Positions 1-64,000 of a stretch of DNA of 64,000 bases are shown one piece after another (positions within the stretch are counted from its first letter, which is position 1; each line of letters opens with the position of its first letter). The DNA comes from Nostoc sp. (lineage in GTDB: Bacteria; Cyanobacteriota; Cyanobacteriia; Cyanobacteriales; Nostocaceae): positions 7,779 to 71,778 of the forward strand of contig NZ_JBALBZ010000027.1 of NCBI RefSeq assembly GCF_036919495.1, given 5' to 3'. The position numbers were made by a program, and so were the translations under genes. The notes beneath the pieces are model-generated. The model was not told where the DNA came from. It saw only the letters and a program-made list of their open reading frames with translations, and searched no databases.

Positions 1-342
1 TTAGTCAATGCAGATCCCACGCAACTATGGCGAGTTTTTTCTAACTTAATTGTCAATGCTCTAAAACATAATGCCCCTGGTTTGCTCTTGACAATTAATG
101 CTACCTGTGAGGGTGAGATGATTTATTGTACTGTTAGTGATAACGGTGTGGGCATTAGTCAACAACAAAGCGAACGGCTTTTTGACCTTTATTTTCGGGG
201 TGCAAGTATCCGCAATTCTGTAAGTTTGGGATTGGGGTTGTATCTGTGTAAGCAAATCATCCATGCTCACGGTGGCGAAATTGGTATTAATAGTGCATTG
301 AATGCAGGGGCAACCTTTTGGTTTACATTACCTATTAGCTGA
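1..342 (+). CDS. sensor histidine kinase, C-terminal HATPase part (5' end lies outside the window)
   Basis: Frame 1 is open from base 1 (LVNADPTQLWRVFSNLIVNALKH...). N-box NLIVNALKH, G1 DNGVGI, G2 GLGLGLYL. Stop at 340-342. Confidence 0.85.
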   Translation, partial: LVNADPTQLWRVFSNLIVNALKHNAPGLLLTINATCEGEMIYCTVSDNGVGISQQQSERLFDLYFRGASIRNSVSLGLGLYLCKQIIHAHGGEIGINSALNAGATFWFTLPIS

Positions 343-569
343 CCTCCGGTTATTTATCCGCCAGCGATGCACTGAGCATAGCCGAAGTGTCGTACAAAAT
401 ACTCAACTGAATTCTGACTTCTGACTCCTGAATTCTTTAGTCTGCCGTAAATCTTAGTATTAGTGACTAAAGTAACTATTTAAAGGTGACTTTAGATACA
501 GGCTTGTGCCTGGTTATTCCAATTATATTGAGAATATACAAATCAATGCAACGGAGATTAAAGGATATA

Positions 570-868
570 TGAACCGCTTTAAATCTATTCTTCTTGGAGG
601 CTTATTAGCAGCTGCTTCAATTGCCGCTCTTTCTCAAAATGCTAATGCTGCTGAATTTAAATCTGAGCATGAGCATTTTAATCGTAGTAATAGTGTAGCT
701 TTTAATAACAATAGAGTCCAACACGAACGTCAAGTCCGTGAACAACGCGCTCGTGAATTGCGTGAACGTCAAGCCCGTGAACGACGCGCTCGTGAATTGC
801 GTGAACGTCAAGCTCGTGAACGACACGTTCGTGAATTGCGTGAACGTCAAGCCCGTTTTAATCACTAA
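570..868 (+). CDS. small secreted Arg/Glu-rich repeat protein
   Basis: ATG at 570 gives a signal-peptide-like N-terminus (MNRFKSILLGGLLAAASIAALSQNANA), then 13-aa RELRERQARERxx repeats. An intrinsic terminator follows. Confidence 0.5.
725..857 (+). repeat. 39-nt tandem repeat (about 3.4 copies) inside the small ORF
   Basis: cgtgaattgcgtgaacgtcaagcccgtgaacgacgcgct occurs at 752-790 and again at 791-829, with partial copies on both sides. The repeat also keeps the antisense frame open (ORF 617..865). Confidence 0.9.
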
Positions 869-895
869 GCTGAAAATTTTCCCTCAGATTACGTT

Positions 896-924
896 AGGAG
901 AGTAGCAATACTCTCCTTTTTTTG
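896..924 (+). terminator. intrinsic terminator
   Basis: Stem aggagagta / tactctcct, loop gcaa, followed by a T6 run. Confidence 0.7.
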
Positions 925-1160
925 TTTGTATAAATCTATTCAAATTAATGCCAAAATAATATTATTAGGACTAGCCCTTTCAAGGTGACTCGTAAAATAA
1001 GATTGTTTTTTCTCAGCGCTCTCTGTGCCTCTGCGGTTTAAAAGTAGTTTATTGAACCACAGAGACACAGATAACACAGAGATATAAAAGCACATAAATA
1101 AATGCGATCGCCTTTTCCCAGTGACGTGTTTAGCTACCAGAAATCTCTATTAAAAGATTC

Positions 1161-2753
1161 TCAAAACTTTCTGGCATCTTCGATTTCCGTTCCCGGTAAT
1201 GCAACTGTATTTTCAGACCTAGCTCCCTGGAGCCTCCTGGGATCAAGTCCCAGTGCCTCCAATACTGTAACTGCAATCTGTTTGCTAGAAACTTTCTTGA
1301 TCTGAAAAGTCCCCTTAACACGATCTTCTAGTCCACGACTACTGAGGATCAAAGAAATATGGGTATCGTCATCAGAAAAACCGCCGTGTTCTGCCCTTTT
1401 GGTACTGTCTGAAATCACATATCCTGGTTTGAGTTTGATAATGACATCAGGGGTACGATCTTCCTGCAACGGATTGCCAAAACCTGCTGCTAATAGTGCG
1501 CCACCCGAATAAAGTGTATCAATTGCTGGATTTGCCAGTTTCTTTAAAACACTTGTTGCAGTGCTAGCTTGGCTTTGATTTTTAAGCCAGAGTAAAACAA
1601 CATCATCCTGAGTAGCTTGATTAACTGTAATACCAGCTTTCATTAGGGCATCTGTAAAAGTATTTTCGGGAATGAGGGTAGCTGTTCCCAAACGAGGATT
1701 TTGGCCATGTTTCGCTGTCAAAACTATCAGTGTCGAGTCAAATTTCCCTTCTTTTTTTAAGGTATTTACTATCTTGCCAATACTGCTATCTGTATGTTCC
1801 AGAGCATTAATTAAACCTGACGAAGGTGTGCCATTGCTGGCAATACCACCATTACTGCTGGCATCTTTCTGGGCTACGCTAAGAGCTTGGAAATTCATGC
1901 CAAAAATCGCGGGAATTCCGGGTTTAGCTGTACCTTGTGAATTTTTTCCAGCAATTTCGTTCAGTATCGCATTTACCTTAAGATCATCGTAAGCTTCCGT
2001 GAGGTTAGTGTCTTTAGTTGTCGTTTTAAATGTGAGATTACTAGGATTCTGAGCAGTTGATTGGTCTACAAGTTTACCATTTTCTAAGGCAACTTTGGCA
2101 TTTATCTCTGGAGCGTATAAGTCGTCAACTCCTTTACCAGAAGGGCCATTGGCAATGTCATAAGCAGGATGCTTATCAATAAATGCAGTGTGCAAACCTG
2201 AAGCTTTAGCTATCTCAAAAATGGTATTTACTTTTAAATAATTGTGAGGATAAACACGATTTCCATTACTGTCTACTGGTAATTTACCTGGATCAATACT
2301 ATTTATCCCGAAGTCACCGCCACCGCTAAGGAGATTCGAATTTTTATCAATGTTTTCCGCAAATTCAACTTCTATACCAGCAGGAGAACCTGGTTTTTCT
2401 GATAATACTCGACTATATGTATCGTCATAATAAACCCCAGTGGTTTTGGGACTTGCTCCTGTTAAGTAGTTTAATACACCAGGAAAGGAATCGGAGGGAG
2501 TGCTAGTAAAAGCGTTAGTGTAACTGATACCCGTTTCTTTCAAACAATTGATGTTCGGCAAATACTGTTGTAGTTTAGGATCTGACAAATCTGCTTGACG
2601 CAAACCATCAATTGATAGTAAAAGTACACTCTTAAACTTCCCAGGACGCTTATAGAAGGGTTCATTATCCTTCCGGCTATCAGCTATTCTGACTATGGGC
2701 GAGGAATAGTCATATCTGATTACTGGAGGCTGTAAGTATTGAATTGGTATCAT
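1161..2753 (-). CDS. alkaline phosphatase superfamily protein (nucleotide pyrophosphatase/phosphodiesterase-like)
   Basis: 530-aa ORF. Metal-site-like LLLSIDGLR, TSTPSDSFPG nucleophile region, C-terminal AEHGGFSDDD. Confidence 0.7.
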   Translation of the reverse strand: MIPIQYLQPPVIRYDYSSPIVRIADSRKDNEPFYKRPGKFKSVLLLSIDGLRQADLSDPKLQQYLPNINCLKETGISYTNAFTSTPSDSFPGVLNYLTGASPKTTGVYYDDTYSRVLSEKPGSPAGIEVEFAENIDKNSNLLSGGGDFGINSIDPGKLPVDSNGNRVYPHNYLKVNTIFEIAKASGLHTAFIDKHPAYDIANGPSGKGVDDLYAPEINAKVALENGKLVDQSTAQNPSNLTFKTTTKDTNLTEAYDDLKVNAILNEIAGKNSQGTAKPGIPAIFGMNFQALSVAQKDASSNGGIASNGTPSSGLINALEHTDSSIGKIVNTLKKEGKFDSTLIVLTAKHGQNPRLGTATLIPENTFTDALMKAGITVNQATQDDVVLLWLKNQSQASTATSVLKKLANPAIDTLYSGGALLAAGFGNPLQEDRTPDVIIKLKPGYVISDSTKRAEHGGFSDDDTHISLILSSRGLEDRVKGTFQIKKVSSKQIAVTVLEALGLDPRRLQGARSENTVALPGTEIEDARKF

Positions 2754-3056
2754 GATGTTTATATATACTGTGTAAATAGAGTTCTAGAAGTTATTTTTGA
2801 TAGTCACGCTTGGGCTTATGTCAATAAAGCTTCACAAAAGACTACTAAATTTTCAATAGAAACCCTAATATTTTCAACCTCAAGATACGAATAAAAGATT
2901 AAGAGAAGGTTATATCGAATAGTGACAAAAGGTTATGACATGAAACCAGTTAACTGGCAAGGAGACATGATTTAAGAGAGCTAAGGGTATTAGAATAATT
3001 CGTAATTAGTTAAATTAGAACCATAATAAAAAGCGGAAGTTCAGGTAAAACTCTGT

Positions 3057-3503
3057 ATGCTGACATTTACTCAACTTAAACCACCTAATTACGATGCCGC
3101 AGTTACTTTTACTCTGGCGCTGACAGCAGAAGAACGTACCCGCAGCCGTCATCGTTTTGAAACCGAAGATGGTAAAGTTGTGTTTTTACGTTTACCCAGA
3201 GGAACTGTCTTATCCGATGGCGATATTCTCCAAGAAGAAACCTATAGCAGTTTAATCAGAATTACAGCCAAACCAGAACTAGTACTGACTGCTTTTGCCC
3301 AAACACCACTTTTATTATTACGGGCGGCATACCATTTGGGAAATCGTCATGTACCTGTAGAAATTACCCCAACTTATTTACGCTTGTCTTCAGATTCGGT
3401 TTTACGCACGATGTTAGAACAACTGGGCTTAGAAGTTAAAGAGGAAATTTTACCGTTTCAGCCAGAATTAGGAGCTTATGGACAACATCATCATGCTCAC
3501 TGA
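3057..3503 (+). CDS. ureE: urease accessory protein UreE
   Basis: 148 aa with a His-rich C-terminus (GQHHHAH). Directly followed by ureF and ureG. Confidence 0.85.
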
Positions 3504-4170
3504 TAGCCATCTTTTGAGTATTTTACAGTTAGCTAGCCCCGCTTTACCTGTGGGAGCATATAGTTATTCTGAAGGATTGGAAATGCTGGTAGAAAATGGT
3601 ACGATCGCTAACCACACACACCTCAAAGATTGGTTAAAAGCAGAGTTGCTCTACGGGGCAATTCGGTTAGAGGCGGCGGTGATGGTACGATCGCAGCAAT
3701 CTGCAAAAATGGGTGATGTAGAGTCGCTATGCCGTTGGAATCGGTGGTTATCGGCTGCTAGGGAAACAGAAGAGTTACGCGCCTCTAGTTGGCAAATGGG
3801 GCGATCGCTGATCCAATTACTTGGTAAACTAGAACCGCAGATTATACCTATTGCCAATGCTGTCGGTAATCCTTGCAATTATGCGATCGCTTTTGGTATT
3901 GCAGTTGCTCATTGGCAAATTAGTATCCAAGCCGCATTACTCGCATATCTGCATAGTTGGGCAAGTAATTTGATTACTGCGGGTGTGAAACTTATCCCGC
4001 TTGGACAAACAGCAGGACAGCAATTATTACTAGATTTGCAACTATTATTTAGCGTTGCGGCGTTAGAAATTCTCGCATTGCAGGATGATGAACTCGCCTG
4101 TTGTAGTTGGGGTTTATCGCTGGCGAGTATGCAGCATGAAACGCAGTATACAAGGTTGTTTAGGAGTTAG
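3478..4170 (+). CDS. ureF: urease accessory protein UreF
   Basis: [20 protein letters not shown] motif typical of UreF. Overlaps the ureE 3' end; an alternative ATG lies at 3493. Confidence 0.85.
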
Positions 4171-4177
4171 TCAAAAT

Positions 4178-4204
4178 AATTCGTAATTTGTAATTCGTAA
4201 TTAT
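4178..4204. repeat. heptamer tandem repeat (STRR-like)
   Basis: aattcgt aatttgt aattcgt aatta, between ureF and ureG. Confidence 0.8.
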
Positions 4205-4223
4205 TACAAAGGACAAATGACAA

Positions 4224-4826
4224 ATGAAAATGAATGCATTTCGAGTGGGAGTTGCTGGCCCGGTGGGTTCGGGGAAGACGGCTTTGGTGGATGCTTTGTG
4301 TAAGGGATTGCGTGAGCAGTATCAGATTGCAGTGGTGACGAATGATATTTATACTCAGGAGGATGCTCAGTTTTTAGTGCGTTCTCAGGCGTTGCCAAGC
4401 GATCGCATTTTGGGTGTAGAGACTGGTGGTTGTCCCCATACTGCCATCCGCGAAGATGCTTCGATGAATTTGGCGGCAATTGAACAGTTAGAAGAACGTT
4501 TTATCGATTTGGATTTGGTATTTTTGGAAAGTGGCGGCGATAATTTAGCTGCTACCTTTAGTCCAGAATTGGTAGATTTAACGATTTACGTTATCGATGT
4601 TGCGGCTGGTGATAAAATTCCCCGCAAGGGTGGCCCCGGTATTACTAAATCTGATTTGTTGGTGATTAACAAAACTGACCTAGCACCCTATGTTGGTGCA
4701 GATTTAAATGTGATGGAACGAGATGCTAAAAAAATGCGCGGCAATAAACCTTTTATTTTTACTAATTTAAAAACTCAGTCTGGACTTGCAGATGTAATTA
4801 ACTTTGTTTGCACAAATATTTGTTGA
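4224..4826 (+). CDS. ureG: urease accessory GTPase UreG
   Basis: P-loop [15 protein letters not shown] and NKTDL motifs. 200 aa. Confidence 0.95.
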
Positions 4827-4927
4827 AAAAGAAGTCAGACTTCAGAATAAAGACAACTAAATCTGCATATTTAGTATGGGTGTAAAAATGCCGTTTAGGA
4901 ACTTCCAAATAAAAAATACTCATACTT

Positions 4928-4989
4928 CTTGTGGGGTGGGCGTCTCGCCCGCCCGTAGTCAAAGGCGGACAAGATGTCCACCCCACAAG
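4928..4989. repeat. 62-bp palindromic element (GTGGGGTGG...CCACCCCAC)
   Basis: Outer arms cttgtggggtgg / ccaccccacaag. Inner arms differ only by transitions. Half of the motif recurs inside the MITE at 16233-16330. Confidence 0.75.
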
Positions 4990-5142
4990 ATTGGATAATT
5001 TATTTGTTGGAAGTCGCTGATTTAGACGTGACGCTTGAATACTCGCTAACCCTGCGCTATCCGCAACTTGTACAGAATTCATGCTGTTAGCGGTAGCGGG
5101 GCGTTTAGCCCCATTCTGACTGCTGACTCCTGAATTCTGTTT

Positions 5143-7026
5143 CTATAAAGCCTTCAGATGCCGACTTCGCACCCGTTCAGCACTACCAGTAGGAATCGCA
5201 GCAATTAATTTTTGCGTGTATTCTTCTTTGGGTTCTTGGTAAATGCTTTCGGCTGTGCCTTCTTCAACAATTTGACCGCGATTCATAACTAAAATGCGAT
5301 CGCTCATAAATTTCACTACACTTAAATCGTGAGAAATAAAAATATAAGTAAGCTGAAAGTCTGACTGTAATTCTTTGAGAAGATTTAATACTTGCGCTTG
5401 TACTGAAACATCCAGCGCTGAAACTGATTCATCGCAGATGATAAACTTAGGGTTTAACGCCAAAGAACGGGCTATACAAATTCGTTGGCGTTGACCACCA
5501 GAAAACTGATGAGGATAGCGGTTAATCGCATCTGCACTCAACCCCACCCGTTCTAAAAGTTCGACTACGCGCTGCCCTCGTTGTTGCTTTGTCTTACCCA
5601 CAGCGTGAATTAACAACGGTTCCATCACCGCATCCCCAACCTTCATCCGGGGATCGAGGGAACTAAAAGGATTTTGGAAGACTATTTGCATTTCCCGCCG
5701 CAGTTTTTGCAACGGTTCACCTTTGAGGCTAGTAATATCTTGTTTCTCAAAGATAATCTGACCACCCATCGGTTCAATTAATCGCAACAAGGTTCTGCCA
5801 AGGGTGGTTTTACCGCAACCAGATTCTCCCACTAAACCTAGTGTTTCTCCTGGTTTGACATCAAAAGAAACGCCATTAACTGCCATATTGTAGCGTTTTG
5901 TCCCACCAAACACCCCGCGCACTGGAAAACCAACTTTCAGGTTACGGATTTGCAGCAGAGGTTCCTTTTGATTAAAGTTTGCCAATCTTGCAGCAATTTC
6001 TTCGGTGGTGACTTCTGTGGGTTGTGCTGGTTCTTTCGGCTGAATTACTACTTGTCCCGTTGCTGTCTCTTCTGCACTCATGTAGTCAGAAACGGTGAGT
6101 AATTTTTGGGGACGACGGTTGAGTGTGGGCCGACAAGCTATCAAACCTTTAGTATATGGATGCTGAGGACTGCTGAAAATTTGCCGAGAAGTACCAGATT
6201 CAACAACTTTACCTTTATACATCACCGCTACTTCGTCAGCAATTTCTGAAATTAGCCCCAAGTCGTGGGTGATGAAAATCATTGCCATGTCACGGCTTTG
6301 CTGCAATTCTCGCAACAAGTCCAAAATAGTCGCTTGCACCGTCACATCTAAAGCTGTGGTTGGCTCATCGGCAATTAAGATTAATGGGTTGCAAGAAATT
6401 GCCATTGCAATCATTACCCGTTGCAACTGACCGCCAGAAAGTTCATGAGGGTAGCGTTCCAGCATGGCTTCTTTGTGTTCTTTAACCAACTGTGCCAACT
6501 TTGATGGTTCTGGTTTCGATGACTTGCTGGTTTGATGCCAAGTTTCGATATACTGCTGCTGGATCTCCTCATCACTAGGTAGAAGTTTAACCTCTTGTAG
6601 ACCTGCGATCGCAATTTGTCGTGCTTGGGCTGCTGACACATTTTGATGCCGCATAATCGCTTCTGTTAGCTGAAAACCGATGTTATAAACTGGATTAAGC
6701 GAACTCATCGGTTCTTGAAAAATCATGGCGATGTCGCCACCCCGATGTAACTGCATTTGCTCAGGAGGCAATGTTACCAAATCGATGGCGTTGGCATTCT
6801 CCTGCGGACGAAACCAGATTTCACCGCCAGTAACTATACCGGGACTTTGCAACAAACCCATTACAGCTAGGGCTGTCACTGATTTACCACTCCCCGATTC
6901 TCCTACTATTCCTAGAGTTTCACCTCGATGCAGCCCAAAGGAAATACCATCCAAAGCTCTGACAGTGTTGCCATCACCGGGAAATTCAACTTGGAGATTG
7001 CGAACCTCTAGGACAGTTTCTCTCAT
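5143..7026 (-). CDS. ABC transporter ATP-binding protein, duplicated ATPase (oligopeptide/dipeptide type)
   Basis: Two Walker A motifs ([16 protein letters not shown]) and two signatures ([16 protein letters not shown]). 627 aa. Confidence 0.9.
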
Positions 7027-7105
7027 AGGAGTTGGGTGGAAATATTAACTTAAAATTATTTGATTTTAACAATAGTTTTGATGTATATGTGGATAAATTT
7101 GGTTT

Positions 7106-7533
7106 TTACCTTTGGATTGGATCGTCCATTGATGGATGCCGACCGATTTCTTTATCAGCTGCACGAATATTAATAATCCGTTCCCGATTCAAGATTAATA
7201 CAGTGACGGTCACTCGTCCAATAGGTGTCAAACCAACAATTAGCAGTCCATCCGCAGACCAGATAAAATGCTCACTCCAAATGTGCGATCGCGGATTAAA
7301 CAGTAAAACTTCTTCTCCAGATTGAGGGTCAGTTGCTGTAAGCCGATTTGTCTTCCTGCGATTGCAGTGAAAGCAAGCCAACGCCAGATTTTCCAAATTA
7401 TCTGTTCCACCTAATGATCTACTGTGAATTGCACATATTGCCATTGTTCAGATGCATGACAGTACTCACACAAGTAGTTGGCGCGTTGACGTAATTGCTT
7501 TTGTATAGATTCAGTAGATAAAAAAAATAGCAC
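7106..7533 (-). pseudogene. HNH endonuclease, frameshifted
   Basis: N-terminal piece (GTG 7533 ... RQRANYLCEYCHASEQWQYVQFTVDH, stop 7413-7411) and C-terminal piece (SLGGTDNLENLALACFHCNRRK..., ORF 7106..7444) lie in different frames. The residues expected between DH and SLGG are missing. Confidence 0.75.
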
Positions 7534-7624
7534 ATCTTCAAAGATGGCTATTTCTAAAATTATTTAATCCTAATGCTTTTTGCCAAGTATGTAAGTAAAT
7601 TGAATACACGCTCAACTACCAACT

Positions 7625-8197
7625 TTAGAACGGAATATCATCTGGATCTGGTTCTTCCGCTTTCACTGCTGGATAAGTGGTTCGCTCATAATTTGTGGGT
7701 TGGGGTACAGGTTCGTAACTTGGTGTTTGGGGAGCAACGCCAACAGGATTTGTCGCCGGGGTAGGCGCTGGACGTGGTGAATCGTAACTGGGAACCTCTT
7801 TCTGTGCAGGACGAGATGCTGATGGTTGTCGGGGGGCAGTTTCAGTGAATGATGGAGTTACGGTTGCTGAAGGCAATGGATCGGTATTAAAACTACCTCC
7901 AACAGGTTGAATTTGTTGCACTGTCAATTCAGCGCGTTTTTCTTTAAAACCTTCTTGACGCTCAACAGTATTCATGTTTAAACGTCCTACCAGGATGACG
8001 CGATCGCCTTGGTGGTAGTTTTGCTGAATTTCTGTCGCTAAATTCCCCCAGCCGACAACTTTCAGTGTGGCTGGCGGATCTTCTTGTTTCTGGGAATTGG
8101 GAAACTGCACCAGCATTTCCGTGACTCCCAGATTATCTGCTGTATAACGCAGTTGCGGTTCGTTAATAATTTCCGCCATCAAAACGCAGCTGTTCAT
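7625..8197 (-). CDS. ssb: single-stranded DNA-binding protein
   Basis: OB-fold N-terminus, Pro/Gln-rich linker, acidic tail ending DDIPF. Start taken at MNSCVLMAEI (8197); the ORF is open to 8233. Confidence 0.85.
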   Translation of the reverse strand: MNSCVLMAEIINEPQLRYTADNLGVTEMLVQFPNSQKQEDPPATLKVVGWGNLATEIQQNYHQGDRVILVGRLNMNTVERQEGFKEKRAELTVQQIQPVGGSFNTDPLPSATVTPSFTETAPRQPSASRPAQKEVPSYDSPRPAPTPATNPVGVAPQTPSYEPVPQPTNYERTTYPAVKAEEPDPDDIPF

Positions 8198-8577
8198 TAA
8201 AATTACTCCTGACTGCAAAAAGTACTGATTCAAAAAGACAAGGTTTTTCTATTTAGTGCCAATTAATATCTAGATAGGTTTAATCTTTTGCATTTTTTAA
8301 TAATGTTTGAACAAATTTTCTAACATAATTCAGAAGTCAGGAAAACAGTTGATGAATGAATATACCAATCATACTAAACTCTTTATCAATTCTGACTTCT
8401 TACTCCTGGGTGCTGAATTCTTTTTAGTCCTTTCTAGCATAAAAGCCAAGCGATCGCTTTGAACAGCATAGAGTATGCTGCTTTCCACCCTCGCCTGACT
8501 AAATGAGCATTGAATTCTGTCTGGAGTAGTATAATTGTACCACTTATTGATTAAATAGAAAAAATTATTGGCAAAAA

Positions 8578-9834
8578 TTAAGTCTTGACGTGAACTGGAA
8601 AAACACCCAAGGCAATCAACCTACCTGGAAGGTCACGCAAGATGGGTAAGCGCAAAAACGCAGGTGGTACAAAGGTGCGATTTGAGATGAGAACTGGGGC
8701 AAATACCCGCTTTTGGATAAAAGTTTGAAACGCCTGAATGATCCGTGTGGGCAACTCGCGTTGACGCTGTACTTTTGCTAGCTCGCTAAGTTGTACTTGT
8801 CCGTTCTTGAGCGGTTTGCTGAGTACATTCGCCGCGACTACAGCATCTTGAATCGCGTAGTTAATGCCAACTCCACCAACGGGGGACATTATATGGGCAG
8901 CATCACCAATGAGTAACAAACCTGGACGATACCAGCGTTTGACGCGGCTGGACTCCACTGAAAGAAAAGCTATTTGTGACCAATCATGTAAATTTTGGAT
9001 GCGTTGCTGGAATTCTGGCACTACTTCCACAACAGATTTTTTTAATTCCTCCAAACCCGCAGCCCGCAGTTGATGATAGCCTCCTTTAGAAATAACATAG
9101 GCAACTTGCCACTCATCACCACGGTCAAGCATGGCAATGATTTTACCTTGACCAAAGCGCCCCATCCCCCCTTCAGCGTCTTCTGGCTGACGCGGTAGGC
9201 GGAACCAGAGTACATCCATTGGTGGCGAGGTTTCGATTGACTCAAACTCACCCAGGTGACGTAAACGTGAGTGGCGACCGTCTGCGCCAACTGTCACTAT
9301 TGCCCGGATTTCATGCCAACCACCGCCTCCCCGATAGCGGACACCTTGAATTACGCCATTTTCCGTAATTAATTCCTGTACATTCGCACCCATTACCAGA
9401 TGGAAATTAGGATATTTTTGTGCTTCTTGGGTGATGAACTCCAGGAATTTTACCTGGGGAAGCATCGTAATATAGGGGTAATGGGTTTTCAGATGACTAA
9501 AATCTGCCAATGTGACAGTATCTTGAGGAGTTTTAAACCTAATTTGGCGCATTTTGGTATGGGGGAGTTTTAGCAAGTGATCGCTAAGTCCCAATTCTTC
9601 CATAATTTCCATTACCGACGGATGAATCGTATCGCCGCGAAAGTCCCGATCGAAGTCTTTGTGTGCTTCCAGCAGCATCACAGAAATGCCTTGACGTGCT
9701 AACAACAGCGCCAATACTGCTCCTGCTGGGCCTCCACCCACAATGCAACAATCTGTAGTTTGTCCGTCTACAATGTCATGGACAGGGTTAATGCTTGGGT
9801 CTTGGGAAAGATTTTTAGGTACATCGGTAGTCAT
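8578..9834 (-). CDS. FAD-dependent monooxygenase/oxidoreductase
   Basis: GGGPAGA dinucleotide-binding motif and LLIGDAAHIMSPVGGVGINYAIQDA motif. Confidence 0.85.
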   Translation of the reverse strand: MTTDVPKNLSQDPSINPVHDIVDGQTTDCCIVGGGPAGAVLALLLARQGISVMLLEAHKDFDRDFRGDTIHPSVMEIMEELGLSDHLLKLPHTKMRQIRFKTPQDTVTLADFSHLKTHYPYITMLPQVKFLEFITQEAQKYPNFHLVMGANVQELITENGVIQGVRYRGGGGWHEIRAIVTVGADGRHSRLRHLGEFESIETSPPMDVLWFRLPRQPEDAEGGMGRFGQGKIIAMLDRGDEWQVAYVISKGGYHQLRAAGLEELKKSVVEVVPEFQQRIQNLHDWSQIAFLSVESSRVKRWYRPGLLLIGDAAHIMSPVGGVGINYAIQDAVVAANVLSKPLKNGQVQLSELAKVQRQRELPTRIIQAFQTFIQKRVFAPVLISNRTFVPPAFLRLPILRDLPGRLIALGVFPVHVKT

Positions 9835-10103
9835 AACAACACCTCCTGATAGCCCTAAAATTCAGCATAGTTTGCTTTTGATGTTGCAAGCTGTTTTTTT
9901 TACTTTTCGTATTTACATAGATGTTATTAACCCTTCATACCAAGTGAAGGTGGAACCGATCCTGGATATCTACGCCTAGACAAATCTTGTCCATTCCAAG
10001 GGTATAAGGCACAAACTTCTTCCCTGTTGTAAACCAATACCTCTTCAAGCTCCTCATAAGTCCATTTACTATAATGAACAATTTTTTCAAGGAGAAACTC
10101 GAT

Positions 10104-10532
10104 TTAACGTCCAGCAAAAGCATCTTCCAGTATGCGTTCTATACCCGTTTCAGCAAATGCTGCTAAAAAAATAATTGCTTTAAGATTACGTAGAACTATA
10201 GCTTCATAAGTAACAACTTTTATAAAATCCCGAAGACTAATGGTTTTTGCTACAGAAGAACCTCTGGCAGATTTACCTTCAAATTGCCTGATAACCCTAA
10301 GCTCAACTTGTGCGCCTGTAAAACCTGTATTCTGTAAACTTTTCAGCCATTTTGACTGTCTTTTTGTGCGGTTGTAAAACCAACGATCTGTATACCCAAG
10401 AGCAATACCTGTTCCTTCAATACCAAGACGCTTTTCATTACTAGGCAACATGTAAACGTCTAAGAAAGAATTGCCAAGAGGGATATCACAAGCAACCGCT
10501 TTAATAACATCAAACTCAGAAACATCACTCAT
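10104..10532 (-). CDS. hypothetical protein, possibly a truncated P63C-like (phage-related) protein
   Basis: 142-aa ORF. The C-terminal AAFAETGIERILEDAF loosely resembles the start of P63C domains and then stops. Weak call made by eye. Confidence 0.35.
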   Translation of the reverse strand: MSDVSEFDVIKAVACDIPLGNSFLDVYMLPSNEKRLGIEGTGIALGYTDRWFYNRTKRQSKWLKSLQNTGFTGAQVELRVIRQFEGKSARGSSVAKTISLRDFIKVVTYEAIVLRNLKAIIFLAAFAETGIERILEDAFAGR

Positions 10533-10725
10533 GGTAGAAACACCTGACTACGCATTTAAATAAGTATAAGACCAAGTAATATAAGAACAGCATATTAAAA
10601 ACTAAAAGTTTATATCCAAAGTACGGTTAACCGAACTAAAAATACGGTTATTACCTAATTAAGGAATGTATAATTAAGCTGATTTAAAGAATAAATACTA
10701 AAACACGTTTATTCATGTTGCCCGG

Positions 10726-10770
10726 AGGAACTGGAAGACCGCTTCGCTGCTTAATCGTCTTCCAGTTCTT
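10726..10770 (+). other. long perfect hairpin (12-14 bp stem, 17-nt loop) in the leader of the ABC ATPase gene
   Basis: gaactggaagac (10728-10739) pairs with gtcttccagttc (10757-10768). Flanked by the acacgtt / aacgtgt outer pairing and a second small hairpin. Confidence 0.6.
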
Positions 10771-10867
10771 AAATGAAAGGTTTTGAAACCTAAACTTTCA
10801 GTTACCCTGAACGTGTATTATGATGGGCGCTAAACTGTCATTTGTCATTTGTCCCTTTTTCAAGCTA

Positions 10868-10920
10868 ATGCCCAATGCCCAATGCCCCATGCCCAATGCC
10901 CCATGCCCAATGCCCAATGA
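10868..10920. repeat. heptamer tandem array (GCCCAAT/GCCCCAT)
   Basis: Seven consecutive 7-nt units immediately upstream of the GTG start at 10936. Confidence 0.9.
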
Positions 10921-10935
10921 CAATAATTAACAATT

Positions 10936-12258
10936 GTGTCCCAAGTTGTTTTAGAAAACGTTTATAAAAGTTTTTCCCCGCGTAAAGGGGAAAGTGTGAC
11001 CTCACAAACTCAATCTCCCCTCACGTTTGGGGAGAAAACTGATGCAGCGCAAGAACGGGCGGGAAGTGTCAACGTTTTGCGACGGATTAACCTGACGATC
11101 GCAGATGGCGAGTTTATGGTGCTAGTGGGCCCTTCTGGTTGTGGTAAAAGTACCCTGCTGCGCTTAATCGCTGGTTTGGAAGTGATGACTGGCGGTAATA
11201 TCTGGATAGGCGATCGCTTGCTCAATGACCTACCACCCAAAGAACGCGACATCGCAATGGTATTTCAAAATTACGCCCTCTACCCCCACATGACGGTGTA
11301 CGACAACATCGCCTTTGGGCTGCGCCGCCGTTTTGGGAGAGCAGGGGAAGCAGGGGGAGAAATTACTCCTTCATCTTCCTCCTCATCCCCTTATGTTCGG
11401 ACGTGGACAGAAAATCTTTTTGTGGGTGCGACAAGAAAGTTACCTAAAGGACTGCGCTACATTTCTGACAAAGAACGGGCGGTGGATGAACAGGTGCGTA
11501 GTGTTGCCCAACTGTTGCAAATCGAAACATTGCTGAATCGCTTACCCAAACAGCTATCTGGCGGACAAAGACAACGGGTTGCATTAGGACGAGCGATCGC
11601 GCGTGACCCCCAAGTATTCTTAATGGATGAACCGCTTTCTAACTTAGATGCCAAACTGCGGGCAGAAACCCGCGCTCAAATTGTCAAATTGCAGCGCCAA
11701 CTGGGGACAACGACAATTTACGTTACCCACGATCAAACCGAAGCGATGACAATGGGCGATCGCATTGCGATTATGTCTGAGGGTAAAATTCAGCAAGTTG
11801 CTTCTCCCTTAGAACTTTACAACCGCCCTGCCAATCTTTTTGTAGCAGAGTTCATTGGTTCACCACCGATGAATTTTATTCCTGTAGAATTTCATGCTCC
11901 ACAGTTGATTACTCATTCCCAGTTTCGTTTCACCCTTCCAGAAGTTTGGGGAAGAGCTTTACAAAAATATGATCGGAAAACTCTAGTTTTAGGCATTCGC
12001 CCAGAACACTTGAACTTGAGTATGCCTGCTACCAAAAATATACCAGTTCAAGTAGATTTGGTAGAGAATCTCGGCAACGATTCCTTTCTCGCAGTTAAGA
12101 TTGCCGAACCGGGATCTCAACCTGCTACTACCAATTACTTACAAGTGCGAATACCACCAGACCGATTTGTACAACCTGGGGAACAACTTTGGTTATCGCT
12201 AACTCCAGAAAAAATTCACTTTTTCGACCCGGAAACTGAGCTAGCAATATTTCCCTAA
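10936..12258 (+). CDS. ABC transporter ATP-binding protein, MalK/UgpC-like, with low-complexity insertions
   Basis: Walker A GPSGCGKST, signature LSGGQRQR, Walker B FLMDEPLSNLD, C-terminal regulatory domain. GTG start. Confidence 0.9.
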   Translation: MSQVVLENVYKSFSPRKGESVTSQTQSPLTFGEKTDAAQERAGSVNVLRRINLTIADGEFMVLVGPSGCGKSTLLRLIAGLEVMTGGNIWIGDRLLNDLPPKERDIAMVFQNYALYPHMTVYDNIAFGLRRRFGRAGEAGGEITPSSSSSSPYVRTWTENLFVGATRKLPKGLRYISDKERAVDEQVRSVAQLLQIETLLNRLPKQLSGGQRQRVALGRAIARDPQVFLMDEPLSNLDAKLRAETRAQIVKLQRQLGTTTIYVTHDQTEAMTMGDRIAIMSEGKIQQVASPLELYNRPANLFVAEFIGSPPMNFIPVEFHAPQLITHSQFRFTLPEVWGRALQKYDRKTLVLGIRPEHLNLSMPATKNIPVQVDLVENLGNDSFLAVKIAEPGSQPATTNYLQVRIPPDRFVQPGEQLWLSLTPEKIHFFDPETELAIFP

Positions 12259-12825
12259 AGTGGGAGCAGGGGAAGCAGGGGAGGAGAAATCCGATTATCG
12301 CTTTCGTTTTAAAAATTGGGTAATTTAATTTCTGGAACTCCCTTAAAAGACACTCCCAAATCGGAAATTAGTTTTGTCTGAAGCGTTGCGGAAGCGATCG
12401 CAAAAGTCCAAACGGAATCAGAATTGAGAGCAATTGTTTCAGATTGCGATCTCAAGGCAGAGCATCACAAATTTTATAATAAATTTAATTTATCCTTTTA
12501 ACAAATAAGACTATTTGCTTTTATTTTATAAATCGCTTTATGCTGAAATTAGCAGAGATTTGTACTTTGAACAAAAATAAACTTGGCTTGCGATTAATAC
12601 AAGCCTTTGGCTCAGTAATTAATTTTGCAAATCTCTAGTACAACACGGCTGAAATAAACATACCATTTCAAATGTCGCAAGAACATGGAATACAATTCTT
12701 TTGACTTCCGCCTTGCAGTATTAGTGCTATCAAATTTAGGTGTCTTGCCAGCATTCAAACAGCAAACTAATGCTAACTAAATTCCCCAAAGAGACTTTAA
12801 GAAAATAAAGGAGAATAATAATTAA

Positions 12826-13194
12826 ATGCTAGATCAGCAGATTGATTATCCTACCAGACCCAAGACAAGTGCGATGATCATGAAACTTTTCCAAATCACT
12901 CTAGTGGTTTTAGTACTTTTGATAAACTTAGCAATTGCTTTCCCCTCTTGGGCGGAAAAAGCGCCTTCTTTAACTAGTAATTCTGACTACTTTCAAGTAG
13001 GGCAAAAAGTCATTTGGCTTTACAAACCTCGCGCCGATTCTAGCGATGTCCAAAGAATTCCCGCCGAAGTAATCAAGTTAAGTTCCAAGCAAGTGCAAAT
13101 CAAGGTGTATAAACATAATCACGAATTTGTCAATCGTTGGGTGAATCCAAACAAGCTTGAGAATTCGCAAAAAATTAAAGAGTCAATACTATAA
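12826..13194 (+). CDS. hypothetical membrane-anchored/secreted protein
   Basis: Hydrophobic N-terminal segment (LFQITLVVLVLLINLAIAF). No recognisable family. An internal ATG at 12874 is an alternative start. Confidence 0.45.
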   Translation: MLDQQIDYPTRPKTSAMIMKLFQITLVVLVLLINLAIAFPSWAEKAPSLTSNSDYFQVGQKVIWLYKPRADSSDVQRIPAEVIKLSSKQVQIKVYKHNHEFVNRWVNPNKLENSQKIKESIL

Positions 13195-13210
13195 AATTGA
13201 GTCATTATTT

Positions 13211-14137
13211 TTATTTTTTGTAAATCAAAAAAACTGAACCAATCGGCCCAAAGTTTTCTACATAAGTTTTCTGGTTATAATACAATCCTGGAGACATACC
13301 GCCATCAAATAATATCGCTTCTTGAATCTTACCTAAACAGTTATTGCTAGCAATACCTTCTAAGACATTATCAAACATGTCTGGCAGTAACTCTTGATTA
13401 AGTTGAGATAATTCAATATCTGAATTAGCCTTCAAGTCATTAACTAATAAGATTACATAGCCTTGATTGGTAATAGCTGCCATAGAGCGATTTTTAGCAT
13501 TTTTACAAGCAAATTCTCCTAAATCTTGACAAATATCTTTAAATTTACCCTGACGATAGAATCTGCCATTACCACCCACTAAGTTGTAATTGAGAATATC
13601 ACTTTTTCTTCTACCAGCTTGGATAGTAGCCTGTCGCTGATTGGGTGTACCTCCTGATATTCCAAAGGAAGAACGCTTATTTTTAAATGCTCCTGAATAC
13701 TCAACACCACGAGAAACATTTAAGCCTTGTGGTTTATCATCAGTACCTATATAGTCAGCATTAATTGCAGCAATGGGTGGGTGTCCATTTAATTTGGCAT
13801 TCTCATCACCTATGAGTTCACGAAACTGTTTTGCTACATATTCTTTACGCAGTTTCCCCCTAGCATCTTTGGCGTAGAGTTTATGAGATAGACCAACATT
13901 AACTTTGAAATCTAATTCTGCTGATTTAGGATTAAAAATAATCACATTGTTAATACCTCTTTGATTTCTTTTACCTTGATTATTGGTTTTAAAAAAATCG
14001 ATGCTGAACTTAGCATCTTTGCCAGGACAAGTTTTAGATGCTTTTAGGACTGAATTTGCTTCAATCTCTTGACAACCTGATAATAAGGTTGCACCAATTA
14101 TCAAGATAAATAACAAAAATAATTTTTTTGTAGACAT
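13211..14137 (-). CDS. lipoprotein, phosphodiester glycosidase-like
   Basis: Lipobox LLSGC, then INADYIGTDDKPQGLNVSRG resembling phosphodiester glycosidase family proteins. Visibly AT-rich. Confidence 0.5.
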   Translation of the reverse strand: MSTKKLFLLFILIIGATLLSGCQEIEANSVLKASKTCPGKDAKFSIDFFKTNNQGKRNQRGINNVIIFNPKSAELDFKVNVGLSHKLYAKDARGKLRKEYVAKQFRELIGDENAKLNGHPPIAAINADYIGTDDKPQGLNVSRGVEYSGAFKNKRSSFGISGGTPNQRQATIQAGRRKSDILNYNLVGGNGRFYRQGKFKDICQDLGEFACKNAKNRSMAAITNQGYVILLVNDLKANSDIELSQLNQELLPDMFDNVLEGIASNNCLGKIQEAILFDGGMSPGLYYNQKTYVENFGPIGSVFLIYKK

Positions 14138-14145
14138 AATAATGC

Positions 14146-14177
14146 AAAAAAAACCGCTACAGAATTACTATAGCGGG
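14146..14177 (-). terminator. intrinsic terminator of the gene at 14223..15491
   Basis: The minus strand reads ccccgcta-tagtaattctg-tagcgg followed by T8. Confidence 0.65.
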
Positions 14178-14222
14178 GAATAATTTAAAATTTCAGTCTG
14201 GACTTTATCTTAGAACCAAAAC

Positions 14223-15491
14223 TTAAGAGAACCATTCTAAAACAGCTTCTTCTTTGGTGTTGGTATTTCTAGATGGTGTCTCACGGTTAAATTTCATTTG
14301 AATTGACCGGGTTTGCTCACCATCAGCAGCTACAGCTAAAATTGGATAGTCAATTAAACCATCCTGGAAGGACATCTGGAAGCGGAATGTTCCATCTGGA
14401 TTTAGCTGAATTGGACGGCCACCAATGGTTACGGTAGCATCTGGTTCGGTTGCACCGTAGACTATCAATTCAGCATCAGCAATTAACCAGAACTGGCGCG
14501 GACGCACTGGTACGGCGGAAGCCGAGAAGCCAACACCTGACATTCCTGCACCGGAAGCGGTTAAGCCTGACACGGTAGGAACTGCCCACATACCCACACC
14601 AGATGGGAAAATGTAGGAGCTAATAGCTTGTTCAGGACGCGCTGCTCCTGGTACTTGGTGCTGGGAACCGAAGATAGAACCAGCAACCCGTAGTGATTCG
14701 GCAGATTCTGCTAAACCAAAGATTTGGTCGTAGATGGGGTTGCCGTTAACGTTACCATTGACAACACCATTACCATTGGCGGTAGCTGCAACCTTCTTGG
14801 CTGGGGGTACGAGTTCGTACTGAGTCTGACCACGCAAATCTTCTTCAAAGTTAACAGTGATGAATACATCCTCAATCCAGTCAGAAGGATAAACGGGAGG
14901 AATGTGTACTTTAGCAGAACGAGCTAGTACTAACCAGCGACCATCAGCAGCACGATAGCCGATATCTATCACATAATCGCGATCGCTAACTGGAACTGGT
15001 AGATACCATTCTCTAGCTAGTTCATCAGCAGGATATTCTTGAATGCTGTGGGGGCTTTGGTATTCGATATTGATGTCGGTGACATCATAAATCCGTAGTG
15101 CGAGTTGTTGTCCCCCTTGTCGGCGCAGTTCCTCTTTATGCTCATTGGGAATATCCCAGTAAGTGTAAGCCCACTGAGGATCTCGTGGTAAGAGTACAAT
15201 CCGGCTGTCACCATAGCCAGAAGGCAAATCTGCGAGTCCTTCATCAACATCAGCCAAAGATCCACCAGTCCGATCTTCCTGACCTAATTCAAACTTTGCA
15301 GCTTCCACGGTTTCCTGTGCCTCCAATGAACGAGATGGACTAAGTAAATTTTTACTGCGCTGGACTTCTTGAATTGATGCCAGCAGTTGTGATTTACGCA
15401 TTCGGCTATACCGAGAGATGCTATATTCGCTAGCAACTTTGCGTAGTTGGCGTAAGGTCATCTCCTCTAGTGGCGGGCGTTCTTTTGCCAT
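14223..15491 (-). CDS. Rho-N-terminal-domain / DUF4912-like protein
   Basis: N-terminus LTLRQLRKVASEYSISRYSRMRKSQLLASI (Rho_N/SAP-like). 422 aa with an NGN-repeat linker. Confidence 0.65.
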   Translation of the reverse strand: MAKERPPLEEMTLRQLRKVASEYSISRYSRMRKSQLLASIQEVQRSKNLLSPSRSLEAQETVEAAKFELGQEDRTGGSLADVDEGLADLPSGYGDSRIVLLPRDPQWAYTYWDIPNEHKEELRRQGGQQLALRIYDVTDINIEYQSPHSIQEYPADELAREWYLPVPVSDRDYVIDIGYRAADGRWLVLARSAKVHIPPVYPSDWIEDVFITVNFEEDLRGQTQYELVPPAKKVAATANGNGVVNGNVNGNPIYDQIFGLAESAESLRVAGSIFGSQHQVPGAARPEQAISSYIFPSGVGMWAVPTVSGLTASGAGMSGVGFSASAVPVRPRQFWLIADAELIVYGATEPDATVTIGGRPIQLNPDGTFRFQMSFQDGLIDYPILAVAADGEQTRSIQMKFNRETPSRNTNTKEEAVLEWFS

Positions 15492-15801
15492 TATTTTGGC
15501 CTCCAGTAGTTTAAGCGGTAAATGATTTCCCCTGGTTAAAGAATGCTATATAAAATGTCATCCACTCCAGATGAATTTCTTATCCTGACTCCTGGTTTTG
15601 CCCAGTGTTTAAGTTTTTTAGTCTGTTTTTAAATTGGGATCACTTCCAATCAATTCCTTAGTTATGCCAAAATTAGCATTTCTTTGGGATCGAGGAAGTT
15701 CTATCTGTTAAGTCAATATTAACCACTAAGCATATCTAGGGATCAAGGGGTTTTAATAGCTTTTTTGCCTGTTTCACGAATTTATAAGCCCTTTCGGGAT
15801 C

Positions 15802-15878
15802 GTATTGTCATTATTTCATGACAATACTAGCTGCCTAGATGTTAAGCAATGGTAATAATGTCAATTTTTCATGACATT
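15802..15878. promoter_or_regulatory. two related palindromes, TGTCA(T)-N6-8-(A)TGACA
   Basis: gtattgtcat-tatttc-atgacaatac (15802-15827; perfect 10-bp arms) and aatgtca-atttttca-tgacatt (15857-15878). Confidence 0.3.
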
Positions 15879-15931
15879 GTGTTTTGGGCATTGAACCCAC
15901 CACTATAGGGCTTCTAGGTTGAGTCGAATAC

Positions 15932-15975
15932 AGACCTAACCCCCAGCCCCTTCACTTGCAGGGAAGGGGAGTAAG
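15932..15975 (+). repeat. dispersed repeat, copy 1 (agacctaacccccagcccctt..cttgcagggaagggg)
   Basis: The same about 44-nt sequence occurs inverted at 31266-31309 and truncated at 50460-50485. It contains the hairpin cccttc..cttgcag..gaaggg. Confidence 0.85.
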
Positions 15976-16078
15976 ATTCAAAACTTTTCTCCTAAATTAA
16001 GAGAGAAGTCGGAGTGTATTGCATACAAACCAAAAGCGCGATCATTATGATTCAGTTGACATCATCCTAGCAATCTGA

Positions 16079-16769
16079 AAAAGAGCGATCGCTCGCTACC
16101 AATATGACATTTATCTAGTAGACTACCGTTTGGGGGCAGACAGTGGACTGGAACTTTTGCGCGAAGCAATTGCCAACGGCTGTTGTTCTCCGATAATTTT
16201 GCTGACTGGGCAGGGCGACTGGGAAATAGATAAGCTGTTGCGCCTTTAATTTGCACTAATATTTTTTCAAGATGATTGTGGGGTGGACATCCTGCCCGCC
16301 CTGATAATGCAAATTATATACGTAACAGCTTATTGAAGCGATGAAAGCCGGAGCCGCAGATTGTCTCGAAAAAAGCTAGTTGACTGCACCTTTATTTGAG
16401 CGTTCTATTTGTTATGCCATTGAGCGCAAACAAACAGAACAGAAAATCCGCGAACAAGCTGCTTTACTAGATGTTGCCACCAATGCAATTTTTGTGTGTG
16501 ATTTAGACGAAAAAATTTTATTTTGGAACAAAGCTGCTGAGAGCCTGTACAGTTGGAAAAAAGAAGAAGCTATCAATAAAAAGACACGAGTTCTCTGGCA
16601 TGAAAAACATGTGTCTCAAGTTGAAAAAGCACTCAGTATTATGATGAAAAATGGCTCTTGGGAGGGTGAGTTACATCAAAAAACAAAATTAGGTAAAGAA
16701 AATTATTGCAAACTATTAGCACAGCCAAAAATAATTAGAAGTTGGGCATTGGGCATTGGGAATTACTAA
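16079..16769 (+). pseudogene. response regulator receiver + PAS protein, decayed
   Basis: YDIYLVDYRLGADSGLELLREAIANGCCSPIILLTGQGDWEID / IEAMKAGAADCLEKS*LTAPLFERSICYAIERKQ...PAS. The N-terminus is missing, a MITE sits at 16233-16330, an in-frame TAG lies at 16377-16379, and the PAS domain is cut off in an STRR array. Confidence 0.8.
16233..16330. mobile_element. 98-bp MITE with TA target duplication
   Basis: TA|agctgttgcgcctttaatttgca...tgcaaattatatacgtaacagct|TA, with about 24-bp imperfect terminal inverted repeats. Removing the element plus one TA restores gaa ata gat att gaa gcg (EIDIEA). Confidence 0.85.
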
Positions 16770-16853
16770 TTTATTTTTCAAAGTTGAGAGTTATAATTTA
16801 GGAATTCTTAACTCCTAACTCTTCGCTCATAACTCTTAACTATTTAATTACCC

Positions 16854-17237
16854 ATGACTAAGGATGAAGTCTTAGCGGCTAATGCAGCTTTTTATCGAGC
16901 TTTTGAAAGAAAAGATATTGAGACAATGAGTGCAGTATGGTCACAAGGAACTGGTAGTTTTTGTATTCATCCTGGAAGTAATATACTGCGGGGTTGGAAG
17001 GAGATTCGTACCTCTTGGGAGCAGATATTTAAAAACACCGCTTATATTGAAATAAACACAGATATAATTGCTACAGAAATTACTGAAAAAATTGCTTATG
17101 TTGTGGTGAGAGAAAATGTGTTCCAAGTAGTAGGTGGGAGAAGACTTGAAGCACAATCAACAGCTACAAATATATTTCAATTCCTTGGCGAGAAGTGGTA
17201 TTTAGTACATCATCACGGTAGCCCAATTTTGCGGTGA
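16854..17237 (+). CDS. nuclear transport factor 2 (SnoaL/DUF4440-like) family protein
   Basis: 127 aa; AANAAFYRAFERKDIETMSAVWS...GW pattern typical of NTF2-like proteins. Confidence 0.7.
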   Translation: MTKDEVLAANAAFYRAFERKDIETMSAVWSQGTGSFCIHPGSNILRGWKEIRTSWEQIFKNTAYIEINTDIIATEITEKIAYVVVRENVFQVVGGRRLEAQSTATNIFQFLGEKWYLVHHHGSPILR

Positions 17238-17240
17238 GGT

Positions 17241-17330
17241 GCGGGGGATGGGGGATGGAGGAGGCAGGGGGAGCAGGGGGAGCAGGGGGAGAATAACTAA
17301 TGACCAATGACTAATGACTAATGACTAATT
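17241..17330. repeat. G-rich nonamer array followed by a TGACTAA/TGACCAA heptamer array
   Basis: gcagggggagcagggggagcaggggga, then aatgaccaatgactaatgactaatgactaat. TGACCAA is the complement of the published STRR unit TTGGTCA. Confidence 0.9.
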
Positions 17331-17854
17331 AACTCCACTGCATCTCGTTCATCGTAATTTTGTAAGTAAACTTTGACAACTTCTTCTTTAGCAGTAGGTA
17401 ACTTCTTGCCAATAAAATCGGGGTGGATTGGTAATTCTCGGTGGCCCCTATCTACCAACACAGCTAAACGAATCACCTCTGGTCTACCGTAGTCGTTGAC
17501 TGCGTTCAAAGCAGCGCGAATCGTCCGTCCTTTGAAAATTACATCATCCACAAGTACAACGGTTTTACCCGTCAGGTCAAAAGGAATTTCGCTTTTCGCC
17601 GGAGTCCGCAATCCAATTTTGTCGAGGTCATCTCGATAAAATGTAATGTCCAAAGCGCCGACTGACACAGCTACACCTTCGAGCGTCTCAATCTGACGTG
17701 CCAACAATTCGGCTAATAACGCACCTCTTGTATAAATCCCAAGAAGCACCAGTTGAGACAAATCACGCGTCCTTTCCACAATTTGAGAGGCAAGGCGAGT
17801 CAAGGTACGACGGATTTCTTCTGACGAGAGAATTTCAACTACTTTGGCAGACAT
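17318..17854 (-). CDS. pyrR: bifunctional pyrimidine regulator / uracil phosphoribosyltransferase PyrR
   Basis: 178 aa with the PRPP-binding loop [13 protein letters not shown]. Confidence 0.9.
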
Positions 17855-17955
17855 AGTGAGTGATAAGTTAGGAGTGATAAGTTAGAAGTTAAGAGTTTTT
17901 ATTCTTAACTCCTGTATAGACGGGATTAATCGCGTCTCTAACTTTATATTTATCA

Positions 17956-18927
17956 TTACTTATTTGGAAATATTAAGAATATTGCGATCGCTATCCCTAA
18001 CCATACCAAAAAACAATATCGCGTCAACTGCAAAGCATTCTGAATGGAAGTTGCAGTAATGGGATAAATAGCATCTCCTAGCAGTGGTTTGTACTTAGCT
18101 ACCCCACGATACCAATTTGTACCCCCCATCTGCACACCCAAAAAAGCAGCATAGGCGCACTCACTCCAGCCAGAATTGGGACTGGGATCTTTAATCGCAT
18201 CCCGACGACAAATTTGCCAAACATGCATCGGTTTACCCGATAACAGCGCCAGAGTCACGACTGTTAAGCGACAAGGTAGCCAAGTCAAACAATCTTCCAA
18301 CCGCGCACAGAACCATCCCAAATAAGTATAGGGTGCTTCTCGATAGCCCACCATTGAATCGAGGGTACTGCTGGCTTTATATGCTAAAGCCAAAGGAGTT
18401 GGCCCTACAACTGGCACAAAGACACCAACAATTGCATAAAAAAGCGGAGCCATCACCCCATCAGTAGCATTTTCTGCAACCGTTTCTAAAACGGCTCGGT
18501 AAATTTCTGTTTGTGAGAGGTTTTGGGTATCCCGACCAACGTAATTACTTAAAATCTTCCGAGATTTTTCCAAATCTCCTGCTGTTAAAGGTTCTAAAAC
18601 AGCCACTGCTGCGGCTCGTAAACTTCTGCCAGCAAAACAACTAGCCAAAAGAATGCTATTTATTACAATTCCCAACAACGGATGAACCAATTTGGCACTT
18701 TGAATAATCAAAAAGCCAACAAGTCCACTACCAATTATTAGGATAATACCTAGTAAAATTCCAGCTAGGCGTTGCGTTAGAGAATTTTGACACAATTGCA
18801 GAGAAAATTTGGTCAGACGAGAAATTACCCACCCCATAACTTGCACTGGATGAGGCCAATTCCAAGGATCGCCAATTAAGTAATCTAAAAGTGCAGCAAT
18901 TATTAAGATATAGATGCTATTGGTCAT
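17956..18927 (-). CDS. cbiB: adenosylcobinamide-phosphate synthase CbiB/CobD
   Basis: Polytopic 323-aa protein with PNSGWSECAYAAFLGVQMGG, characteristic of CobD/CbiB. Confidence 0.85.
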   Translation of the reverse strand: MTNSIYILIIAALLDYLIGDPWNWPHPVQVMGWVISRLTKFSLQLCQNSLTQRLAGILLGIILIIGSGLVGFLIIQSAKLVHPLLGIVINSILLASCFAGRSLRAAAVAVLEPLTAGDLEKSRKILSNYVGRDTQNLSQTEIYRAVLETVAENATDGVMAPLFYAIVGVFVPVVGPTPLALAYKASSTLDSMVGYREAPYTYLGWFCARLEDCLTWLPCRLTVVTLALLSGKPMHVWQICRRDAIKDPSPNSGWSECAYAAFLGVQMGGTNWYRGVAKYKPLLGDAIYPITATSIQNALQLTRYCFLVWLGIAIAIFLIFPNK

Positions 18928-18970
18928 AAGTTACTAGTCAAGGGTCAATATTTGGACTATTGACTTTTGA

Positions 18971-19411
18971 CTAAACCACAAAACTAGCTTCTTCCCCAAG
19001 GGCAGCTTGCCAGCTACGAGCATCATAATAAAGGTCTGCCAAAGTAATACTGTATAAAGCTTCTTTGAGCTTTTGGTTGAGTCTCTGCCATAGGCTAAAT
19101 GTTACCCAATCTTCAGCTTGTGCAGGTGCTGGAGTGTGATGGGGTAAAGGGCTAGTCTCGCCAACTGCTTCTAAAATTTGTCCTATAGATATTTGTGCAG
19201 GCTCTCTTGCCAATTGGTATCCGCCGATGCTACCACGAATTGATTTCACTAAAGATGCACGACGCATTTCTATTAGTAGTTTTTCGAGGTAAGGAGCTGG
19301 GATATCTTGGCGTTTAGCGATCGCTCTTACAGATACAGGGCCATATTTTGGCTGTAAACTCAAATCTAGCAACGCCTTCACACTATAGTGTCCTCTGGTA
19401 GTTAGTTTCAT
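18971..19411 (-). CDS. Rrf2 family transcriptional regulator
   Basis: MKLTTRGHYSVKALLDLS... winged-helix N-terminus. 146 aa. Confidence 0.85.
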   Translation of the reverse strand: MKLTTRGHYSVKALLDLSLQPKYGPVSVRAIAKRQDIPAPYLEKLLIEMRRASLVKSIRGSIGGYQLAREPAQISIGQILEAVGETSPLPHHTPAPAQAEDWVTFSLWQRLNQKLKEALYSITLADLYYDARSWQAALGEEASFVV

Positions 19412-19816
19412 TTTGGTAAGCTTTGTTGTTTGTCCTCTGTTTTATGTAAATAAGCAATGACCAATAACCAATTATCAATGGCTAAGGATCAGTTTTACTT
19501 ATCATTCTGTGACACTGTTATCATCCTCAGCAAGTAAACAACTTTTCGAGCGTCACTTTAGAAAACTTAAAATTTATATAGTTTAGCAGTGATTCACTAA
19601 CTATATATAGATAGATAGATAGTTATCAGCATTGCCAGCGTTATCTAAAATAGATTGTCTTAGCAATATTGGAAATGGGATAACAATTGTGCCTATGAGT
19701 GTAATATACTTGGCTAGGTTGAGATAAAAACTAAAGGATTATGTTCCTATTAGCTCAACGTCAGCTAAAATAAAATCGATTCCAACACTTCAAACATTCA
19801 TTTTCGACCTAAGTTG

Positions 19817-20230
19817 ATGCCTAAACAGAAAAAAATTGAACCCCTACTCGGTGAAGAACTGCTCAAAAAAGTCAAAGAGCTAGAGAACGAGAGCAAAGAA
19901 GACAAAGCCAAAAAGTGCGGCTACTATACCGTTACCAAAAATGGTATAGAGCGTGTCAATATGATGAAATTCTTAAATGCCCTAATTGATGCCGAAGGCA
20001 TTCAGTTGGATAGTACACCCAGTGCTAATGGGCGTGGTGGACGTAGTGCTAGCTATAGAATTAGTGTGCAATCGAATGGTAACTTACTTATAGGTTCAGC
20101 TTATACAAAACAGATGAATCTGAAGCCAGGAGATGAGTTTCTGATCACTTTAGGCAAAAAGCACATTCGTCTGAAACAGGTAGACCCAGAAGATCGGGAA
20201 GATGATGAAGTCATAGACGCTACAGCTTAA
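19817..20230 (+). CDS. cyanobacterial AbrB-like (cyAbrB) transcriptional regulator
   Basis: C-terminal SpoVT/AbrB-type domain (LKPGDEFLITLGKKHIRLKQV) on a Lys/Glu-rich N-terminal half, as in the CalA/CalB family. Confidence 0.75.
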   Translation: MPKQKKIEPLLGEELLKKVKELENESKEDKAKKCGYYTVTKNGIERVNMMKFLNALIDAEGIQLDSTPSANGRGGRSASYRISVQSNGNLLIGSAYTKQMNLKPGDEFLITLGKKHIRLKQVDPEDREDDEVIDATA

Positions 20231-20241
20231 TAAATATAAAT

Positions 20242-20316
20242 GGTCATTAGTCAATTGTCATTTGTGAAAACCAATGACTAATGACCAATGACTAATGACT
20301 AATGACTAATGACTAT
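20242..20316. repeat. TGACTAA/TGACCAA heptamer array overlapping the ClC stop codon
   Basis: ggtcattagtcaattgtcatttgtg...ccaatgactaatgaccaatgactaatgactaatgactaatgacta. Confidence 0.9.
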
Positions 20317-22203
20317 ATCTGTGGTCGGTAAGATCGGTAAATAGTGGAAAAGTGCTTTGCGCGTAACGGCTAAATTGCAGGTTAATGCAATTTGCTCTTT
20401 TTCTAGTAAACCCAAAATGCGATCGGGTTTATCTCGTGCTACTACTGGTAATTGATGCAAACCTCTAAGATTCATGCGGTCTAAAGCTTCAGATAATAGT
20501 TCATCTTGCCATGCATAAAGGATTTCAGTAGTACAAATGTCTATGAGAGTTTGACTGGATAAATTATCTGGAATTTCAGTTGGTGAATTTGAGTAAGTTT
20601 GCCAAAGAGCAAGGGCACGGTTAATATCTTCCAGAGAGAGTATACCAATTAATTGCTCTGCTTCATCAATTACTAAAGCACTGCGGACGCGATCGCGGAT
20701 CATTTCTACAGCTGCATCTAATACTCCAAGAGTTGCAGGTAACTTTTTTGGACAGGGATACATAGCATCTTCTACCAAAATTTGCTGCACAATTTCCGCT
20801 TGTTCATCTTTCAATTCAGAAAGACCAATTTGTTGTAAGTTAGAGTTAGAGTTAAAAGTTGGTTTAATCCTTTCCACTAGCCAAACACTCAAACCCACAG
20901 CTGCCATCAACGGTAAAACAATGCGATAGTCGCGGGTTAATTCAAACAGCATTAAAATAGACGTTAACGGCGCTCTAACACTACCAGCTAGGACTGCTGC
21001 CATTCCTACCATTGCGTAAGCTGGGGGAGCCGCCATTTGATCGCAAAGAGCCGGGAATGCTACAGCCAAAATTTTGGCGTAAGCCGATCCAAAAGAAGCA
21101 CCTAAAAACATTGCTGGTGCAAACAAACCGCCGATGAAACCACTACCTGCACTAATTGCAGTCATCACTAACTTCACCACCAACAGCACCACCAACAGGT
21201 AGAGTGGAAACTCCACATCCTGAAGCATTGCTTCTACAGTTTCATAACCTACGCCCAGAATTTGCGGAAAGTGCAAAGCAACTGCGCCAATAATTACACC
21301 GCCAATAATTGGATGAATCGGCTCAGGAATTTGTCCCAAAAAGGCAAAACCTGGAACTTTGCCAGCAAAGCAGGCTTTTGCTAAACGAATTGATTGAGTA
21401 TAAGTGACAGAAATTAGGCTGGCCCCTAAACCCAAGCCAAGGTATAGGGGTAATTCTAAGGGACTGCGGACTTGGTAGACAGGTAAATCAAAAGCAGGTT
21501 GTGCCCCCAAACCAATTTGGGCAATTAATGCTGCTACCACCGCCGCTAACAGCACCACACTCACCGCAGAAGTAGCGAAAGATGTCGCCCCCATCACCAC
21601 CTCTAGGGCAAAAAATACTCCAGCGATGGGAGCATTAAATCCAGCCGCAAGTCCAGCCGCCGCGCCAGCACCTAAAAGCAAACGTTGGCGTTCTTGAGAT
21701 ACATTTAGGATCACAGACAACAACATCCCAAAATTTGCACCAATTTCTACACTCGGCCCCTCTGGGCCCAAAGAAGCACCGCTCCCCAAAGAAACAGATG
21801 CAGCCAGCATCTTCGTAACTGGTCGTAGTGGTTGCTTAATCTCTGTTCCCTGAGAAGCGGCGATAAGAGATGAAAGTCCAGGGCCAAAATCTTGAGTGCG
21901 CCAGCGCATCAAGCCAACGATTAATCCGCCAAGGGTGGGAACGCAGGCTAAAGTCCAAGCACCCCAGACGCCGATTTGACCCATTAAATTTTCCAGCATC
22001 AACTGGTGAATTAGCTGGATTAAATAGTGAAAGGTGACTATACCCATACCCGTACCACCGCCAATGAGCATGGCTAAAAACAGGACAACGGTTTCTGGGG
22101 ATGGTTGAAAACGATTTATTAGGTAGGCTAAACGAGTCGAAGGTGTAGGAAAGGCAGGTTGTTCCGTTACCTTCCTCAGTTGAGTGGGAGGCAAGAGAGT
22201 CAT
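20299..22203 (-). CDS. ClC-type chloride channel with C-terminal CBS pair
   Basis: GSGASLGPEGPSVEIG and GFNAPIAGVFFALE selectivity motifs. 634 aa. Confidence 0.9.
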   Translation of the reverse strand: MTLLPPTQLRKVTEQPAFPTPSTRLAYLINRFQPSPETVVLFLAMLIGGGTGMGIVTFHYLIQLIHQLMLENLMGQIGVWGAWTLACVPTLGGLIVGLMRWRTQDFGPGLSSLIAASQGTEIKQPLRPVTKMLAASVSLGSGASLGPEGPSVEIGANFGMLLSVILNVSQERQRLLLGAGAAAGLAAGFNAPIAGVFFALEVVMGATSFATSAVSVVLLAAVVAALIAQIGLGAQPAFDLPVYQVRSPLELPLYLGLGLGASLISVTYTQSIRLAKACFAGKVPGFAFLGQIPEPIHPIIGGVIIGAVALHFPQILGVGYETVEAMLQDVEFPLYLLVVLLVVKLVMTAISAGSGFIGGLFAPAMFLGASFGSAYAKILAVAFPALCDQMAAPPAYAMVGMAAVLAGSVRAPLTSILMLFELTRDYRIVLPLMAAVGLSVWLVERIKPTFNSNSNLQQIGLSELKDEQAEIVQQILVEDAMYPCPKKLPATLGVLDAAVEMIRDRVRSALVIDEAEQLIGILSLEDINRALALWQTYSNSPTEIPDNLSSQTLIDICTTEILYAWQDELLSEALDRMNLRGLHQLPVVARDKPDRILGLLEKEQIALTCNLAVTRKALFHYLPILPTTDIVISH

Positions 22204-22796
22204 TGAGAGGCGGGGTAAATGTAAGAAAAAATTTAAATTTTTATCTGTTACTTATCATTGTGAGCCATTATTTAGCAACCAGACAAGTAGACTTTATTTG
22301 CTTGATTTACAAAGATTTAGTAAAAAATGTGATTGTGCAAATTTTTATGGGGAAAATGGTTACATGGGAGACAATTATTTAAGGGTCAGCGATGCCTAGT
22401 TTGGATGTAGCTACGGCTAGTGGGGTGGGAGTGAGCGCCAACGCTATTCTTTTTAAAGACAACAAGTTTTTGTGGACTGGGTGGACGCACCCACAAATAT
22501 TAACTAGTAGTGCATTAAAGAAACTTTGCACGGGTTTTATGGTAAGAAAATCAAGTTATTTTCTTCTCCTGCTTCCCTTCACCCGTCATTTTTGCATTGG
22601 TCGAGTACTAGAAGTCATCCTTGCCTAAATCTAGCTATACTCGTGTTGCGACCATTGAGCCATCCTTGGTAGTAATACAATATATATGTGATTTATGGCT
22701 GATGTCAGACCATACTTGGAAGTCTGCTAAGTATTGATCGGAATTCAGTATAGCTATTGTTATAGAGCGAGTAAATGGACTAGGCGGACGAGGTAA

Positions 22797-23183
22797 ATGA
22801 ATATACACACCTTTGATAATCATTATGTTACTTGCCCAATTTGCCAAAGAAATAATACGCCCAAACTAGTTAAAACGCGCATGGGCTTGTTTTGCTGTCC
22901 CAATTGCCAGGAACGGCTAGTAGTTTGCCAAAGCGGTCATTATGTGCGCGATCCGTTTACTTGGAGACAATTGATGGTTGCTTCGTCGCTACGTCGTCAA
23001 AGCCGACCTTTAGCTAGGATTATTAGAGATTTTGTCTTGCTGAAACGTCCTATGGTAGCCTTGGCTGTAGGGAGTGCGATTTTCTTTAGTGCGATCGCTT
23101 TAACTCAAGAAAGGACAAACTACGATCACCAAGGATTACCCACAACAGAGAAAGTTAATAAACTAGGAAACAACTCTCAGTAA
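22797..23183 (+). CDS. hypothetical zinc-ribbon membrane protein
   Basis: CPICQ...CCPNCQ cysteine pairs and one hydrophobic helix (MVALAVGSAIFFSAIAL). A terminator follows. Confidence 0.5.
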   Translation: MNIHTFDNHYVTCPICQRNNTPKLVKTRMGLFCCPNCQERLVVCQSGHYVRDPFTWRQLMVASSLRRQSRPLARIIRDFVLLKRPMVALAVGSAIFFSAIALTQERTNYDHQGLPTTEKVNKLGNNSQ

Positions 23184-23252
23184 ATGGATTACTTTGGTAT
23201 AAATCAAATCTTAACTTTGATTTTTGTAATATTATAACTAAATACTTCTATG

Positions 23253-23289
23253 AAACCGTGTCTTATTGCCCCAAATAGGACACGGTTTT
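23253..23289 (+). terminator. intrinsic terminator-like hairpin
   Basis: aaaccgtgtc / gacacggttt stem followed by a short T run. Confidence 0.5.
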
Positions 23290-23411
23290 ACATTATGTTC
23301 GCTGAAATACACATCATGGTGCAACAGTAAAGTTATTCGGTAGATGTTCACTTCGTAGTACTCCTTAATTCACTGTTTCTGAATAACTTCCTTAGAAGAT
23401 TCGTTCATCAG

Positions 23412-23761
23412 ATGGTAGATTCCTCTAGCCTTTATTCGCTCTCATACATCACATCAGCTTACAGAGTTATTACGGCAAAAGTTATGAAGGATTTTCGGCT
23501 TCAAGCTTCTCCTGGAGCAACTCCGAAGATTCAACCGATCGATCAACCTGCTCATAGCCCTCAACTTCATCCTATTGAGCGATTATGGCAGTTTATTAAA
23601 TGCCAGTTCAAAGGCGAAAGCTTCTCTAGTTTACAAGAACTACGCTAACGGATTGAACACGAGTTAGCTCAAATGTTTTCTCTCGTAATCTCGTCTTTGA
23701 CAAGTTATGATTTTATTCTCGAAGCTCTCTTTCATGAAGCTTTATTCTATGCATCTTCATA
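23412..23761 (+). pseudogene. IS630-family transposase, C-terminal remnant
   Basis: ...HSPQLHPIERLWQFIKCQFKGESFSSLQELR*RIEHELAQM...SLTSYDFILEAL. Only the last about 110 codons remain, with an in-frame TAA at 23646-23648. No inverted repeats seen. Confidence 0.7.
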
Positions 23762-24022
23762 GACAATTGGTATAAAAATATATATTGATATTAATAAATA
23801 ATATCTCATTTTTAGACATTATCTTCTGGGTATTATAATATTGAGATAAATGAATGGTTCTCTCAAAAATATCTAGATCCAGTTATTTAGTGAGTATCAA
23901 CACACTGACGGCTAATAGAGATAAACTAGATAAAATAGAAATTAGAAATTTGTAAGCATAACATAATAACAATTCACGAAATTAATTAAACGCTTTTTGA
24001 TAGTCAACTTGAAGCAGAATAC

Positions 24023-24952
24023 ATGGATGCGGATAATTGGACATATCAACTACAAAAGGTACTACCCATGAGTTCTCGCGCACTGTTGTTAGTCAATCGT
24101 CATGCCCGCCAAGGAGAAAAGGGTATATCAGAAGCGATTGAATATCTGAAAACACTCGGCTTTGATTTAATTGAGGAGTCTACAGAAGACCCCAAACATC
24201 TTGCTGAAGTTATACTTCGCTATCAGCATCAAGTTGACTTAGTAATCATTGGTGGAGGAGATGGAACTCTCAATGCGGCAGTAGATGGTTTAGTTAAAAC
24301 TCAGTTGCCCTTGGGAATTTTGCCTTTAGGAACTGCCAATGATCTGGCTAGAACTTTGGGAATCCCAAATTCCCTCAGCGAAGCTTGCAAAATTATTTCA
24401 TATAGAAATTCACACCGCATCGACTTGGGCTGGGTAAACGGCAAGCACTTTTTTAACGTTGCCAGTCTGGGATTGAGTGTAAAAATTACTCAGCGACTTA
24501 CCAAAGAAGTCAAACGCCGTTGGGGAATATTTGCTTATGCTGCTACTGCATTGCAAGTGATTTTGGAAGCTAGACCTTTTACTGCGGAGATTTTAATCAA
24601 TGGTGAATCACTTCGCGCGAAAACAGTGCAAATTGCTGTGGGTAACGGCCGCTATTACGGCGGCGGTATGGCAGTGGCTGACGATGCGACAATAGATGAC
24701 CAAAGGCTAGACCTCTATAGCTTGGAGATTAAAAATTGGTGGGAGATTATACTATTACTCCCAGCGATGCAACAAGGGCGACATATACATTGGAAGAGTG
24801 TACGCTCTCTTCAAGGTCAAGAAATAGAGGTACATACTCGCAAACCTCGCCCTATTAATACTGATGGTGAAATTACTACCTATACACCTGCTCATTTCCG
24901 AGTTATACCTAAAGCTATAGCTGTTTTAGTACCCCCAGAAATTAAGAGTTAG
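24023..24952 (+). CDS. YegS/diacylglycerol-kinase-family lipid kinase
   Basis: GGDGTLN motif and LGILPLGTANDLAR. 309 aa; an alternative start lies at 24068. Confidence 0.85.
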   Translation: MDADNWTYQLQKVLPMSSRALLLVNRHARQGEKGISEAIEYLKTLGFDLIEESTEDPKHLAEVILRYQHQVDLVIIGGGDGTLNAAVDGLVKTQLPLGILPLGTANDLARTLGIPNSLSEACKIISYRNSHRIDLGWVNGKHFFNVASLGLSVKITQRLTKEVKRRWGIFAYAATALQVILEARPFTAEILINGESLRAKTVQIAVGNGRYYGGGMAVADDATIDDQRLDLYSLEIKNWWEIILLLPAMQQGRHIHWKSVRSLQGQEIEVHTRKPRPINTDGEITTYTPAHFRVIPKAIAVLVPPEIKS

Positions 24953-24994
24953 GAGTTATTATCTTTCATCTCCCTCTACTAAAAATGTGGGAAC

Positions 24995-25609
24995 TTGCAC
25001 CAAATGCATCTGAGATTTTCTCAAGATATAAAGTCCTTGTTGCAACGCCTAGCTGAACAACCGCTAACTCTAGGTGATATTTTGGCAGAAACCTCAGAAC
25101 GGGGGTTCTGCCTGGTAATTACATTATTAATTTTGCCTTTTTTATTTCCTATGCCACCGGGATTAACCGGTCCTTTTGGTGGTGCTTGTTTACTGTTGTC
25201 AGTGCAAATGCTTTTAGGGAGGCGTGAGCCTTGGCTGCCGAAAAGAATTGCTAACTACAAATTTCCTCGTCCCTTTGCCCAGTTACTTTTGCAAAATTTG
25301 GGACGTCTTACCAAAGTGTTACAGAAAATCGCCCGTCCTCGATTGGCAAAAATAGCTTATAATCCTTTGATTTGGCGAATTAATGGGCTTTGTATCTCTT
25401 TGTTAACAGTATTACTAATATTACCAATTCCCTTTACAAATCCCATCCCCACTGTAGGTATTTTACTTTTGACTGTTGCCACCATCGAATCTGACGGGTT
25501 ATTAATTTGCATCAGCTACGGTATTACTATCCTAATTACTTTGCTTTTTGGATTTCTTGGTTATGCAGTATGGTTAGCTCCCAGTTTACTGCCATCTATA
25601 TTTAAATAA
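24995..25609 (+). CDS. exoD: exopolysaccharide synthesis protein ExoD
   Basis: SERGFCLVITLLILPFLFPMPPGLTGPFGGACLLLSVQMLLGRREPWLPKRI matches the ExoD family pattern. An ATG at 25004 is the likely start. Confidence 0.75.
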   Translation: MHQMHLRFSQDIKSLLQRLAEQPLTLGDILAETSERGFCLVITLLILPFLFPMPPGLTGPFGGACLLLSVQMLLGRREPWLPKRIANYKFPRPFAQLLLQNLGRLTKVLQKIARPRLAKIAYNPLIWRINGLCISLLTVLLILPIPFTNPIPTVGILLLTVATIESDGLLICISYGITILITLLFGFLGYAVWLAPSLLPSIFK

Positions 25610-25662
25610 TAAAAGCCCCCAGCTTTAGGCTGAAGGCTGTAATTTATTAGGGTGCATCTACC
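25608..25662 (-). ncRNA. NsiR1-like small RNA, copy 1 of a tandem array
   Basis: On the minus strand: CCCGGA box (plus-strand 25693-25698), TAAATA -10-like hexamer, GTAGATGCACC..., 10-bp stem AGCCUUCAGC/GCUGGGGGCU with a 5-nt loop, then UUUUAUU. Confidence 0.5.
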
Positions 25663-25737
25663 ATTTATTTATCCAGTTTATTCATTGTCATATCCGGGGG
25701 AATTAAACCTTTATTCTTAAATTAAAAAATATCAGCA

Positions 25738-25792
25738 ATAAAAAAGCCTTCAACTAAAAGCTGAGGGCTATGATTTAATTAAGGTGCATCTA
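25738..25792 (-). ncRNA. NsiR1-like small RNA, copy 2
   Basis: Same layout as copy 1. TCCCGGA box (plus-strand 25825-25830), identical GGATAAATAAATGGTAGATGCACC, terminator AGCCCUCAGC-UUUUA-GUUGAAGGCU + U6. Confidence 0.5.
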
Positions 25793-25887
25793 CCATTTAT
25801 TTATCCGCTTTATTGATTGTCATATCCGGGAAAATTTAACTTTGCAAAAAAAAATATTTAATTTAAAATCAACAAATATCAAGAATA

Positions 25888-25941
25888 AAAAAAGCCCCCA
25901 ACTAAAAGCTGAGGGCTGTGATTTAATTAAGGTGCATCTAC
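25888..25941 (-). ncRNA. NsiR1-like small RNA, copy 3 (promoter box degenerate)
   Basis: Body and terminator are conserved (AGCCCUCAGC-UUUUA-GUUGGGGGCU + U7), but the CCGGA box is replaced by cctgatgcagc. Confidence 0.35.
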
Positions 25942-26230
25942 TATTTATATATCCGCCTTAGCTATTGCTGCATCAGGAAGAATTGAAAAAAAATGGATAG
26001 CTGTAGAATTGATTTCGTTAGTTACAAAAGTAGTACTGATATCATCGAGGATAACCTACAGTATTTAACTAGGTAATCATTGACCAACTTCATAGCAATT
26101 TTACAATTACCCAAAATTTCCCTTAGATACGCAAAGTTTCTGTTAATATCTCTGACCCTATATCCGCAATAGTACGAATTTAGTTTATTAGTTGGGTATA
26201 TAGCTATGAAAGTTAAACATACCCAACTTG

Positions 26231-26785
26231 ATGAAGCGATCGCAGTTTCTATTAGCCCTTGCTAGTTTTAGTATTGTCGGGGGAAGCTTTTTTCTGAGAA
26301 CAACTTTTAGCAGTACTAGGGAACCTAAAATAATAACTGATACATCACGCTACCAAGAAATTCGTAATCAACTATGGTCTGATAATGACCAAGTAAAACA
26401 TTTTCCTAATGAGATTCCCACTGATGCCAAAAATGTTCGCATTGCTTACTCTCCCGAATCGCAAGGAAGTAGTTTTTTTCAAATTAGGCTGAAACAGCCG
26501 CCAAACAAGATAGAAAAACTACTTTCACAATACAGAAGTAGTGCAAAGCACAAATATAGGGGTGGTAGCACAAATGACCACATAAATCAACCTAATGGTG
26601 TGCCGACAACTTTTTTCTACACCAGTGACTCTCATACAGAATCTTTTCCACCTAATTATGAAATATTAGTATTAAATACAGAGGATAAAGGTAGACCTGG
26701 CTTCAAGTGGAATCATGGAAATAGCTACGGCGTCGCTATCAATACTTCCGCCTCAGAAATTATTTATTGGTCTGAAAAATGGTGA
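26231..26785 (+). CDS. hypothetical secreted protein
   Basis: 184 aa from ATG 26231 with an N-terminal hydrophobic segment. No recognisable family. Confidence 0.5.
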   Translation: MKRSQFLLALASFSIVGGSFFLRTTFSSTREPKIITDTSRYQEIRNQLWSDNDQVKHFPNEIPTDAKNVRIAYSPESQGSSFFQIRLKQPPNKIEKLLSQYRSSAKHKYRGGSTNDHINQPNGVPTTFFYTSDSHTESFPPNYEILVLNTEDKGRPGFKWNHGNSYGVAINTSASEIIYWSEKW

Positions 26786-26815
26786 TTAAAAATTTCATTT
26801 TGTATTGGAATTGCC

Positions 26816-26917
26816 ATGAAAAAAATCGTTATTTTGGTCACGGCTCTCTCTTTAGTACTAAATACTACTTTTCACCTTTTGGGTATATCACTTTGGGTAG
26901 TTAAAACTTATAGCTAG
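26816..26917 (+). CDS. possible 33-aa hydrophobic peptide
   Basis: MKKIVILVTALSLVLNTTFHLLGISLWVVKTYS. Too short for the ORF track; supported only by its ORF and hydrophobicity. Confidence 0.2.
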   Translation: MKKIVILVTALSLVLNTTFHLLGISLWVVKTYS

Positions 26918-26964
26918 CATAGCTAAAATTTTAATGCTGGTTAAAAACTATCTTAATATGTAGA

Positions 26965-27741
26965 ATGCCAACTGCTTTAATTACTGGTGCTTCTAGTGGT
27001 ATTGGTAAAGCTTTTGCCCAAGAACTAGCTGCACGCAAGACCAATCTTGTACTCGTTGCTCGTTCCGAAGAGAAACTAACCCAATTAGCTAAACAACTAG
27101 AAGAACAACACGAAATTCAAGTAGAGGTTATAGTTAAAGACCTCACAGAACCTAATGCTGCTGCTGTTGTATTTGATGCCACTAAAGAAAAGGGATTAAC
27201 CATTGACTTATTAATCAACAATGCTGGTTTTGGTTACTATGGCGACTTTGCTGAAGGGGATGGAGAAAGACAAGTTAAAATTGTACAATTAAACATTTTG
27301 GCATTGGTAGATTTAACCCATAAATTTCTCCCTTTGATGCGGCAACGTCGTTCTGGAAGTATTATTAACGTATCCTCTATTACCGCATTTCAACCGATAC
27401 CATACCTTTCTGTTTATGCTGCCAGTAAAGCTTTTATTCTTAGCTTTAGTGAAGCAATATGGGCAGAAAATCGTCAATATGGTGTCCGTATTTTGGTCAC
27501 TTGTCCAGGACCAATAGAAACAAACTTTTTTGCAGAAGCTCATTTTCCTCCAGCACTGGCAAGTACTACAGATAAAGTGTATTCTTGCCAAAAAGTTGTT
27601 TGGGAATCTTTAGACGCTTTGGAAAAAGGCTATCCAACTGTTATTAGCTCTGATACTATTACTCAAATGAGAAGTAAGTTATCTCGACTTGTACCGCGCA
27701 AACTTCTGTTGAATATGTTAGCAAAACACTTTAAAGCCTAA
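26965..27741 (+). CDS. short-chain dehydrogenase/reductase (SDR)
   Basis: TGASSGIG cofactor motif, NNAG, catalytic YAASK. Confidence 0.9.
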   Translation: MPTALITGASSGIGKAFAQELAARKTNLVLVARSEEKLTQLAKQLEEQHEIQVEVIVKDLTEPNAAAVVFDATKEKGLTIDLLINNAGFGYYGDFAEGDGERQVKIVQLNILALVDLTHKFLPLMRQRRSGSIINVSSITAFQPIPYLSVYAASKAFILSFSEAIWAENRQYGVRILVTCPGPIETNFFAEAHFPPALASTTDKVYSCQKVVWESLDALEKGYPTVISSDTITQMRSKLSRLVPRKLLLNMLAKHFKA

Positions 27742-27802
27742 GTATATATTTAAGAGTTAGGAGTTGATGGTTTGGAGCTAAAGAATGCGGGGAATTTAAA
27801 AA

Positions 27803-27865
27803 TCCTAACTTTTCACTCCTTACTCTTCACTTCTAACTCCTAACTCCTAACTTTTCACTCCTCGC
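27803..27865. repeat. TAACTCC/TCACTCC heptamer array
   Basis: cctaacttttcactccttactcttcacttctaactcctaactcctaacttttcactcctc. Related arrays at 16801-16850, 17865-17915 and 27751-27775. Confidence 0.85.
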
Positions 27866-27868
27866 TTA

Positions 27869-28648
27869 TTACATATATCTTGTTAGTTGAACTCGGTAAC
27901 GGTCTTTTTTTGTAACAGCGATTTCCCCAACTTCTAAACGTCCTTTAGAGCGAATGGCGATTAAGTCGCCTGATTTGACTTGAGAACTAGCTTGAGTAAC
28001 TTCCTTCCAATTGACGCGCACATCACCAGCATCAATGAAATCAACCATTTTGCTGCGAGACATGCCAAAACCAGCAGATGCGATCGCATCTAATCGCAAA
28101 GAAGCCTCTACAGTAGTTAATTCTTTTTTCTTTGGTTCCCTAACCCTTAATTCACTTACCTCAATTAGCTGAGTTTTCACAGGAACCGATCGCACCTGTT
28201 TAAGACTCATTTCCAAAAATTCCACCAACTCTGGGGCGACAATCGCCTGCGCTCCCCGTTCTCCCAAGACAATAATATCTCCCGTCTTTTCGCGAACAAT
28301 TCCCGTCCCCAACATTGCGCCTAAGAAGTCGCGGTGAGAGGCGGTGTCAAACAGGAAATTACCAGCAATTTCCACAGCTACAAGGCTAACTTGAGATTGA
28401 TCTAAGGGAATTTCTGAACGAGCGATCGCTATTCTTTGGCGTTCAGCTTGCGGATATCCACCCCACGCAACTAATTGCACTTCTGTTAATCGGTTAAACA
28501 CCCGTTGAATTTCTGCCAATTCTGGCGGAGACAGAAAATCTGTCAAAACCACTTCCCAAGTTTTGATGGCTTGCTCTGCTTGATCGATTACACGAGCTAC
28601 ACTATCTCGATTTTCAACACCTTTTAAAAGTTCTTCTCGTGGCAACAT
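27869..28648 (-). CDS. photosystem II S4-domain protein (YlmH-like RNA-binding protein)
   Basis: 259 aa with a C-terminal S4 domain (LRLDAIASAGFGMSRSKMVDFIDAGDVRVNW). Confidence 0.75.
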   Translation of the reverse strand: MLPREELLKGVENRDSVARVIDQAEQAIKTWEVVLTDFLSPPELAEIQRVFNRLTEVQLVAWGGYPQAERQRIAIARSEIPLDQSQVSLVAVEIAGNFLFDTASHRDFLGAMLGTGIVREKTGDIIVLGERGAQAIVAPELVEFLEMSLKQVRSVPVKTQLIEVSELRVREPKKKELTTVEASLRLDAIASAGFGMSRSKMVDFIDAGDVRVNWKEVTQASSQVKSGDLIAIRSKGRLEVGEIAVTKKDRYRVQLTRYM

Positions 28649-28785
28649 TCTTAAAAATTATAAGTTATGAATTGAGAATTAATCTGCTATAACTATTTTA
28701 ATTCTAGCTTTAATTCTCATTTCAGCCATTAGTAACAAGTTAAGGCTGTAAGGCATCAGAAGCACTAGCACTATAGACGACTTAT

Positions 28786-29054
28786 ATCAAATCTGGTGCT
28801 ATCACTTTTCGCAAGTCTATCACCAAAGGGAAACATAAAATCCGGATTGTGGATATCCCGCCAGCACTAGCAGCAATACTTGATGAATACCAACCTAAAC
28901 CCGAGGCAATGTTTCCTGGGATACGCGGTGTGACTGAGCATCTGACTCGATTCATGGCAGACATATTTTACCTGATGCCTGCAAGCGCATTGGCGTAGAA
29001 AGAGCCAGCACTCATTCGTTTAGGCGAACTGCCCTCACGCAGGTTCTGAGGTAA
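28786..29054 (+). pseudogene. tyrosine recombinase/phage integrase, C-terminal remnant, frameshifted
   Basis: Two frames: ...KHKIRIVDIPPALAAILDEYQP... (stop 28996-28998) and IGVERASTHSFRRTALTQVLR* (28989-29054; the HxxR box). The 5' part and the catalytic Tyr region are absent. Confidence 0.65.
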
Positions 29055-29307
29055 ACTACCGATTTTATACGATAAATGTTAGCCTATATAAAAGCTATTA
29101 CTGAATTTTTTAGACAATCTAATAGTTGTAGAAAATATCTTATGAGTAAAAAAACTGACGAGAATATCTCGGTTTCTAAAACTATAAATACGTTTATGTA
29201 TCTTAAAAAAGCAAGCCAGCTTCTGCTCAAGGAAGCAAAAGAAAATCCAGAAGGCCGTCCTTACGATATCCTTGTACATTATTCATTGGTTGAAAGAACA
29301 TCAATAG

Positions 29308-29447
29308 TTTAAGTAAGTAGGTGGGCGCTAAAAAACCCAACTATATTAAAAAATATAAATCCCTTAAAAGCCTATATTCAAAGCCTTCCTGGTGCTTTAC
29401 ATAAGTTTACGTAGTTTAGTTTAATTGTGCCTACCTACTTAGTTAAA
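29308..29447. repeat. 140-bp element bounded by 17-bp imperfect inverted repeats
   Basis: tttaagtaagtaggtgg (29308-29324) versus the complement of ctacctacttagttaaa (29431-29447). A MITE-like candidate. Confidence 0.45.
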
Positions 29448-29486
29448 AACAAATTTTAACCAGAAAAATATATAATATATTAAGAT

Positions 29487-30038
29487 ATGCAAAAAAAGAT
29501 TATATTATTTACTTCAACTTTACTGTTAATTTTCACTTTTCCAGTACATGCAAAATCTTGTTATGATACTGAAAAAGCACCTATACCAGCTTCGCTCAAG
29601 TTTAGAGAAGTAATAATAAAAGAACATAATATAAAGCTAAAAATACCTGATAATTATAGATTGTTAAAATGGAATAAAAGTAGATATAACGTTGTAGATC
29701 CTAGTGCTTTTGAATTTATTCAGTGCTTTTTACGTAATCCAGAACCAACGGAACTTGATCCTCGTGGCGTAGAGATTGAAGTTATAACAAGTTTAGAAGT
29801 TTTTTATGAACTTATTAAACAAAGTGATGGAAAAATATTTCAAGATAAGACAAGAAACTACAAAGCATTGATTTGGAAATCTCAACGTATGTATAACACA
29901 GGGTATATTGCAATTCAATCTCCAGATACTAGCAAATATATAATTTTTTCAGCTATCTTAGATGAAGATGATAAAACACCTTTAGAAGCGTTGATAACGC
30001 TTGTGACACATACATTAGAATTCTTACCGCAAAAGTAA
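29487..30038 (+). CDS. hypothetical secreted protein (AT-rich island)
   Basis: Signal peptide MQKKIILFTSTLLLIFTFPVHA. Very AT-rich codons. No recognisable family. Confidence 0.5.
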   Translation: MQKKIILFTSTLLLIFTFPVHAKSCYDTEKAPIPASLKFREVIIKEHNIKLKIPDNYRLLKWNKSRYNVVDPSAFEFIQCFLRNPEPTELDPRGVEIEVITSLEVFYELIKQSDGKIFQDKTRNYKALIWKSQRMYNTGYIAIQSPDTSKYIIFSAILDEDDKTPLEALITLVTHTLEFLPQK

Positions 30039-30103
30039 GTTTAACACGCAATTTTTGTGTTGGGGTTAAATCCCCATCACAAAACTTAATTACAAATTAT
30101 GAA

Positions 30104-30622
30104 TTACGAATTATTTAATTCCCATTCCAGCAGGTTTTTATCCTTGGCAATTTGTTGCATTCCCAGTTTTTCCAAAATGTGAATCGAGGCAACATGATCC
30201 TCTGGAGAATGAGCGATAATTCTCTTGAGTTCTGGCTGAGTAAAGGCAAAATTAACCAGTGCTTCTACTGCCTCAAAAGCAAATCCCTGCTGGCGATAAG
30301 CTGATAGCACTTAATAACCCATTTCTACAGTTCTTGTTTGATCGGGTTTGCCAAGAAAACCCAAATCGCCAATTAAACTACAATCGGTAATGTGAATCAT
30401 TAGCCAGACACCCCAACCCAACGGGGAAGAATCATCTATTAGCATCTGAGCATACATTGGGAAAATATCTAACACCTCAGATGCATGCGAATCATCAGGA
30501 ACCTGTACCCCCAAAAGCCTCTCTACTTGGGGTTTATTCCTTGTCACAACGGCTTGCGCCACTTCCAAAGAGCAGGGAAGTAACTCAAGTCGCTGTGTCG
30601 TGATGTGTAAACTACGATTCAT
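30104..30622 (-). pseudogene. GNAT N-acetyltransferase interrupted by an in-frame TAA
   Basis: ORFs 30311..30622 and 30104..30310 share one frame: ...RTVEMGY*VLSAYRQQGFAFEAVEALVNFAF... The stop sits in the conserved acetyl-CoA-binding core. Confidence 0.7.
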
Positions 30623-31132
30623 TCAATACACAGTATTTGTGTCAGCATAACCTTGGATATTTTCTGGATCAAACTGACGTAATATTCGGGTTGCTTGCCG
30701 AGTCAGAGTTTCAGAACCTTGAACGGCAACTAAATATTTACCTGCATCTAAGCGGTTGCGATAAGGTAAAGCATCACCACCACCTACTAGTAAACCGACT
30801 CCGCCACCGACAAACACACCACCCATAGCACCACTAGCAGCACCTAGCAGTCCGCCAACGATGTGATTGCCAATTTCACCCGCCCAGGCAAAAGTATCTA
30901 AACCAGTGATCAGGCTGAATGTAAAACCTGCAAAAAAGCCAAATGGTATCAGCCAGGTTGCCATCAGTTTTGCTTGCTTTTTAGCTTGGTCTTTGGGGTC
31001 AATTAAGCCAAACTCGTCAGCCGTTTTATACCCTCTCCCCAGGATAGTGCTGTTTATGCCTTGTTCTTCTAAAGCTAAGTAAGCAGCTTCGGCTTGAATG
31101 CGGTCTGGTAGTACGGCAACAAGGTAATTCAT
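30623..31132 (-). CDS. membrane protein with glycine-zipper segment
   Basis: 169 aa; GGLLGAASGAMGGVFVGGGVGLLVGGG. Its stop codon abuts the GNAT start codon. Confidence 0.55.
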   Translation of the reverse strand: MNYLVAVLPDRIQAEAAYLALEEQGINSTILGRGYKTADEFGLIDPKDQAKKQAKLMATWLIPFGFFAGFTFSLITGLDTFAWAGEIGNHIVGGLLGAASGAMGGVFVGGGVGLLVGGGDALPYRNRLDAGKYLVAVQGSETLTRQATRILRQFDPENIQGYADTNTVY

Positions 31133-31265
31133 TGATTTTACAATTTGTCTAATAAAAGTTTTGCCTTAATTAACAGCGTATCAGTCCTGGTCGAATCATC
31201 TTGCATTGGTTAGAAGTATTGAGTACAGACAAGGGTTAACCCTTGTCTGTACAAGAGTTAAAAAT

Positions 31266-31309
31266 CTTACTCCCCTTCCCTTGCAGGGAAGGGGCTGGGG
31301 GTTAGGTCT
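31266..31309 (-). repeat. dispersed repeat, copy 2 (inverted relative to 15932-15975)
   Basis: cttactccccttcccttgcagggaaggggctgggggttaggtct. The flanks also align with copy 1. Confidence 0.85.
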
Positions 31310-31393
31310 ATATTAAACTCAACTACCAACCGCGACGCCGAATAGCCCGCCGCAGGCATCGCCGAAGTTAGCATAAGTTAAATGTACATCCGC

Positions 31394-31771
31394 TCACTTT
31401 AGCGAATCTAGTGGCTCACAAAAATTGTTCACGCCTTGCTTAAGGACATATATCAAAACTGGTGTTGCCAAAATTTTAGGAAACGTCGGCATTGCTTTTA
31501 GATGTTCCATCATCTTTTGAGGTGAACTATTAAGCAAATCTTCCCGATATTCTTGTTCGCAAATCACCACACGCCATTTTCTAGCTAAGGCATCTAACCA
31601 CTCGGAATTTGCTCTTTCTGGTTGCTGTCCCGCCCGGATAGCTAGCGTCATCGCCGCATCTTCTAAATCTCCATCACAGTCTTCAATCAAATCCAGCGCT
31701 TCCATATCGCTGGGATCTTCTGCAAATTGAGAGCGAAACTGTGCAATTTCTTGAGATGTTACTTTAGTCAT
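31394..31771 (-). CDS. hypothetical acidic protein
   Basis: ORF 31394..31801; the likely start is MTKVTSQEIAQFRSQF. No recognisable family. Confidence 0.45.
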   Translation of the reverse strand: MTKVTSQEIAQFRSQFAEDPSDMEALDLIEDCDGDLEDAAMTLAIRAGQQPERANSEWLDALARKWRVVICEQEYREDLLNSSPQKMMEHLKAMPTFPKILATPVLIYVLKQGVNNFCEPLDSLK

Positions 31772-32182
31772 GAGTCTTTGACAAGGCGAGCAATCGGACA
31801 CTCAGTTATGCTACATCATTTCACAAAATTGCTGTTATAAATAGGTTTTTCCGGGCGCTTTCAGAATCTAAAATCCGTCTTGGAAGCTTGAGCTACTGCG
31901 TTGCATTGGTTTAGCATTCCCGCTTTGAAAGTAAGCGGCGACTGTTTTAAGGAAGCCGACGCACCCGGCGACATTTTGCTAGATTTTTGCAAAATCCAAA
32001 ATTTTATCCAGTCAGTAACAGATTTTACCAACAATATTTTTCAACAATTTTGATAACTATTTGCAATAGCTTAGTCATGTACTGTAATGTATATTCTCAA
32101 TAAGCTCATTACTAAACTCAGGAAATAACAGCTATTTGCTGCTTGATTAAGAGTAATAGCAAGTCGGGATGTAGGAGTGTAA

Positions 32183-34938
32183 ATGGTATTGAAGCAAATA
32201 TTAAAGATTCTTTTGGCCACAAGCTTTATTTGGTTCTACATTGCAATAAGTGCTATTGCTCAAGAAGTAAACAAACAAGCACAAGGTAAATCTGTTGCGT
32301 CAGTACTACGTGATTCCAGATCGATTAGAGAGATTCCACGACTGGGTGAAGGAGAATTTTTTAGCACCAGCGCTCAAGAGTTAATATCGCCAACGGCACA
32401 AGCAGCGCCGACTTCAGAAGTTGTGCAAGTGACGGGAGTGAAAGCCAATTCTACCGACAAAGGTGTAGAGGTGATTTTACAAACTTCCTTTGGGCAACAG
32501 CTGCAAATTACAAATCGTAGTGCTGGCAATAACTTTATTGCTGATAAGCTGATGAGCATTTAAGTTGCATAACACCAGGGCTGAAGCCGTTACTACAAGC
32601 GAATCAGTCTGGAAAAATGAATGACGATTAGCTTATCCCTAACGCGCAACTGCGTTTACCCAATGGCGATGCGTTTACATTCCGCTCCCAAAAACCTGTT
32701 GTTGGGATTAGTGAAATAACTGTTACTAATCAAGACAGTAATACTATCCGGGTGACGGTGATAGGTGAAACGGGTGTGCCAGTTATAGAGTTGTTTGATA
32801 GTGATGAAGGTTTGATATTGGGACTGACACCTGTTGCATCTTCGGCACAAACGCGACCCATTCCACCACAACCAGAGAATCAAACCCCATCAGAGAAACC
32901 ATCGGCACAAACTGATGAACCGATTGAACTGGTTGTGGCAGGTGAGCAAGACGGTTATCTTGTCCCCGATGCTGCTTCTGCAACCAGAACTGATACCCCG
33001 ATGAGGGATATTCCGGCATCTATTCAAGTGATTCCCCAACAGGTGATTAAAGACCAGCAAATCACTCGTTTGGATGAAGCACTTCGTAATGTGAGTGGTG
33101 TCACATTTGCGGGAAATAATGACAATCGAGGTATTAGGTTTAGTTTGCGAGGGTTTGGCGCACAGGCGTATTCAGCTAGTGTCCCTGTGTTGCGAGATGG
33201 CTTTAGGGTATACGGAAGCCAAGGGTTTCCAGAACTTTCCAATTTGGAGCGTGTTGAAGTTCTCAAAGGGCCAGCTTCTATTCTCTACGGCGAGATTGAT
33301 CCAGGGGGTGTAATTAACCTAGTTTCCAAGCAACCACTAGCTGAACCATTTTATGAAGCTGAACTGCAAGTAGGTAGCCAACCATTTGTGCGTCCTCGCT
33401 TTGATATTTCCGGCCCATTGACAACCGATGGCAAGGTTCTTTATCGACTGAATGCTTTATACCAATATAGTGAGAGCTTTCGGAACTACGACAATGATAT
33501 TGATCGCTTTTCTGTAGCACCGATTGTTACCTGGAAAATAGGCGATCGCACCAATTTAACTTTCAACTTAGAATACACCAAGGATAATGGCCCTGCTGAC
33601 TTTGGTATCGTGGCCTCGAACAACGGAATTGTTAACGTTCCTCGTAGCCGCGTTAGTAATAATCCCAACGACACTATCGAGAATACTTACCTCAGCGTTG
33701 GCTACAATTTAGAGCATAAATTTAGCGACAATTGGACAATCCGCAATGCCTTTCGGTATATGTCTTACAGCTACGATTACAGTCCTTTAGCACTGCCTTT
33801 CAATTTTGATGGCACAACAGGAACACTGACTCGTTTCTTTGCTGACCAAGACGACACCACAAAAGATTACTCACTTCAGACAAATGTAGTCGGAAAATTA
33901 ACCACAGGTTCCATTAAGCATACTCTTGTGGTAGGTGTTGACCTTAATGATAGTGACGAGAGCGGTACGACTAAGTTTGGTTTTAGTGGCTTCGATACTA
34001 TTAATATTTTTAATCCTATTTATGGCCCTGAACCCAATCCGAGTACATTGCCTCTTTTCAGTGATACTAGTACCAACACCAAAAGGCTCGGTGTATACGC
34101 ACAAGATCAGGTAACGCTAGTCGATAACTTGTTTTTATTAGCAGGATTTCGCTATGACACCGTAGAGCAGACAGTAACTAACAATATCAATGGTAGCGAG
34201 CAATCGCAAAGCAATGATGCTATATCACCTCGATTCGGGATTCTTTATCGAGTCATACCAGAATTTTCACTCTACGCTAGCTATTCGCGATCGTTCAATC
34301 CCAACACAGGAAGAACCGCAAGTGATTCTCCCTTAGAACCTGAAACAGGAGAAGGTTACGAAGTAGGTGTGAAAGCAGATTTGCTCAGAAGCAAACTTTT
34401 CGCAACCTTGTCATACTTTGATATCACAAAGCAAAATGTTGCGGTTGCCGATCCCGTTAATTTTGGCTCCTCTCTTGCTACTGGCGAACAACAAAGCCGA
34501 GGGGTGGAACTGGATATTACTGGGGAAATCTTACCTGGATGGAATATCATTGCCTCCTATGCTTACACGGATGCGGAAGTTACAAAAGACACAAATATAA
34601 ATTCCGTTGGCAGCAGATTACCAGGTATTCCAAAGCACAGCGCCGGTTTGTGGACAACTTATGAAATTCAAGCTGGCGATTTGCACGGGTTAGGCTTCGG
34701 ACTGGGATTTAACTATGTAGGCGAACGAGAGGGGGGATTACCAAATACTTTTCAAGCTGATAGTTACTTTGTCACCAATGCAGGGCTGTTTTATCGCCGC
34801 AATAATTGGCGATTTGGTTTGAATTTTAAGAATCTGTTCGATGCCAATTACATTGCAACCGTTAGTGATAACCCAGTCAGAGGCAATGATTTTGGCGAAC
34901 CATTTACTGTGATTGGTTCAGTAACATTTCAATTTTGA
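32183..34938 (+). pseudogene. TonB-dependent (siderophore-type) outer-membrane receptor, split by a MITE
   Basis: Signal peptide plus cyanobacterial N-terminal extension (ORF 32183..32563), then plug VEVLKGPASILYGEIDPGGVINLVSK and a barrel ending VTFQF (ORF 32752..34938). The two ORFs join in frame once 89 bp are removed. Confidence 0.85.
32547..32633. mobile_element. 87-bp MITE with TA target duplication, same family as 16233-16330
   Basis: TA|agctgatgagcatttaagttgca...gacgattagct|TA. The 5' end matches the other copy at about 19 of 24 positions. Excision restores gct gat atc cct aac (ADIPN). Confidence 0.8.
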
Positions 34939-34986
34939 TTGAAAGCTCTCATGAATTGAAGCTAGCCATGAAAACCTGCGATCGCT

Positions 34987-35256
34987 ATGAATAAACCATC
35001 TAAACCTAGTTCTCTCAACGTTCAGCAAGTCGAAACTGTTTTAAATCGACTGCACACAGAGGCAAGTAAGCAATTTGGTGCATTACTTCTTCACTATTTA
35101 CCTAAGCTTCCTGGCTTTTTTTTGGGCAAGGGTATTCAGTGGGATCAGACAAAAACTGAGTTCTACAGTGATAAATATATTCCCATTGAAAGAGATCAAG
35201 CCCAGTCAAAGGCAATGATTTCGGTAAAAATGGATAAGAGCCAGTTAGCAACCTGA
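34987..35256 (+). pseudogene. chimeric remnant: methyltransferase-like 5' fragment joined to a TonB-receptor 3' end fragment
   Basis: The first about 72 codons resemble the N-terminus of class I O-methyltransferase-like proteins. From about 35200, cccagtcaaaggcaatgatttcgg matches 34873-34896 (cccagtcagaggcaatgattttgg) in the receptor 3' end. Confidence 0.45.
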
Positions 35257-35328
35257 GAATACCTTTTTACATCTAAATATTTTGCTAATAAGTCTGAAAT
35301 TCCCATAAATAGTAACATACAAAAATCT

Positions 35329-35724
35329 ATGGTCAATATAATCGACAACCGAGAACAGTCATATTGTCTAATCCAAATTGGTGAGGAAGTGACTGAACAA
35401 GATACTCAAAATTATCTTGCTCGCTTTACAAATCTCATCAATCATCAAGAGCGCATAGGCTTTGCTTTTCAATACCTGAGTGGTAAACCTCGAAAATCAA
35501 AAGCTGGCGAAAAAATGGAGGGTGAGTGGCTGCGTGTACACAAGCAAGAACTTGAGAAATATTGCTTGGGAATAGCTATGGTTACTTCTCCTAGTATAGA
35601 ATCCCTACTAAAACGAATAATTTTGAAAGGATCTGGGAAGCGTTTATTTGGTTGCGATTGCGAACTATTCTATAGTTTGGATAAAGCAGAAGAGTGGTTT
35701 AATACTCGTAGCCAAAGCAGATAA
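35329..35724 (+). CDS. hypothetical protein
   Basis: 131-aa ORF with no recognisable family. Confidence 0.4.
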   Translation: MVNIIDNREQSYCLIQIGEEVTEQDTQNYLARFTNLINHQERIGFAFQYLSGKPRKSKAGEKMEGEWLRVHKQELEKYCLGIAMVTSPSIESLLKRIILKGSGKRLFGCDCELFYSLDKAEEWFNTRSQSR

Positions 35725-35872
35725 TAGGGATTGGGGATTGGGACAGGGTTGATTAACTTGGGTATGTCTAGCTGGTATCTTTTTTGTTGGCTTGTACCTT
35801 AACACAAGCTTAAATCCCAGTTAACCTATTACCAGCACACATAAAGAAATAGGACTTACGCAAACTCTAGGA

Positions 35873-36022
35873 TTCTTCTCTACGAGACGCTGCGCGAAGG
35901 CGTTCTTCTCTAACGAGACGCTGCGCGTTCGCGTAGCGTTCCGTTCGCGCAGCGTCCCGTAGGGAAGTAAAGGCGTCTTCTCTGCGAGACGCGAAGCGCG
36001 TTGGCGTCAGCCTCTCGTAGAG
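35873..36022. repeat. GC-rich composite dispersed repeat (ctacgagacgctgcgcgaa units, internally palindromic)
   Basis: Units acgagacgctgcgcg / cgcgcagcgtc / ctctcgtagag. A related copy lies at 62975-63070, with shorter relatives at 31325-31375 and 53815-53850. Confidence 0.8.
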
Positions 36023-36122
36023 ATGGCGGTTCGATGAATTAAGCTTTTTAGCACTTTTTGTTTCAACTAAGTAGATGGTTGTAATTAAATATAAAATAGA
36101 AAAGCTATTCAATCACCTTGCT

Positions 36123-36392
36123 ATGCCAGCACCTCTACGTATAATTCTCAGCCCGGAAGAAGACTCGACCCTAAATGAATTGCGTCATGCTGGATGTGTT
36201 CCTAAACGAACCCGTGACCGAGCGCAGATGTAGCGATTAAATGCCCAAGGTTGGAAAGTAGCAGTGATTGCCAAGATATTTGAGTGTCATCAACATACAG
36301 TCAGAGCGACATTGCGACGATGGCAAGAAAGAGGCTTTAAGCTCTCACCGATGCTAAAAGCCTCATTCTTCAATGTAATTATTGAAAAATGA
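36123..36392 (+). pseudogene. IS630-family transposase, N-terminal HTH remnant
   Basis: MPAPLRIILSPEEDSTLNELRHAGCVPKRTRDRAQM*RLNAQGWKVAVIAKIFECHQHTVRATLRRWQERG. In-frame TAG at 36231-36233. The reading diverges after about 75 codons. Confidence 0.7.
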
Positions 36393-36399
36393 GGCTTTT
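36356..36399. terminator. bidirectional terminator-like hairpin
   Basis: aaaagcctcatt / aatgaggctttt 12-bp arms with A/T runs on both sides. Downstream of the TolC-like gene on the minus strand. Confidence 0.55.
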
Positions 36400-36482
36400 A
36401 GAATTTTTAATTGAAAATACAGGTCGGCGGAAATCAACTTCCCATTTCATTACAGCCAGAAAGCCCAAAATCAAAGCATGGT

Positions 36483-36516
36483 GACTTTTAACTTTTGACT
36501 TTTGACTTTTGACTTC
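36483..36516. repeat. TTTTGAC heptamer array
   Basis: gacttttaacttttgacttttgacttttgacttc. The related motif ttgacttccgccttgc occurs at 12700-12718 and 41791-41812. Confidence 0.85.
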
Positions 36517-36528
36517 CCCAAAGGGGCA

Positions 36529-38784
36529 CTAGCGTAATGCTCTGAGGGTAACAGACCGTTGTAACTGAGCTAAAGCACGGTTGTAATCCAAAATTGCTGT
36601 AACTCGATTACCTTCAGCTTGTGTGAGGTCGTTTTCAGAGTTAATGACATCAGTTTGAGTACCTACACCAGCTTGGAATCGCAAACGCGCTAAACGTAGA
36701 GCTTCCCTAGCTTGTTCTAAAGCGGTATTAGCGGTTTGAACATTCTCTAATCTAGATTGCTGGGTAGAATAGGCTTGTTCTACCTGAAAGCGAATTTGGT
36801 TGCGCTGTTCGGCAAATTGAGTTTCTGCGATCGCAATATTAGCTCTAGACTGAGCTGCCCTTGCTCTGGCTGCTCCTCCATCAAACAAATTTAGGCTTGC
36901 CTGAACTCCGAATGAATAACCATCAGTAGCACTGACATTATCATTGAACTGATCTTGCAGGTTGTAGCTAGCGACCAAACTAACTTGAGGCCCCAGTTCC
37001 GCAAGAGCCTGCTTACGCTGTTGCTCATAAGTATTGCGTTGTGCTAACTGCTGTTGCAATTCTGGACGATTTTGATAAGCCAGCACAATACTTTGTTCTA
37101 GTGTTGGGTTCCAAAGACCAGCTAATTGTACAGGATCGGCTGCACTGATATTTACCACCTGCGGCAAACTTATCCGAGTTGCTAATTGACGACGGGCAAT
37201 TTCCTGCTGCGATCTAGCATTAGTCAAATTTTGTTGGGCATTTGCTAAATTCACCTGCGATCGCAACACATCAAACCGCGTACCAACCCCAGCTCGCTCT
37301 AAAGCTTCTGCATCACGCAAACTAGCCTCAGAGTTCACCACAGCCGACTGGCTAATGCGTACTTGTTCATCGGCTTGTTGCAGATTGTAGTAGTCAGTGG
37401 CAACATTCAGACGGATTGTCTCAGACTGAGTTTCTACAGCCAACTCATAGTAACGTAACTGTTCTTCAGCCGCTCTGACATTAGCTTGGACTCTCCCAGA
37501 AGTATAAATGTTATACGACAGTTGTGCTTGACCAGAAAAAGATGTACTGGGTTTATCTTGGTTAGAAGGAAAGCCATTTCGCGCACTTAATTCGTCTTGA
37601 AGCTGACTACTAGAAGACTGACTGCGAGTAAGACCCGTGCTAACGTTGAGAGTGGGCAACAAAGCAGATTGCGCCTCTCGTAGAACCGCTCGATTGCGTT
37701 CTAGCTCTAATAGAGACACCTGTAAATCCCGATTATTCCGCCGTGCTAGCTCTAGAGCCTGTGCCAAAGTAATCGGCTGATTTCCCTGAAGTCTCACTTC
37801 CTCTGGTTTGGTGGGAAATTGCAGGGGATTTGAGCTAGGAATCAGGTTCTGTGGAATTTGCACTGGCCCTGATGGGGCAGGAGTTATGCTTCTCGGCACT
37901 GTGGAAGGTTGCACCGAACTCCCTGGCGTAGGAATTACGGTTTCTGGCACTGTGGTCGGTTGCACTGAACCCTCTGGCGTAGGAATTACGGTTTCCGGTG
38001 CAGTGGGAGTTGGCGTCGAATCTGTCGGAATTGGGGTATTACTCTGAGCAATGCGTAAGCCAGCAGCATTTTGTTGTGAGCAAAGACTTGAAATCAGTAC
38101 TAAAGCATCTGAGGAATCAGTTTTGCTTTTCCCTAACTCCTGTGGACATTGTTGCGCTGACAACAGTTTTGCTGATCCTACACCTGTAGCTGAAGTTTGT
38201 AAAAATGTCTGCGACTGAGTAACAGTATTTATCTTTTGAACCACTGGCTGCTGGAAAGAAGACAGGGACAAAATTTCTTTTTGGACAGAAGAGGGTTTTG
38301 AAGTGTAGTTGGGAACTACTATGCTCTTTGATTTTTGCCCATAAGCGCTTGAATTACTGTTTTTTTGGTTATTTTGAGCAGAACGGCTGACAGCAAGCTG
38401 TTGGGAAGCATTAGAGGTAGGTGTCAAACTGAAAAATCTACCTTTATCTTTCTTAAGTACTTGTTTTATTGGCACAACAGTATTTTCATCCGTAAACACT
38501 GGAATACTGTTATTACTTAAAGGCTTCATACTAAGTTTAGTGAAACCGAAAGCAGGTACTAGGGTTGGAACACTAACATTTGCACCGTAATGCAATTGCG
38601 TGTTCAGAACCCCCCCAACTAAGTCTTGACCATAAGTAGAAGTCAAAACACTAGGAGAAGAGGCCAGCTGTACCCCAGTTAGTTTTACAGTACCAGCCCA
38701 AGTCGGCTGAGTTGTTAAAACTGCTGCTGTCACACCAGGCAATAAGCTATGGAATAATTGCTGTCCTTTCACCGCATCCCTCAC
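36529..38784 (-). CDS. hgdD: TolC-like outer-membrane efflux protein with long N-terminal extension (HgdD-like)
   Basis: C-terminal about 430 aa carry the TolC-type repeats. Position directly after kaiC matches Anabaena PCC 7120 alr2886-alr2887 as I recall it. The symbol rests on synteny only. Confidence 0.7.
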   Translation of the reverse strand: MRDAVKGQQLFHSLLPGVTAAVLTTQPTWAGTVKLTGVQLASSPSVLTSTYGQDLVGGVLNTQLHYGANVSVPTLVPAFGFTKLSMKPLSNNSIPVFTDENTVVPIKQVLKKDKGRFFSLTPTSNASQQLAVSRSAQNNQKNSNSSAYGQKSKSIVVPNYTSKPSSVQKEILSLSSFQQPVVQKINTVTQSQTFLQTSATGVGSAKLLSAQQCPQELGKSKTDSSDALVLISSLCSQQNAAGLRIAQSNTPIPTDSTPTPTAPETVIPTPEGSVQPTTVPETVIPTPGSSVQPSTVPRSITPAPSGPVQIPQNLIPSSNPLQFPTKPEEVRLQGNQPITLAQALELARRNNRDLQVSLLELERNRAVLREAQSALLPTLNVSTGLTRSQSSSSQLQDELSARNGFPSNQDKPSTSFSGQAQLSYNIYTSGRVQANVRAAEEQLRYYELAVETQSETIRLNVATDYYNLQQADEQVRISQSAVVNSEASLRDAEALERAGVGTRFDVLRSQVNLANAQQNLTNARSQQEIARRQLATRISLPQVVNISAADPVQLAGLWNPTLEQSIVLAYQNRPELQQQLAQRNTYEQQRKQALAELGPQVSLVASYNLQDQFNDNVSATDGYSFGVQASLNLFDGGAARARAAQSRANIAIAETQFAEQRNQIRFQVEQAYSTQQSRLENVQTANTALEQAREALRLARLRFQAGVGTQTDVINSENDLTQAEGNRVTAILDYNRALAQLQRSVTLRALR
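37895..37996. repeat. 51-nt tandem duplication encoding a Pro/Thr-rich 17-aa unit
   Basis: ggcactgtggaaggttgcaccgaactccctggcgtaggaattacggtttct repeated with 7 changes (TVPETVIPTPEGSVQPT / TVPETVIPTPGSSVQPS). Confidence 0.9.
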
Positions 38785-38875
38785 ACGAAAATCAATCTAG
38801 CGGCAGAAAACCTTTCTTCACCACAGAATATAGCACGATACTAAATTTAGGAAAGAATATACTACGATACTAAAT

Positions 38876-40438
38876 TTAGGGTTCGGAACTCTGTTTGTCT
38901 TCAAAACGTCTAACAATGCGAGAAAGTTCCGCCTTTTCATCGATACTAACGCGAGTAGGAGCACCGCTAATAATCCGTTCGTAGTTTCGGAATGAATCTT
39001 TAATATCGGGCCCGTCAGCAGTAATATTATACTCACGAATGCCCTTATCATGCCAAGAGCCTCTCATTTTAAATACGTTAATTGCCCGCGACATTTCTCC
39101 ACGAATTTCTACGTACTGTAACATGATAATTGTATCGGTGATCGTGGAAATATGAGAGTCAGTAATGGAATGCGCTCCCAGAAATTGGTCAGTTGTGTTA
39201 GTAAAGAAACCAGTAATTTCTTCTTGTTTAGCATAACCCGTCACACCAATTACAAACTGCCGAAATGCATTATTGCTGACTCCTCTAGCTAATGCTGATA
39301 GGGAGTCAATGGCTATCCGGGCTGGTTTGAATACAGCAATTTCTGATTTTATAATTTGTAAGTGGTCTTCTAAACCAGTTGATTCGGGATAAGTACAAAT
39401 TATTTTCAGTAAACCCTGATGTTCTAATTCTTCAAAATCAATTCCCCAAGAGGAAGCATTACGAGATAGTTGGGCGCGTGATTCTTCGTAAGCAAATAAT
39501 ATTGCTTGTTCTCCATTGAGACAACCATCTTGAATAAACTTACTTACTAACAGGGTTTTACCAGTCCCTGTGGCTCCTGTTGCCAAAATAATCGAATCTT
39601 TAAAGAAACCACCACCGCACATTTCATCTAAAATTTTGACACCAGAAGATACCCTGACATTAGAAGAGCGTTGAGTCAAACGCATTGCTCCTAGTGGGAA
39701 GATGTTAACCCCTTCATTAGTAATCGTGAAGGGATACTCGCCTTTCATGTGAGTTGTACCGCGCAACTTGAGAATTTCAGTTGTGCGACGGCGGCGTTCT
39801 CCTTCTAAAACGTTGCGAACAATTACTACATTATCGGAAACAAATTCTTCCACTCCAAAAGAGGCAACGGGGCCATATTCTTCACTACGTTCAGTTGTAA
39901 TAATAGTAGTGACATTGAGTAGTTTGAGACGTGCTACTAGGCGGAAAATCTCGCGCCGGACTACTCCCATCGCTTCATACTGCTGAAATACTGCTGTTAT
40001 TGAGTCGATTGAAACTCGTTTAGCTTTGTATTTGCGAATCGCATATTGCAATCGCTCAATTAGTGCAGATAGATCAAAATTACCAACTATATCCTGTCCT
40101 TCAGGATCGGGAGATGCATCAAGAATAAACAACTTGCCTTCTTCAATTAGGCGTGGCAGATTCCACCCAAAAACATGAGCGTTTTTAATAATATCACTGG
40201 GTGATTCTTCAAAAGTAACAAATACTCCTGCTTCGTCAAAGTAGGTGATGCCGTTATAGAGAAACTGAAGAGAGAATAAAGTTTTGCCTGTACCGGAAGT
40301 GCCACTAATCAAGGTAGTTCTACCAATTGGTAAACCACCATGACTAATATCGTCAAACCCTTCGATCATCGTGCGAATTTTTTCTACACCTCCAATTTTC
40401 GGTGTTTTTTTTGGTTTTACTTGCTCTGTTTCACTCAT
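38876..40438 (-). CDS. kaiC: circadian clock protein KaiC
   Basis: Duplicated RecA-like halves with Walker A GTSGTGKT and GATGTGKT. Phospho-site segment DSHISTITDTIIMLQYVEIRGEMSR. Confidence 0.97.
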   Translation of the reverse strand: MSETEQVKPKKTPKIGGVEKIRTMIEGFDDISHGGLPIGRTTLISGTSGTGKTLFSLQFLYNGITYFDEAGVFVTFEESPSDIIKNAHVFGWNLPRLIEEGKLFILDASPDPEGQDIVGNFDLSALIERLQYAIRKYKAKRVSIDSITAVFQQYEAMGVVRREIFRLVARLKLLNVTTIITTERSEEYGPVASFGVEEFVSDNVVIVRNVLEGERRRRTTEILKLRGTTHMKGEYPFTITNEGVNIFPLGAMRLTQRSSNVRVSSGVKILDEMCGGGFFKDSIILATGATGTGKTLLVSKFIQDGCLNGEQAILFAYEESRAQLSRNASSWGIDFEELEHQGLLKIICTYPESTGLEDHLQIIKSEIAVFKPARIAIDSLSALARGVSNNAFRQFVIGVTGYAKQEEITGFFTNTTDQFLGAHSITDSHISTITDTIIMLQYVEIRGEMSRAINVFKMRGSWHDKGIREYNITADGPDIKDSFRNYERIISGAPTRVSIDEKAELSRIVRRFEDKQSSEP

Positions 40439-40568
40439 TGCTTGATAACAAAAGGGTATTAAAAACTGTTTTTTATGACTAAATTTCTGACTCTATTTTG
40501 GCGAGGCTACTTGTAAACATGCTCCCCTATACAGTTAAAAAATACTGTATAAATGGTTTCTTGGAGTA

Positions 40569-40892
40569 TTAATTATTTTCCTCTTCAAAATCTCCTTCAC
40601 TCAGTTCTTCATAAAGCAAATCTAATCCAATTAATACTCTCTCCCTATCTGAAAGATCCCCGATAATTTTGCGAACGGGTGGAGGCAAAATTTTAGATAA
40701 TGTTGGCGTCGCCAATATTTTATCTTCTTCTGCCAATTGCGGGCTTTTTAGTACATCGATCACTTTTAAAGCATAAACCCCTTTAAACTCCTGCTCTAAA
40801 ATATTTTTGAGTGTTTTTAATGCCCGGACTGAATTAGGGGTATTCCCTGCTACGTAAAGTTTGAGAACGTAGGTTTTTCTGGCTTTATCCAT
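40569..40892 (-). CDS. kaiB: circadian clock protein KaiB
   Basis: [28 protein letters not shown] thioredoxin-like fold. Start taken at MDKARK (the ORF is open to 40898). Confidence 0.95.
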
Positions 40893-40996
40893 ATACATAC
40901 AAGCTAGTCATGAGAATATAAATACAATATTTGTTTACAGATTGTGCGTGATTAACAGAGGTAGCTTTTGCTAAGTTCAACATTGATAATTTTAAT

Positions 40997-41302
40997 TTAT
41001 CTAGAAATCGAACTTCTGTAGAGTTCGCATAGGTGAGCCAGGATATCTATCAACGTAAGACGATAATCAAGTAACGCTTCGTTGCTCCTGCCTTCTAATT
41101 TTAGCTGGTTAGAAAATTCTTCAATTATCTCCATGTGAATTTCGATGATTTGGGGCACAGGAATATTCGCATAAAATATAGTATTGATAAATTTATCAAT
41201 TTTTTCTTTGAGTGTTTTATCTGTGGTAAAATAGTTTATAAGAATCAAGCTGTAATCTGATTTAAGGTGTCTTAATAATCCTTGCCTTTCTGCTGGAGTC
41301 AT
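40997..41302 (-). CDS. kaiA: circadian clock protein KaiA, short (C-terminal-domain-only) form
   Basis: MTPAERQGLL...IPVPQIIEIHMEIIEEF...EGRSNEALLDYRLTLIDILAHLCELYR equals the KaiA C-terminal domain. 101 aa from ATG 41302. The frame stays open a further 92 codons to ATG 41578. Confidence 0.85.
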   Translation of the reverse strand: MTPAERQGLLRHLKSDYSLILINYFTTDKTLKEKIDKFINTIFYANIPVPQIIEIHMEIIEEFSNQLKLEGRSNEALLDYRLTLIDILAHLCELYRSSISR

Positions 41303-42226
41303 CTCCTGGAAAAGCTGTTGGCTTTTTTGGATGTGACTGGCAAATACATAGATGTACTTGTCTGTGTATAGTTGGTTTAAATTCTGTTGCAGCAAATTTG
41401 GTAAATAGTTAATTTTTCCAGAGGTAGTTGCAACAACGGGTGGATAGCAAAATTGGGCAATAATCGCGTCAATAAATTTCCACACCCATCTGCTCCAACC
41501 TTTTTGGTTGTGTAAATCAACTAGATTATTTAAACATTTGTTAACATCAGTTTGCAGAATCAATATCGGTAATAACATTTATTCTTAAATCTATCTCCTA
41601 GATCGCCCTGACCAAGAAACGTGGGCTGATAACTTTGGCTAACGTTTCTAAGGGAATACTAGCTGTGCAGGAAACTGGTAATTACACACCAAAATAACGC
41701 TCTATGTTAGCAGGTAGTGCTAGTACAGCGTGGCGTAAATCAAGCTACCATTTTAAAACTTGCAAAAGCCTCGACATACAAAAATTTTGACTTTTGACTT
41801 CCGCCTTGCGGCCCCTAGCCACTCAACAACTTAGTGCAGCAACTGAGTAATTAGACTTAGTAGGTCTTTGATGATGAGGTATTTGTCGGCATAGCAAGAC
41901 ACAGTAGCTAATCTATTATTTGCATATCTATGTATATAAATAGATAGATTTTTTAATTTTGCTCCTTGATAAGATACTTAAACGAACTTAAAGGATTGTC
42001 CCATTCTAAATCATTATAATTCCTCAAGGTTCTAAAGCGATTCTTTGGGGCCATAATTGTTTTAGCTGTCGCTATCGATGAGGAGTTTAAATACCAGTAA
42101 GACACTGGGGAGGCTAGTTGCTAGAACTTAGAAACGTCGCCTCTTAGAAAAATATAAAGGACGCAAAAGTGCCCGTGAGGGGAAATCCCGTTTTTTTATG
42201 GCGTTGAAATAACCAGAGTTGCTTAT

Positions 42227-45200
42227 ATGAGTCTTCTTAGAGGATATGGCTTCAGGCGAAAACACCATCAACATTTGGCAGATGGAAATGCCGGAGGGTT
42301 CCACAGGAAGAATGACCCCAAAAGCCCTATGTTAATGCTAGATTACCCGCTTTATGACTTTCAGGCAACCGTACCTAGCTGCCCCCAAACAAGTTCTCTA
42401 GCAGTGGTGTTGGAGATTTTTGAGCAAGAGCAGTGCGATCGCTTGGTAGTAGTGAATCAACATCACTGCCCCATCGGATTGCTGTATTCTGCCCGTTTAA
42501 TCCAAAAATTATTAGCACATAGTGACGATAAAAATCTAAATTTACACCAATCACTCTCTATCTGGGGTCAAGGTCTAATTGAGCCAATACAGACAATATC
42601 AGCTTCTGAGCGTGTAGAGCAATTAGGCTTGCACTTGAGTTATGCACAAGTCGAAAAGCAGAACTTAGATTGGGCGCTGATTGACTCTGATGGTCAATAT
42701 TTGGGGTTGCTAGATAGTTCCCGCCTGTTGCGATCGCTGGCTAAGGAACGCATGGCTGGGTTACAAAGTTCTGAGCCTCGCCATGAGTATGGTACTCGTG
42801 TACAGCCGCCAAATCAACCCAAGTCATTGGGACACCAGCCACTGGTACAGTTGCTAGAAAGACTGCCTTGGCCTTTGATGTTGCAAACGGGTACTGGCGA
42901 AGTGGTAGCACGAAATCCCGCCTGGTGGGAGCAATTAGGAGCCTTGAAAGATCCAGAAGGAGTTAGGCAACAGGTGGAGGCAATACTTGTCTCTAACCGC
43001 TCCGAAAAACCAGAATATGTCACCCAACGAAGCATCAAGGTTTATCCCAATGGTAGGGAGAATGAACATGGTGGTGAAGAGGAACTGACCCAGCAAGAAG
43101 CATCACCAGATCCTGTATACAGTCGCTGCTATTTAGATAGTCAAGTAGGTACTTGTACTTGCGTTGTCGAAGTGCAAAATGGTCAGGAGCGAATCTGGCA
43201 GTTTGCCAAAATTCCCTTAGATAGTCCTGAGTTTCAAGTCATGAGTGCTGAAGCTGAGGTTGCACTCAGCGAGGATTTGTGGTTGGTTTTAGCTACTGAT
43301 GTGACTGAGCAGCAACAGCTTTGCAAAGAACTGGCTGCAAAGAATGCCGATTTAATTCAACTAAATCGGTTGAAAGATGAATTTTTAGCTTGTATTAGTC
43401 ATGAACTCAAAACTCCCCTAACTGCCGTTTTAGGATTATCGCGGTTGCTGGTGGATCAGCAGTTGGGAGAACTCAACGAGCGTCAAGCCCGTTATGCGGG
43501 GCTGATTCATCAAAGCGGACGCCACCTAATGAGCGTAGTTAATGACATTTTAGATTTGACCCGGATGGAAACGGGACAAATGGATTTGACGCTAACTCCG
43601 GTGAAAATTCAGGCTGTGTGCGATCGCGCCTTATCAGATGCTAAAGCCATCCACACTCAAATTCCCAAAACTACATCTGCCTCGCCAACTCAAAACGCCC
43701 GTTCATCTGCTCCCCAATTCTGCCTTTCCATTGAACTAGGTTTAGACCAGATAGTGGCAGATGAATTGCGCTTGCGCCAGATGCTAGTACACCTACTTTC
43801 CAACGCCTTTAAATTCACCGAAATATCTGGTGAACTTGGGCTACGGGTGAGTCGTTGGGAAGGATGGATTGCCTTTACAGTTTGGGATACAGGCATTGGG
43901 ATTCCTGAACACCAGCAACACTTAATCTTTCAAAAATTCCAACAACTAGAAAATCCCCTGACTCGCCAATTTGAAGGTACTGGTTTGGGGCTGGTATTAA
44001 CTCGGGCCTTGGCTCGTCTCCACGGAGGAGATGTTAGCTTCTTATCGCGTGAAGGAAAAGGTAGCCAGTTTACACTACTTCTGCCACCCAGTCCCCCGAA
44101 AACAGGCTTTTTGGAACCAGATATAGGAATTGGAGAAGAGGAAGAAACACGATACCCATCGACACGGGAAAACTCCGCAGCCGCTCTTGGGCATGTTATT
44201 ACGTCCACACAGCATCATCCGGCCAGTTCGCAACGGTTGGTTTTAGTAGTCGAGGCAGTAGCGCGATATATTGAAGACTTGACCGAACAACTTAAAGGTT
44301 TAGGATATCGGGTAGTGATTGCGCGATCGGGAACAGAAGCAGTCGAAAAAGCTCGGCGCTTGCAACCAATAGCGATATTTTTGAATCCTTTGCTACCCTT
44401 GCTATCAGGCTGGGACGTGCTGACTTTACTAAAATCTGACACCGCAACCCGTCATATATCTGTAATTGTGACCGCAACGGCAGCCGAAAAGGAGCAAGCA
44501 TTTGCTAACCGAGCCGATGGTTTCTTAAGCTTGCCAGTAGAGAATCACCTTTTAGCACCAGTTCTCGAAAAATTATGTACTTCACCAGCAGTTTTGCCGC
44601 AAGGGTCAAATAACAGCGCAATTGTCCCAACTAAAACCCCACTGCGAATTCTCCGATTGGTGAATCCCCAGTTGGAATCGGTCAATCCCCACCCCTCACT
44701 TCGAGAACACCGAGTGATTGAAGTAGATGACCTAGATCAAGCAGAACTTTTGGCGCGGGTATGGCAGTTTGATGTCATTTTGCTAGATGTCGAAAGTACC
44801 ACCGCCCAAATTTATCTGCAACAACTAATTCAACACCCACGTTTGGCGGCTATACCACTAGTTACTTGCGATGTCGCAACTACTCTAATAGCTTCTAAAA
44901 TACCAGAATTATCTGTATTTCCTTACTTAACACCATTTGCTAGGGACAACAATAGTCGCACCGAAAACACAAATGCCTTACTATCAGTATTGGAAATTGC
45001 TTCTGGTATTTGCTGTCCTCCTAACATCTTGGTAGTAGATTTAACAATGCTGCGTGATTTACCACAGATAAGACGCAAGCAAGTTAAGGGTTCTCAGACA
45101 GCAAAAAATTGCTCAATTAGCAGTGAAACTGCGGAACGGGGGTCTGAGTGGTTCCAAGCTTTAATTCAGTACTTACAAACAGCAGGCTTCAAAGCGGCGA

Positions 45201-45568
45201 TGAGTCCCTGTTGGGCAGAAGTATTACAACAAATTCGCCACCAAAGCGTTGACTTACTGCTAATTTGTTTAGGAGAATCCACGATCCACAAAGACGTGCT
45301 AAAAGCACTGAAAACATTGGGAGATTCGCCTGATAAATTACCACCAATTTTAGTACTGAATCAGCGATTAAATCACCCAGAAACCAGTTTCCAGTCTGGG
45401 ATAGCTTACAAGGAAATTGACAAGCAAAAGAAGAATGGTTTGGAATCGATAGAAACTATTGTTGGTGCGATCGCTACCCAAATATTACCGCGATCGATAT
45501 CAATGGAAGACCTATTAAACCAGATCAATCACGCTTTAGCTGTCAATGGTTACAATCACAAATGTTGA
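42227..45568 (+). CDS. multidomain sensor histidine kinase with three degenerate receiver-like domains
   Basis: CBS-like N-terminus, H-box ISHELKTPL, N-box HLLSNAFKF, G1 DTGIGI, G2 GTGLGL. Three CheY-like segments follow; the acceptor position reads N in the first (IFLNPLLP), D in the second (ILLDVE) and C in the third (LLICLG). Confidence 0.85.
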   Translation: MSLLRGYGFRRKHHQHLADGNAGGFHRKNDPKSPMLMLDYPLYDFQATVPSCPQTSSLAVVLEIFEQEQCDRLVVVNQHHCPIGLLYSARLIQKLLAHSDDKNLNLHQSLSIWGQGLIEPIQTISASERVEQLGLHLSYAQVEKQNLDWALIDSDGQYLGLLDSSRLLRSLAKERMAGLQSSEPRHEYGTRVQPPNQPKSLGHQPLVQLLERLPWPLMLQTGTGEVVARNPAWWEQLGALKDPEGVRQQVEAILVSNRSEKPEYVTQRSIKVYPNGRENEHGGEEELTQQEASPDPVYSRCYLDSQVGTCTCVVEVQNGQERIWQFAKIPLDSPEFQVMSAEAEVALSEDLWLVLATDVTEQQQLCKELAAKNADLIQLNRLKDEFLACISHELKTPLTAVLGLSRLLVDQQLGELNERQARYAGLIHQSGRHLMSVVNDILDLTRMETGQMDLTLTPVKIQAVCDRALSDAKAIHTQIPKTTSASPTQNARSSAPQFCLSIELGLDQIVADELRLRQMLVHLLSNAFKFTEISGELGLRVSRWEGWIAFTVWDTGIGIPEHQQHLIFQKFQQLENPLTRQFEGTGLGLVLTRALARLHGGDVSFLSREGKGSQFTLLLPPSPPKTGFLEPDIGIGEEEETRYPSTRENSAAALGHVITSTQHHPASSQRLVLVVEAVARYIEDLTEQLKGLGYRVVIARSGTEAVEKARRLQPIAIFLNPLLPLLSGWDVLTLLKSDTATRHISVIVTATAAEKEQAFANRADGFLSLPVENHLLAPVLEKLCTSPAVLPQGSNNSAIVPTKTPLRILRLVNPQLESVNPHPSLREHRVIEVDDLDQAELLARVWQFDVILLDVESTTAQIYLQQLIQHPRLAAIPLVTCDVATTLIASKIPELSVFPYLTPFARDNNSRTENTNALLSVLEIASGICCPPNILVVDLTMLRDLPQIRRKQVKGSQTAKNCSISSETAERGSEWFQALIQYLQTAGFKAAMSPCWAEVLQQIRHQSVDLLLICLGESTIHKDVLKALKTLGDSPDKLPPILVLNQRLNHPETSFQSGIAYKEIDKQKKNGLESIETIVGAIATQILPRSISMEDLLNQINHALAVNGYNHKC

Positions 45569-45626
45569 TAGAGTCATTGGTCATTAGTTATTCTCAAAGG
45601 ACAAATAACCAATGACTAATGACAAT

Positions 45627-47561
45627 TTATGAAATATCCATTTTTTCACTTTTCTTTTTCTTAAAAGGAACTCGAACCAAGTTATAAGCACCCTTGGTTG
45701 ATAAATTCTTGTAATCATCTGGCTGTAAGTCCATTTGTAAAAACTTTTTCTGTTCAGCCAACAGCAGCACTGAGGCAGGTTTTAATCCTTTGGCAGCCTG
45801 GTTTTTGATATGCTCGATAGCCTCTTGGGGAAATCTTAAATAATTTACATGAATGTGGCTATAAAATACCACAGTAGGCTTTTTGAAGCCAAGCATGATC
45901 AATTCTTCATTTGGTTGTTTTGCTTCTAGAATGACCGCAGACAACTCCCTTAAGGGTAATTGACGTTCTCGATCAATAAAGAACGAAGCAGGGGTTAAAA
46001 CAAAAATTAAAAACGCCACAAACCCGATTAAATTAATAGCGATAACCTGGTTCCATTGGCGACTTAGTAATAAACCCGCAACTAAAACGGCACAAACTAG
46101 CCACATTACCCCGGCTATTACTGGTAAACCAGTTCTTTGAATTAGTTCGTGGAAGTTGCTTATAGCTGGATCAGTACCTAATATGTGGGTTATGTTAAAC
46201 AGTGCTGTAGACAGAACTGATAAAAATACTACATTTACCCAACCACTGACTCGGAGAAAAGACGGGGAGATGGGAGGAGTGGGAGAGGAGGGAACAGGTA
46301 TTGTTTGCCTAGCCTCTGTATCCTGGAAGAAGTCACTCCACAACAGGGCTACCAGGATGGCTGCTGCTGGCATTAAAGGCAACACGTAGCTAGGGAGTTT
46401 GGTAACAGCAACGGTGAAAAAGCCAAAGATGCTAGCAAACCAGAACCAGGCGAATAAACCAAATTGCTGAAAACGTTCAAGGGATCGCCAGTGCGATCGC
46501 TGCCAAAACTTTAATCTTACTATAGAAAGTGGTAAATACACTGAGTAGGGCGCAAAACCCAGCAGCACTACTAAAAAGTAAAAATACCAAGGTGCTGAAT
46601 GACCATTAACTACTTCTGTAAAGCGTTCCAGGTTATGATAACCAAAAAAGGCATTAATATAATTCCAGCCATTACGCCAAATTACTAAAGCATACCAGGG
46701 CACTGATAAACCTAAAATTATCAATACACCCACGAAAAGGCGCATTTCTCGCAACACCTCTCGAAATTTTCCCACGTAAAGCAAAAACGCGGCAACAATT
46801 AGCCCTGGTACAACAATTCCCACTGGCCCTTTAGTCAAAATTGCGCCAGCAATCAGCACATAAAAAGCTAAGTACCACTTATTAGGGAATAGGGCAGAAG
46901 AGGCAGAGGGGCAGGGGGCAGGGGGCAGAAAAGAGGAATTTTCCCCCTGCTCCCTGCTCCCTGCTCCCTGCTTCCTACTTCCTCCTTTCCCTGCATAGCC
47001 GAGAAAGAAACATAACAAAGCTGATGCCATACATCCGGTGAGCAGCATATCAGAGACACCAGTTCTCGCCCAAATAATAGTTTCGGGATTAAGTGCCATG
47101 AGGGCTGCTGCTATAAAAGATGTGAAGTAGCGGCGAGTAGGACGTGAAACTTGCTCTAATTCGTCTTGTTTAGCGAAATACCACTGTATGGTGTAAAAAG
47201 CTAAACAAACTAAGGCGAAGGCTGCGATCGCTGAAGGAAGGCGTACTGCCCACTCATTCACCCCTATAATTGCATAAGCGATCGCCTGACACCAGTAAAT
47301 TAAAGCAGGTTTATCGAAACGAGTGTCACCATTGAAAAATGGGGTAATCCAATCACCTGTGACGAACATCTGGCGGGAAGCTTCGGCAAATAACGGCTCT
47401 GTCTCATCAATCAAACCAATACTGCCCAAGTTCCACCCAAAAGCTATCCAGCCAATCAATATCAACCATAAAATCGACACAGTTACACCTTGGGCTGGAT
47501 TCTTTGCTATTTTGTTGAACCACTGATCAACATTGTGCTTAACACTCAATTTCATGCTCAT
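45627..47561 (-). CDS. ArnT-like glycosyltransferase family 39 membrane protein
   Basis: Polytopic 644-aa protein with LIDETEPLFAEA in the first loop. Carries an in-frame repeat-derived insert (46891-46990). Confidence 0.8.
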   Translation of the reverse strand: MSMKLSVKHNVDQWFNKIAKNPAQGVTVSILWLILIGWIAFGWNLGSIGLIDETEPLFAEASRQMFVTGDWITPFFNGDTRFDKPALIYWCQAIAYAIIGVNEWAVRLPSAIAAFALVCLAFYTIQWYFAKQDELEQVSRPTRRYFTSFIAAALMALNPETIIWARTGVSDMLLTGCMASALLCFFLGYAGKGGSRKQGAGSREQGENSSFLPPAPCPSASSALFPNKWYLAFYVLIAGAILTKGPVGIVVPGLIVAAFLLYVGKFREVLREMRLFVGVLIILGLSVPWYALVIWRNGWNYINAFFGYHNLERFTEVVNGHSAPWYFYFLVVLLGFAPYSVYLPLSIVRLKFWQRSHWRSLERFQQFGLFAWFWFASIFGFFTVAVTKLPSYVLPLMPAAAILVALLWSDFFQDTEARQTIPVPSSPTPPISPSFLRVSGWVNVVFLSVLSTALFNITHILGTDPAISNFHELIQRTGLPVIAGVMWLVCAVLVAGLLLSRQWNQVIAINLIGFVAFLIFVLTPASFFIDRERQLPLRELSAVILEAKQPNEELIMLGFKKPTVVFYSHIHVNYLRFPQEAIEHIKNQAAKGLKPASVLLLAEQKKFLQMDLQPDDYKNLSTKGAYNLVRVPFKKKKSEKMDIS

Positions 47562-47725
47562 TAGTCAATAGTCAACAATCACTACTCAATAGTCGTTGAT
47601 TATCTATCTTTTGTTCTTCGGAGTTTTAAATTCAACAATATTACACTTTTTCCCGTTCAGTAACGCCAGTTGTTCCAAGTTACCAAAGAAACATTCTCCA
47701 ACACGCTAGTACTACTAAATATCGA

Positions 47726-48361
47726 TTATGGACTCAGCACTAGTTGCCATTCTCTGTTTTGGGAATTCCATTTAGGTAATTGAGTTTCGCCAACAACATA
47801 GGGGCCCCAGTAACGACGGGAACCATCTTGTGCGAAAGCAACTAAAATATCTCCCTTCTCCAGCTTTAAATTATTCTGAGGTAGGGATAAAATTAGTCCC
47901 TTCTCACTTCCTTCTTGGGGAGCGAAATCCCAATGTGCTGGTACATCATAGTTAGCCTGTTTAGTACCAGAGCCTTTTGCGAGCGACTGTCGCGCCAGTA
48001 GAGCCAACCGTACAGGCTGATTTGTTTGATTGCTCATTCGCAAAGTTCCTTGATCCTTACTTTTGCTTGCTGATTTATCACGCTCTGCCAAGACAGGATA
48101 AGTATTCTCTTTAATATTATGTTCTACTTGATTGGTTGAGGTAGTTGCTGGAGTAGATAGACTAGCGGAAATACCCTTTTCAGGTGAAACGGGTGTAGAG
48201 GAAGCCCTCTCCCACTGAGTAGTTTCAGCCGGCGGTTGTGAAGATGTATCTGGGTTTGTGGACTCAAGGGATACGCTCACTCCAAAGCATCCCACCAGAG
48301 CAACAAGCAGTCCCAAGCAAAAAACTGTAATACCGAGGTTACGATATACTGAGAATTTCAT
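47726..48361 (-). CDS. hypothetical lipoprotein/secreted protein
   Basis: Signal peptide with LVALVGC, Ser/Thr/Pro-rich linker, conserved-looking C-terminal half. No recognisable family. Confidence 0.5.
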   Translation of the reverse strand: MKFSVYRNLGITVFCLGLLVALVGCFGVSVSLESTNPDTSSQPPAETTQWERASSTPVSPEKGISASLSTPATTSTNQVEHNIKENTYPVLAERDKSASKSKDQGTLRMSNQTNQPVRLALLARQSLAKGSGTKQANYDVPAHWDFAPQEGSEKGLILSLPQNNLKLEKGDILVAFAQDGSRRYWGPYVVGETQLPKWNSQNREWQLVLSP

Positions 48362-48921
48362 ATTGATAGTTATTAGAAATAAATATTTTGTTTAAGCTTG
48401 ACCAAATAGTAACCTATTATCCCAAAAGGGAATCATAGAAAGTAATCTAATACAAACTTTCCTAAAATTAGCGATACGAATGTATTATAAGTATCCTTTT
48501 GATTAGAAAATATTTGGAGAAAATAATTTCCTTGATGTTTGACAAACAAGGAGTACAAATACTCATTGCTTTGTGTCTTGACCGTAGGCTTGGATAAAAA
48601 CAAGAAAATTAGATACCGAGCCAGCCAATTCATTTGTATAAAGAAAAATAAAAATTCCGTGAAACCACTAGTGGCCCCAACAAGGCGTTTTTTGCCAAAC
48701 CCTTAGATAAATCTAAGATGCATATTTCATCTTGCCTTAGAATAAGCAGCCTTTTAAGGGGCTATACTTCCCTAAACATGATAGGATGTGCAAATTTGAA
48801 TCGACGCTGAAAGCGTAGCAGATATCTATAATATTAACAAACAAGCGATGTTAAAACCAATATCCTCCTTAATATAAAAGATATTTCAAGATATCTTGAC
48901 TTTTTTTCAGAAGTCTATGTG

Positions 48922-49254
48922 ATGCAAAACACTCGTCTCAATAACTTATTCGATGCCATTGCTACACGCTTGGGGCAATGGTTTTTAAATCCTTGGCGAC
49001 GGCTATCGTTGCTAATCATTAGTTTTTTGTTTGGTTTTTTTCTGGCAAACGTAGCTTCCACTACAGCCGGTCAACGAGCAGAATTAGACATTGTGGTAGC
49101 TGCTTTTTTAGTAGTGTTGACGGAAATTACCAGTAGGATATTTTATCATCGCAGCTTTTTGGAAAGGCGATCGCTCTTAGTAGACTCACTAAATCTCCTC
49201 AAAGTTGGTTTTATCTACGGGCTGTTTCTCGAAGCCTTTAAGCTGGGATCGTAG
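48922..49254 (+). CDS. Ycf20-like (DUF565) membrane protein
   Basis: LGQWFLNPWRRLSLLIISFLFGFFLAN... is the pattern of Ycf20 family proteins. Confidence 0.65.
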   Translation: MQNTRLNNLFDAIATRLGQWFLNPWRRLSLLIISFLFGFFLANVASTTAGQRAELDIVVAAFLVVLTEITSRIFYHRSFLERRSLLVDSLNLLKVGFIYGLFLEAFKLGS

Positions 49255-49262
49255 GGTGGGAG

Positions 49263-50285
49263 ATGAGGGAGATAAGGGAGATGGAGAAGCAGGAAACAAG
49301 AGAAGCGGCGTTAGCAGATAGGTTAAGGGCAAAAGCTTTTGGGATCACGCCGGAAAATGTCGATGAGATGATAGAAAAGCGATCGCATTTACTAAAATCT
49401 GTCTTCCCAGCTTTTAGCCAGTTCTGCCAAACTAGCCTCAAAGTCGAACCCCAGCAAATGTTACAGGTGTTGTGGGACTTGTGGCTGCCTTTGGGAATCA
49501 AGCTAGCATCGCAGCGCCAACAGTTAAAACGCCCCCTGATTCAAGGAATATTGGGAGGACAAGGCACTGGTAAAACCACTATGTCCAAGGTTCTCAGTTT
49601 GATTCTCGATCGGTTGGGATATCGGACTGTGAGTTTATCTTTGGATGACTTATATAAAACTTACAGCGATCGCTTGGTTTTAACACAGCAAGATCCTCGC
49701 TTGATTTGGCGCGGCCCACCAGGAACCCACGATGTAGATTTAGGTTTAAATGTACTAGATCAGATTCGCCAGTTGCAAAGTCCTGTGATGGTTCCCCGCT
49801 TTGATAAATCTGCTTTTGGAGGTGCTGGCGATCGCACTACTCCAGAAATCGTTACAGGTGTAGATATTGTACTATTTGAAGGTTGGTTTGTGGGTGTGCG
49901 ACCAATTAATATAGATGTATTTGACACTGCACTACCGCCAATTCTTACAGATGAAGATAAAGCATTTGCCCGTGATATTAATCATCGCCTCCACGATTAT
50001 TTACCACTGTGGGAGCGATTAGACAGCTTAATTGTGCTATATCCAACTGATTATCGCTGTTCTTTAGAGTGGCGCAAACAAGCAGAACAGCAGATGATTG
50101 CTGCGGGTAAATCGGGGATGAGCAATGCAGAGATAGAGCAATTTGTCAATTATTTTTGGCGATCGCTTCACCCGGAATTATTCATCAGTCCGTTGGTAAA
50201 AGATGCGACAGTGGTTGATATGGTGATTGAGATTCATGCCGATCATAGCTTTGGTGAAGTGTATTGCGATCGGGCTAATTCATAA
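49263..50285 (+). CDS. D-glycerate 3-kinase (plant/cyanobacterial GLYK type)
   Basis: P-loop GGQGTGKTT, then LSLDDLYKTYSDR...DPRLIWRGPPGTHDV. The first about 15 codons lie in a G-rich repeat, so the true start may be further downstream. Confidence 0.75.
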   Translation: MREIREMEKQETREAALADRLRAKAFGITPENVDEMIEKRSHLLKSVFPAFSQFCQTSLKVEPQQMLQVLWDLWLPLGIKLASQRQQLKRPLIQGILGGQGTGKTTMSKVLSLILDRLGYRTVSLSLDDLYKTYSDRLVLTQQDPRLIWRGPPGTHDVDLGLNVLDQIRQLQSPVMVPRFDKSAFGGAGDRTTPEIVTGVDIVLFEGWFVGVRPINIDVFDTALPPILTDEDKAFARDINHRLHDYLPLWERLDSLIVLYPTDYRCSLEWRKQAEQQMIAAGKSGMSNAEIEQFVNYFWRSLHPELFISPLVKDATVVDMVIEIHADHSFGEVYCDRANS

Positions 50286-50459
50286 TTCGTAATTCTTGTA
50301 CAGACGCGATTAATCGCGTCTCCTATGGTTTTGACGCAGATTTAGAAGCGTTACTAAATAACCAAGATAAAAGATTTGCAACTGTAGCAGCCCCAAAATA
50401 GAACAGCGCAATAACCCGCATGAATCTTTAATACATAACGCCGTGTGCAACTTTCTCTC

Positions 50460-50485
50460 AGACCTAACCCCCAGCCCCTTCCCTT
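50460..50485 (+). repeat. dispersed repeat, copy 3 (truncated)
   Basis: agacctaacccccagccccttccctt; identical to the left half of copies 1 and 2. Confidence 0.8.
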
Positions 50486-50563
50486 ACATTGTATTATATT
50501 GTAGTAACAGTAGTCTGGAATCAAGGCATCGCTTGAGACTCAGGAAAGTCCCTACTGCCTTAA

Positions 50564-51202
50564 TCACAAAGTTAATTGACAAATTGCTTTTAAAACTTGT
50601 AATAACTGACTTGAACGCTCTGTTTCCATTAAATTTAATTCTGGTAACAGATAATAAATAGGGGGATTTCCTTGTTCGAGATAGACAAATTGATAACTTC
50701 TACCGTTAGTCGTTAATCCCCAAACTGATTTTTTATTATCTAAATTTTTATAAGAGTATGTGAGTAGCTGAGATAAACCCGTTGATATATCAATCTGACT
50801 ATTTTTAGATTCAATTAACAGTACCCAAAAATATGTTTGAGGTTTTGTATATTTAGCTTTACTAATAGCTAAAATATCAAATCTTCCTTTAATTCTGATA
50901 TCTTCATCTTCAACTTCAATATCAGCAATATTTTCCTCCAAAACAATCTCGATAGGATAGCGATAAAAACCAGCTAATCTTAATAATGGGGCAACTGCAA
51001 GAAACTTTACCTGACCTTCAGAAACTTTACCTGCTGTAAGGTAGCGTCGAAAGTCATTTCTAATTTGCAGAAGTTCTTGCTGTTCTGGTTCCGTAAGAGG
51101 TTCCAGAGATAAGTAGTTAGAAAATAAGTCACTGTATTGTTCTTGAAAGCCAAACAGACGCTGAACTTCTTCTAAGGATAAATTACGAGCGTTGAGAATT
51201 GT
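50564..51202 (-). CDS. PD-(D/E)xK nuclease-fold protein (HsdR-N-terminal-like)
   Basis: GRFDILAI ... VLLIESK gives a D...E-x-K arrangement. Start taken at MTILNARN. Confidence 0.5.
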   Translation of the reverse strand, partial: TILNARNLSLEEVQRLFGFQEQYSDLFSNYLSLEPLTEPEQQELLQIRNDFRRYLTAGKVSEGQVKFLAVAPLLRLAGFYRYPIEIVLEENIADIEVEDEDIRIKGRFDILAISKAKYTKPQTYFWVLLIESKNSQIDISTGLSQLLTYSYKNLDNKKSVWGLTTNGRSYQFVYLEQGNPPIYYLLPELNLMETERSSQLLQVLKAICQLTL

Positions 51203-51326
51203 CATATATTTTTGCTTGATTAAGGTGCAACCCAATCCAAATTCCCTACATCAAACCTATCTTAACTCCTGCTTGACTGACCAACTTCCTTAGCGTTATT
51301 TTATTACTCTGAAACAATAAAATATT

Positions 51327-51408
51327 TGTAGGTTGGGTTGAACAAAGTGAAACCCAACAAAATCAAGGATTCTTCGTGTTGGATTTTGTTCCTCAACCCA
51401 ACCAACCC
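51327..51408. repeat. GTTGGGTT/AACCCAAC hairpin repeats
   Basis: tgtaggttgggttgaacaaagtgaaacccaac, and the second unit gttggattttgttcctcaacccaacc. Confidence 0.6.
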
Positions 51409-51427
51409 TTAGAACTTTCGTAGTTTA

Positions 51428-52816
51428 TTAAGCAAGCCTTTTTTTAACTTCTTCAGCCAAATCTACTAATAGCACTTCTACTTGCTCACCTGTTTTCAAA
51501 TCTTTCAGCGATGACTTTTGTGCTGCTGCTTCCTCAGAACCAATAATTACACAAAATTGAATTCCTTGTTTGTCAGCTAGCTGAAATTGTTTACCCAAGG
51601 GGCGCTTATCAAAATTAGTGATGACATTAATTCCAGCCTGACGCAGACGTTGCGAAACTTTTAAATAAGTTGGCATTAAATCTTCTTGCATGTTCACTAC
51701 CATTACCTGGGCTGGTGTAGCAGCTAAGGTACTAAGAATACCAGCTTTTAATAAGCGACTAATTAAGCGAGTTAATCCTATAGAAATACCTACACCAGGC
51801 ATTTTTTCACCCAAGAATACTCCAACTAATTCTTCATATCTCCCGCCAGAACAGATACTACCTAAAGCTTCATGTCCTAATAAGGTTGTTTCGTAAACTG
51901 TACCAGTATAATAATCAAGTCCACGGGCAATGGATAAATCAATGCAGAAACGATTTTCGACAACTCCGAGATTACGCACGCCTACAATTACCGTTTCTAA
52001 TTCGCTAATTCCCAGGCTTAATTGCTCGGTTTCTGACAGATTTTCTGCAAGATGCTTAAGTTTATCTAATACTTCATCAACGGAACCATCTATTTTAATA
52101 AAATCAATAATTTTTTGAGTCTGTTCTCCTGAAACTTCCTCTTTCTCTAACTCTTGTTTTACTTTAGTTTCACCAATTTTTTCTAAATTATCAACAATAC
52201 TAATACACGATTTAATTTTATCTTCAGTAATTCCTAATGATTTAAAAAAACCTGTAAGGACTTTACGATTATTAATGCGAATCAAAAAATCACCAATATT
52301 TATTGCTTCAAATATCTCAGTGATAATTGCAGGCATTTGAGCATCATAAAGCAAGCTGAGTTCACGACGAGCAACTACATCAATATCGCACTGGCGGAAC
52401 TGACGAAAACGCCCATCTTTTGCTCGTTCACCCCGAAAAACTACATCCATTTGGTAGCGGGCAAAGGGAAAGGTTAACTCATTCAGGTGACGGGCAATAT
52501 ACGCTGCTAAAGGAACTGTTTGATCAAACTTTAAAGCTCTTGCTTCCGAACCAGTTTCACCCGATTTATCTCTCTCGGCTTGCCGATTTGGTGGCAGGAT
52601 GGGGTCAATGCCATAAATGATATTGTCGCCTTGATTCCCTTTAGCTTGCAGCACTTCTAAACGTTCTACAGCAGGTGTTTCGATGGGCGTAAATCCATAG
52701 CTTTCAAAAACTCTACGGATGATATCTAGCAAATATAATTCTAGACGCTTTTCACTAGGCAGAAATTCTGGGAAACCACTAGGAGTAGAAAAGTTTATTT
52801 TGTCACCTTTTGCCAT
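51428..52816 (-). CDS. hisS: histidine--tRNA ligase
   Basis: Class II motif 2 FRGERAKDGRFRQFRQCDID and motif 3 GGRYEELVG...GVGISIGLTR, with a C-terminal anticodon-binding domain. Confidence 0.9.
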   Translation of the reverse strand: MAKGDKINFSTPSGFPEFLPSEKRLELYLLDIIRRVFESYGFTPIETPAVERLEVLQAKGNQGDNIIYGIDPILPPNRQAERDKSGETGSEARALKFDQTVPLAAYIARHLNELTFPFARYQMDVVFRGERAKDGRFRQFRQCDIDVVARRELSLLYDAQMPAIITEIFEAINIGDFLIRINNRKVLTGFFKSLGITEDKIKSCISIVDNLEKIGETKVKQELEKEEVSGEQTQKIIDFIKIDGSVDEVLDKLKHLAENLSETEQLSLGISELETVIVGVRNLGVVENRFCIDLSIARGLDYYTGTVYETTLLGHEALGSICSGGRYEELVGVFLGEKMPGVGISIGLTRLISRLLKAGILSTLAATPAQVMVVNMQEDLMPTYLKVSQRLRQAGINVITNFDKRPLGKQFQLADKQGIQFCVIIGSEEAAAQKSSLKDLKTGEQVEVLLVDLAEEVKKRLA

Positions 52817-52941
52817 GCGTGTACCTTACTAAGTTGAAATTTGAGATGAAAGCCTAACCACTGAAAATCGTGGCTACATAAACAAAGTCCGCCTGCGCGG
52901 ACTAGAGAATAATGATTGGTTATCTCTGAGCGAATAAATTA

Positions 52942-53388
52942 CTATCTTAGCCGTTCTTCTTGAATTAAGGTGCGTTGAAAGATTTGGTTGTTCTTAAACC
53001 AATGCCAAGTTCGGGCACGATTGTTATTGTCAGGGCTAATGTAGATCATTTCATACAAACTCATCTCTGGGTTTGTTTTATAAGTAAACTGCAAAATCAC
53101 AAGTGAATCATCGGCTTCCCAGGCTTTTCCATCTATGCGATCGGTGTCAAACCAAAGTTTATTATCTTTATAGCTTCCGGGAAATTCATACTCCTCTTGT
53201 TTACCATCAGACCATTTATAGCGATTGATTTGGTAGTAGGGATGAGGGCCATTTTCGGGAAATTGACAAGTTAAGTGAGACTCATACTTATCGAGGATTT
53301 TTCCGGCGGTATCAACTACTGTATAAGTTCCTACCCAATCTCCTTCATGACGGACAAGTACGGGCATTCCTTCTCGAATATTTGACAT
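52942..53388 (-). CDS. DUF3598-like protein
   Basis: 148 aa; HEGDWVGTYTVVD...YESHLTCQFPENGP pattern. Confidence 0.5.
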   Translation of the reverse strand: MSNIREGMPVLVRHEGDWVGTYTVVDTAGKILDKYESHLTCQFPENGPHPYYQINRYKWSDGKQEEYEFPGSYKDNKLWFDTDRIDGKAWEADDSLVILQFTYKTNPEMSLYEMIYISPDNNNRARTWHWFKNNQIFQRTLIQEERLR

Positions 53389-53401
53389 TGCAATTCACCT
53401 T

Positions 53402-53671
53402 TTATTGTTCTAACATTTGGAAAAATCGAGTAAAGTAATCGGAAAAAGTTTTCGCTGTACAACCAGAGTCTTTTATTACAATGCCTGGAACCTTTAAGCC
53501 AGTGACAGCAAATGCCAGTCTTCACTAAATAATGAATGCATTTTCTAAAATCGAGTCATCTGGCGCTAAGTCCGCGACGAGTAATGCCCGATTGGTAATA
53601 CTTTTAGAAACAGGAATCTTTACCGTGGCATTTACTGGGCGATTCAGAACAGGGATTGCAATGGTATCCAT
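53402..53671 (-). pseudogene. aroA: aroA (EPSP synthase) remnant with a large internal deletion
   Basis: The first 48 codons, MDTIAIPVLNRPVNATVKIPVSKSITNRALLVADLAPDDSILENAF (ATG 53671, stop 53527-53525), abut the last about 40 codons, LAFAVTGLKVPGIVIKDSGCTAKTFSDYFTRFFQMLEQ* (stop 53404-53402), in another frame. Confidence 0.75.
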
Positions 53672-53959
53672 TTTAAATCTCTGTGCAGGTAGTCAGCTAC
53701 AACTTAATTATGTTCGCATATTATGAGTGGGGAGTGGGGAAGGTTGTCAAAGACGGCTTTAATCATCGCTGGCATAACTTGACGCGATGCATAACGAATT
53801 CCGTTTTTCTTCCAAGCGATGCCTGCGGCGGGCTACGCCTACGCGTTTCTTGTCGGCTTCTAATGTTTTTCTGTATCCACACCAATATCTTTTGTCACTC
53901 CCACCGACTGCGATCGCCATTGGTTACGCTAATGAGTTGCATAGTGATGATGGCATTGG

Positions 53960-55378
53960 TCACTCCCCAGTCTCAAACCACCAAGGGTCATTAGTAGCGT
54001 TAGTTTTAATCAAAATAGCTTTTTTTCGCATGAACCGTTTCAGCGCGGCTGCACCCATGCGTGACCCTCCCATACCGGAGAATTTGAAGGAATTTTTCTC
54101 TCCCTCCTGCATGATGGCGGTGAGTCCAGCATCGTTGATACTAATACCACCTGCATCTATCTGTTGGGCAACTTCTAAGGCTTCGGCTTCTGAGGCAAAG
54201 ACAGCAGCACTCAATCCATAAATTGAGTCATTCGCTAAAGACACTGCTTCCTCTACTGTGGAAAAAGGCATTATTGGCATAATGGGGCCAAAAGTCTCTT
54301 CGGTCATCACTTTCATGGAGTGATTAACCTGGGTGAGAACTGTCGGACGACACCACCAACCCCCACCTAAGTCTTCAATTACACCGCCGCAGTGAATTAC
54401 TGCTCCCTTTTCTACTGCATCTAAAAGATGGTTGCTAATAATTGCTGCTTGGCTTTCGGTGATGATGGGGCCAATTTCTCCACTTTCGACTGTGGGGTAG
54501 GCTAGCCCAAGGCGATGGGCCTTAGCTACTAGTTGATGGTAAAATTTTTCAAATATCGATTCAGCAACATAAATCCGCTCGATTGATAAGCACGACTGTC
54601 CGGTGTTTACGACGGAACCCCACAATATTGCTGAGGTTGCTAATTCTAAATTGGCTGATTCTAAAACGATCGCAGGGTCTTTTCCGCCTAATTCCAAAAA
54701 AGCCGGAATAAACCGTTTAGCAGCCGCTTCTGCTACTTTTCGCCCCGTTGCTACGCTGCCTGTAAAGCATACCAAATCTACATTTTCAATCAAAGCAGAT
54801 CCAGTTTCGCCTGCTCCTTCAACAAAAGTTAATACGTCGCGCAATTCAGGAACGGCGCTGATTGCTGTTTTCAGTGGTGCTACGAAGCGGGGAGCAATTT
54901 CACTGGGTTTAACAATGACAGCACAACCCGCCAGTAATGCCGGAATGGTATCAATGGCTGACAGTAACAGTGGAAAATTCCACGGGCTAATTACCCCAAC
55001 TAGGGGATAAGGAACGGATGTTTGTTGCAAAGCGATAAATGGAATTGCTGTATTTTTGGCAGAGTCTTGCAGCAATTCCGGCGCTAACTTACACCAGCGA
55101 TCGATGCTAGAGAGGAAAGAGTCTATTTCCATTACTGAGGTCGAAAATCTTCCTGTATCATTTACCAAAGCTTCTGTGAGGCGATCGCGCCCTGATAATA
55201 TCGCTTTTTTCCACTGCTGTAAGGCTTCAATTCTCCCCTCTAAGCCCAGTTGCTGCCAGCTAACTTGCGCCCTGCGGGTGCGCTTACATTGCTGTGCCAG
55301 CAGCCTGGGAGGCGGCGGGATAATTACGTAGTCGAATTTGCCAGTTCGGGGATTGCGGACTTCTATTGTTTTTGTCAT
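53960..55378 (-). CDS. NAD(P)-dependent aldehyde dehydrogenase
   Basis: FLELGGKDP (catalytic Glu) and NTGQSCLSIERIYV (catalytic Cys). 472 aa. Confidence 0.9.
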   Translation of the reverse strand: MTKTIEVRNPRTGKFDYVIIPPPPRLLAQQCKRTRRAQVSWQQLGLEGRIEALQQWKKAILSGRDRLTEALVNDTGRFSTSVMEIDSFLSSIDRWCKLAPELLQDSAKNTAIPFIALQQTSVPYPLVGVISPWNFPLLLSAIDTIPALLAGCAVIVKPSEIAPRFVAPLKTAISAVPELRDVLTFVEGAGETGSALIENVDLVCFTGSVATGRKVAEAAAKRFIPAFLELGGKDPAIVLESANLELATSAILWGSVVNTGQSCLSIERIYVAESIFEKFYHQLVAKAHRLGLAYPTVESGEIGPIITESQAAIISNHLLDAVEKGAVIHCGGVIEDLGGGWWCRPTVLTQVNHSMKVMTEETFGPIMPIMPFSTVEEAVSLANDSIYGLSAAVFASEAEALEVAQQIDAGGISINDAGLTAIMQEGEKNSFKFSGMGGSRMGAAALKRFMRKKAILIKTNATNDPWWFETGE

Positions 55379-55470
55379 TGGTCATTTGTCATTTGTCATT
55401 TGTCAATAATTAATAGTTATTCTTCCCTTGCTCCCTCTACTCCCCATTCCCCATTCTCCATTCCCCAATT
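55374..55470. repeat. heptamer arrays (GTCATTT, CCCCATT) between the CN-hydrolase and aldehyde dehydrogenase genes
   Basis: gtcattggtcatttgtcatttgtcatttgtcaa (contains the ALDH start codon) and tccccattccccattctccattcccc. Confidence 0.9.
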
Positions 55471-56513
55471 CAAATAATTCCTAGTTTGGCTAACCGTTCA
55501 ATGGTGGCTTGCTGCGTTTGGAGGAAGTGTTTGCGGTCTACTTCTCCTTCCAGCATAGTATTAGCTGGGTAAAAGTGTGATTGGCGATAACTTTCGGCGT
55601 ATAGTTCAAATCGTTGGCGGGCAAGTAAATTATTTAACCCCGGTCGGCGGCGGTCGCGGCGTAATGCTCCTAAATCAATCTCTGCAAATGCTGCCATGCT
55701 CTCACCTGCACCTGTCTCTGCTAATACTATTCCACGATGGTCAATGATTTTAGAGCCACCATCAGCCGAAGCAATGGGGATAGCAATATTAGCGATGCCT
55801 GCGGTATTGGCTGAAACCACGTAAGCCATATTTTCGACGGCGCGAGTGATTTTTGCCGCGTCTTTGGGTGTGAGGTTTTTGTTATATACTTCCGAGGTGG
55901 AATGGACAAAAATCTCCGCTCCTCGCATCGCCAAACACCGCGCCACTTCTGGATACAAAATTTCTTCTGATGCTAAAGCCGCCAAATTACCGATCGCTGT
56001 TTTGGCTACGGGAAAAACTCCTTCTAAACCATAGCAGTCAAGATATTTATCCCAAACATCATGGGGTGTGGGAGCAAATAAAGAATTTAGCCGCCGATAT
56101 CGCAAAACAATTGAGCCAGAGGGGTCAAGAATAAAGCAGGTTTGGAAGTACAATCCAGGGAAGTTGGGGTCAACTTCGTAGGCGTTACCAGCTAAAAAGA
56201 TTTTATGCTTTTGGGCAATTTTACCAAGTGCTTCATACTCAGCACCAGCCATTTCTATACAAGCTTTTTCTGCCCATCCTAAGAGAGAATCTCCCATTGG
56301 GAAACCAGTGAGGAAATATTCTGGCAGTACAATTAAACGACAATCGAAGCCGATGAAAGCGATACTGGCAGCAATTTGTTGCCCTAGACGGTTGATGGAG
56401 TTTTGCATGAGCGATCTTGCTTGGAGGCGATCGCTTGTTTGGTTGACTGCATGACAAGTAACTTGCAGCGCCAAGGCCCGAAAGGAGTTTAGATGATCGG
56501 TATTATCTGCCAT
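55470..56513 (-). CDS. carbon-nitrogen hydrolase superfamily protein, aliphatic-amidase-like, with a non-canonical triad
   Basis: Aligns by eye with AmiE: LIVLPEYFLTG (Glu kept), IVLRYRRL (Arg where AmiE has Lys), AALASEEILYPEVARCLAMRGAEIFV (Ser where AmiE has Cys). Start taken at MADNTD. Confidence 0.75.
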   Translation of the reverse strand: MADNTDHLNSFRALALQVTCHAVNQTSDRLQARSLMQNSINRLGQQIAASIAFIGFDCRLIVLPEYFLTGFPMGDSLLGWAEKACIEMAGAEYEALGKIAQKHKIFLAGNAYEVDPNFPGLYFQTCFILDPSGSIVLRYRRLNSLFAPTPHDVWDKYLDCYGLEGVFPVAKTAIGNLAALASEEILYPEVARCLAMRGAEIFVHSTSEVYNKNLTPKDAAKITRAVENMAYVVSANTAGIANIAIPIASADGGSKIIDHRGIVLAETGAGESMAAFAEIDLGALRRDRRRPGLNNLLARQRFELYAESYRQSHFYPANTMLEGEVDRKHFLQTQQATIERLAKLGII

Positions 56514-56695
56514 GCGGTGTCCAAATTTTCTTACTACCTTATATAAAAGCAAAAAACCAGCATCTAGCTTATGTCAGAATTATTCTTAAATCTTCCACTG
56601 AGCTAGAACAACTGTAAATGGCGTGGAATTATTGTTTGCTTTTCCTGTCTTTGGATAAACTTAATTTAAATAAATAACTCTAGGTAGAAGAGAGA

Positions 56696-57625
56696 ATGTC
56701 AAATTTCCCCGATCGCACAGAGTCAAACACTGGTAAAGTTTTACTCATCGGAGTTACTGGCGGCACAGGTGGAAATGTCGTTAAGGGATTTCTCGAACAG
56801 AAAGTTACCAACCTGCGAGTTATCACTAGAGAAATTGACCTTAATCGTCCAACTCTTGCAAAACTCAACAATGCCGGAGTTGAACTGGTAAAAGCCAACC
56901 TCGACGATGAAATCTCCCTCATAGATGCCTTTACAGGAATTTCTGCTGTTTACTGCCATGCTACTTCTGCGGACTCCGCTAAAATTGACCCGCTAGAGGT
57001 GGAGAGAGCAAGGCGAGTTGCACAAGTAGCTAAACAGGCTGACATTAAGCACTTTGTCTACAATGGAGCAGGTGGGGCTGATAGGAATTCAGGAATCCCC
57101 CGCATAGAGCAAAAGTATCAAGTAGAGAAAATTCTCAAAGAAGCTGGCTTACCGACTACCATGTTACGAGCCTGCTTGTTTATGGAGGAGTTTTGGAAGA
57201 AGTACACGCGACCTTCCATCCTCAAAGGTAGTTTCCCATTTTCCATTCAACCAAACAAGCCCCTTCATTTAATTACAACGAAGGACATGGGGCGCGTTGC
57301 TGCTTACGTAATTAAACATCCCACCAAGTATATTGGTCAAGAAATTGAGCTAGCTGGCGATGTGCTGACTCCTCTTGAGATGGCAGAGGCATTCTCCCAA
57401 GCGCAGGGGATGAAAGTTGTCTACAAAGAGACACCCGCCTGGATTTTCTTACTCTTGCTGCAAAAGGAACTGTTCGATTTGATTCAGTGGTATCGCAAGC
57501 AAGGTTATCAAGCCGATGTCTGGCGTTTACGAGAAGAGGAGTTTCCTGGAATTCTCACCACATTTAGGGAATTTTTGGCAGAAACCAACTGGGCAAATAC
57601 GGAACTCACCTACGAGAGTCTGTAA
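56696..57625 (+). CDS. NmrA-family NAD(P)-binding protein
   Basis: Rossmann motif LLIGVTGGTGGNV. 309 aa. Confidence 0.8.
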   Translation: MSNFPDRTESNTGKVLLIGVTGGTGGNVVKGFLEQKVTNLRVITREIDLNRPTLAKLNNAGVELVKANLDDEISLIDAFTGISAVYCHATSADSAKIDPLEVERARRVAQVAKQADIKHFVYNGAGGADRNSGIPRIEQKYQVEKILKEAGLPTTMLRACLFMEEFWKKYTRPSILKGSFPFSIQPNKPLHLITTKDMGRVAAYVIKHPTKYIGQEIELAGDVLTPLEMAEAFSQAQGMKVVYKETPAWIFLLLLQKELFDLIQWYRKQGYQADVWRLREEEFPGILTTFREFLAETNWANTELTYESL

Positions 57626-57882
57626 TCGGAAGTACACTGTGGCAAAAATTGGCGGTTATGGAGTTTTGCATGAGCGATCGTAATGACACTTTATTCAGTC
57701 TATGATTTCTCATTTAGATGCCTTTGCCCTTAGTCTAAATTAAGTAATAATACTGCAACTTCATAGAAAATAGATTTTATTATACTTAATTATGAATATA
57801 AAAATAATTTTCTGGGTAAATATAGACAAATCAGAGTAAAAACAAATACTAATAAGTTAGTTCTTTTGTTATTAGTATACCT

Positions 57883-58383
57883 ATGGCTTTTGATTTAGAT
57901 AAAACTTTTCAACTAGACATAGCTCAAATGAATTTAAAAAAAGTACATACAGTAATATTTAGTTTACATAAACCAAAAATTCCTTTTGTAATTTCGTTAC
58001 TAGAGAACCCTAATAGTCCATTGGCCTTACCCGGAAAAATTAGTCTGCGCCATCATGATTATATTCACATACTTTTAGGTAGAGGTATTTCTCCTCAAGA
58101 TGAAGATTTTGTAATTGGATTTACAATGGGTAATGACTTAAAGAGTAATCAACTACATTTATTCATCTATAAACTTTTTGCTAAATTTATATATCTATAT
58201 TCTGATAAATTCTCGTCATTAGATTTAATAACTTTTAATTTTGGCTTTATATACGGCAGAAATATTAAATTTAAACAACTAAATGAGATTAACTTTGAAA
58301 TTTATCAAGATGAACCTATAGGAAATTTAAAAAATATTTTCGGGATTAATCATAAGAATATAAAACTTATAGAAAAGTATTAA
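57883..58383 (+). CDS. hypothetical protein with a Coq4-like HDxxH-x11-E motif
   Basis: HHDYIHILLGRGISPQDEDFVIGF fits HDxxH(x11)E. Very AT-rich gene. The family assignment is tentative. Confidence 0.4.
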   Translation: MAFDLDKTFQLDIAQMNLKKVHTVIFSLHKPKIPFVISLLENPNSPLALPGKISLRHHDYIHILLGRGISPQDEDFVIGFTMGNDLKSNQLHLFIYKLFAKFIYLYSDKFSSLDLITFNFGFIYGRNIKFKQLNEINFEIYQDEPIGNLKNIFGINHKNIKLIEKY

Positions 58384-58428
58384 ATTTTATTAATACTCAA
58401 TGACCATATATCTAAAAAAATTATCAAA

Positions 58429-60045
58429 ATGCACTTTTACCTTTCTAATAAACTGAGATTCGTTCCCTCTCAAATAGTAACTATAACGTTACTACTAACA
58501 TTAATCTTGTTTATTCCTCAAATCTGCCTCAACTGGCAAGCATATTCTAACTTTAATAGTATTACTAAATATGAATTCAAACTCCAAATGTTGAGTGATG
58601 AAATTACTTATCTTGATGAAGTATTAACGATGTCAGCACGCATGAATGCTGCTACAGGAAAATTTATTTGGGAAGAACGGTATCGCCAATTTGAACCTAA
58701 ACTTGATCTTGCTATTAAAGAATTTATTAAATTGGCTCCTAAAGTGGATGAGAATGAGGATGCTCAAAAAATTGATGCTGCTAATCAACGCTTAGTAGAA
58801 ATGGAATATCAATCTTTTGTATTGGTTAAAAAAAATCAAAAAGAGATAGCACAAATATTACTTTCTAACCATGAGTATGAAAGTCAAAAACAAATTTATG
58901 CTGATGGTATTGCTAAAAGGAAGCGTAATATCTCACTTCAGTTACAGCAAAAAGTTGATGATTATTACAAAAGAATGTTTTGGGCAATTTTAGAATCTAT
59001 TATAAGTTTAGCAATGCTGATTCCGGCATGGCTTTTAGTATTGCACTTATTACAGCAATACTTAAAAGCTAAAAAAATTGCTCAAGCCGCCTTAGAAGAA
59101 ACGAATTATCGGTTAGAAATGCAAGTTGCAGAGAGAACGGCAAAACTAAAAGAAAAAAATAATCAATTAAAACAGACACTGGAAGAATTGCAACACGCTC
59201 AAGTACAGCTTATCCAAACTGAAAAAATGTCCTCATTAGGTCAGCTAGTTGCTGGTGTTGCTCATGAAATTAATAATCCAGTTAATTTCATTTATGGTAA
59301 CCTGATGCATGTTAGAGAATATAGTCAGGATTTACTAAGTTTAATTAACCTGTATCAGCAACAAAAACTTAATTACAATTCAGAACTAAATAGTTTGATT
59401 GATGAGATAGATTTAGAGTTTATTATTGACGATCTGCCGAAGATATTATCCTCAATGGCAGTTGGTACTGACCGCATTCGTGAGATTGTGCTAACTTTGC
59501 GGAACTTCTCGCGTCTTGATGAAGCAGAAATGAAACCTGTTGATATTCATGAAGGGATTGATAGCACTCTATTAATTTTACAGTATCGTATCAAAGGAAA
59601 GCATAAACAGCAGGAAATTTCAATAATCAAAGATTATGGTGATTTGCCCCTTGTTGAATGTTATGCAGGAGGACTGAATCAGGTATTTATGAATATTTTA
59701 AGTAACGCTATTGATGCTTTATATGAATGGGAAGAAGAGTGTTTAAGTTTAAAAGGAGAGACTAAAAAAATTCTTAGCTCTATTATTATCCATACTCAAG
59801 TTAAGAATGAAGAGTGCGTGCTTATTAGTATTAAAGATAATGGGCCAGGAATACCAGAGGAAGTTAAGAATAAATTATTTGATCCTTTCTTTACTACTAA
59901 ACCTATAGGTAAAGGCACTGGCTTAGGATTATCTATTAGTTACCAGATTATAGTAGATAAGCACAAGGGAAAAATCGAGTGTATTTCTTCACCTGGTAAG
60001 GGTACAGAGTTTTTGATTGAGATTCCAATTAAGCAGATGCGGTAA
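58429..60045 (+). CDS. membrane sensor histidine kinase
   Basis: Two TM segments, a coiled coil, H-box VAHEINNPV, N-box MNILSNAIDA, G1 DNGPGI, G2 GTGLGL. Confidence 0.85.
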   Translation: MHFYLSNKLRFVPSQIVTITLLLTLILFIPQICLNWQAYSNFNSITKYEFKLQMLSDEITYLDEVLTMSARMNAATGKFIWEERYRQFEPKLDLAIKEFIKLAPKVDENEDAQKIDAANQRLVEMEYQSFVLVKKNQKEIAQILLSNHEYESQKQIYADGIAKRKRNISLQLQQKVDDYYKRMFWAILESIISLAMLIPAWLLVLHLLQQYLKAKKIAQAALEETNYRLEMQVAERTAKLKEKNNQLKQTLEELQHAQVQLIQTEKMSSLGQLVAGVAHEINNPVNFIYGNLMHVREYSQDLLSLINLYQQQKLNYNSELNSLIDEIDLEFIIDDLPKILSSMAVGTDRIREIVLTLRNFSRLDEAEMKPVDIHEGIDSTLLILQYRIKGKHKQQEISIIKDYGDLPLVECYAGGLNQVFMNILSNAIDALYEWEEECLSLKGETKKILSSIIIHTQVKNEECVLISIKDNGPGIPEEVKNKLFDPFFTTKPIGKGTGLGLSISYQIIVDKHKGKIECISSPGKGTEFLIEIPIKQMR

Positions 60046-60211
60046 GCAAATATATGCACTATGCAGCTTACCTGCTTCCTTGCCTTTTGTTCAAGCTTAC
60101 ATTGTTTCTGAAACAGATATATTATTTGTGGTCATACCTTTGACATAATTTTGCAATGGCTTTGTCAATACGATCTGCAATAGTTTACTCATCAAACTGT
60201 TTAACGGAACT

Positions 60212-60237
60212 AGGCAGGTAATCCCTGCCTTTTTTTA
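60212..60237 (+). terminator. intrinsic terminator
   Basis: aggcagg-taatc-cctgcct followed by T7. Confidence 0.75.
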
Positions 60238-60238
60238 T

Positions 60239-62596
60239 TTATGGATGATTCCCCTTTACCTGAGAATTACTAATAGAAAATCCTCGACGCGTAGGTTTAA
60301 TACTAGCTAATTCCACCTGAAAACTTACCTTGTCAGTTATTTCCCCGCTTCTTGCTTCCAAAGTCCACTTACCAGGACGCAAATTCCAAAATAAAGAATT
60401 AGCTGAGTTTGTATCTAGTTTTTCCCCATTTAGCCACCATTCAACAACCGCAAATTTATTTCCTGTTAACTTAAATTCGAGTTTTTGCTTCGCTGCTTCA
60501 CCTGGATACAGTAAAAATAAATCGCCATGATGCGGAGATAAAATTCTCAAATTGTTAGAAACAAGACTCGATTGCTGTTGTTTTGCCAACCACTCATTGT
60601 ACTCTGGTGGTAAATTGAATTGATTGTCACTTTCGTAGGCAATTTTATCTTCTGGATAAAAATATTCTTGGACAACTGAGTTACAATCGGGTGTTGGTCG
60701 TAACCCCGAAATTGCACAAACAGGTAATTGCACTAAACCTTCTGGAGGTGGAAAACCTGCTGGTTCTTGATGTTCGTGCAGATGTAACATAATTCGATTC
60801 CACAAGGGTGCAGCCCCGGTAACGCCTGAAACCTGACGCATTGGTTCGCCGCTGAAATTACCTACCCAAGTAGCAACGGTGTAATCTGTGGTGAAGCCAA
60901 CTGTCCAAGTATCCCGAAAATTGGAAGAAGTGCCAGTTTTAACAGCAACAGGGAAAGGTAAATTTAACACTGAGTCTACGCCAAATGCTGTTGCACGAGC
61001 ATGGTTATCACTAAGTATGTTGGTGATTAATTGCCATATTGTGTGGTTGGGGAGTCGGGAGTGGGGAGTCGGGAGTGGGGAATTGGAAAATGTGCTTATT
61101 AGCGGCGTAGCTTCTCCAAGTCGTGCCATAGTAAGGTAGGCACGGGCTAATTCCCAGAGACTGACTTCGCCACTACCGAGAGTTAACCCTAAACCGTAAT
61201 GTTCTGGAGTTTGATTAAGATGTTCAAATCCCAATTGATGCAGACGTTCTAAGAACGTTTCCACACCTACCTTTTCTAAAACCCTCACTGCGGGGACATT
61301 TAGGGAATTTGCTAAAGCGATTCGCACTCGCACAGGGCCAAGAAAGCTTTCAGTGTAATCTGTGGGGCTATAAAGTTTGGCGCCGGGAATGGCATAATGG
61401 GCGGGTACATCTGCCAAAATGGTATTTGGGCGAATTAAACCTTTTTCTAAAGCTAATTCATACACAAAAGGCTTGAGGGTAGAACCTGGTTGACGTAGCG
61501 CCTGCACTCCATCATTGCGTCCCAATTTGGCTTCATTAAAGTAATCAGGTGAACCAACATAAGCCAAAACTTCGCCAGTGCGGTTGTCAATCACTAACGC
61601 AGCTGCATCATGGACATTGTTGGCGGCGAGAGAAGAAATCACCTGTTGCACCTGTGCTTCGACAAACTGCTGTAAAGGGCGATTTATCGTGGTGCGAATA
61701 ACGGATTGCTCCCTTAGAGGGGCTTGATTCTCCGCTTTGTAAGGGAGACTAAGAGGGATTTGATTGGCTAACCAAAACAAAAAGTGTGGTGCGGCGATAA
61801 TTCCCCGTTGGCGAGACTGAAACACAACCTTTTCGGCGGATGTTCGGCCTGCGATCGCTCCACTAATATACTTTTCCTGTACCATCCGATTAAGGACGTA
61901 TTTTTGTCGCTGCTTCAGCCGTTCCCAATGCTGGTAAGGGTTAAAGTATGTGGGATTATTGGGAATAGCAGCCAACAAACTAGCTTGAGCAAGATTCAAC
62001 TCACTAGCTGGAATGGAAAAGTAAGTCTGCGCTGCTGCTTCCACACCATATATATTCCCTCCCATTGGCAGGCGATTGATATATGCAGCCAGAATTTCAT
62101 CTTTATTCATCCCTGCTGCTAACCGCCAAGATAGCCAAATTTCACTCAGTTTACCAGAGAAACTACGCGGCACTGGATCTAACATCCGCGCTAACTGCAT
62201 AGTAATTGTGGAAGCACCGGAAATAATTCGTTTCGCGTGAATGGCTTCTTTGCTGGCGCGGATAACAGCTTTCATATCCAACGCCCCGTGATGGTAAAAG
62301 CTGCCATCTTCGGCGGCTAAAATAGCATGGGTAAACTGGAACGGAACTTGATTTAGCGGTACTACTGATGTATGTTCTTGGTCACGGGTGAGTAATGTTC
62401 CTAATGGTAAACCATTGCGATCGCTAAATTGCATTGCCAACTGATTTTGAGTAATATCTGCGGCACGAATGGGCGCAAAATAAGGTAACAAGCGTACCAC
62501 TAGGCAGATTAGCAGCCCAGCCAGGATAACCTTACTACTGTGCTTAAGTTTGAGTAGCGATCGTAAAATTAGTTTCATTAGGGAATCCCAGCCCAA
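60239..62596 (-). CDS. pbpC: penicillin-binding protein 1C (bifunctional transglycosylase/transpeptidase)
   Basis: GT51 motifs AAEDGSFYHHG and STITMQLAR. Transpeptidase motifs STLK, SLN and KTGTS. C-terminal PBP1C-type domain. Confidence 0.9.
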   Translation of the reverse strand: MGWDSLMKLILRSLLKLKHSSKVILAGLLICLVVRLLPYFAPIRAADITQNQLAMQFSDRNGLPLGTLLTRDQEHTSVVPLNQVPFQFTHAILAAEDGSFYHHGALDMKAVIRASKEAIHAKRIISGASTITMQLARMLDPVPRSFSGKLSEIWLSWRLAAGMNKDEILAAYINRLPMGGNIYGVEAAAQTYFSIPASELNLAQASLLAAIPNNPTYFNPYQHWERLKQRQKYVLNRMVQEKYISGAIAGRTSAEKVVFQSRQRGIIAAPHFLFWLANQIPLSLPYKAENQAPLREQSVIRTTINRPLQQFVEAQVQQVISSLAANNVHDAAALVIDNRTGEVLAYVGSPDYFNEAKLGRNDGVQALRQPGSTLKPFVYELALEKGLIRPNTILADVPAHYAIPGAKLYSPTDYTESFLGPVRVRIALANSLNVPAVRVLEKVGVETFLERLHQLGFEHLNQTPEHYGLGLTLGSGEVSLWELARAYLTMARLGEATPLISTFSNSPLPTPHSRLPNHTIWQLITNILSDNHARATAFGVDSVLNLPFPVAVKTGTSSNFRDTWTVGFTTDYTVATWVGNFSGEPMRQVSGVTGAAPLWNRIMLHLHEHQEPAGFPPPEGLVQLPVCAISGLRPTPDCNSVVQEYFYPEDKIAYESDNQFNLPPEYNEWLAKQQQSSLVSNNLRILSPHHGDLFLLYPGEAAKQKLEFKLTGNKFAVVEWWLNGEKLDTNSANSLFWNLRPGKWTLEARSGEITDKVSFQVELASIKPTRRGFSISNSQVKGNHP

Positions 62597-62926
62597 GAAA
62601 ACTTACTTTAATTTTGACGCGGCGATTATTACGTCTACATCAGTAAGTATGTCAAATACTTAATAAGTAATTTTTCCTAACTTAGCAGATATAACTTAAT
62701 ATTTGCAGAACTTAAATACTTCTTCATAGTTAAGAATTGTAGTGATTTTTGGAACAATCACACGGTATTGGTTATCTATGTAAATAAACATAGTTAAATC
62801 CAATATTTGAGTAAAAAATAGTCATTCGCTTTCCCTTATTATTCTTGGCATGTGCCAGCTTAATGAGGGAATCTAAACTTTTATCCGCTATAATCTGTGA
62901 ATTTTTAATTTTAAATTACTAAAAAT

Positions 62927-64000
62927 ATGATTATCAGAGCTTTACTCCGTTTCCACCATAAAATTCTCTATTTCTTACTTCTCTTCTCTACGAGAGGCTG
63001 CGCCAACGAGACGCTGCGCGAAGGACGTCAAAGACGCGTTCGCGATAGCCTGCGGCAAGCCGAAGCCTCTACGTTAAAAAAAATTAGTCATTCCTCAAAC
63101 CGAAAGAGAAGAATACAGTTTATTCTGCTCTTTACATTTATGCTAGGGATGGCAGGGTGTAATTTTTTTGGTATCAACTCAGGAAAAGAACAACTCCCAA
63201 CAGTATCCGCACTCACCCCGCCTAAACTACCAGACTGGATTGAACAAATTAGTCCCATTGGAGATGCAAAATCTCTTAACCAAATCCGCATCCGTTTTAA
63301 AGAAGCTTTAATCCCAGTTGAAAGTCTTGACAATCCAGAACAGCAGAAAATTTTAGAAAAATTTGCCCTTTGGCCGCCTTTACCCGGCCAGTTTCGCTTT
63401 TTGACACCGCGCATGGTGGGTTTTCAAGCCGAGAAAGCATTGCCAATAGCGACAAGATTTCAAGTTACCCTCAAAACAGGTTTAGCCGATTTAAAAAATC
63501 ATCGTTTAGACAAAGATTTACCTTGGACTTTTAATACCGAATCTATCAATCTGACTAATTTACCCGGTGTAAATCCCATTGAAAAGGCTGATATCGAACC
63601 AATTGATTTACAACAAAAATTACAGTTTACTTCAAATGTAGAATTGGATTTAGCTTCTGTACAAGAACATTTACAGTTAATTCCCAAAGGTAAAAATAAA
63701 GGTACAGGTTTTAAAGTTGAATTAAACAAAGAAGAAAAACCATTAAAAAATGAAGAAGAACCTTTAGAAAAATTTGATCCTTCAGCACGCAATTGGATTT
63801 ATAACCTTATCCCCCAGCAAAATGTTGAAAAAGCAACTCCTTATCGCCTAGTATTTTCTCCTGGAATCCGCCCTGCTTATGGCAATCTACCTACAGAGAA
63901 AGAATTTGCCAGTAAGTTAGCAACTTATTCGCCTTTAGCATTTCAGAAAATTAACTTTTACGGACAGCCAGATTCAGGTGGAACATTTGGAAGATTTATA
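62927..64000 (+). CDS. alpha-2-macroglobulin family lipoprotein (5' part; continues beyond the window)
   Basis: The frame is open from ATG 62927 to the window end, so it is absent from the ORF track. Lipobox FMLGMAGC at 63137-63160, then LPDWIEQISPIG...IRIRFKEALIP...GQFRFLTPRMVGFQ, typical of bacterial A2M N-termini. The start is uncertain because a GC-rich repeat lies at 62975-63070. Confidence 0.75.
   Translation, partial: MIIRALLRFHHKILYFLLLFSTRGCANETLREGRQRRVRDSLRQAEASTLKKISHSSNRKRRIQFILLFTFMLGMAGCNFFGINSGKEQLPTVSALTPPKLPDWIEQISPIGDAKSLNQIRIRFKEALIPVESLDNPEQQKILEKFALWPPLPGQFRFLTPRMVGFQAEKALPIATRFQVTLKTGLADLKNHRLDKDLPWTFNTESINLTNLPGVNPIEKADIEPIDLQQKLQFTSNVELDLASVQEHLQLIPKGKNKGTGFKVELNKEEKPLKNEEEPLEKFDPSARNWIYNLIPQQNVEKATPYRLVFSPGIRPAYGNLPTEKEFASKLATYSPLAFQKINFYGQPDSGGTFGRFI

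What the first reader, a model, noticed from the sequence alone, without database searches (positions are those of the whole stretch)
25608..25980. Tandem array of three promoter-sRNA-terminator units resembling NsiR1, but not next to hetF
There are three direct repeats: 25608-25700, 25736-25830 and 25884-25977, spaced about 130 and 150 bp apart. On the minus strand each unit has the same order of parts.
- A CCCGGA box: CCCCCGGA in copy 1, TCCCGGA in copy 2, lost in copy 3.
- About 21 nt downstream, a TAAATA -10-like hexamer.
- A near-identical body, GGTAGATGCACC(U/C)UAAU.
- A 10-bp GC-rich stem with a 5-nt loop, followed by a U run.
The stems differ between copies, but the changes keep pairing on the minus strand (AGCCUUCAGC/GCUGGGGGCU; AGCCCUCAGC/GUUGAAGGCU, one mismatch; AGCCCUCAGC/GUUGGGGGCU). 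The same changes create C-A mismatches on the plus strand. That argues for a selected minus-strand RNA of about 52-55 nt.
Established knowledge: NsiR1 of Nostoc PCC 7120 is a roughly 60-nt heterocyst-specific sRNA. It is encoded in tandem direct repeats, each with its own promoter carrying the DIF motif TCCGGA near -35. That array lies upstream of, and antisense to, the hetF leader.
Here the box is one C longer than TCCGGA. The neighbours are exoD and a 185-aa secreted hypothetical, not hetF. This is therefore either a relocated or second NsiR1 array, or a distinct repeated sRNA family.
Basis: partly seen in the sequence, partly recalled or inferred. Interest (0 to 1): 0.75.

Follow-up and report, generated by a model that had tools for sequence, protein, structure and literature searches.

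The report
Second NsiR1-type sRNA array beside exoD
Three tandem small-RNA genes at 25608-25980 are diverged relatives of NsiR1, the small RNA made in developing nitrogen-fixing cells of Nostoc; they sit at a second locus, just after the exoD gene, that is conserved across related cyanobacteria and exists alongside the well-known array next to hetF.

Summary
Three direct repeats on the minus strand (RNAs at 25663-25608, 25795-25738 and 25943-25887) each carry a promoter-like box, a conserved 5' core and a terminator.

All three match Rfam NsiR1 (41.6, 33.5 and 35.9 bits; gathering score 39). hetF is absent from the whole 64-kb window.

This is a second locus, not a relocated array. The same exoD-[array]-185-aa-gene arrangement occurs in at least six other Nostoc assemblies. 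Two of them also carry a canonical hetF-linked array on another contig.

A single exoD-linked copy is found in Calothrix PCC 7507, Nostoc PCC 7524, a Trichormus variabilis relative and Scytonema PCC 10023. Goleter has an exoD-type copy whose exoD linkage could not be seen.

The exoD-linked genes form a separate sub-family:
- Rfam NsiR1 scores them 33-44 bits, against 62-78 for hetF-linked copies.
- A model built from them scores them 45-87 bits, against 28-45 for everything else.

The -35 box lies in exactly the canonical register with one mismatch to TCCGGA: CCCGGA twice and TCCTGA once. It is not "one C longer", and it is not lost in copy 3.

Expression, heterocyst specificity and targets are inferred, not shown. 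I could not rule out that the PCC 7120 orthologue is already named.

The parts
The 5' end is UGGUAGAUGCACCCUAAU. The terminator stem is at 25614-25638. The 3' U-tail overlaps the exoD stop codon (25607-25609).
   Evidence: Rfam NsiR1 41.6 bits, above the gathering score of 39. Own model R1 82.8 bits. Terminator scan. Fold -17.2 kcal/mol.
25693..25698 (-). -35 box of gene C: CCCGGA at -35 to -30, one mismatch to the DIF1 consensus TCCGGA. The conserved GGATAA lies at 25669-25674.
   Evidence: Read from the sequence. Same register as TCCGGA in hetF-linked copies, and conserved in orthologous copies.
The terminator stem is at 25745-25769 and has one C-A mismatch.
   Evidence: Rfam NsiR1 33.5 bits, E 1.1e-4 in the local search. 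R1 80.4 bits. Fold -13.0 kcal/mol.
25825..25830 (-). -35 box of gene B: CCCGGA at -35 to -30.
It starts UAGUAGAUGCACC. The terminator stem is at 25893-25917.
   Evidence: Rfam NsiR1 35.9 bits, E 2.9e-5. R1 82.1 bits. Fold -17.4 kcal/mol, z -2.97. Terminator scan.
25973..25978 (-). -35 box of gene A: TCCTGA at -35 to -30, one mismatch to TCCGGA.
   Evidence: Conserved in all orthologous A copies, in Goleter and in Nostoc PCC 7524. The same variant precedes NsiR1-type genes in several Leptolyngbya-like cyanobacteria.
25004..25609 (+). exoD, convergent with the array. This is the conserved syntenic anchor of this sRNA sub-family.
   Evidence: Pfam PF06055, 188.6 bits. The 201-aa gene call is taken from L121. 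An exoD-linked sRNA gene is present in all sampled Nostocales exoD loci.
26228..26785 (+). 185-aa ORF with a hydrophobic N-terminus and no family match, divergent from the array. This is the position hetF holds at the canonical locus. It is a neighbour only in the Nostoc punctiforme-like clade.
   Evidence: It is absent beside exoD in Calothrix PCC 7507, Nostoc PCC 7524, the T. variabilis relative and Scytonema.

Best explanation
The region holds three independent minus-strand transcription units. Each encodes an sRNA of about 56-58 nt that belongs to a diverged, exoD-linked paralogue of the NsiR1 family.

**Shown.**
- The units match the NsiR1 covariance model.
- They share the family's 5' core.
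- Each has a DIF1-type hexamer, one mismatch from the consensus, in the canonical -35 register.
- Each ends in an intrinsic terminator.
- The locus is conserved next to exoD across Nostocales genera.
- Close relatives also keep a canonical hetF-linked array.

**Inferred.**
- The units are switched on after nitrogen step-down in differentiating heterocysts, through the DIF-type promoters.
- They act in trans by base pairing through the conserved, mostly unpaired 5' segment UGGUAGAUGCACCYUAAU.
- The different linker and terminator give them a target set that only partly overlaps that of canonical NsiR1. The hetF leader is a possible shared target.
- The terminator of the exoD-proximal gene, which begins 4 nt after the exoD stop codon, probably also ends exoD transcription. 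That would help explain why the linkage persists.
- The array grew from two genes (A and C) to three by unequal recombination.
For: **Family match.** Rfam NsiR1 hits all three units on the minus strand, full length (41.6, 35.9 and 33.5 bits).

**Promoter register.** 29 nt separate the hexamer from U1 in the exoD-linked, hetF-linked and non-heterocystous copies checked. DIF+ promoters are operationally defined as TCCGGA near -35 with one mismatch allowed (PMC6133370).

**Synteny.** The same exoD-array-185-aa-gene order is seen in L020, L027, L036, L086, L094 and L126. Single exoD-linked genes occur in Scytonema, Calothrix PCC 7507, Nostoc PCC 7524 and a T. variabilis relative.

**Second locus.** JBALDU01 and JBALCO01 each carry a HetF-adjacent array (NCBIfam NF045509) as well as the exoD array.

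**Sub-family separation.**
- Rfam scores hetF-linked copies 62-78 bits and exoD-linked copies 33-44.
- Own model R1 scores exoD-linked copies 45-87 bits, including orthologues not used in training, and all others 28-45.

**Selection.**
- sRNA bodies are 0.91-0.96 conserved across six Nostoc loci. Spacers are 0.68-0.75 and flanking coding ends 0.93-0.97.
- The terminator helix is 92% paired. Six of its 11 pairs change on both sides once distant genera are included, and 1 of 500 shuffles reaches the covariation score.

**Pairing.** The 5' end forms a contiguous 13-15-bp duplex with the hetF leader of relatives. The energy is -42 to -50 kcal/mol, against about -24 for shuffled sequences. In PCC 7120, non-cis NsiR1 copies partly regulate hetF (PMC9045159).

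**Shared terminator.** A terminator-like site on the plus strand lies at 25620-25639, directly after exoD.
Against: - There are no expression data of any kind.
- Two of the three copies fall below the Rfam gathering score.
- None of the three boxes matches TCCGGA exactly. A DIF1 box alone does not confer heterocyst specificity, because the -10 region also matters (PMC6133370). The -10 region here (GCGGATAA) differs from that of hetF-linked copies (CTAGAAC).
- Copy B has a C-A mismatch in its terminator.
- Covariation among the close Nostoc copies alone is no better than in shuffles. The better figures come from an alignment fitted to the model.
- Predicted pairing with the hetF leader is far weaker than for canonical copies (-94 to -100 kcal/mol). 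It was also computed without intramolecular structure, and on relatives' sequences.
- The source genome's own hetF locus was not seen.
Confidence: 0.72

Rival explanations
1. The units are decaying remnants of an NsiR1 duplication. They are no longer expressed or functional, and survive only because one hairpin serves as the exoD terminator.
For: - Rfam scores are low (33-44 bits, against 62-78 for hetF-linked copies).
- No box matches TCCGGA exactly.
- Copy B has a mismatched stem.
- The hairpin of copy C abuts the exoD stop codon, and a plus-strand terminator-like site is found there.
Against: - The 5' core, the promoter box register and the -10 region are kept in exoD-linked genes from Nostoc to Scytonema, while the spacers diverge.
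- Copies A and B are not needed to terminate exoD, yet they are as conserved as coding sequence.
- In the T. variabilis relative and in Scytonema the sRNA gene lies about 450 and 97 nt from exoD, so it cannot be only its terminator.
- The TCCTGA box is the normal form for NsiR1-type genes in several other cyanobacteria.
Confidence: 0.1
2. The array acts mainly in cis, as an antisense regulator of a neighbour. It would act either on a long leader of the divergent 185-aa gene, as NsiR1.1 does at hetF, or on the 3' end of exoD by read-through.
For: - The geometry mirrors the hetF locus: the array is divergent from, and upstream of, a protein gene.
- A weak plus-strand promoter-like site at 25841-25869 would give a transcript that runs antisense through copy A into the 185-aa gene.
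- Copy C overlaps the exoD stop codon.
Against: - Promoter-like sites in the region are at chance level (5 found, 4.2 expected). The best one (26080-26107, 10 of 12) would start the 185-aa mRNA downstream of the array.
- The 185-aa gene is not beside the sRNA gene outside the Nostoc punctiforme-like clade.
- Strong terminators should limit read-through into exoD.
- There is no notable complementarity to either neighbour's translation start region.
Confidence: 0.1
3. The units are expressed sRNA genes, but some or all are not heterocyst-specific. The CCCGGA and TCCTGA boxes, together with a different -10 region, would place them under another regime: general nitrogen stress, another cell type, or constitutive expression.
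For: - The box alone is not enough for heterocyst specificity; the -10 region matters (PMC6133370). That region differs here.
- NsiR1-type genes with TCCGGA or TCCTGA boxes exist in cyanobacteria that form no heterocysts, so this promoter type is not tied to heterocysts as such.
Against: - Single-copy exoD-linked orthologues in Calothrix PCC 7507, Scytonema and the T. variabilis relative carry exact TCCGGA in the canonical register.
- Some hetF-linked copies in relatives also use CCCGGA (L012 at 1657 and 1976, L017 at 6000).
Confidence: 0.25

Closest known systems
NsiR1 (Rfam RF02399), the hetF-linked tandem array of Nostoc/Anabaena PCC 7120 and other Nostocales
   Same: - Same 5' core, UGGUAGAUGCACC.
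- Same size class (about 55-62 nt).
- An intrinsic terminator.
- Tandem units, each with its own promoter.
- A DIF1-type hexamer in the same -35 to -30 register.
- Divergent orientation relative to a protein gene.
- Copy-number variation and signs of recombination within the array.
   Different: - Not beside hetF; it is convergent with exoD instead.
- Position 16 is A, not G, and the linker and terminator stem differ (AGCCCUCAGC against CUCCCCUAGU).
- The Rfam score is about half that of canonical copies.
- 1-3 copies, where PCC 7120 has 12 at hetF.
- The boxes are CCCGGA and TCCTGA, and the -10 region is GCGGATAA, not CTAGAAC.
- Nothing is known of its expression or targets.
Sibling sRNAs with a shared seed and diverged bodies. 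PMC9045159 mentions multicopy sRNAs in E. coli, Pseudomonas, Bacillus and Sinorhizobium; the examples OmrA/B, PrrF1/2 and AbcR1/2 come from my own knowledge.
   Same: These are paralogous sRNAs that keep one conserved pairing segment while the rest diverges, giving partly overlapping regulons. PMC9045159 shows this within the hetF array for NsiR1.1 and NsiR1.4.
   Different: Here the siblings lie at separate conserved loci (hetF, exoD, and a third locus between a tetrapyrrole methylase gene and lgt). No target has been tested for this one.
Other DIF1-promoter, HetR-dependent sRNAs of PCC 7120 (NsiR8, NsiR9; NsiR2 could not be checked)
   Same: They are non-coding RNAs presumed to be driven by DIF-type promoters in developing heterocysts.
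   Different: NsiR8 is 171 nt and NsiR9 is 122 nt (PMC4734099), so they are not this RNA. Neither is reported to share the NsiR1 5' core. The paper defining NsiR2 (Mitschke et al. 2011) is not held, so identity with the PCC 7120 orthologue cannot be excluded.

Membership tests
NsiR1 (Rfam RF02399) | Covariance-model score at or above the curated gathering score (39 bits) | tested here: inconclusive
   Copy C scores 41.6 bits and passes. Copies A and B score 35.9 and 33.5 bits and fall just below, with local E-values of 2.9e-5 and 1.1e-4 and full-length alignments. Orthologous exoD-linked copies range from 33 to 44 bits. hetF-linked copies score 62-78.
NsiR1 (Rfam RF02399) | Conserved 5' sequence UGGUAGAUGCACC at the start of the RNA | tested here: met
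   The match is exact in copies B and C. Copy A has one change (G2 to A).
NsiR1 (Rfam RF02399) | An RNA of about 60 nt ending in a Rho-independent terminator | tested here: met
   The units are 56-58 nt with 10-11-bp stems and U runs. The helix is 92% paired across 26 orthologous genes.
NsiR1 (Rfam RF02399) | Tandem direct repeats, each with its own promoter | tested here: met
   Three units are spaced 132 and 148 nt apart, and each has an upstream box and an A/T-rich -10 region. That the promoters are active is an inference.
NsiR1 (Rfam RF02399) | DIF1 motif TCCGGA around -35 | tested here: inconclusive
   The hexamer sits in exactly the canonical register, but every copy has one mismatch (CCCGGA, CCCGGA, TCCTGA). 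One mismatch is allowed in the operational DIF+ definition (PMC6133370). CCCGGA also occurs in some hetF-linked copies. No copy matches the exact consensus.
NsiR1 (Rfam RF02399) | Located upstream of, and antisense to, the leader of hetF ('in the vicinity of hetF', PMC4030482) | tested here: not met
   No HetF match was found among the large ORFs of the window. tblastn finds nothing at E up to 10. The neighbours are exoD and a 185-aa ORF.
NsiR1 (Rfam RF02399) | HetR-dependent, heterocyst-specific induction after nitrogen step-down | not testable with these tools
   This needs Northern blots, dRNA-seq or gfp fusions in the wild type and a hetR mutant.
NsiR1 (Rfam RF02399) | Represses hetF (antisense) and alr3234 (in trans) | not testable with these tools
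   Only an in-silico hint exists: a 13-15-bp 5' duplex with the hetF leader of relatives. The alr3234 orthologue of this genome was not available.
exoD-linked NsiR1-type sub-family (defined here) | High score with model R1, a position convergent with the 3' end of exoD, and CCYUAAU after the core | tested here: met
   The window copies score 80-83 bits, but they were in the training set. Untrained orthologues score 76 (Calothrix PCC 7507), 62 (T. variabilis relative) and 45 (Nostoc PCC 7524). All other NsiR1-type genes score 28-45. Synteny is shown.

The most novel reading that the evidence does not exclude
The NsiR1 'family' may really be a set of at least three ancient sibling sRNAs at separate conserved loci: hetF, exoD, and a locus between a tetrapyrrole methylase gene and lgt. 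They share one 5' pairing module and a TCC(G/T)GA promoter box.

On this reading the exoD-linked sibling has its own regulon, set by its distinct linker. Its CCCGGA and TCCTGA promoters may respond differently in timing, strength or cell type from the canonical TCCGGA promoters.

The same promoter-plus-sRNA module also occurs in filamentous cyanobacteria that make no heterocysts. Comparing genomes could therefore help identify the still-unknown factor that reads the DIF box.
Probability: 0.25. Interest if true: 0.6.

Novelty: new member of a known kind. Interest (0 to 1): 0.4.

Why it matters
NsiR1 is one of the earliest markers of heterocyst differentiation, and the papers read here treat it as a hetF-linked array.

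A second paralogue that is conserved in synteny would mean three things:
- The heterocyst sRNA network has more nodes than the papers read here assume.
- Northern probes and knock-downs directed at the shared 5' core may also hit these siblings.
- Natural promoter variants (TCCGGA, CCCGGA, TCCTGA) in a fixed register could be used as a mutational series for dissecting the DIF1 element.

The practical value is modest. The RNA family is already known and the locus is partly detectable with the standard Rfam model.

Tried and rejected
- **hetF in the window.** Pfam and NCBIfam scans of 20 ORFs, including every ORF of 470 aa or more, and tblastn with a HetF from L017 found nothing.
- **Source genome.** Exact-protein look-ups returned only short metagenome contigs (ERZ24794448, ERZ24794452, ERZ24794454). 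The strain's own hetF locus could therefore not be fetched. I ran no further search on it, because 90% cluster representatives were unlikely to lead to the same strain.
- **Row limit.** The genome-contig scan stopped at 120 stretches, so counts of loci are samples, not a census.
- **Covariation among close Nostoc copies.** It was no better than in shuffles. It became informative only after distant orthologues were added through a model-fitted alignment.
- **Cis-antisense to the 185-aa gene or exoD.** Promoter-like sites are at chance level, and there is no special complementarity.
- **In-window target scan.** The best hit was the translation start of ORF 10104-10532. It is borderline after multiple testing, and the ORF has no family match.
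- **Failed scripts.** The first duplex computation timed out and a file-path error followed. The computation was redone on 120-nt targets.
- **Literature.**
  - No held paper links NsiR1 with exoD or mentions NsiR1-like paralogues.
  - NsiR8 and NsiR9 are excluded by size.
  - Mitschke et al. 2011, which defines NsiR2 and the DIF+ list, is not held.
  - The supplement of PMC4734099 gives coordinates without sequences.
- **Generic dispersed repeat.** Rejected.
Full report
**1. Observation**

The region 25608-25987 holds three direct repeats of about 100 nt: 25608-25707, 25740-25839 and 25888-25987. They are spaced 132 and 148 nt apart.

On the minus strand each unit has the same order of parts:
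- a hexamer box;
- an A/T-rich -10 region, 29 nt in all between the box and the RNA start;
- the sequence U(G/A)GUAGAUGCACC;
- a short A/U-rich linker;
- a 10-11-bp G+C-rich hairpin and a U run.

The terminator scan finds the hairpins of the two outer units and one plus-strand echo, 3 sites against 0.5 expected. The 12-nt core occurs nowhere else in the 64-kb window at 0-1 mismatch. An independent metagenome contig (L121) whose proteins match the window at 100% carries the same three units at the same spacing, so the array is not an assembly artefact.

**2. Identity**

The Rfam NsiR1 model (RF02399) matches all three units on the minus strand, full length:

| Unit | Coordinates | Bits | Gathering score |
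|---|---|---|---|

Local E-values run from 1e-6 to 1e-4. No other Rfam family comes close.

**3. Surroundings**

The array lies between two genes:
- exoD (25004-25609, plus strand, Pfam PF06055), which is convergent with it. The stop codon at 25607-25609 overlaps the U-tail of unit C.
- A 185-aa ORF with no family match (26228-26785, plus strand), which is divergent from it.

Further out lie a YegS-type lipid kinase, an SDR oxidoreductase and a PSII S4-domain protein.

No ORF in the window is HetF, and tblastn with a HetF sequence finds nothing at E up to 10.

**4. Is it relocated or additional?**

It gave two kinds of Nostoc loci.

- **The same locus as here.** L020, L027, L036, L086 and L094 have the same exoD-[three units]-185-aa-gene-SDR order. 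ExoD is 92-95% identical to the window's.
- **The canonical locus.** L005, L012, L017 and L047 have arrays of up to 8-9 units with canonical sequence, next to a gene that matches the NCBIfam HetF equivalog NF045509. L002 and L010 match the L017 HetF at 71-80% identity by tblastn.

Two assemblies contain both kinds: JBALDU01 (L012 and L020) and JBALCO01 (L047 and L094). The exoD array is therefore an additional locus in this clade and does not replace the hetF array. For the window's own strain this is an inference from relatives, because only short contigs of it could be found.

**5. How old is the exoD linkage?**

I fetched exoD neighbourhoods through ExoD homologues and scanned them for the core.

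| Genome | exoD-linked copies | Box at -35 to -30 |
|---|---|---|
| Nostoc punctiforme-clade contigs (L126, L127, L131) | 2-3 | CCCGGA and TCCTGA |
| Calothrix PCC 7507 (L135) | 1 | TCCGGA |
| Trichormus variabilis relative (L132) | 1 | TCCGGA |
| Nostoc PCC 7524 (L136) | 1 | TCCTGA |
| Scytonema PCC 10023 (L016) | 1 | TCCGGA |

Goleter (L025) has an exoD-type gene with TCCTGA at the edge of its 8-kb block, so exoD itself could not be seen there.

In every case where exoD was visible, the sRNA gene is convergent with it. It usually abuts the stop codon. In Scytonema it lies about 97 nt away and in the T. variabilis relative about 450 nt away.

The 185-aa gene is a neighbour only in the Nostoc punctiforme-like clade.

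**6. A separate sub-family**

Rfam NsiR1 scores by type:

| Type | Bits |
|---|---|
| hetF-linked copies | mostly 62-78 |
| Third, single-copy type | about 52 |
| Arrays in non-heterocystous cyanobacteria | 42-60 |
| exoD-linked copies | 33-44 |

Two exoD-linked orthologues fall below E 0.01 with the Rfam model.

I built a model (R1) from 21 exoD-type sequences. It scores exoD-linked genes at 45-87 bits. That includes orthologues not used for training: Calothrix PCC 7507 at 76, the T. variabilis relative at 62 and Nostoc PCC 7524 at 45. Every other NsiR1-type gene scores 28-45.

The sub-family shares nt 1-15 with canonical NsiR1. It then has A in place of G at position 16, a different linker and a different terminator stem.

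**7. Promoters**

In canonical copies TCCGGA occupies -35 to -30, with 29 nt to U1. The window's units carry a hexamer in exactly that register:
- CCCGGA at 25693-25698 (unit C);
- CCCGGA at 25825-25830 (unit B);
- TCCTGA at 25973-25978 (unit A).

So the box is not one C longer, and it is not lost in unit A. Each copy is one mismatch from the consensus, which the operational DIF+ definition allows (PMC6133370).

CCCGGA also occurs in some hetF-linked copies of relatives. TCCTGA is conserved in all orthologous A copies. It is also the regular box of NsiR1-type genes in several Leptolyngbya-like cyanobacteria, so it looks like a usable variant and not a dead promoter.

The -10 region (GCGGAT(A/T)A) is conserved within the sub-family, Scytonema included. 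It differs from that of hetF-linked copies (CTAGAAC). Both the box and the -10 region matter for heterocyst specificity (PMC6133370), so cell-type specificity here remains an inference.

**8. Selection and structure**

Across six orthologous Nostoc intergenic regions, the mean fraction of sequences identical to the window is:

| Segment | Fraction |
|---|---|
| sRNA bodies | 0.91-0.96 |
| Promoters | 0.82-0.93 |
| Spacers | 0.68-0.75 |
| Flanking coding ends | 0.93-0.97 |

Within the close Nostoc set the terminator helix is 91% paired, against 26-68% when partners are slid, but covariation is no better than in shuffles.

With distant orthologues added in a model-fitted alignment, 6 of the 11 terminator pairs change on both sides, and 1 of 500 shuffles reaches the covariation score. 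This alignment leans towards the structure.

Many G-U pairs would be A-C mismatches on the other strand. That agrees with the Rfam strand call and the U runs. Folding energies favour the minus strand for units A and C but not for B.

**9. Mechanism (inferred)**

The conserved, largely unpaired 5' segment is the one part shared by the hetF-type, the exoD-type and a third type. It is therefore the best candidate for the pairing module.

The window's sRNAs can form a contiguous 13-15-bp duplex with the hetF leader of close relatives. The energy is -42 to -50 kcal/mol, against about -24 for shuffled sequences. Canonical trans copies reach -94 to -100 kcal/mol. In PCC 7120, non-cis copies partly regulate hetF, and sequence differences between copies change target preference (PMC9045159). 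The exoD-type's distinct linker therefore suggests a partly different regulon.

I found no special complementarity to exoD or to the 185-aa gene.

The hairpin of unit C begins 4 nt after the exoD stop codon and scores as a terminator on the plus strand too. It probably ends exoD transcription as well, which may help preserve the linkage.

Unit B combines a C-like promoter with an A-like body in the window. Some strains have only A and C (L127, L131). This points to unequal recombination within the array.

**10. Comparison with what is known, and novelty**

The papers I could read place nsiR1 in tandem 'in the vicinity of hetF' in all heterocystous genomes (PMC4030482, PMC9045159, PMC6596454, PMC3610870). 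No held paper links NsiR1 with exoD or describes paralogous loci. NsiR8 and NsiR9 are excluded by size.

The paper defining NsiR2 and the DIF+ promoter list is not held. I therefore cannot exclude that the PCC 7120 orthologue is already named.

The standard Rfam model already detects one of the three units. For these reasons I rate this as a new member of a known kind, of moderate interest.

Noticed in passing
L119:5838-5888, L054:3835-3885; also L001, L028, L052, L063, L065, L070, L072, L097: A third NsiR1-type gene occurs as a single copy across Nostocales genera (Nostoc, Calothrix, Trichormus, Raphidiopsis, Nostochopsis). Its sequence is UGGUAGAUGCACCCUGGUUAAGCCCUAGAG..GGGGCAUUUUUU, it has an exact TCCGGA box, and it scores about 52 bits with Rfam NsiR1. 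In the five loci checked for neighbours (L119, L054, L052, L072, L028) it lies between a tetrapyrrole methylase gene (PF00590) and lgt (PF01790). I found no description of it in the papers read.
   Followed up: partly
L026, L046, L048, L107, L011, L009, L069, L087, L095, L110 and others: Tandem NsiR1-type arrays (2-10 copies, 42-60 bits with Rfam NsiR1) occur in filamentous cyanobacteria that form no heterocysts, including Lyngbya PCC 8106, Symploca, Microcoleus vaginatus and Leptolyngbya-like strains. Each copy has TCCGGA or TCCTGA at -35 to -30. Other non-heterocystous loci, mostly with a single copy (L013, L100, L106, L112), lie beside a hetF homologue. A Limnospira paper mentions an NsiR1-like RNA (PMC8400943), so this is partly known.
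   Followed up: partly
L045:3509-3825 (Nostoc sp. FACHB-280): Three canonical-type NsiR1 copies (63-74 bits) with a TCCGGT box lie between a sigma-factor-like gene and an NAD kinase gene. No hetF is present in the 8-kb block. This is another NsiR1 array away from hetF.
   Followed up: partly
window:25738-25832 compared with 25608-25700 and 25887-25980; L127, L131: Unit B is chimeric in the window: its promoter resembles unit C and its RNA body resembles unit A. In L126, B resembles C throughout. Some Nostoc punctiforme-clade contigs have only A and C. This suggests recombination or gene conversion and copy-number polymorphism within the array.
   Followed up: partly
window:23412-23648 (+); L126:1266-2212 and 6857-7548: IS630-type transposase fragments lie near the lipid kinase-exoD-array block. 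In the window the fragment is identified by eye only. In the orthologous Nostoc locus L126, DDE_3 and HTH_Tnp_IS630 fragments lie on both sides of the block.
   Followed up: no
window:10520-10545 (-), start of ORF 10104-10532: The sequence GGUGUUUCUACCAUG spans the start codon of a 142-aa ORF with no family match. It is complementary to the sRNA 5' core with two mismatches (-20.1 kcal/mol). This was the best of 234 sRNA/start-region pairs in the window, but it is only borderline after multiple testing.
   Followed up: partly
L029:7317-7466 (MAG labelled Chroococcales): A contig binned as Chroococcales carries the Nostoc-type locus: the 185-aa gene at 86% identity and unit A intact. Unit B is cut off after about 20 nt by unrelated sequence containing GCGATCGC. 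This is probably a binning error combined with a rearrangement.
   Followed up: no

Follow-up and report, generated by a model that had tools for sequence, protein, structure and literature searches.

A 64,000-nucleotide stretch of Nostoc sp. DNA (the window) encodes a protein of the nitrilase superfamily whose catalytic positions are occupied by Glu65, Arg141 (in place of Lys), Asp152 (probably in place of the second Glu) and Ser182 (in place of Cys). We consider, with a probability of roughly 0.5, that it is functional and strongly conserved and belongs to an uncharacterised subfamily resembling AmiE and AmiF, in which a Glu-Lys-(Asp)-Cys site has been rebuilt into this form. The superfamily is taught as a group of Glu-Lys-Cys (or Glu-Lys-Glu-Cys) thiol enzymes, for which engineered Cys-to-Ser variants serve as dead controls.

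The gene and its family

55470..56513, minus strand: carbon-nitrogen hydrolase family gene, 347 residues from ATG (open reading frame, PF00795 match, homologue lengths and AlphaFold2 model)

The open frame, on the minus strand, is 360 residues long and runs without a break from a TTG at 56552 to 55470. The start is likely to be the ATG at 56513 rather than this TTG; most of the 120 homologues listed, which cover 97–100% of the hydrolase, are 347 residues long. The protein matches the Pfam family CN_hydrolase (PF00795) with E = 2e-31 and 109.7 bits against a cut-off of 23.2, and its AlphaFold2 model (pLDDT 95.4, pTM 0.94) has the four-layer α-β-β-α fold, so that family model and fold both place it in the nitrilase superfamily. 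Foldseek gave a probability of 1.00 for the model against AmiE, Nit2, AmiF and D-carbamoylase.

The nearest solved relatives by profile and fold are AmiE and AmiF (PDB 2uxy, 2plq, 2dyu and 5g3o), with E values of 7.9e-43 to 1e-40 for the family profile and 7.6e-22 by Foldseek (TMq 0.68). They share with the hydrolase a length of approximately 340–350 residues, a C-terminal extension, the PEY motif around the Glu and equal spacing of the catalytic segments. However, identity is only 18–21%, and the hydrolase differs from AmiE at Lys134 (Arg), Cys166 (Ser) and probably Glu142 (Asp). It scores 57.3 bits against the NCBIfam aliphatic amidase model NF009802 (equivalog cut-off 427) and 55.8 bits against the formamidase model NF009803 (cut-off 406), and is therefore not an orthologue of AmiE or AmiF. 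The first-pass annotation had described an otherwise intact, AmiE-like carbon-nitrogen hydrolase gene at 55470..56552: the intact gene, the family and the likeness are borne out, while the start should probably be moved and the likeness does not extend to orthology. An arginine or polyamine role was likewise rejected from the score against N-carbamoylputrescine amidase AguB (TIGR03381, 52.6 bits, cut-off 410.25). In the Trueperaceae locus an agmatine deiminase-type gene (PF04371) is adjoined by a separate, canonical CN_hydrolase and not by the Ser/Arg hydrolase.

The same subfamily, at 28–45% identity, comprises ‘nitrilase-related carbon-nitrogen hydrolases’ of 340–360 residues (Glu-Lys-Asp-Cys or Glu-Arg-Asp-Cys) and two-domain relatives of 600–745 residues. 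The PHD, PEVAR and GAE motifs are common to the hydrolase and its Lys/Cys and Arg/Cys relatives, and the Arg/Cys forms are its immediate sister lineages. Unlike the hydrolase, these relatives keep the Cys, and the basal ones also the Lys. Their source names go no further than ‘predicted amidohydrolase’ or ‘hypothetical protein’; such groups are presumably those filed by NCBI CDD as uncharacterised ‘class 13’ nitrilase subgroups. A literature search found no paper on the Ser/Arg hydrolase, and a search of the ESM Atlas with it returned only unnamed ‘nitrilase-related’ clusters.

Active-site residues

56319..56321, minus strand: Glu65 codon (LPEYF), the kept catalytic Glu (alignments; invariant in 99 of 99 clade sequences)
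56091..56093, minus strand: Arg141 codon CGG (RYRRL), position of the catalytic Lys (alignments and codon check)
56058..56060, minus strand: Asp152 codon GAT (PHDVW), putative position of the second Glu of the tetrad (profile alignment to AmiE/AmiF)
55968..55970, minus strand: Ser182 codon TCA (ALASEE), position of the nucleophilic Cys (alignments and codon check)
55962..55964, minus strand: Glu184 codon, two residues after the nucleophile, covarying with Arg141 (family alignment)

Glu65 aligns with Glu59 of AmiE. In the pairwise HMMER alignment to NitFhit (1ems), the nucleophilic Cys is matched by Ser182 and the catalytic Lys by Arg141; in that to AmiF (2e2k), Ser182 falls on residue 166. The 72-sequence family profile aligns to AmiE (2uxy, E = 7.9e-43) with PEff paired with PEYS at the Glu, kYrkl with KYRKI at the Lys and liCed with IICDD at the Cys; Arg141 thus falls on Lys134 of AmiE. 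Two alignments set Asp152 against Glu142 of AmiE and Glu141 of AmiF, while the alignment to Bacillus cereus AmiF is gapped there, and PHD of the hydrolase was paired with PID of the AmiE E142D mutant (4lf0). Asp at this position is a trait of the whole subfamily, being at least 90% conserved in the 72-sequence alignment. As a control, the same family profile was run on CN hydrolase paralogues from the same genome: it recovered Glu69-Lys140-Cys183 in one (C3) and Lys378-Cys429 in another (C148), and in a third (C85) it aligned only at the Glu.

In the AlphaFold2 model, Ser182 begins a helix that immediately follows strand 175–181, Glu65 closes strand 58–65, and Arg141 follows strand 135–140. 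The putative geometry of these three residues is read from secondary structure and alignment. These results support the first-pass annotation in its reading of the triad as Glu-Arg-Ser, by the profile alignment and structure prediction that it had proposed as checks; no alignment placed a Cys or a Lys at the replaced positions. The Ser codon at 55970–55968 was given correctly, and the Arg codon one base off (56094–56092, correctly 56093–56091).

Conservation and selection

Glu, Arg, Asp and Ser occupy the four positions in all 120 close homologues listed, and the same set followed by SEE was found in all 80 loci fetched, at 47–97% identity. These loci are the best 80 of 502 relatives found among species-representative genomes with a single protein (P0121) as query, and come from Cyanobacteria, Gammaproteobacteria, Alphaproteobacteria and one Trueperaceae genome. 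Among 99 clade sequences, only 58 of the 347 positions are invariant, including Glu65, Arg141, Asp152, Ser182 and Glu184, as are the flanking motifs LPE, RYRR, PHDVW, AS.E and PE..R. The four site residues and Glu184 are fixed across at least four bacterial phyla, under strong purifying selection. Arg141 is encoded by CGG in 12, CGC in four, CGA in two and AGG in one of 19 cyanobacterial loci, and Ser182 by TCA in 14, TCC in two, TCT in one and TCG in one of 18; a further locus (L043) has Ser in an ASDE motif. The dN/dS of the hydrolase was 0.042–0.108 in 17 comparisons. RNA-library contigs of related strains cover the gene, which is weak evidence for expression because DNA carry-over is possible; these contigs break at the repeat-rich spacers and so do not link the hydrolase and the dehydrogenase in one transcript, and stretches lacking cover carry no meaning.

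Order of the replacements

A family tree of 72 rows was built by quick search. Arg is present in every row of one 30-row clade (SH-aLRT 95), combined with Cys in 12 rows, Ser in 17 and Ala in one; outside it, 41 of 42 rows have Lys. The query lies within a 14-row Ser clade (support 98). The Lys/Cys forms are basal and the Ser forms are nested inside the Arg clade: Lys was replaced by Arg first, coupled with replacement of Asp by Glu two residues after the nucleophile, and Cys was replaced by Ser later. At this second position Asp occurs in 27 of 29 Lys-type rows and Glu in 28 of 29 Arg-type rows, and the pairing of Lys with Asp and Arg with Glu suggests that an ion pair has been maintained. 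By contrast, the sites in rows with EKDA, QKDA or QKDG, and in the degenerate domains of the two-domain relatives, hold scattered and variable residues.

Genomic neighbourhood

55379..55469, no strand: 91-bp spacer between hydrolase and aldehyde dehydrogenase, mostly tandem heptamers
53960..55378, minus strand: aldehyde dehydrogenase, 472 residues, the conserved downstream partner (PF00171, E = 2.3e-103)
52942..53388, minus strand: DUF3598_N β-barrel protein, 148 residues, the conserved gene after the dehydrogenase (PF12204, E = 1.6e-08; 16 of 19 loci)
56696..57625, plus strand: NmrA-family NAD(P)-binding protein, the divergent neighbour (PF05368, E = 5.3e-40)

The dehydrogenase lies 91 bp downstream on the same strand, as previously annotated, and no terminator-like hairpin was found on the minus strand of the spacer. 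It adjoins the hydrolase in 17 of 19 cyanobacterial loci, and 13 of another 14 also have it. Close to the hydrolase, a Trueperaceae genome and a Sphingomonadales genome encode orthologous dehydrogenases with 58% and 53% identity to that of Nostoc. Two cyanobacterial genomes keep the dehydrogenase with only a fragment of the hydrolase. The NmrA gene is a frequent but not constant neighbour (4 of 19 and 6 of 14 cyanobacterial loci), so of the small pathway suggested by the first-pass annotation the linkage to the dehydrogenase persists, including in two other phyla, while the place of NmrA does not hold to the same degree. An orthologue of the dehydrogenase has been solved (PDB 4h7n, E = 1.7e-261), with no function assigned. 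The hydrolase orthologue of Nostoc sp. PCC 7120 is BAB76722.1, which from the accession numbering would be ‘all5023’, beside All5022. All5022 is among the generic aldehyde dehydrogenase candidates of PMC2242806, with no function assigned.

Other phyla have other neighbours. The downstream position is taken in 39 of 55 gammaproteobacterial loci by a gene for a Tat-exported alpha subunit of the type II DMSO-reductase family instead of an aldehyde dehydrogenase, and VOC/extradiol-dioxygenase-type proteins adjoin the hydrolase in alphaproteobacterial, Trueperaceae and Sphingomonadales loci. BLAST between two of these VOC-like proteins (c37 and c48) found no similarity; weak Pfam hits hint that both may belong to the same broad VOC superfamily. 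The cyanobacterial neighbour DUF3598 and the proteobacterial neighbour DUF1838 are not one family (hhalign probability 0.7%). A 344-residue cluster upstream of the hydrolase in gammaproteobacterial loci (c11) was rejected, having no Pfam hit and lying on the other strand over a methyltransferase gene; it, and a similar cluster over the hydrolase (c14), are probably spurious antisense frames produced by a simple ORF caller in GC-rich DNA. A metagenome scan with one protein (P0148) found no relative, and a scan with another (P0138) found nine loci, all but two (L129 and L128) too short to be read.

Enzyme or binding protein

With Cys and Lys permanently replaced, the protein must work by another chemistry or else do no more than bind a ligand. 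The conservation pattern and the stepwise evolution, as read from sequence, favour a working site, and we regard it as an even bet that the protein is an active enzyme which cleaves C–N bonds without a thiol, in a catabolic pathway with the dehydrogenase. The Ser/Arg site would still carry out chemistry on a C–N bond, in which Glu65 would serve as the general base while Arg141, kept in place by Glu184, would polarise a carbonyl or bind a carboxylate; either Ser182 would attack to give an ester acyl-enzyme, or water would be added directly, as in enamine/imine deaminase. Hydrolase and dehydrogenase together might degrade a nitrogen-containing compound, probably an unsaturated one or a product of ring cleavage. 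Without its thiol, the hydrolase may be shielded from alkylation by a thiol-reactive (Michael-acceptor) substrate; in the solved superfamily amidases 4gyl and 4izu, acrylamide is on the active-site Cys by Michael addition, according to the entry titles.

Engineered Cys-to-Ser variants count against such an enzyme. AmiF C166S (2e2k), CPA C158S (5h8k/5h8l) and Nesterenkonia amidase C145S (5nz5) have the same fold and Ser at the same site. In the Medicago CPA C158S variant, the hydroxyl preserves binding while reactivity is strongly diminished, according to its authors (PMC4812014). Further Cys-to-Ser variants of the superfamily are reported to be inactive. However, these are laboratory mutants with reduced reactivity that retain the Lys, whereas the Ser of the hydrolase is natural, ancient and fixed, and is accompanied by Arg141 and Glu184.

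The same observations give some weight to a pseudoenzyme, which we consider a serious though less likely rival: the nitrilase fold would bind a small molecule without turnover, perhaps an acid or amide on Arg141, and the protein would be a sensor, a carrier, a scaffold or a partner for the neighbouring oxidoreductase. The two residues on which the thioester mechanism depends have been lost, and the subfamily is prone to loss of the nucleophile, as in the EKDA, QKDA and QKDG rows and the degenerate second domains. The genomic partner changes with phylum between aldehyde dehydrogenase, type II DMSO-reductase-family enzyme and VOC protein, and invariant site residues would be expected of a specific ligand-binding protein too. 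Persistence of the dehydrogenase beside a mere hydrolase fragment in two cyanobacterial genomes also counts against the enzyme reading. Against a pseudoenzyme, Glu65 and Asp152 have no obvious role in mere binding and yet are invariant in all 99 sequences, dN/dS is at enzyme-like levels, and the change from Lys to Arg came with a compensating change from Asp to Glu and predates the loss of Cys, which 12 of the 30 clade rows keep.

A more specific form of the active-enzyme reading is that the cluster degrades ring-opened tetrapyrroles (bilin or chlorophyll catabolites, maleimide or unsaturated-amide fragments); we consider it doubtful, and clearly less probable than a pseudoenzyme. The part of the hydrolase would be to open or deamidate a lactam, imide or amide, and that of the dehydrogenase to oxidise a formyl group. 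A gene matching RCC_reductase (PF06405, E = 8.6e-19) lies directly upstream in 6 of 19 and 7 of 14 cyanobacterial loci, standing in these relatives between NmrA and the hydrolase. However, a family search run without a positive control did not find it in the genome of the window, where the hydrolase is intact. The model of the DUF3598 protein (pLDDT 92.8) resembles the bilin lyase CpeS (4tq2, E = 3.5e-5, TMq 0.74), Ycf58 (3bdr) and a DUF3598 structure (2o62), but its best match is BFA1 (5yvf), an ATP-synthase assembly factor, which argues that the barrel fold is generic. A CpeT/CpcT-family gene (PF06206, E = 1.5e-11) lies two genes downstream of the Arg/Cys-type relative in the metagenomic locus L129, though profile comparison found no sequence link between its product and DUF3598 (probability 0.3%). 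TonB-dependent receptors occur in 15 of 55 gammaproteobacterial and 6 of 10 alphaproteobacterial loci, but no bilin reductase was found in any proteobacterial locus examined. At this same low probability, a widespread natural branch of the nitrilases would have abandoned thiol catalysis because ring-cleaved pigments or aromatics supply it with substrates that react with thiols: unsaturated amides, imides or enamines such as maleimide-type or bilin fragments. Its Glu-Arg-Asp-Ser site would work through a Ser nucleophile or by direct hydration, and with the dehydrogenase and the bilin-lyase-like barrel the hydrolase might form part of a cyanobacterial route for opened tetrapyrroles.

Finally, a decaying allele, or an alignment artefact hiding a canonical site, is almost certainly the wrong explanation and was rejected on the orthologue survey that the first-pass annotation had called for: loss does occur, since in two cyanobacterial genomes the gene is reduced to C-terminal pieces of 114 and 56 residues, but here the frame is intact, Ser and Arg in every orthologue examined together with synonymous codon variation and low dN/dS argue against decay, three independent alignments agree on the site, and in paralogues from this genome the same profile does find Lys and Cys.

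Significance

The Glu-Arg-Asp-Ser clade extends over at least four bacterial phyla and is invariant under strong purifying selection, and the tree gives the order in which its residues were replaced. If active, the hydrolase would represent a catalytic solution new to this old fold, and a natural template for oxidation- or alkylation-resistant amidases in enzyme engineering; if inactive, it would be a clean and datable case of an enzyme turned binding protein. A role in tetrapyrrole breakdown, if true, would provide part of a long-sought disposal path for opened tetrapyrroles in cyanobacteria. Either way, hydrolase and aldehyde dehydrogenase form a conserved but unassigned gene pair in heterocyst-forming cyanobacteria, and one of these, the model strain PCC 7120, makes the pair genetically testable.

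Family assignment and catalytic positions

The gene of the carbon-nitrogen hydrolase and the two codons of most interest within it are located as follows.

56552 (TTG) to 55470, minus strand: open frame of the hydrolase
56513, minus strand: first ATG, giving a protein of 347 aa
56093-56091, minus strand: codon CGG, Arg141
55970-55968, minus strand: codon TCA, Ser182

Of the 120 best homologues listed, which cover 97–100% of the hydrolase, most are likewise 347 residues long. The protein matches Pfam CN_hydrolase (PF00795) with an E-value of 2e-31 and lies above no curated NCBIfam family cut-off; the best match there is aliphatic amidase (57.3 bits, cut-off 427), and formamidase scores 55.8 bits (cut-off 406). 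The structure was predicted using AlphaFold2 (pLDDT 95.4, pTM 0.94), and Foldseek with this model retrieved AmiE, Nit2, AmiF, D-carbamoylase and others, with probability 1.00 and at 17–23% identity.

HMMER pairwise alignments pair Ser182 with the nucleophilic Cys and Arg141 with the Lys of NitFhit (1ems), and Ser182 with residue 166 of AmiF (2e2k). A profile from an alignment of 72 subfamily sequences (A1) matches AmiE (2uxy) with an E-value of 7.9e-43, pairing PEff with PEYS, kYrkl with KYRKI and liCed with IICDD, and its PhD pairs with PID of 4lf0, the E142D mutant of AmiE. Because these alignments to NitFhit, AmiF and AmiE pair the positions in this way, the predicted tetrad is Glu65-Arg141-Asp152-Ser182. 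Asp at the position of the second Glu is a subfamily-wide trait, at least 90% conserved in A1. Three CN_hydrolase paralogues from the same genome served as controls: the A1 profile recovers Glu69-Lys140-Cys183 in C3 and Lys378-Cys429 in C148, and aligned at the Glu only in C85. In the AlphaFold2 model Ser182 occupies the strand-to-helix turn that is the seat of the family's nucleophile; the side-chain geometry around Ser182, Glu65 and Arg141 is a prediction.

The first-pass annotation had read Glu-Arg-Ser in place of Glu-Lys-Cys, and both the HMMER and the A1-profile alignments bear this out: they place neither a Cys nor a Lys at these sites. Its coordinates were correct for the Ser182 codon and one base off for that of Arg141.

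Conservation and selection

The combination E-R-D-S (residues at the Glu, Lys, second Glu and Cys nucleophile positions) is found in all 120 close homologues listed, which are 81–97% identical and come from Nostocales and other cyanobacteria. The hydrolase has a match in 21 of 301 sampled cyanobacterial genomes, including 17 of the 35 from its own family; 19 of these matches are full-length, and the other two are C-terminal fragments (114 and 56 residues). Among the 19 full-length loci the Ser codon is TCA in 14, TCC in two, TCT in one and TCG in one, the nineteenth having its Ser within an ASDE motif, while the Arg codon is CGG (12), CGC (4), CGA (2) or AGG (1). Against the window's hydrolase, dN/dS is 0.042–0.108 in 17 comparisons, the 18th being saturated at synonymous sites.

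Species-representative genomes were scanned with P0121, the nearest non-cyanobacterial relative (54% identical), which gave 502 relatives. The best 80 of their loci (55 assigned to Gammaproteobacteria, 10 to Alphaproteobacteria, one to Trueperaceae and 14 cyanobacterial) all have E-R-D-S, then ‘SEE’. Among 99 sequences of the clade, 58 of the 347 positions do not vary, including all five site residues (the tetrad and Glu184) and the flanking motifs. The survey of orthologues finds Ser and Arg kept throughout both sets, and by these comparisons the hydrolase is evidently no decaying copy. The two fragments (L044 in genome G164 and L045 in G041) retain only residues 234-347 and 292-347 beside a whole aldehyde dehydrogenase gene, and are recent losses of the hydrolase alone.

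Evolution of the site

Searching 1.84 billion cluster representatives produced 2547 matches at E ≤0.001, of which the best 150 were mapped. The site types among these 150 are E-K-D-C, E-K-S-C, E-R-D-C, E-R-D-S and nucleophile-less forms such as EKDA, QKDA and QKDG. The E-K-S-C forms are two-domain proteins of 520–745 aa with the other domain degenerate. Relatives of this size with two CN_hydrolase domains include P0123, P0131, P0140-P0142, P0146 and P0147; one domain carries E-K-(S/D)-C, and in the other the Cys is replaced by Gly, Asn or Val and the Glu position is variable.

A quick IQ-TREE tree was made from 73 rows: the query, 8 close homologues, 63 of 65 single-domain representatives (325–375 aa) and C3 as outgroup, P0196 and P0215 being excluded because their match is gapped or partial at the site. 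Lys/Cys forms are basal. Every Arg-bearing row falls in a single 30-row clade (SH-aLRT 95) with 12 Cys, 17 Ser and 1 Ala, and Lys is present in 41 of the 42 rows outside it. The query belongs to a Ser clade of 14 rows (support 98); the sister of this clade, P0132, carries Cys. A second small group consists of three rows with Ser and one with Ala, and therefore Cys would have changed to Ser twice, or once with a reversal. Ser codons of the form TCN differ from the Cys codons TGY by a single base. At the second position past the nucleophile, 27 of 29 Lys/Cys rows carry Asp and 28 of 29 Arg rows carry Glu, a covariation (Lys-Asp, Arg-Glu) that looks like a maintained ion pair.

Gene neighbourhood in cyanobacteria

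The neighbours of the hydrolase in the window are these.

56696-57625, plus strand: NmrA-family gene (Pfam match), divergent, upstream of the hydrolase
53960-55378, minus strand: aldehyde dehydrogenase (PF00171, E 2.3e-103), downstream after a 91-bp spacer
52942-53388, minus strand: DUF3598_N protein (Pfam match), after the dehydrogenase
downstream of DUF3598_N, minus strand: histidyl-tRNA synthetase (HisRS; gene order)

In the first set of 19 cyanobacterial loci the hydrolase and dehydrogenase are adjacent in 17, DUF3598 is present in 16, and a PF06405 RCC-reductase-like gene lies directly upstream of the hydrolase in six. A further 14 loci contain the dehydrogenase (13), DUF3598 (12), the RCC-reductase-like gene (7) and NmrA (6). 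Apparently the ancestral arrangement was NmrA (divergent), RCC-reductase-like, hydrolase, aldehyde dehydrogenase, DUF3598 and HisRS. The linkage to the dehydrogenase thus persists among orthologues, and the small pathway suggested at first pass is supported as regards the dehydrogenase; NmrA is a common but less regular neighbour (4 of the first 19 loci and 6 of the further 14).

The RCC-reductase-like gene lies between NmrA and the hydrolase in L029-L032, L036 and L037. It was not found in the window's genome using a same-genus protein; a PF06405 family search of that genome gave no match either, and is without a positive control because no control genome matched. A gap of no more than 183 bp (56514-56695) lies between the hydrolase ATG and the NmrA start. 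An RNA-library contig from a related organism (X6) joins 56620 directly to 57419, omitting 798 bp of the NmrA gene, in keeping with the lack of NmrA in the loci of some relatives. A 166-aa ORF without a Pfam match at 57883-58383 (plus strand) falls within a low-GC stretch (about 57500-59000, 28–29% GC versus 42–47% for the hydrolase and dehydrogenase genes), and one same-genus genome (L027) has a homologous ORF at the corresponding position.

Tandem heptamers make up most of the 91-bp spacer, and its minus strand lacks a terminator-like hairpin, which would be compatible with co-transcription of hydrolase and dehydrogenase. RNA-seq library contigs from related strains (90–99% alike) cover the hydrolase, for example at 55479-56468 (X2) and 55442-56620 (X6); this cover may be DNA carry-over, and the contigs end at the spacer. 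Tandem heptamers around the dehydrogenase gene are found at 55371-55405, 55440-55470 and about 53813-53845, of the types TGACAAA/TGACCAA and GGGGAAT on the minus strand; we take them to resemble the STRR repeats of heterocystous cyanobacteria. Their depths in the RNA-library contigs are in the thousands, with many loose ends, and they are therefore dispersed repeats.

A solved orthologue of the dehydrogenase is 4h7n, and the hydrolase orthologue of PCC 7120 is BAB76722.1. The only PCC 7120 locus tag found in the openly accessible literature is ‘all5022’; in the accessible text of PMC2242806, All5022 is solely a generic aldehyde dehydrogenase candidate.

Neighbourhoods in other bacteria

The Trueperaceae locus has the order VOC-like, LysE, hydrolase, Gp49/HTH pair, 164-aa ORF and dehydrogenase, the last being 58% identical to the window's and 1.6 kb downstream of the hydrolase. 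The Gp49-like and HTH genes (L119, 9162-10137) form a toxin-antitoxin-type pair, and just beyond this region a canonical CN_hydrolase adjoins a PAD_porph (agmatine deiminase-type) gene. In a Sphingomonadales locus, a dehydrogenase that is 53% identical to the window's lies 5 kb from the hydrolase, and immediately upstream are genes for a methyltransferase and a VOC protein of two domains. Four of the 10 loci from Alphaproteobacteria have a VOC-family protein of 343 aa after the hydrolase, and TonB-dependent receptors (6) and DUF1838 (4) are near the hydrolase.

The gene after the hydrolase encodes, in 39 of the 55 gammaproteobacterial loci, an alpha subunit of the type II DMSO-reductase family (TIGR03479, 872 bits, below the cut-off of 984.75), then followed in 30 loci by the iron-sulfur beta subunit (TIGR03478, 502 bits, above cut-off). 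A twin-arginine motif is present in five of the eight alpha-subunit N-termini inspected. These loci, from metagenome-assembled genomes (L046-L099 and L102; the gap to the alpha subunit is about 40 bp in L088), have a divergent methyltransferase upstream and a TonB receptor and DUF1838 close by, and show an odd combination, a hydrolase that lacks a signal sequence beside a periplasmic molybdoenzyme. DUF1838 occurs close to the hydrolase in gamma- and alphaproteobacterial loci and in three cyanobacterial ones (L041, L116, L123); in the window's genome, two DUF1838 genes are found away from the hydrolase, on contigs C55 and C212 (L126, L127).

A metagenomic locus of an Arg/Cys relative contains an MFS transporter, a FAD_binding_2 oxidoreductase, a CpeT/CpcT-family protein, three alpha/beta hydrolases, a SnoaL-like protein and a zinc dehydrogenase; genes of the last three kinds recur a few genes away in cyanobacterial loci. 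Overall, these neighbourhoods look like a set of catabolic genes that includes an oxidoreductase partner, and no one partner is common to all phyla.

Function of the hydrolase

Ordered, compensated change with later strict invariance is what we would expect of a still-working site, and the strict invariance of E-R-D-S is unlike the scattered site residues in the degenerate domains of the two-domain relatives. Fold, site residues, their conservation, the sequence of replacements and the gene linkage are direct results of the analysis; we infer, with a probability of about 0.5, that the hydrolase is an active enzyme cleaving C-N bonds without a thiol. A ligand-binding pseudoenzyme is the less likely explanation; it is a real rival because engineered Cys-to-Ser variants lose reactivity yet still bind, according to the accessible part of PMC4812014. 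The openly accessible literature, judged in part by titles and the first lines of abstracts, yielded neither natural Ser/Arg members nor pseudoenzymes of the nitrilase superfamily.

A role for the cluster in tetrapyrrole breakdown is kept alive by the RCC-reductase-like gene in cyanobacterial loci, the CpeT-like gene in the metagenomic locus and the DUF3598 neighbour, whose model (pLDDT 92.8) is a ten-stranded barrel matching BFA1 (5yvf, E 3.5e-7), DUF3598 (2o62), the fatty-acid-binding-protein-like Ycf58 (3bdr) and the bilin lyase CpeS (4tq2, E 3.5e-5); however, the barrel fold is generic, and a sequence link of DUF3598 was looked for and not found.

In a thiol-free enzyme, Glu65 would act as the base; Arg141, held by Glu184, would polarise the carbonyl or hold a carboxylate; and the reaction would proceed either through an ester intermediate on Ser182 or by direct addition of water. 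According to the titles of 4gyl and 4izu, amidases of the superfamily are known in which acrylamide is added to the active-site Cys. A site with no thiol may resist alkylation by unsaturated substrates.
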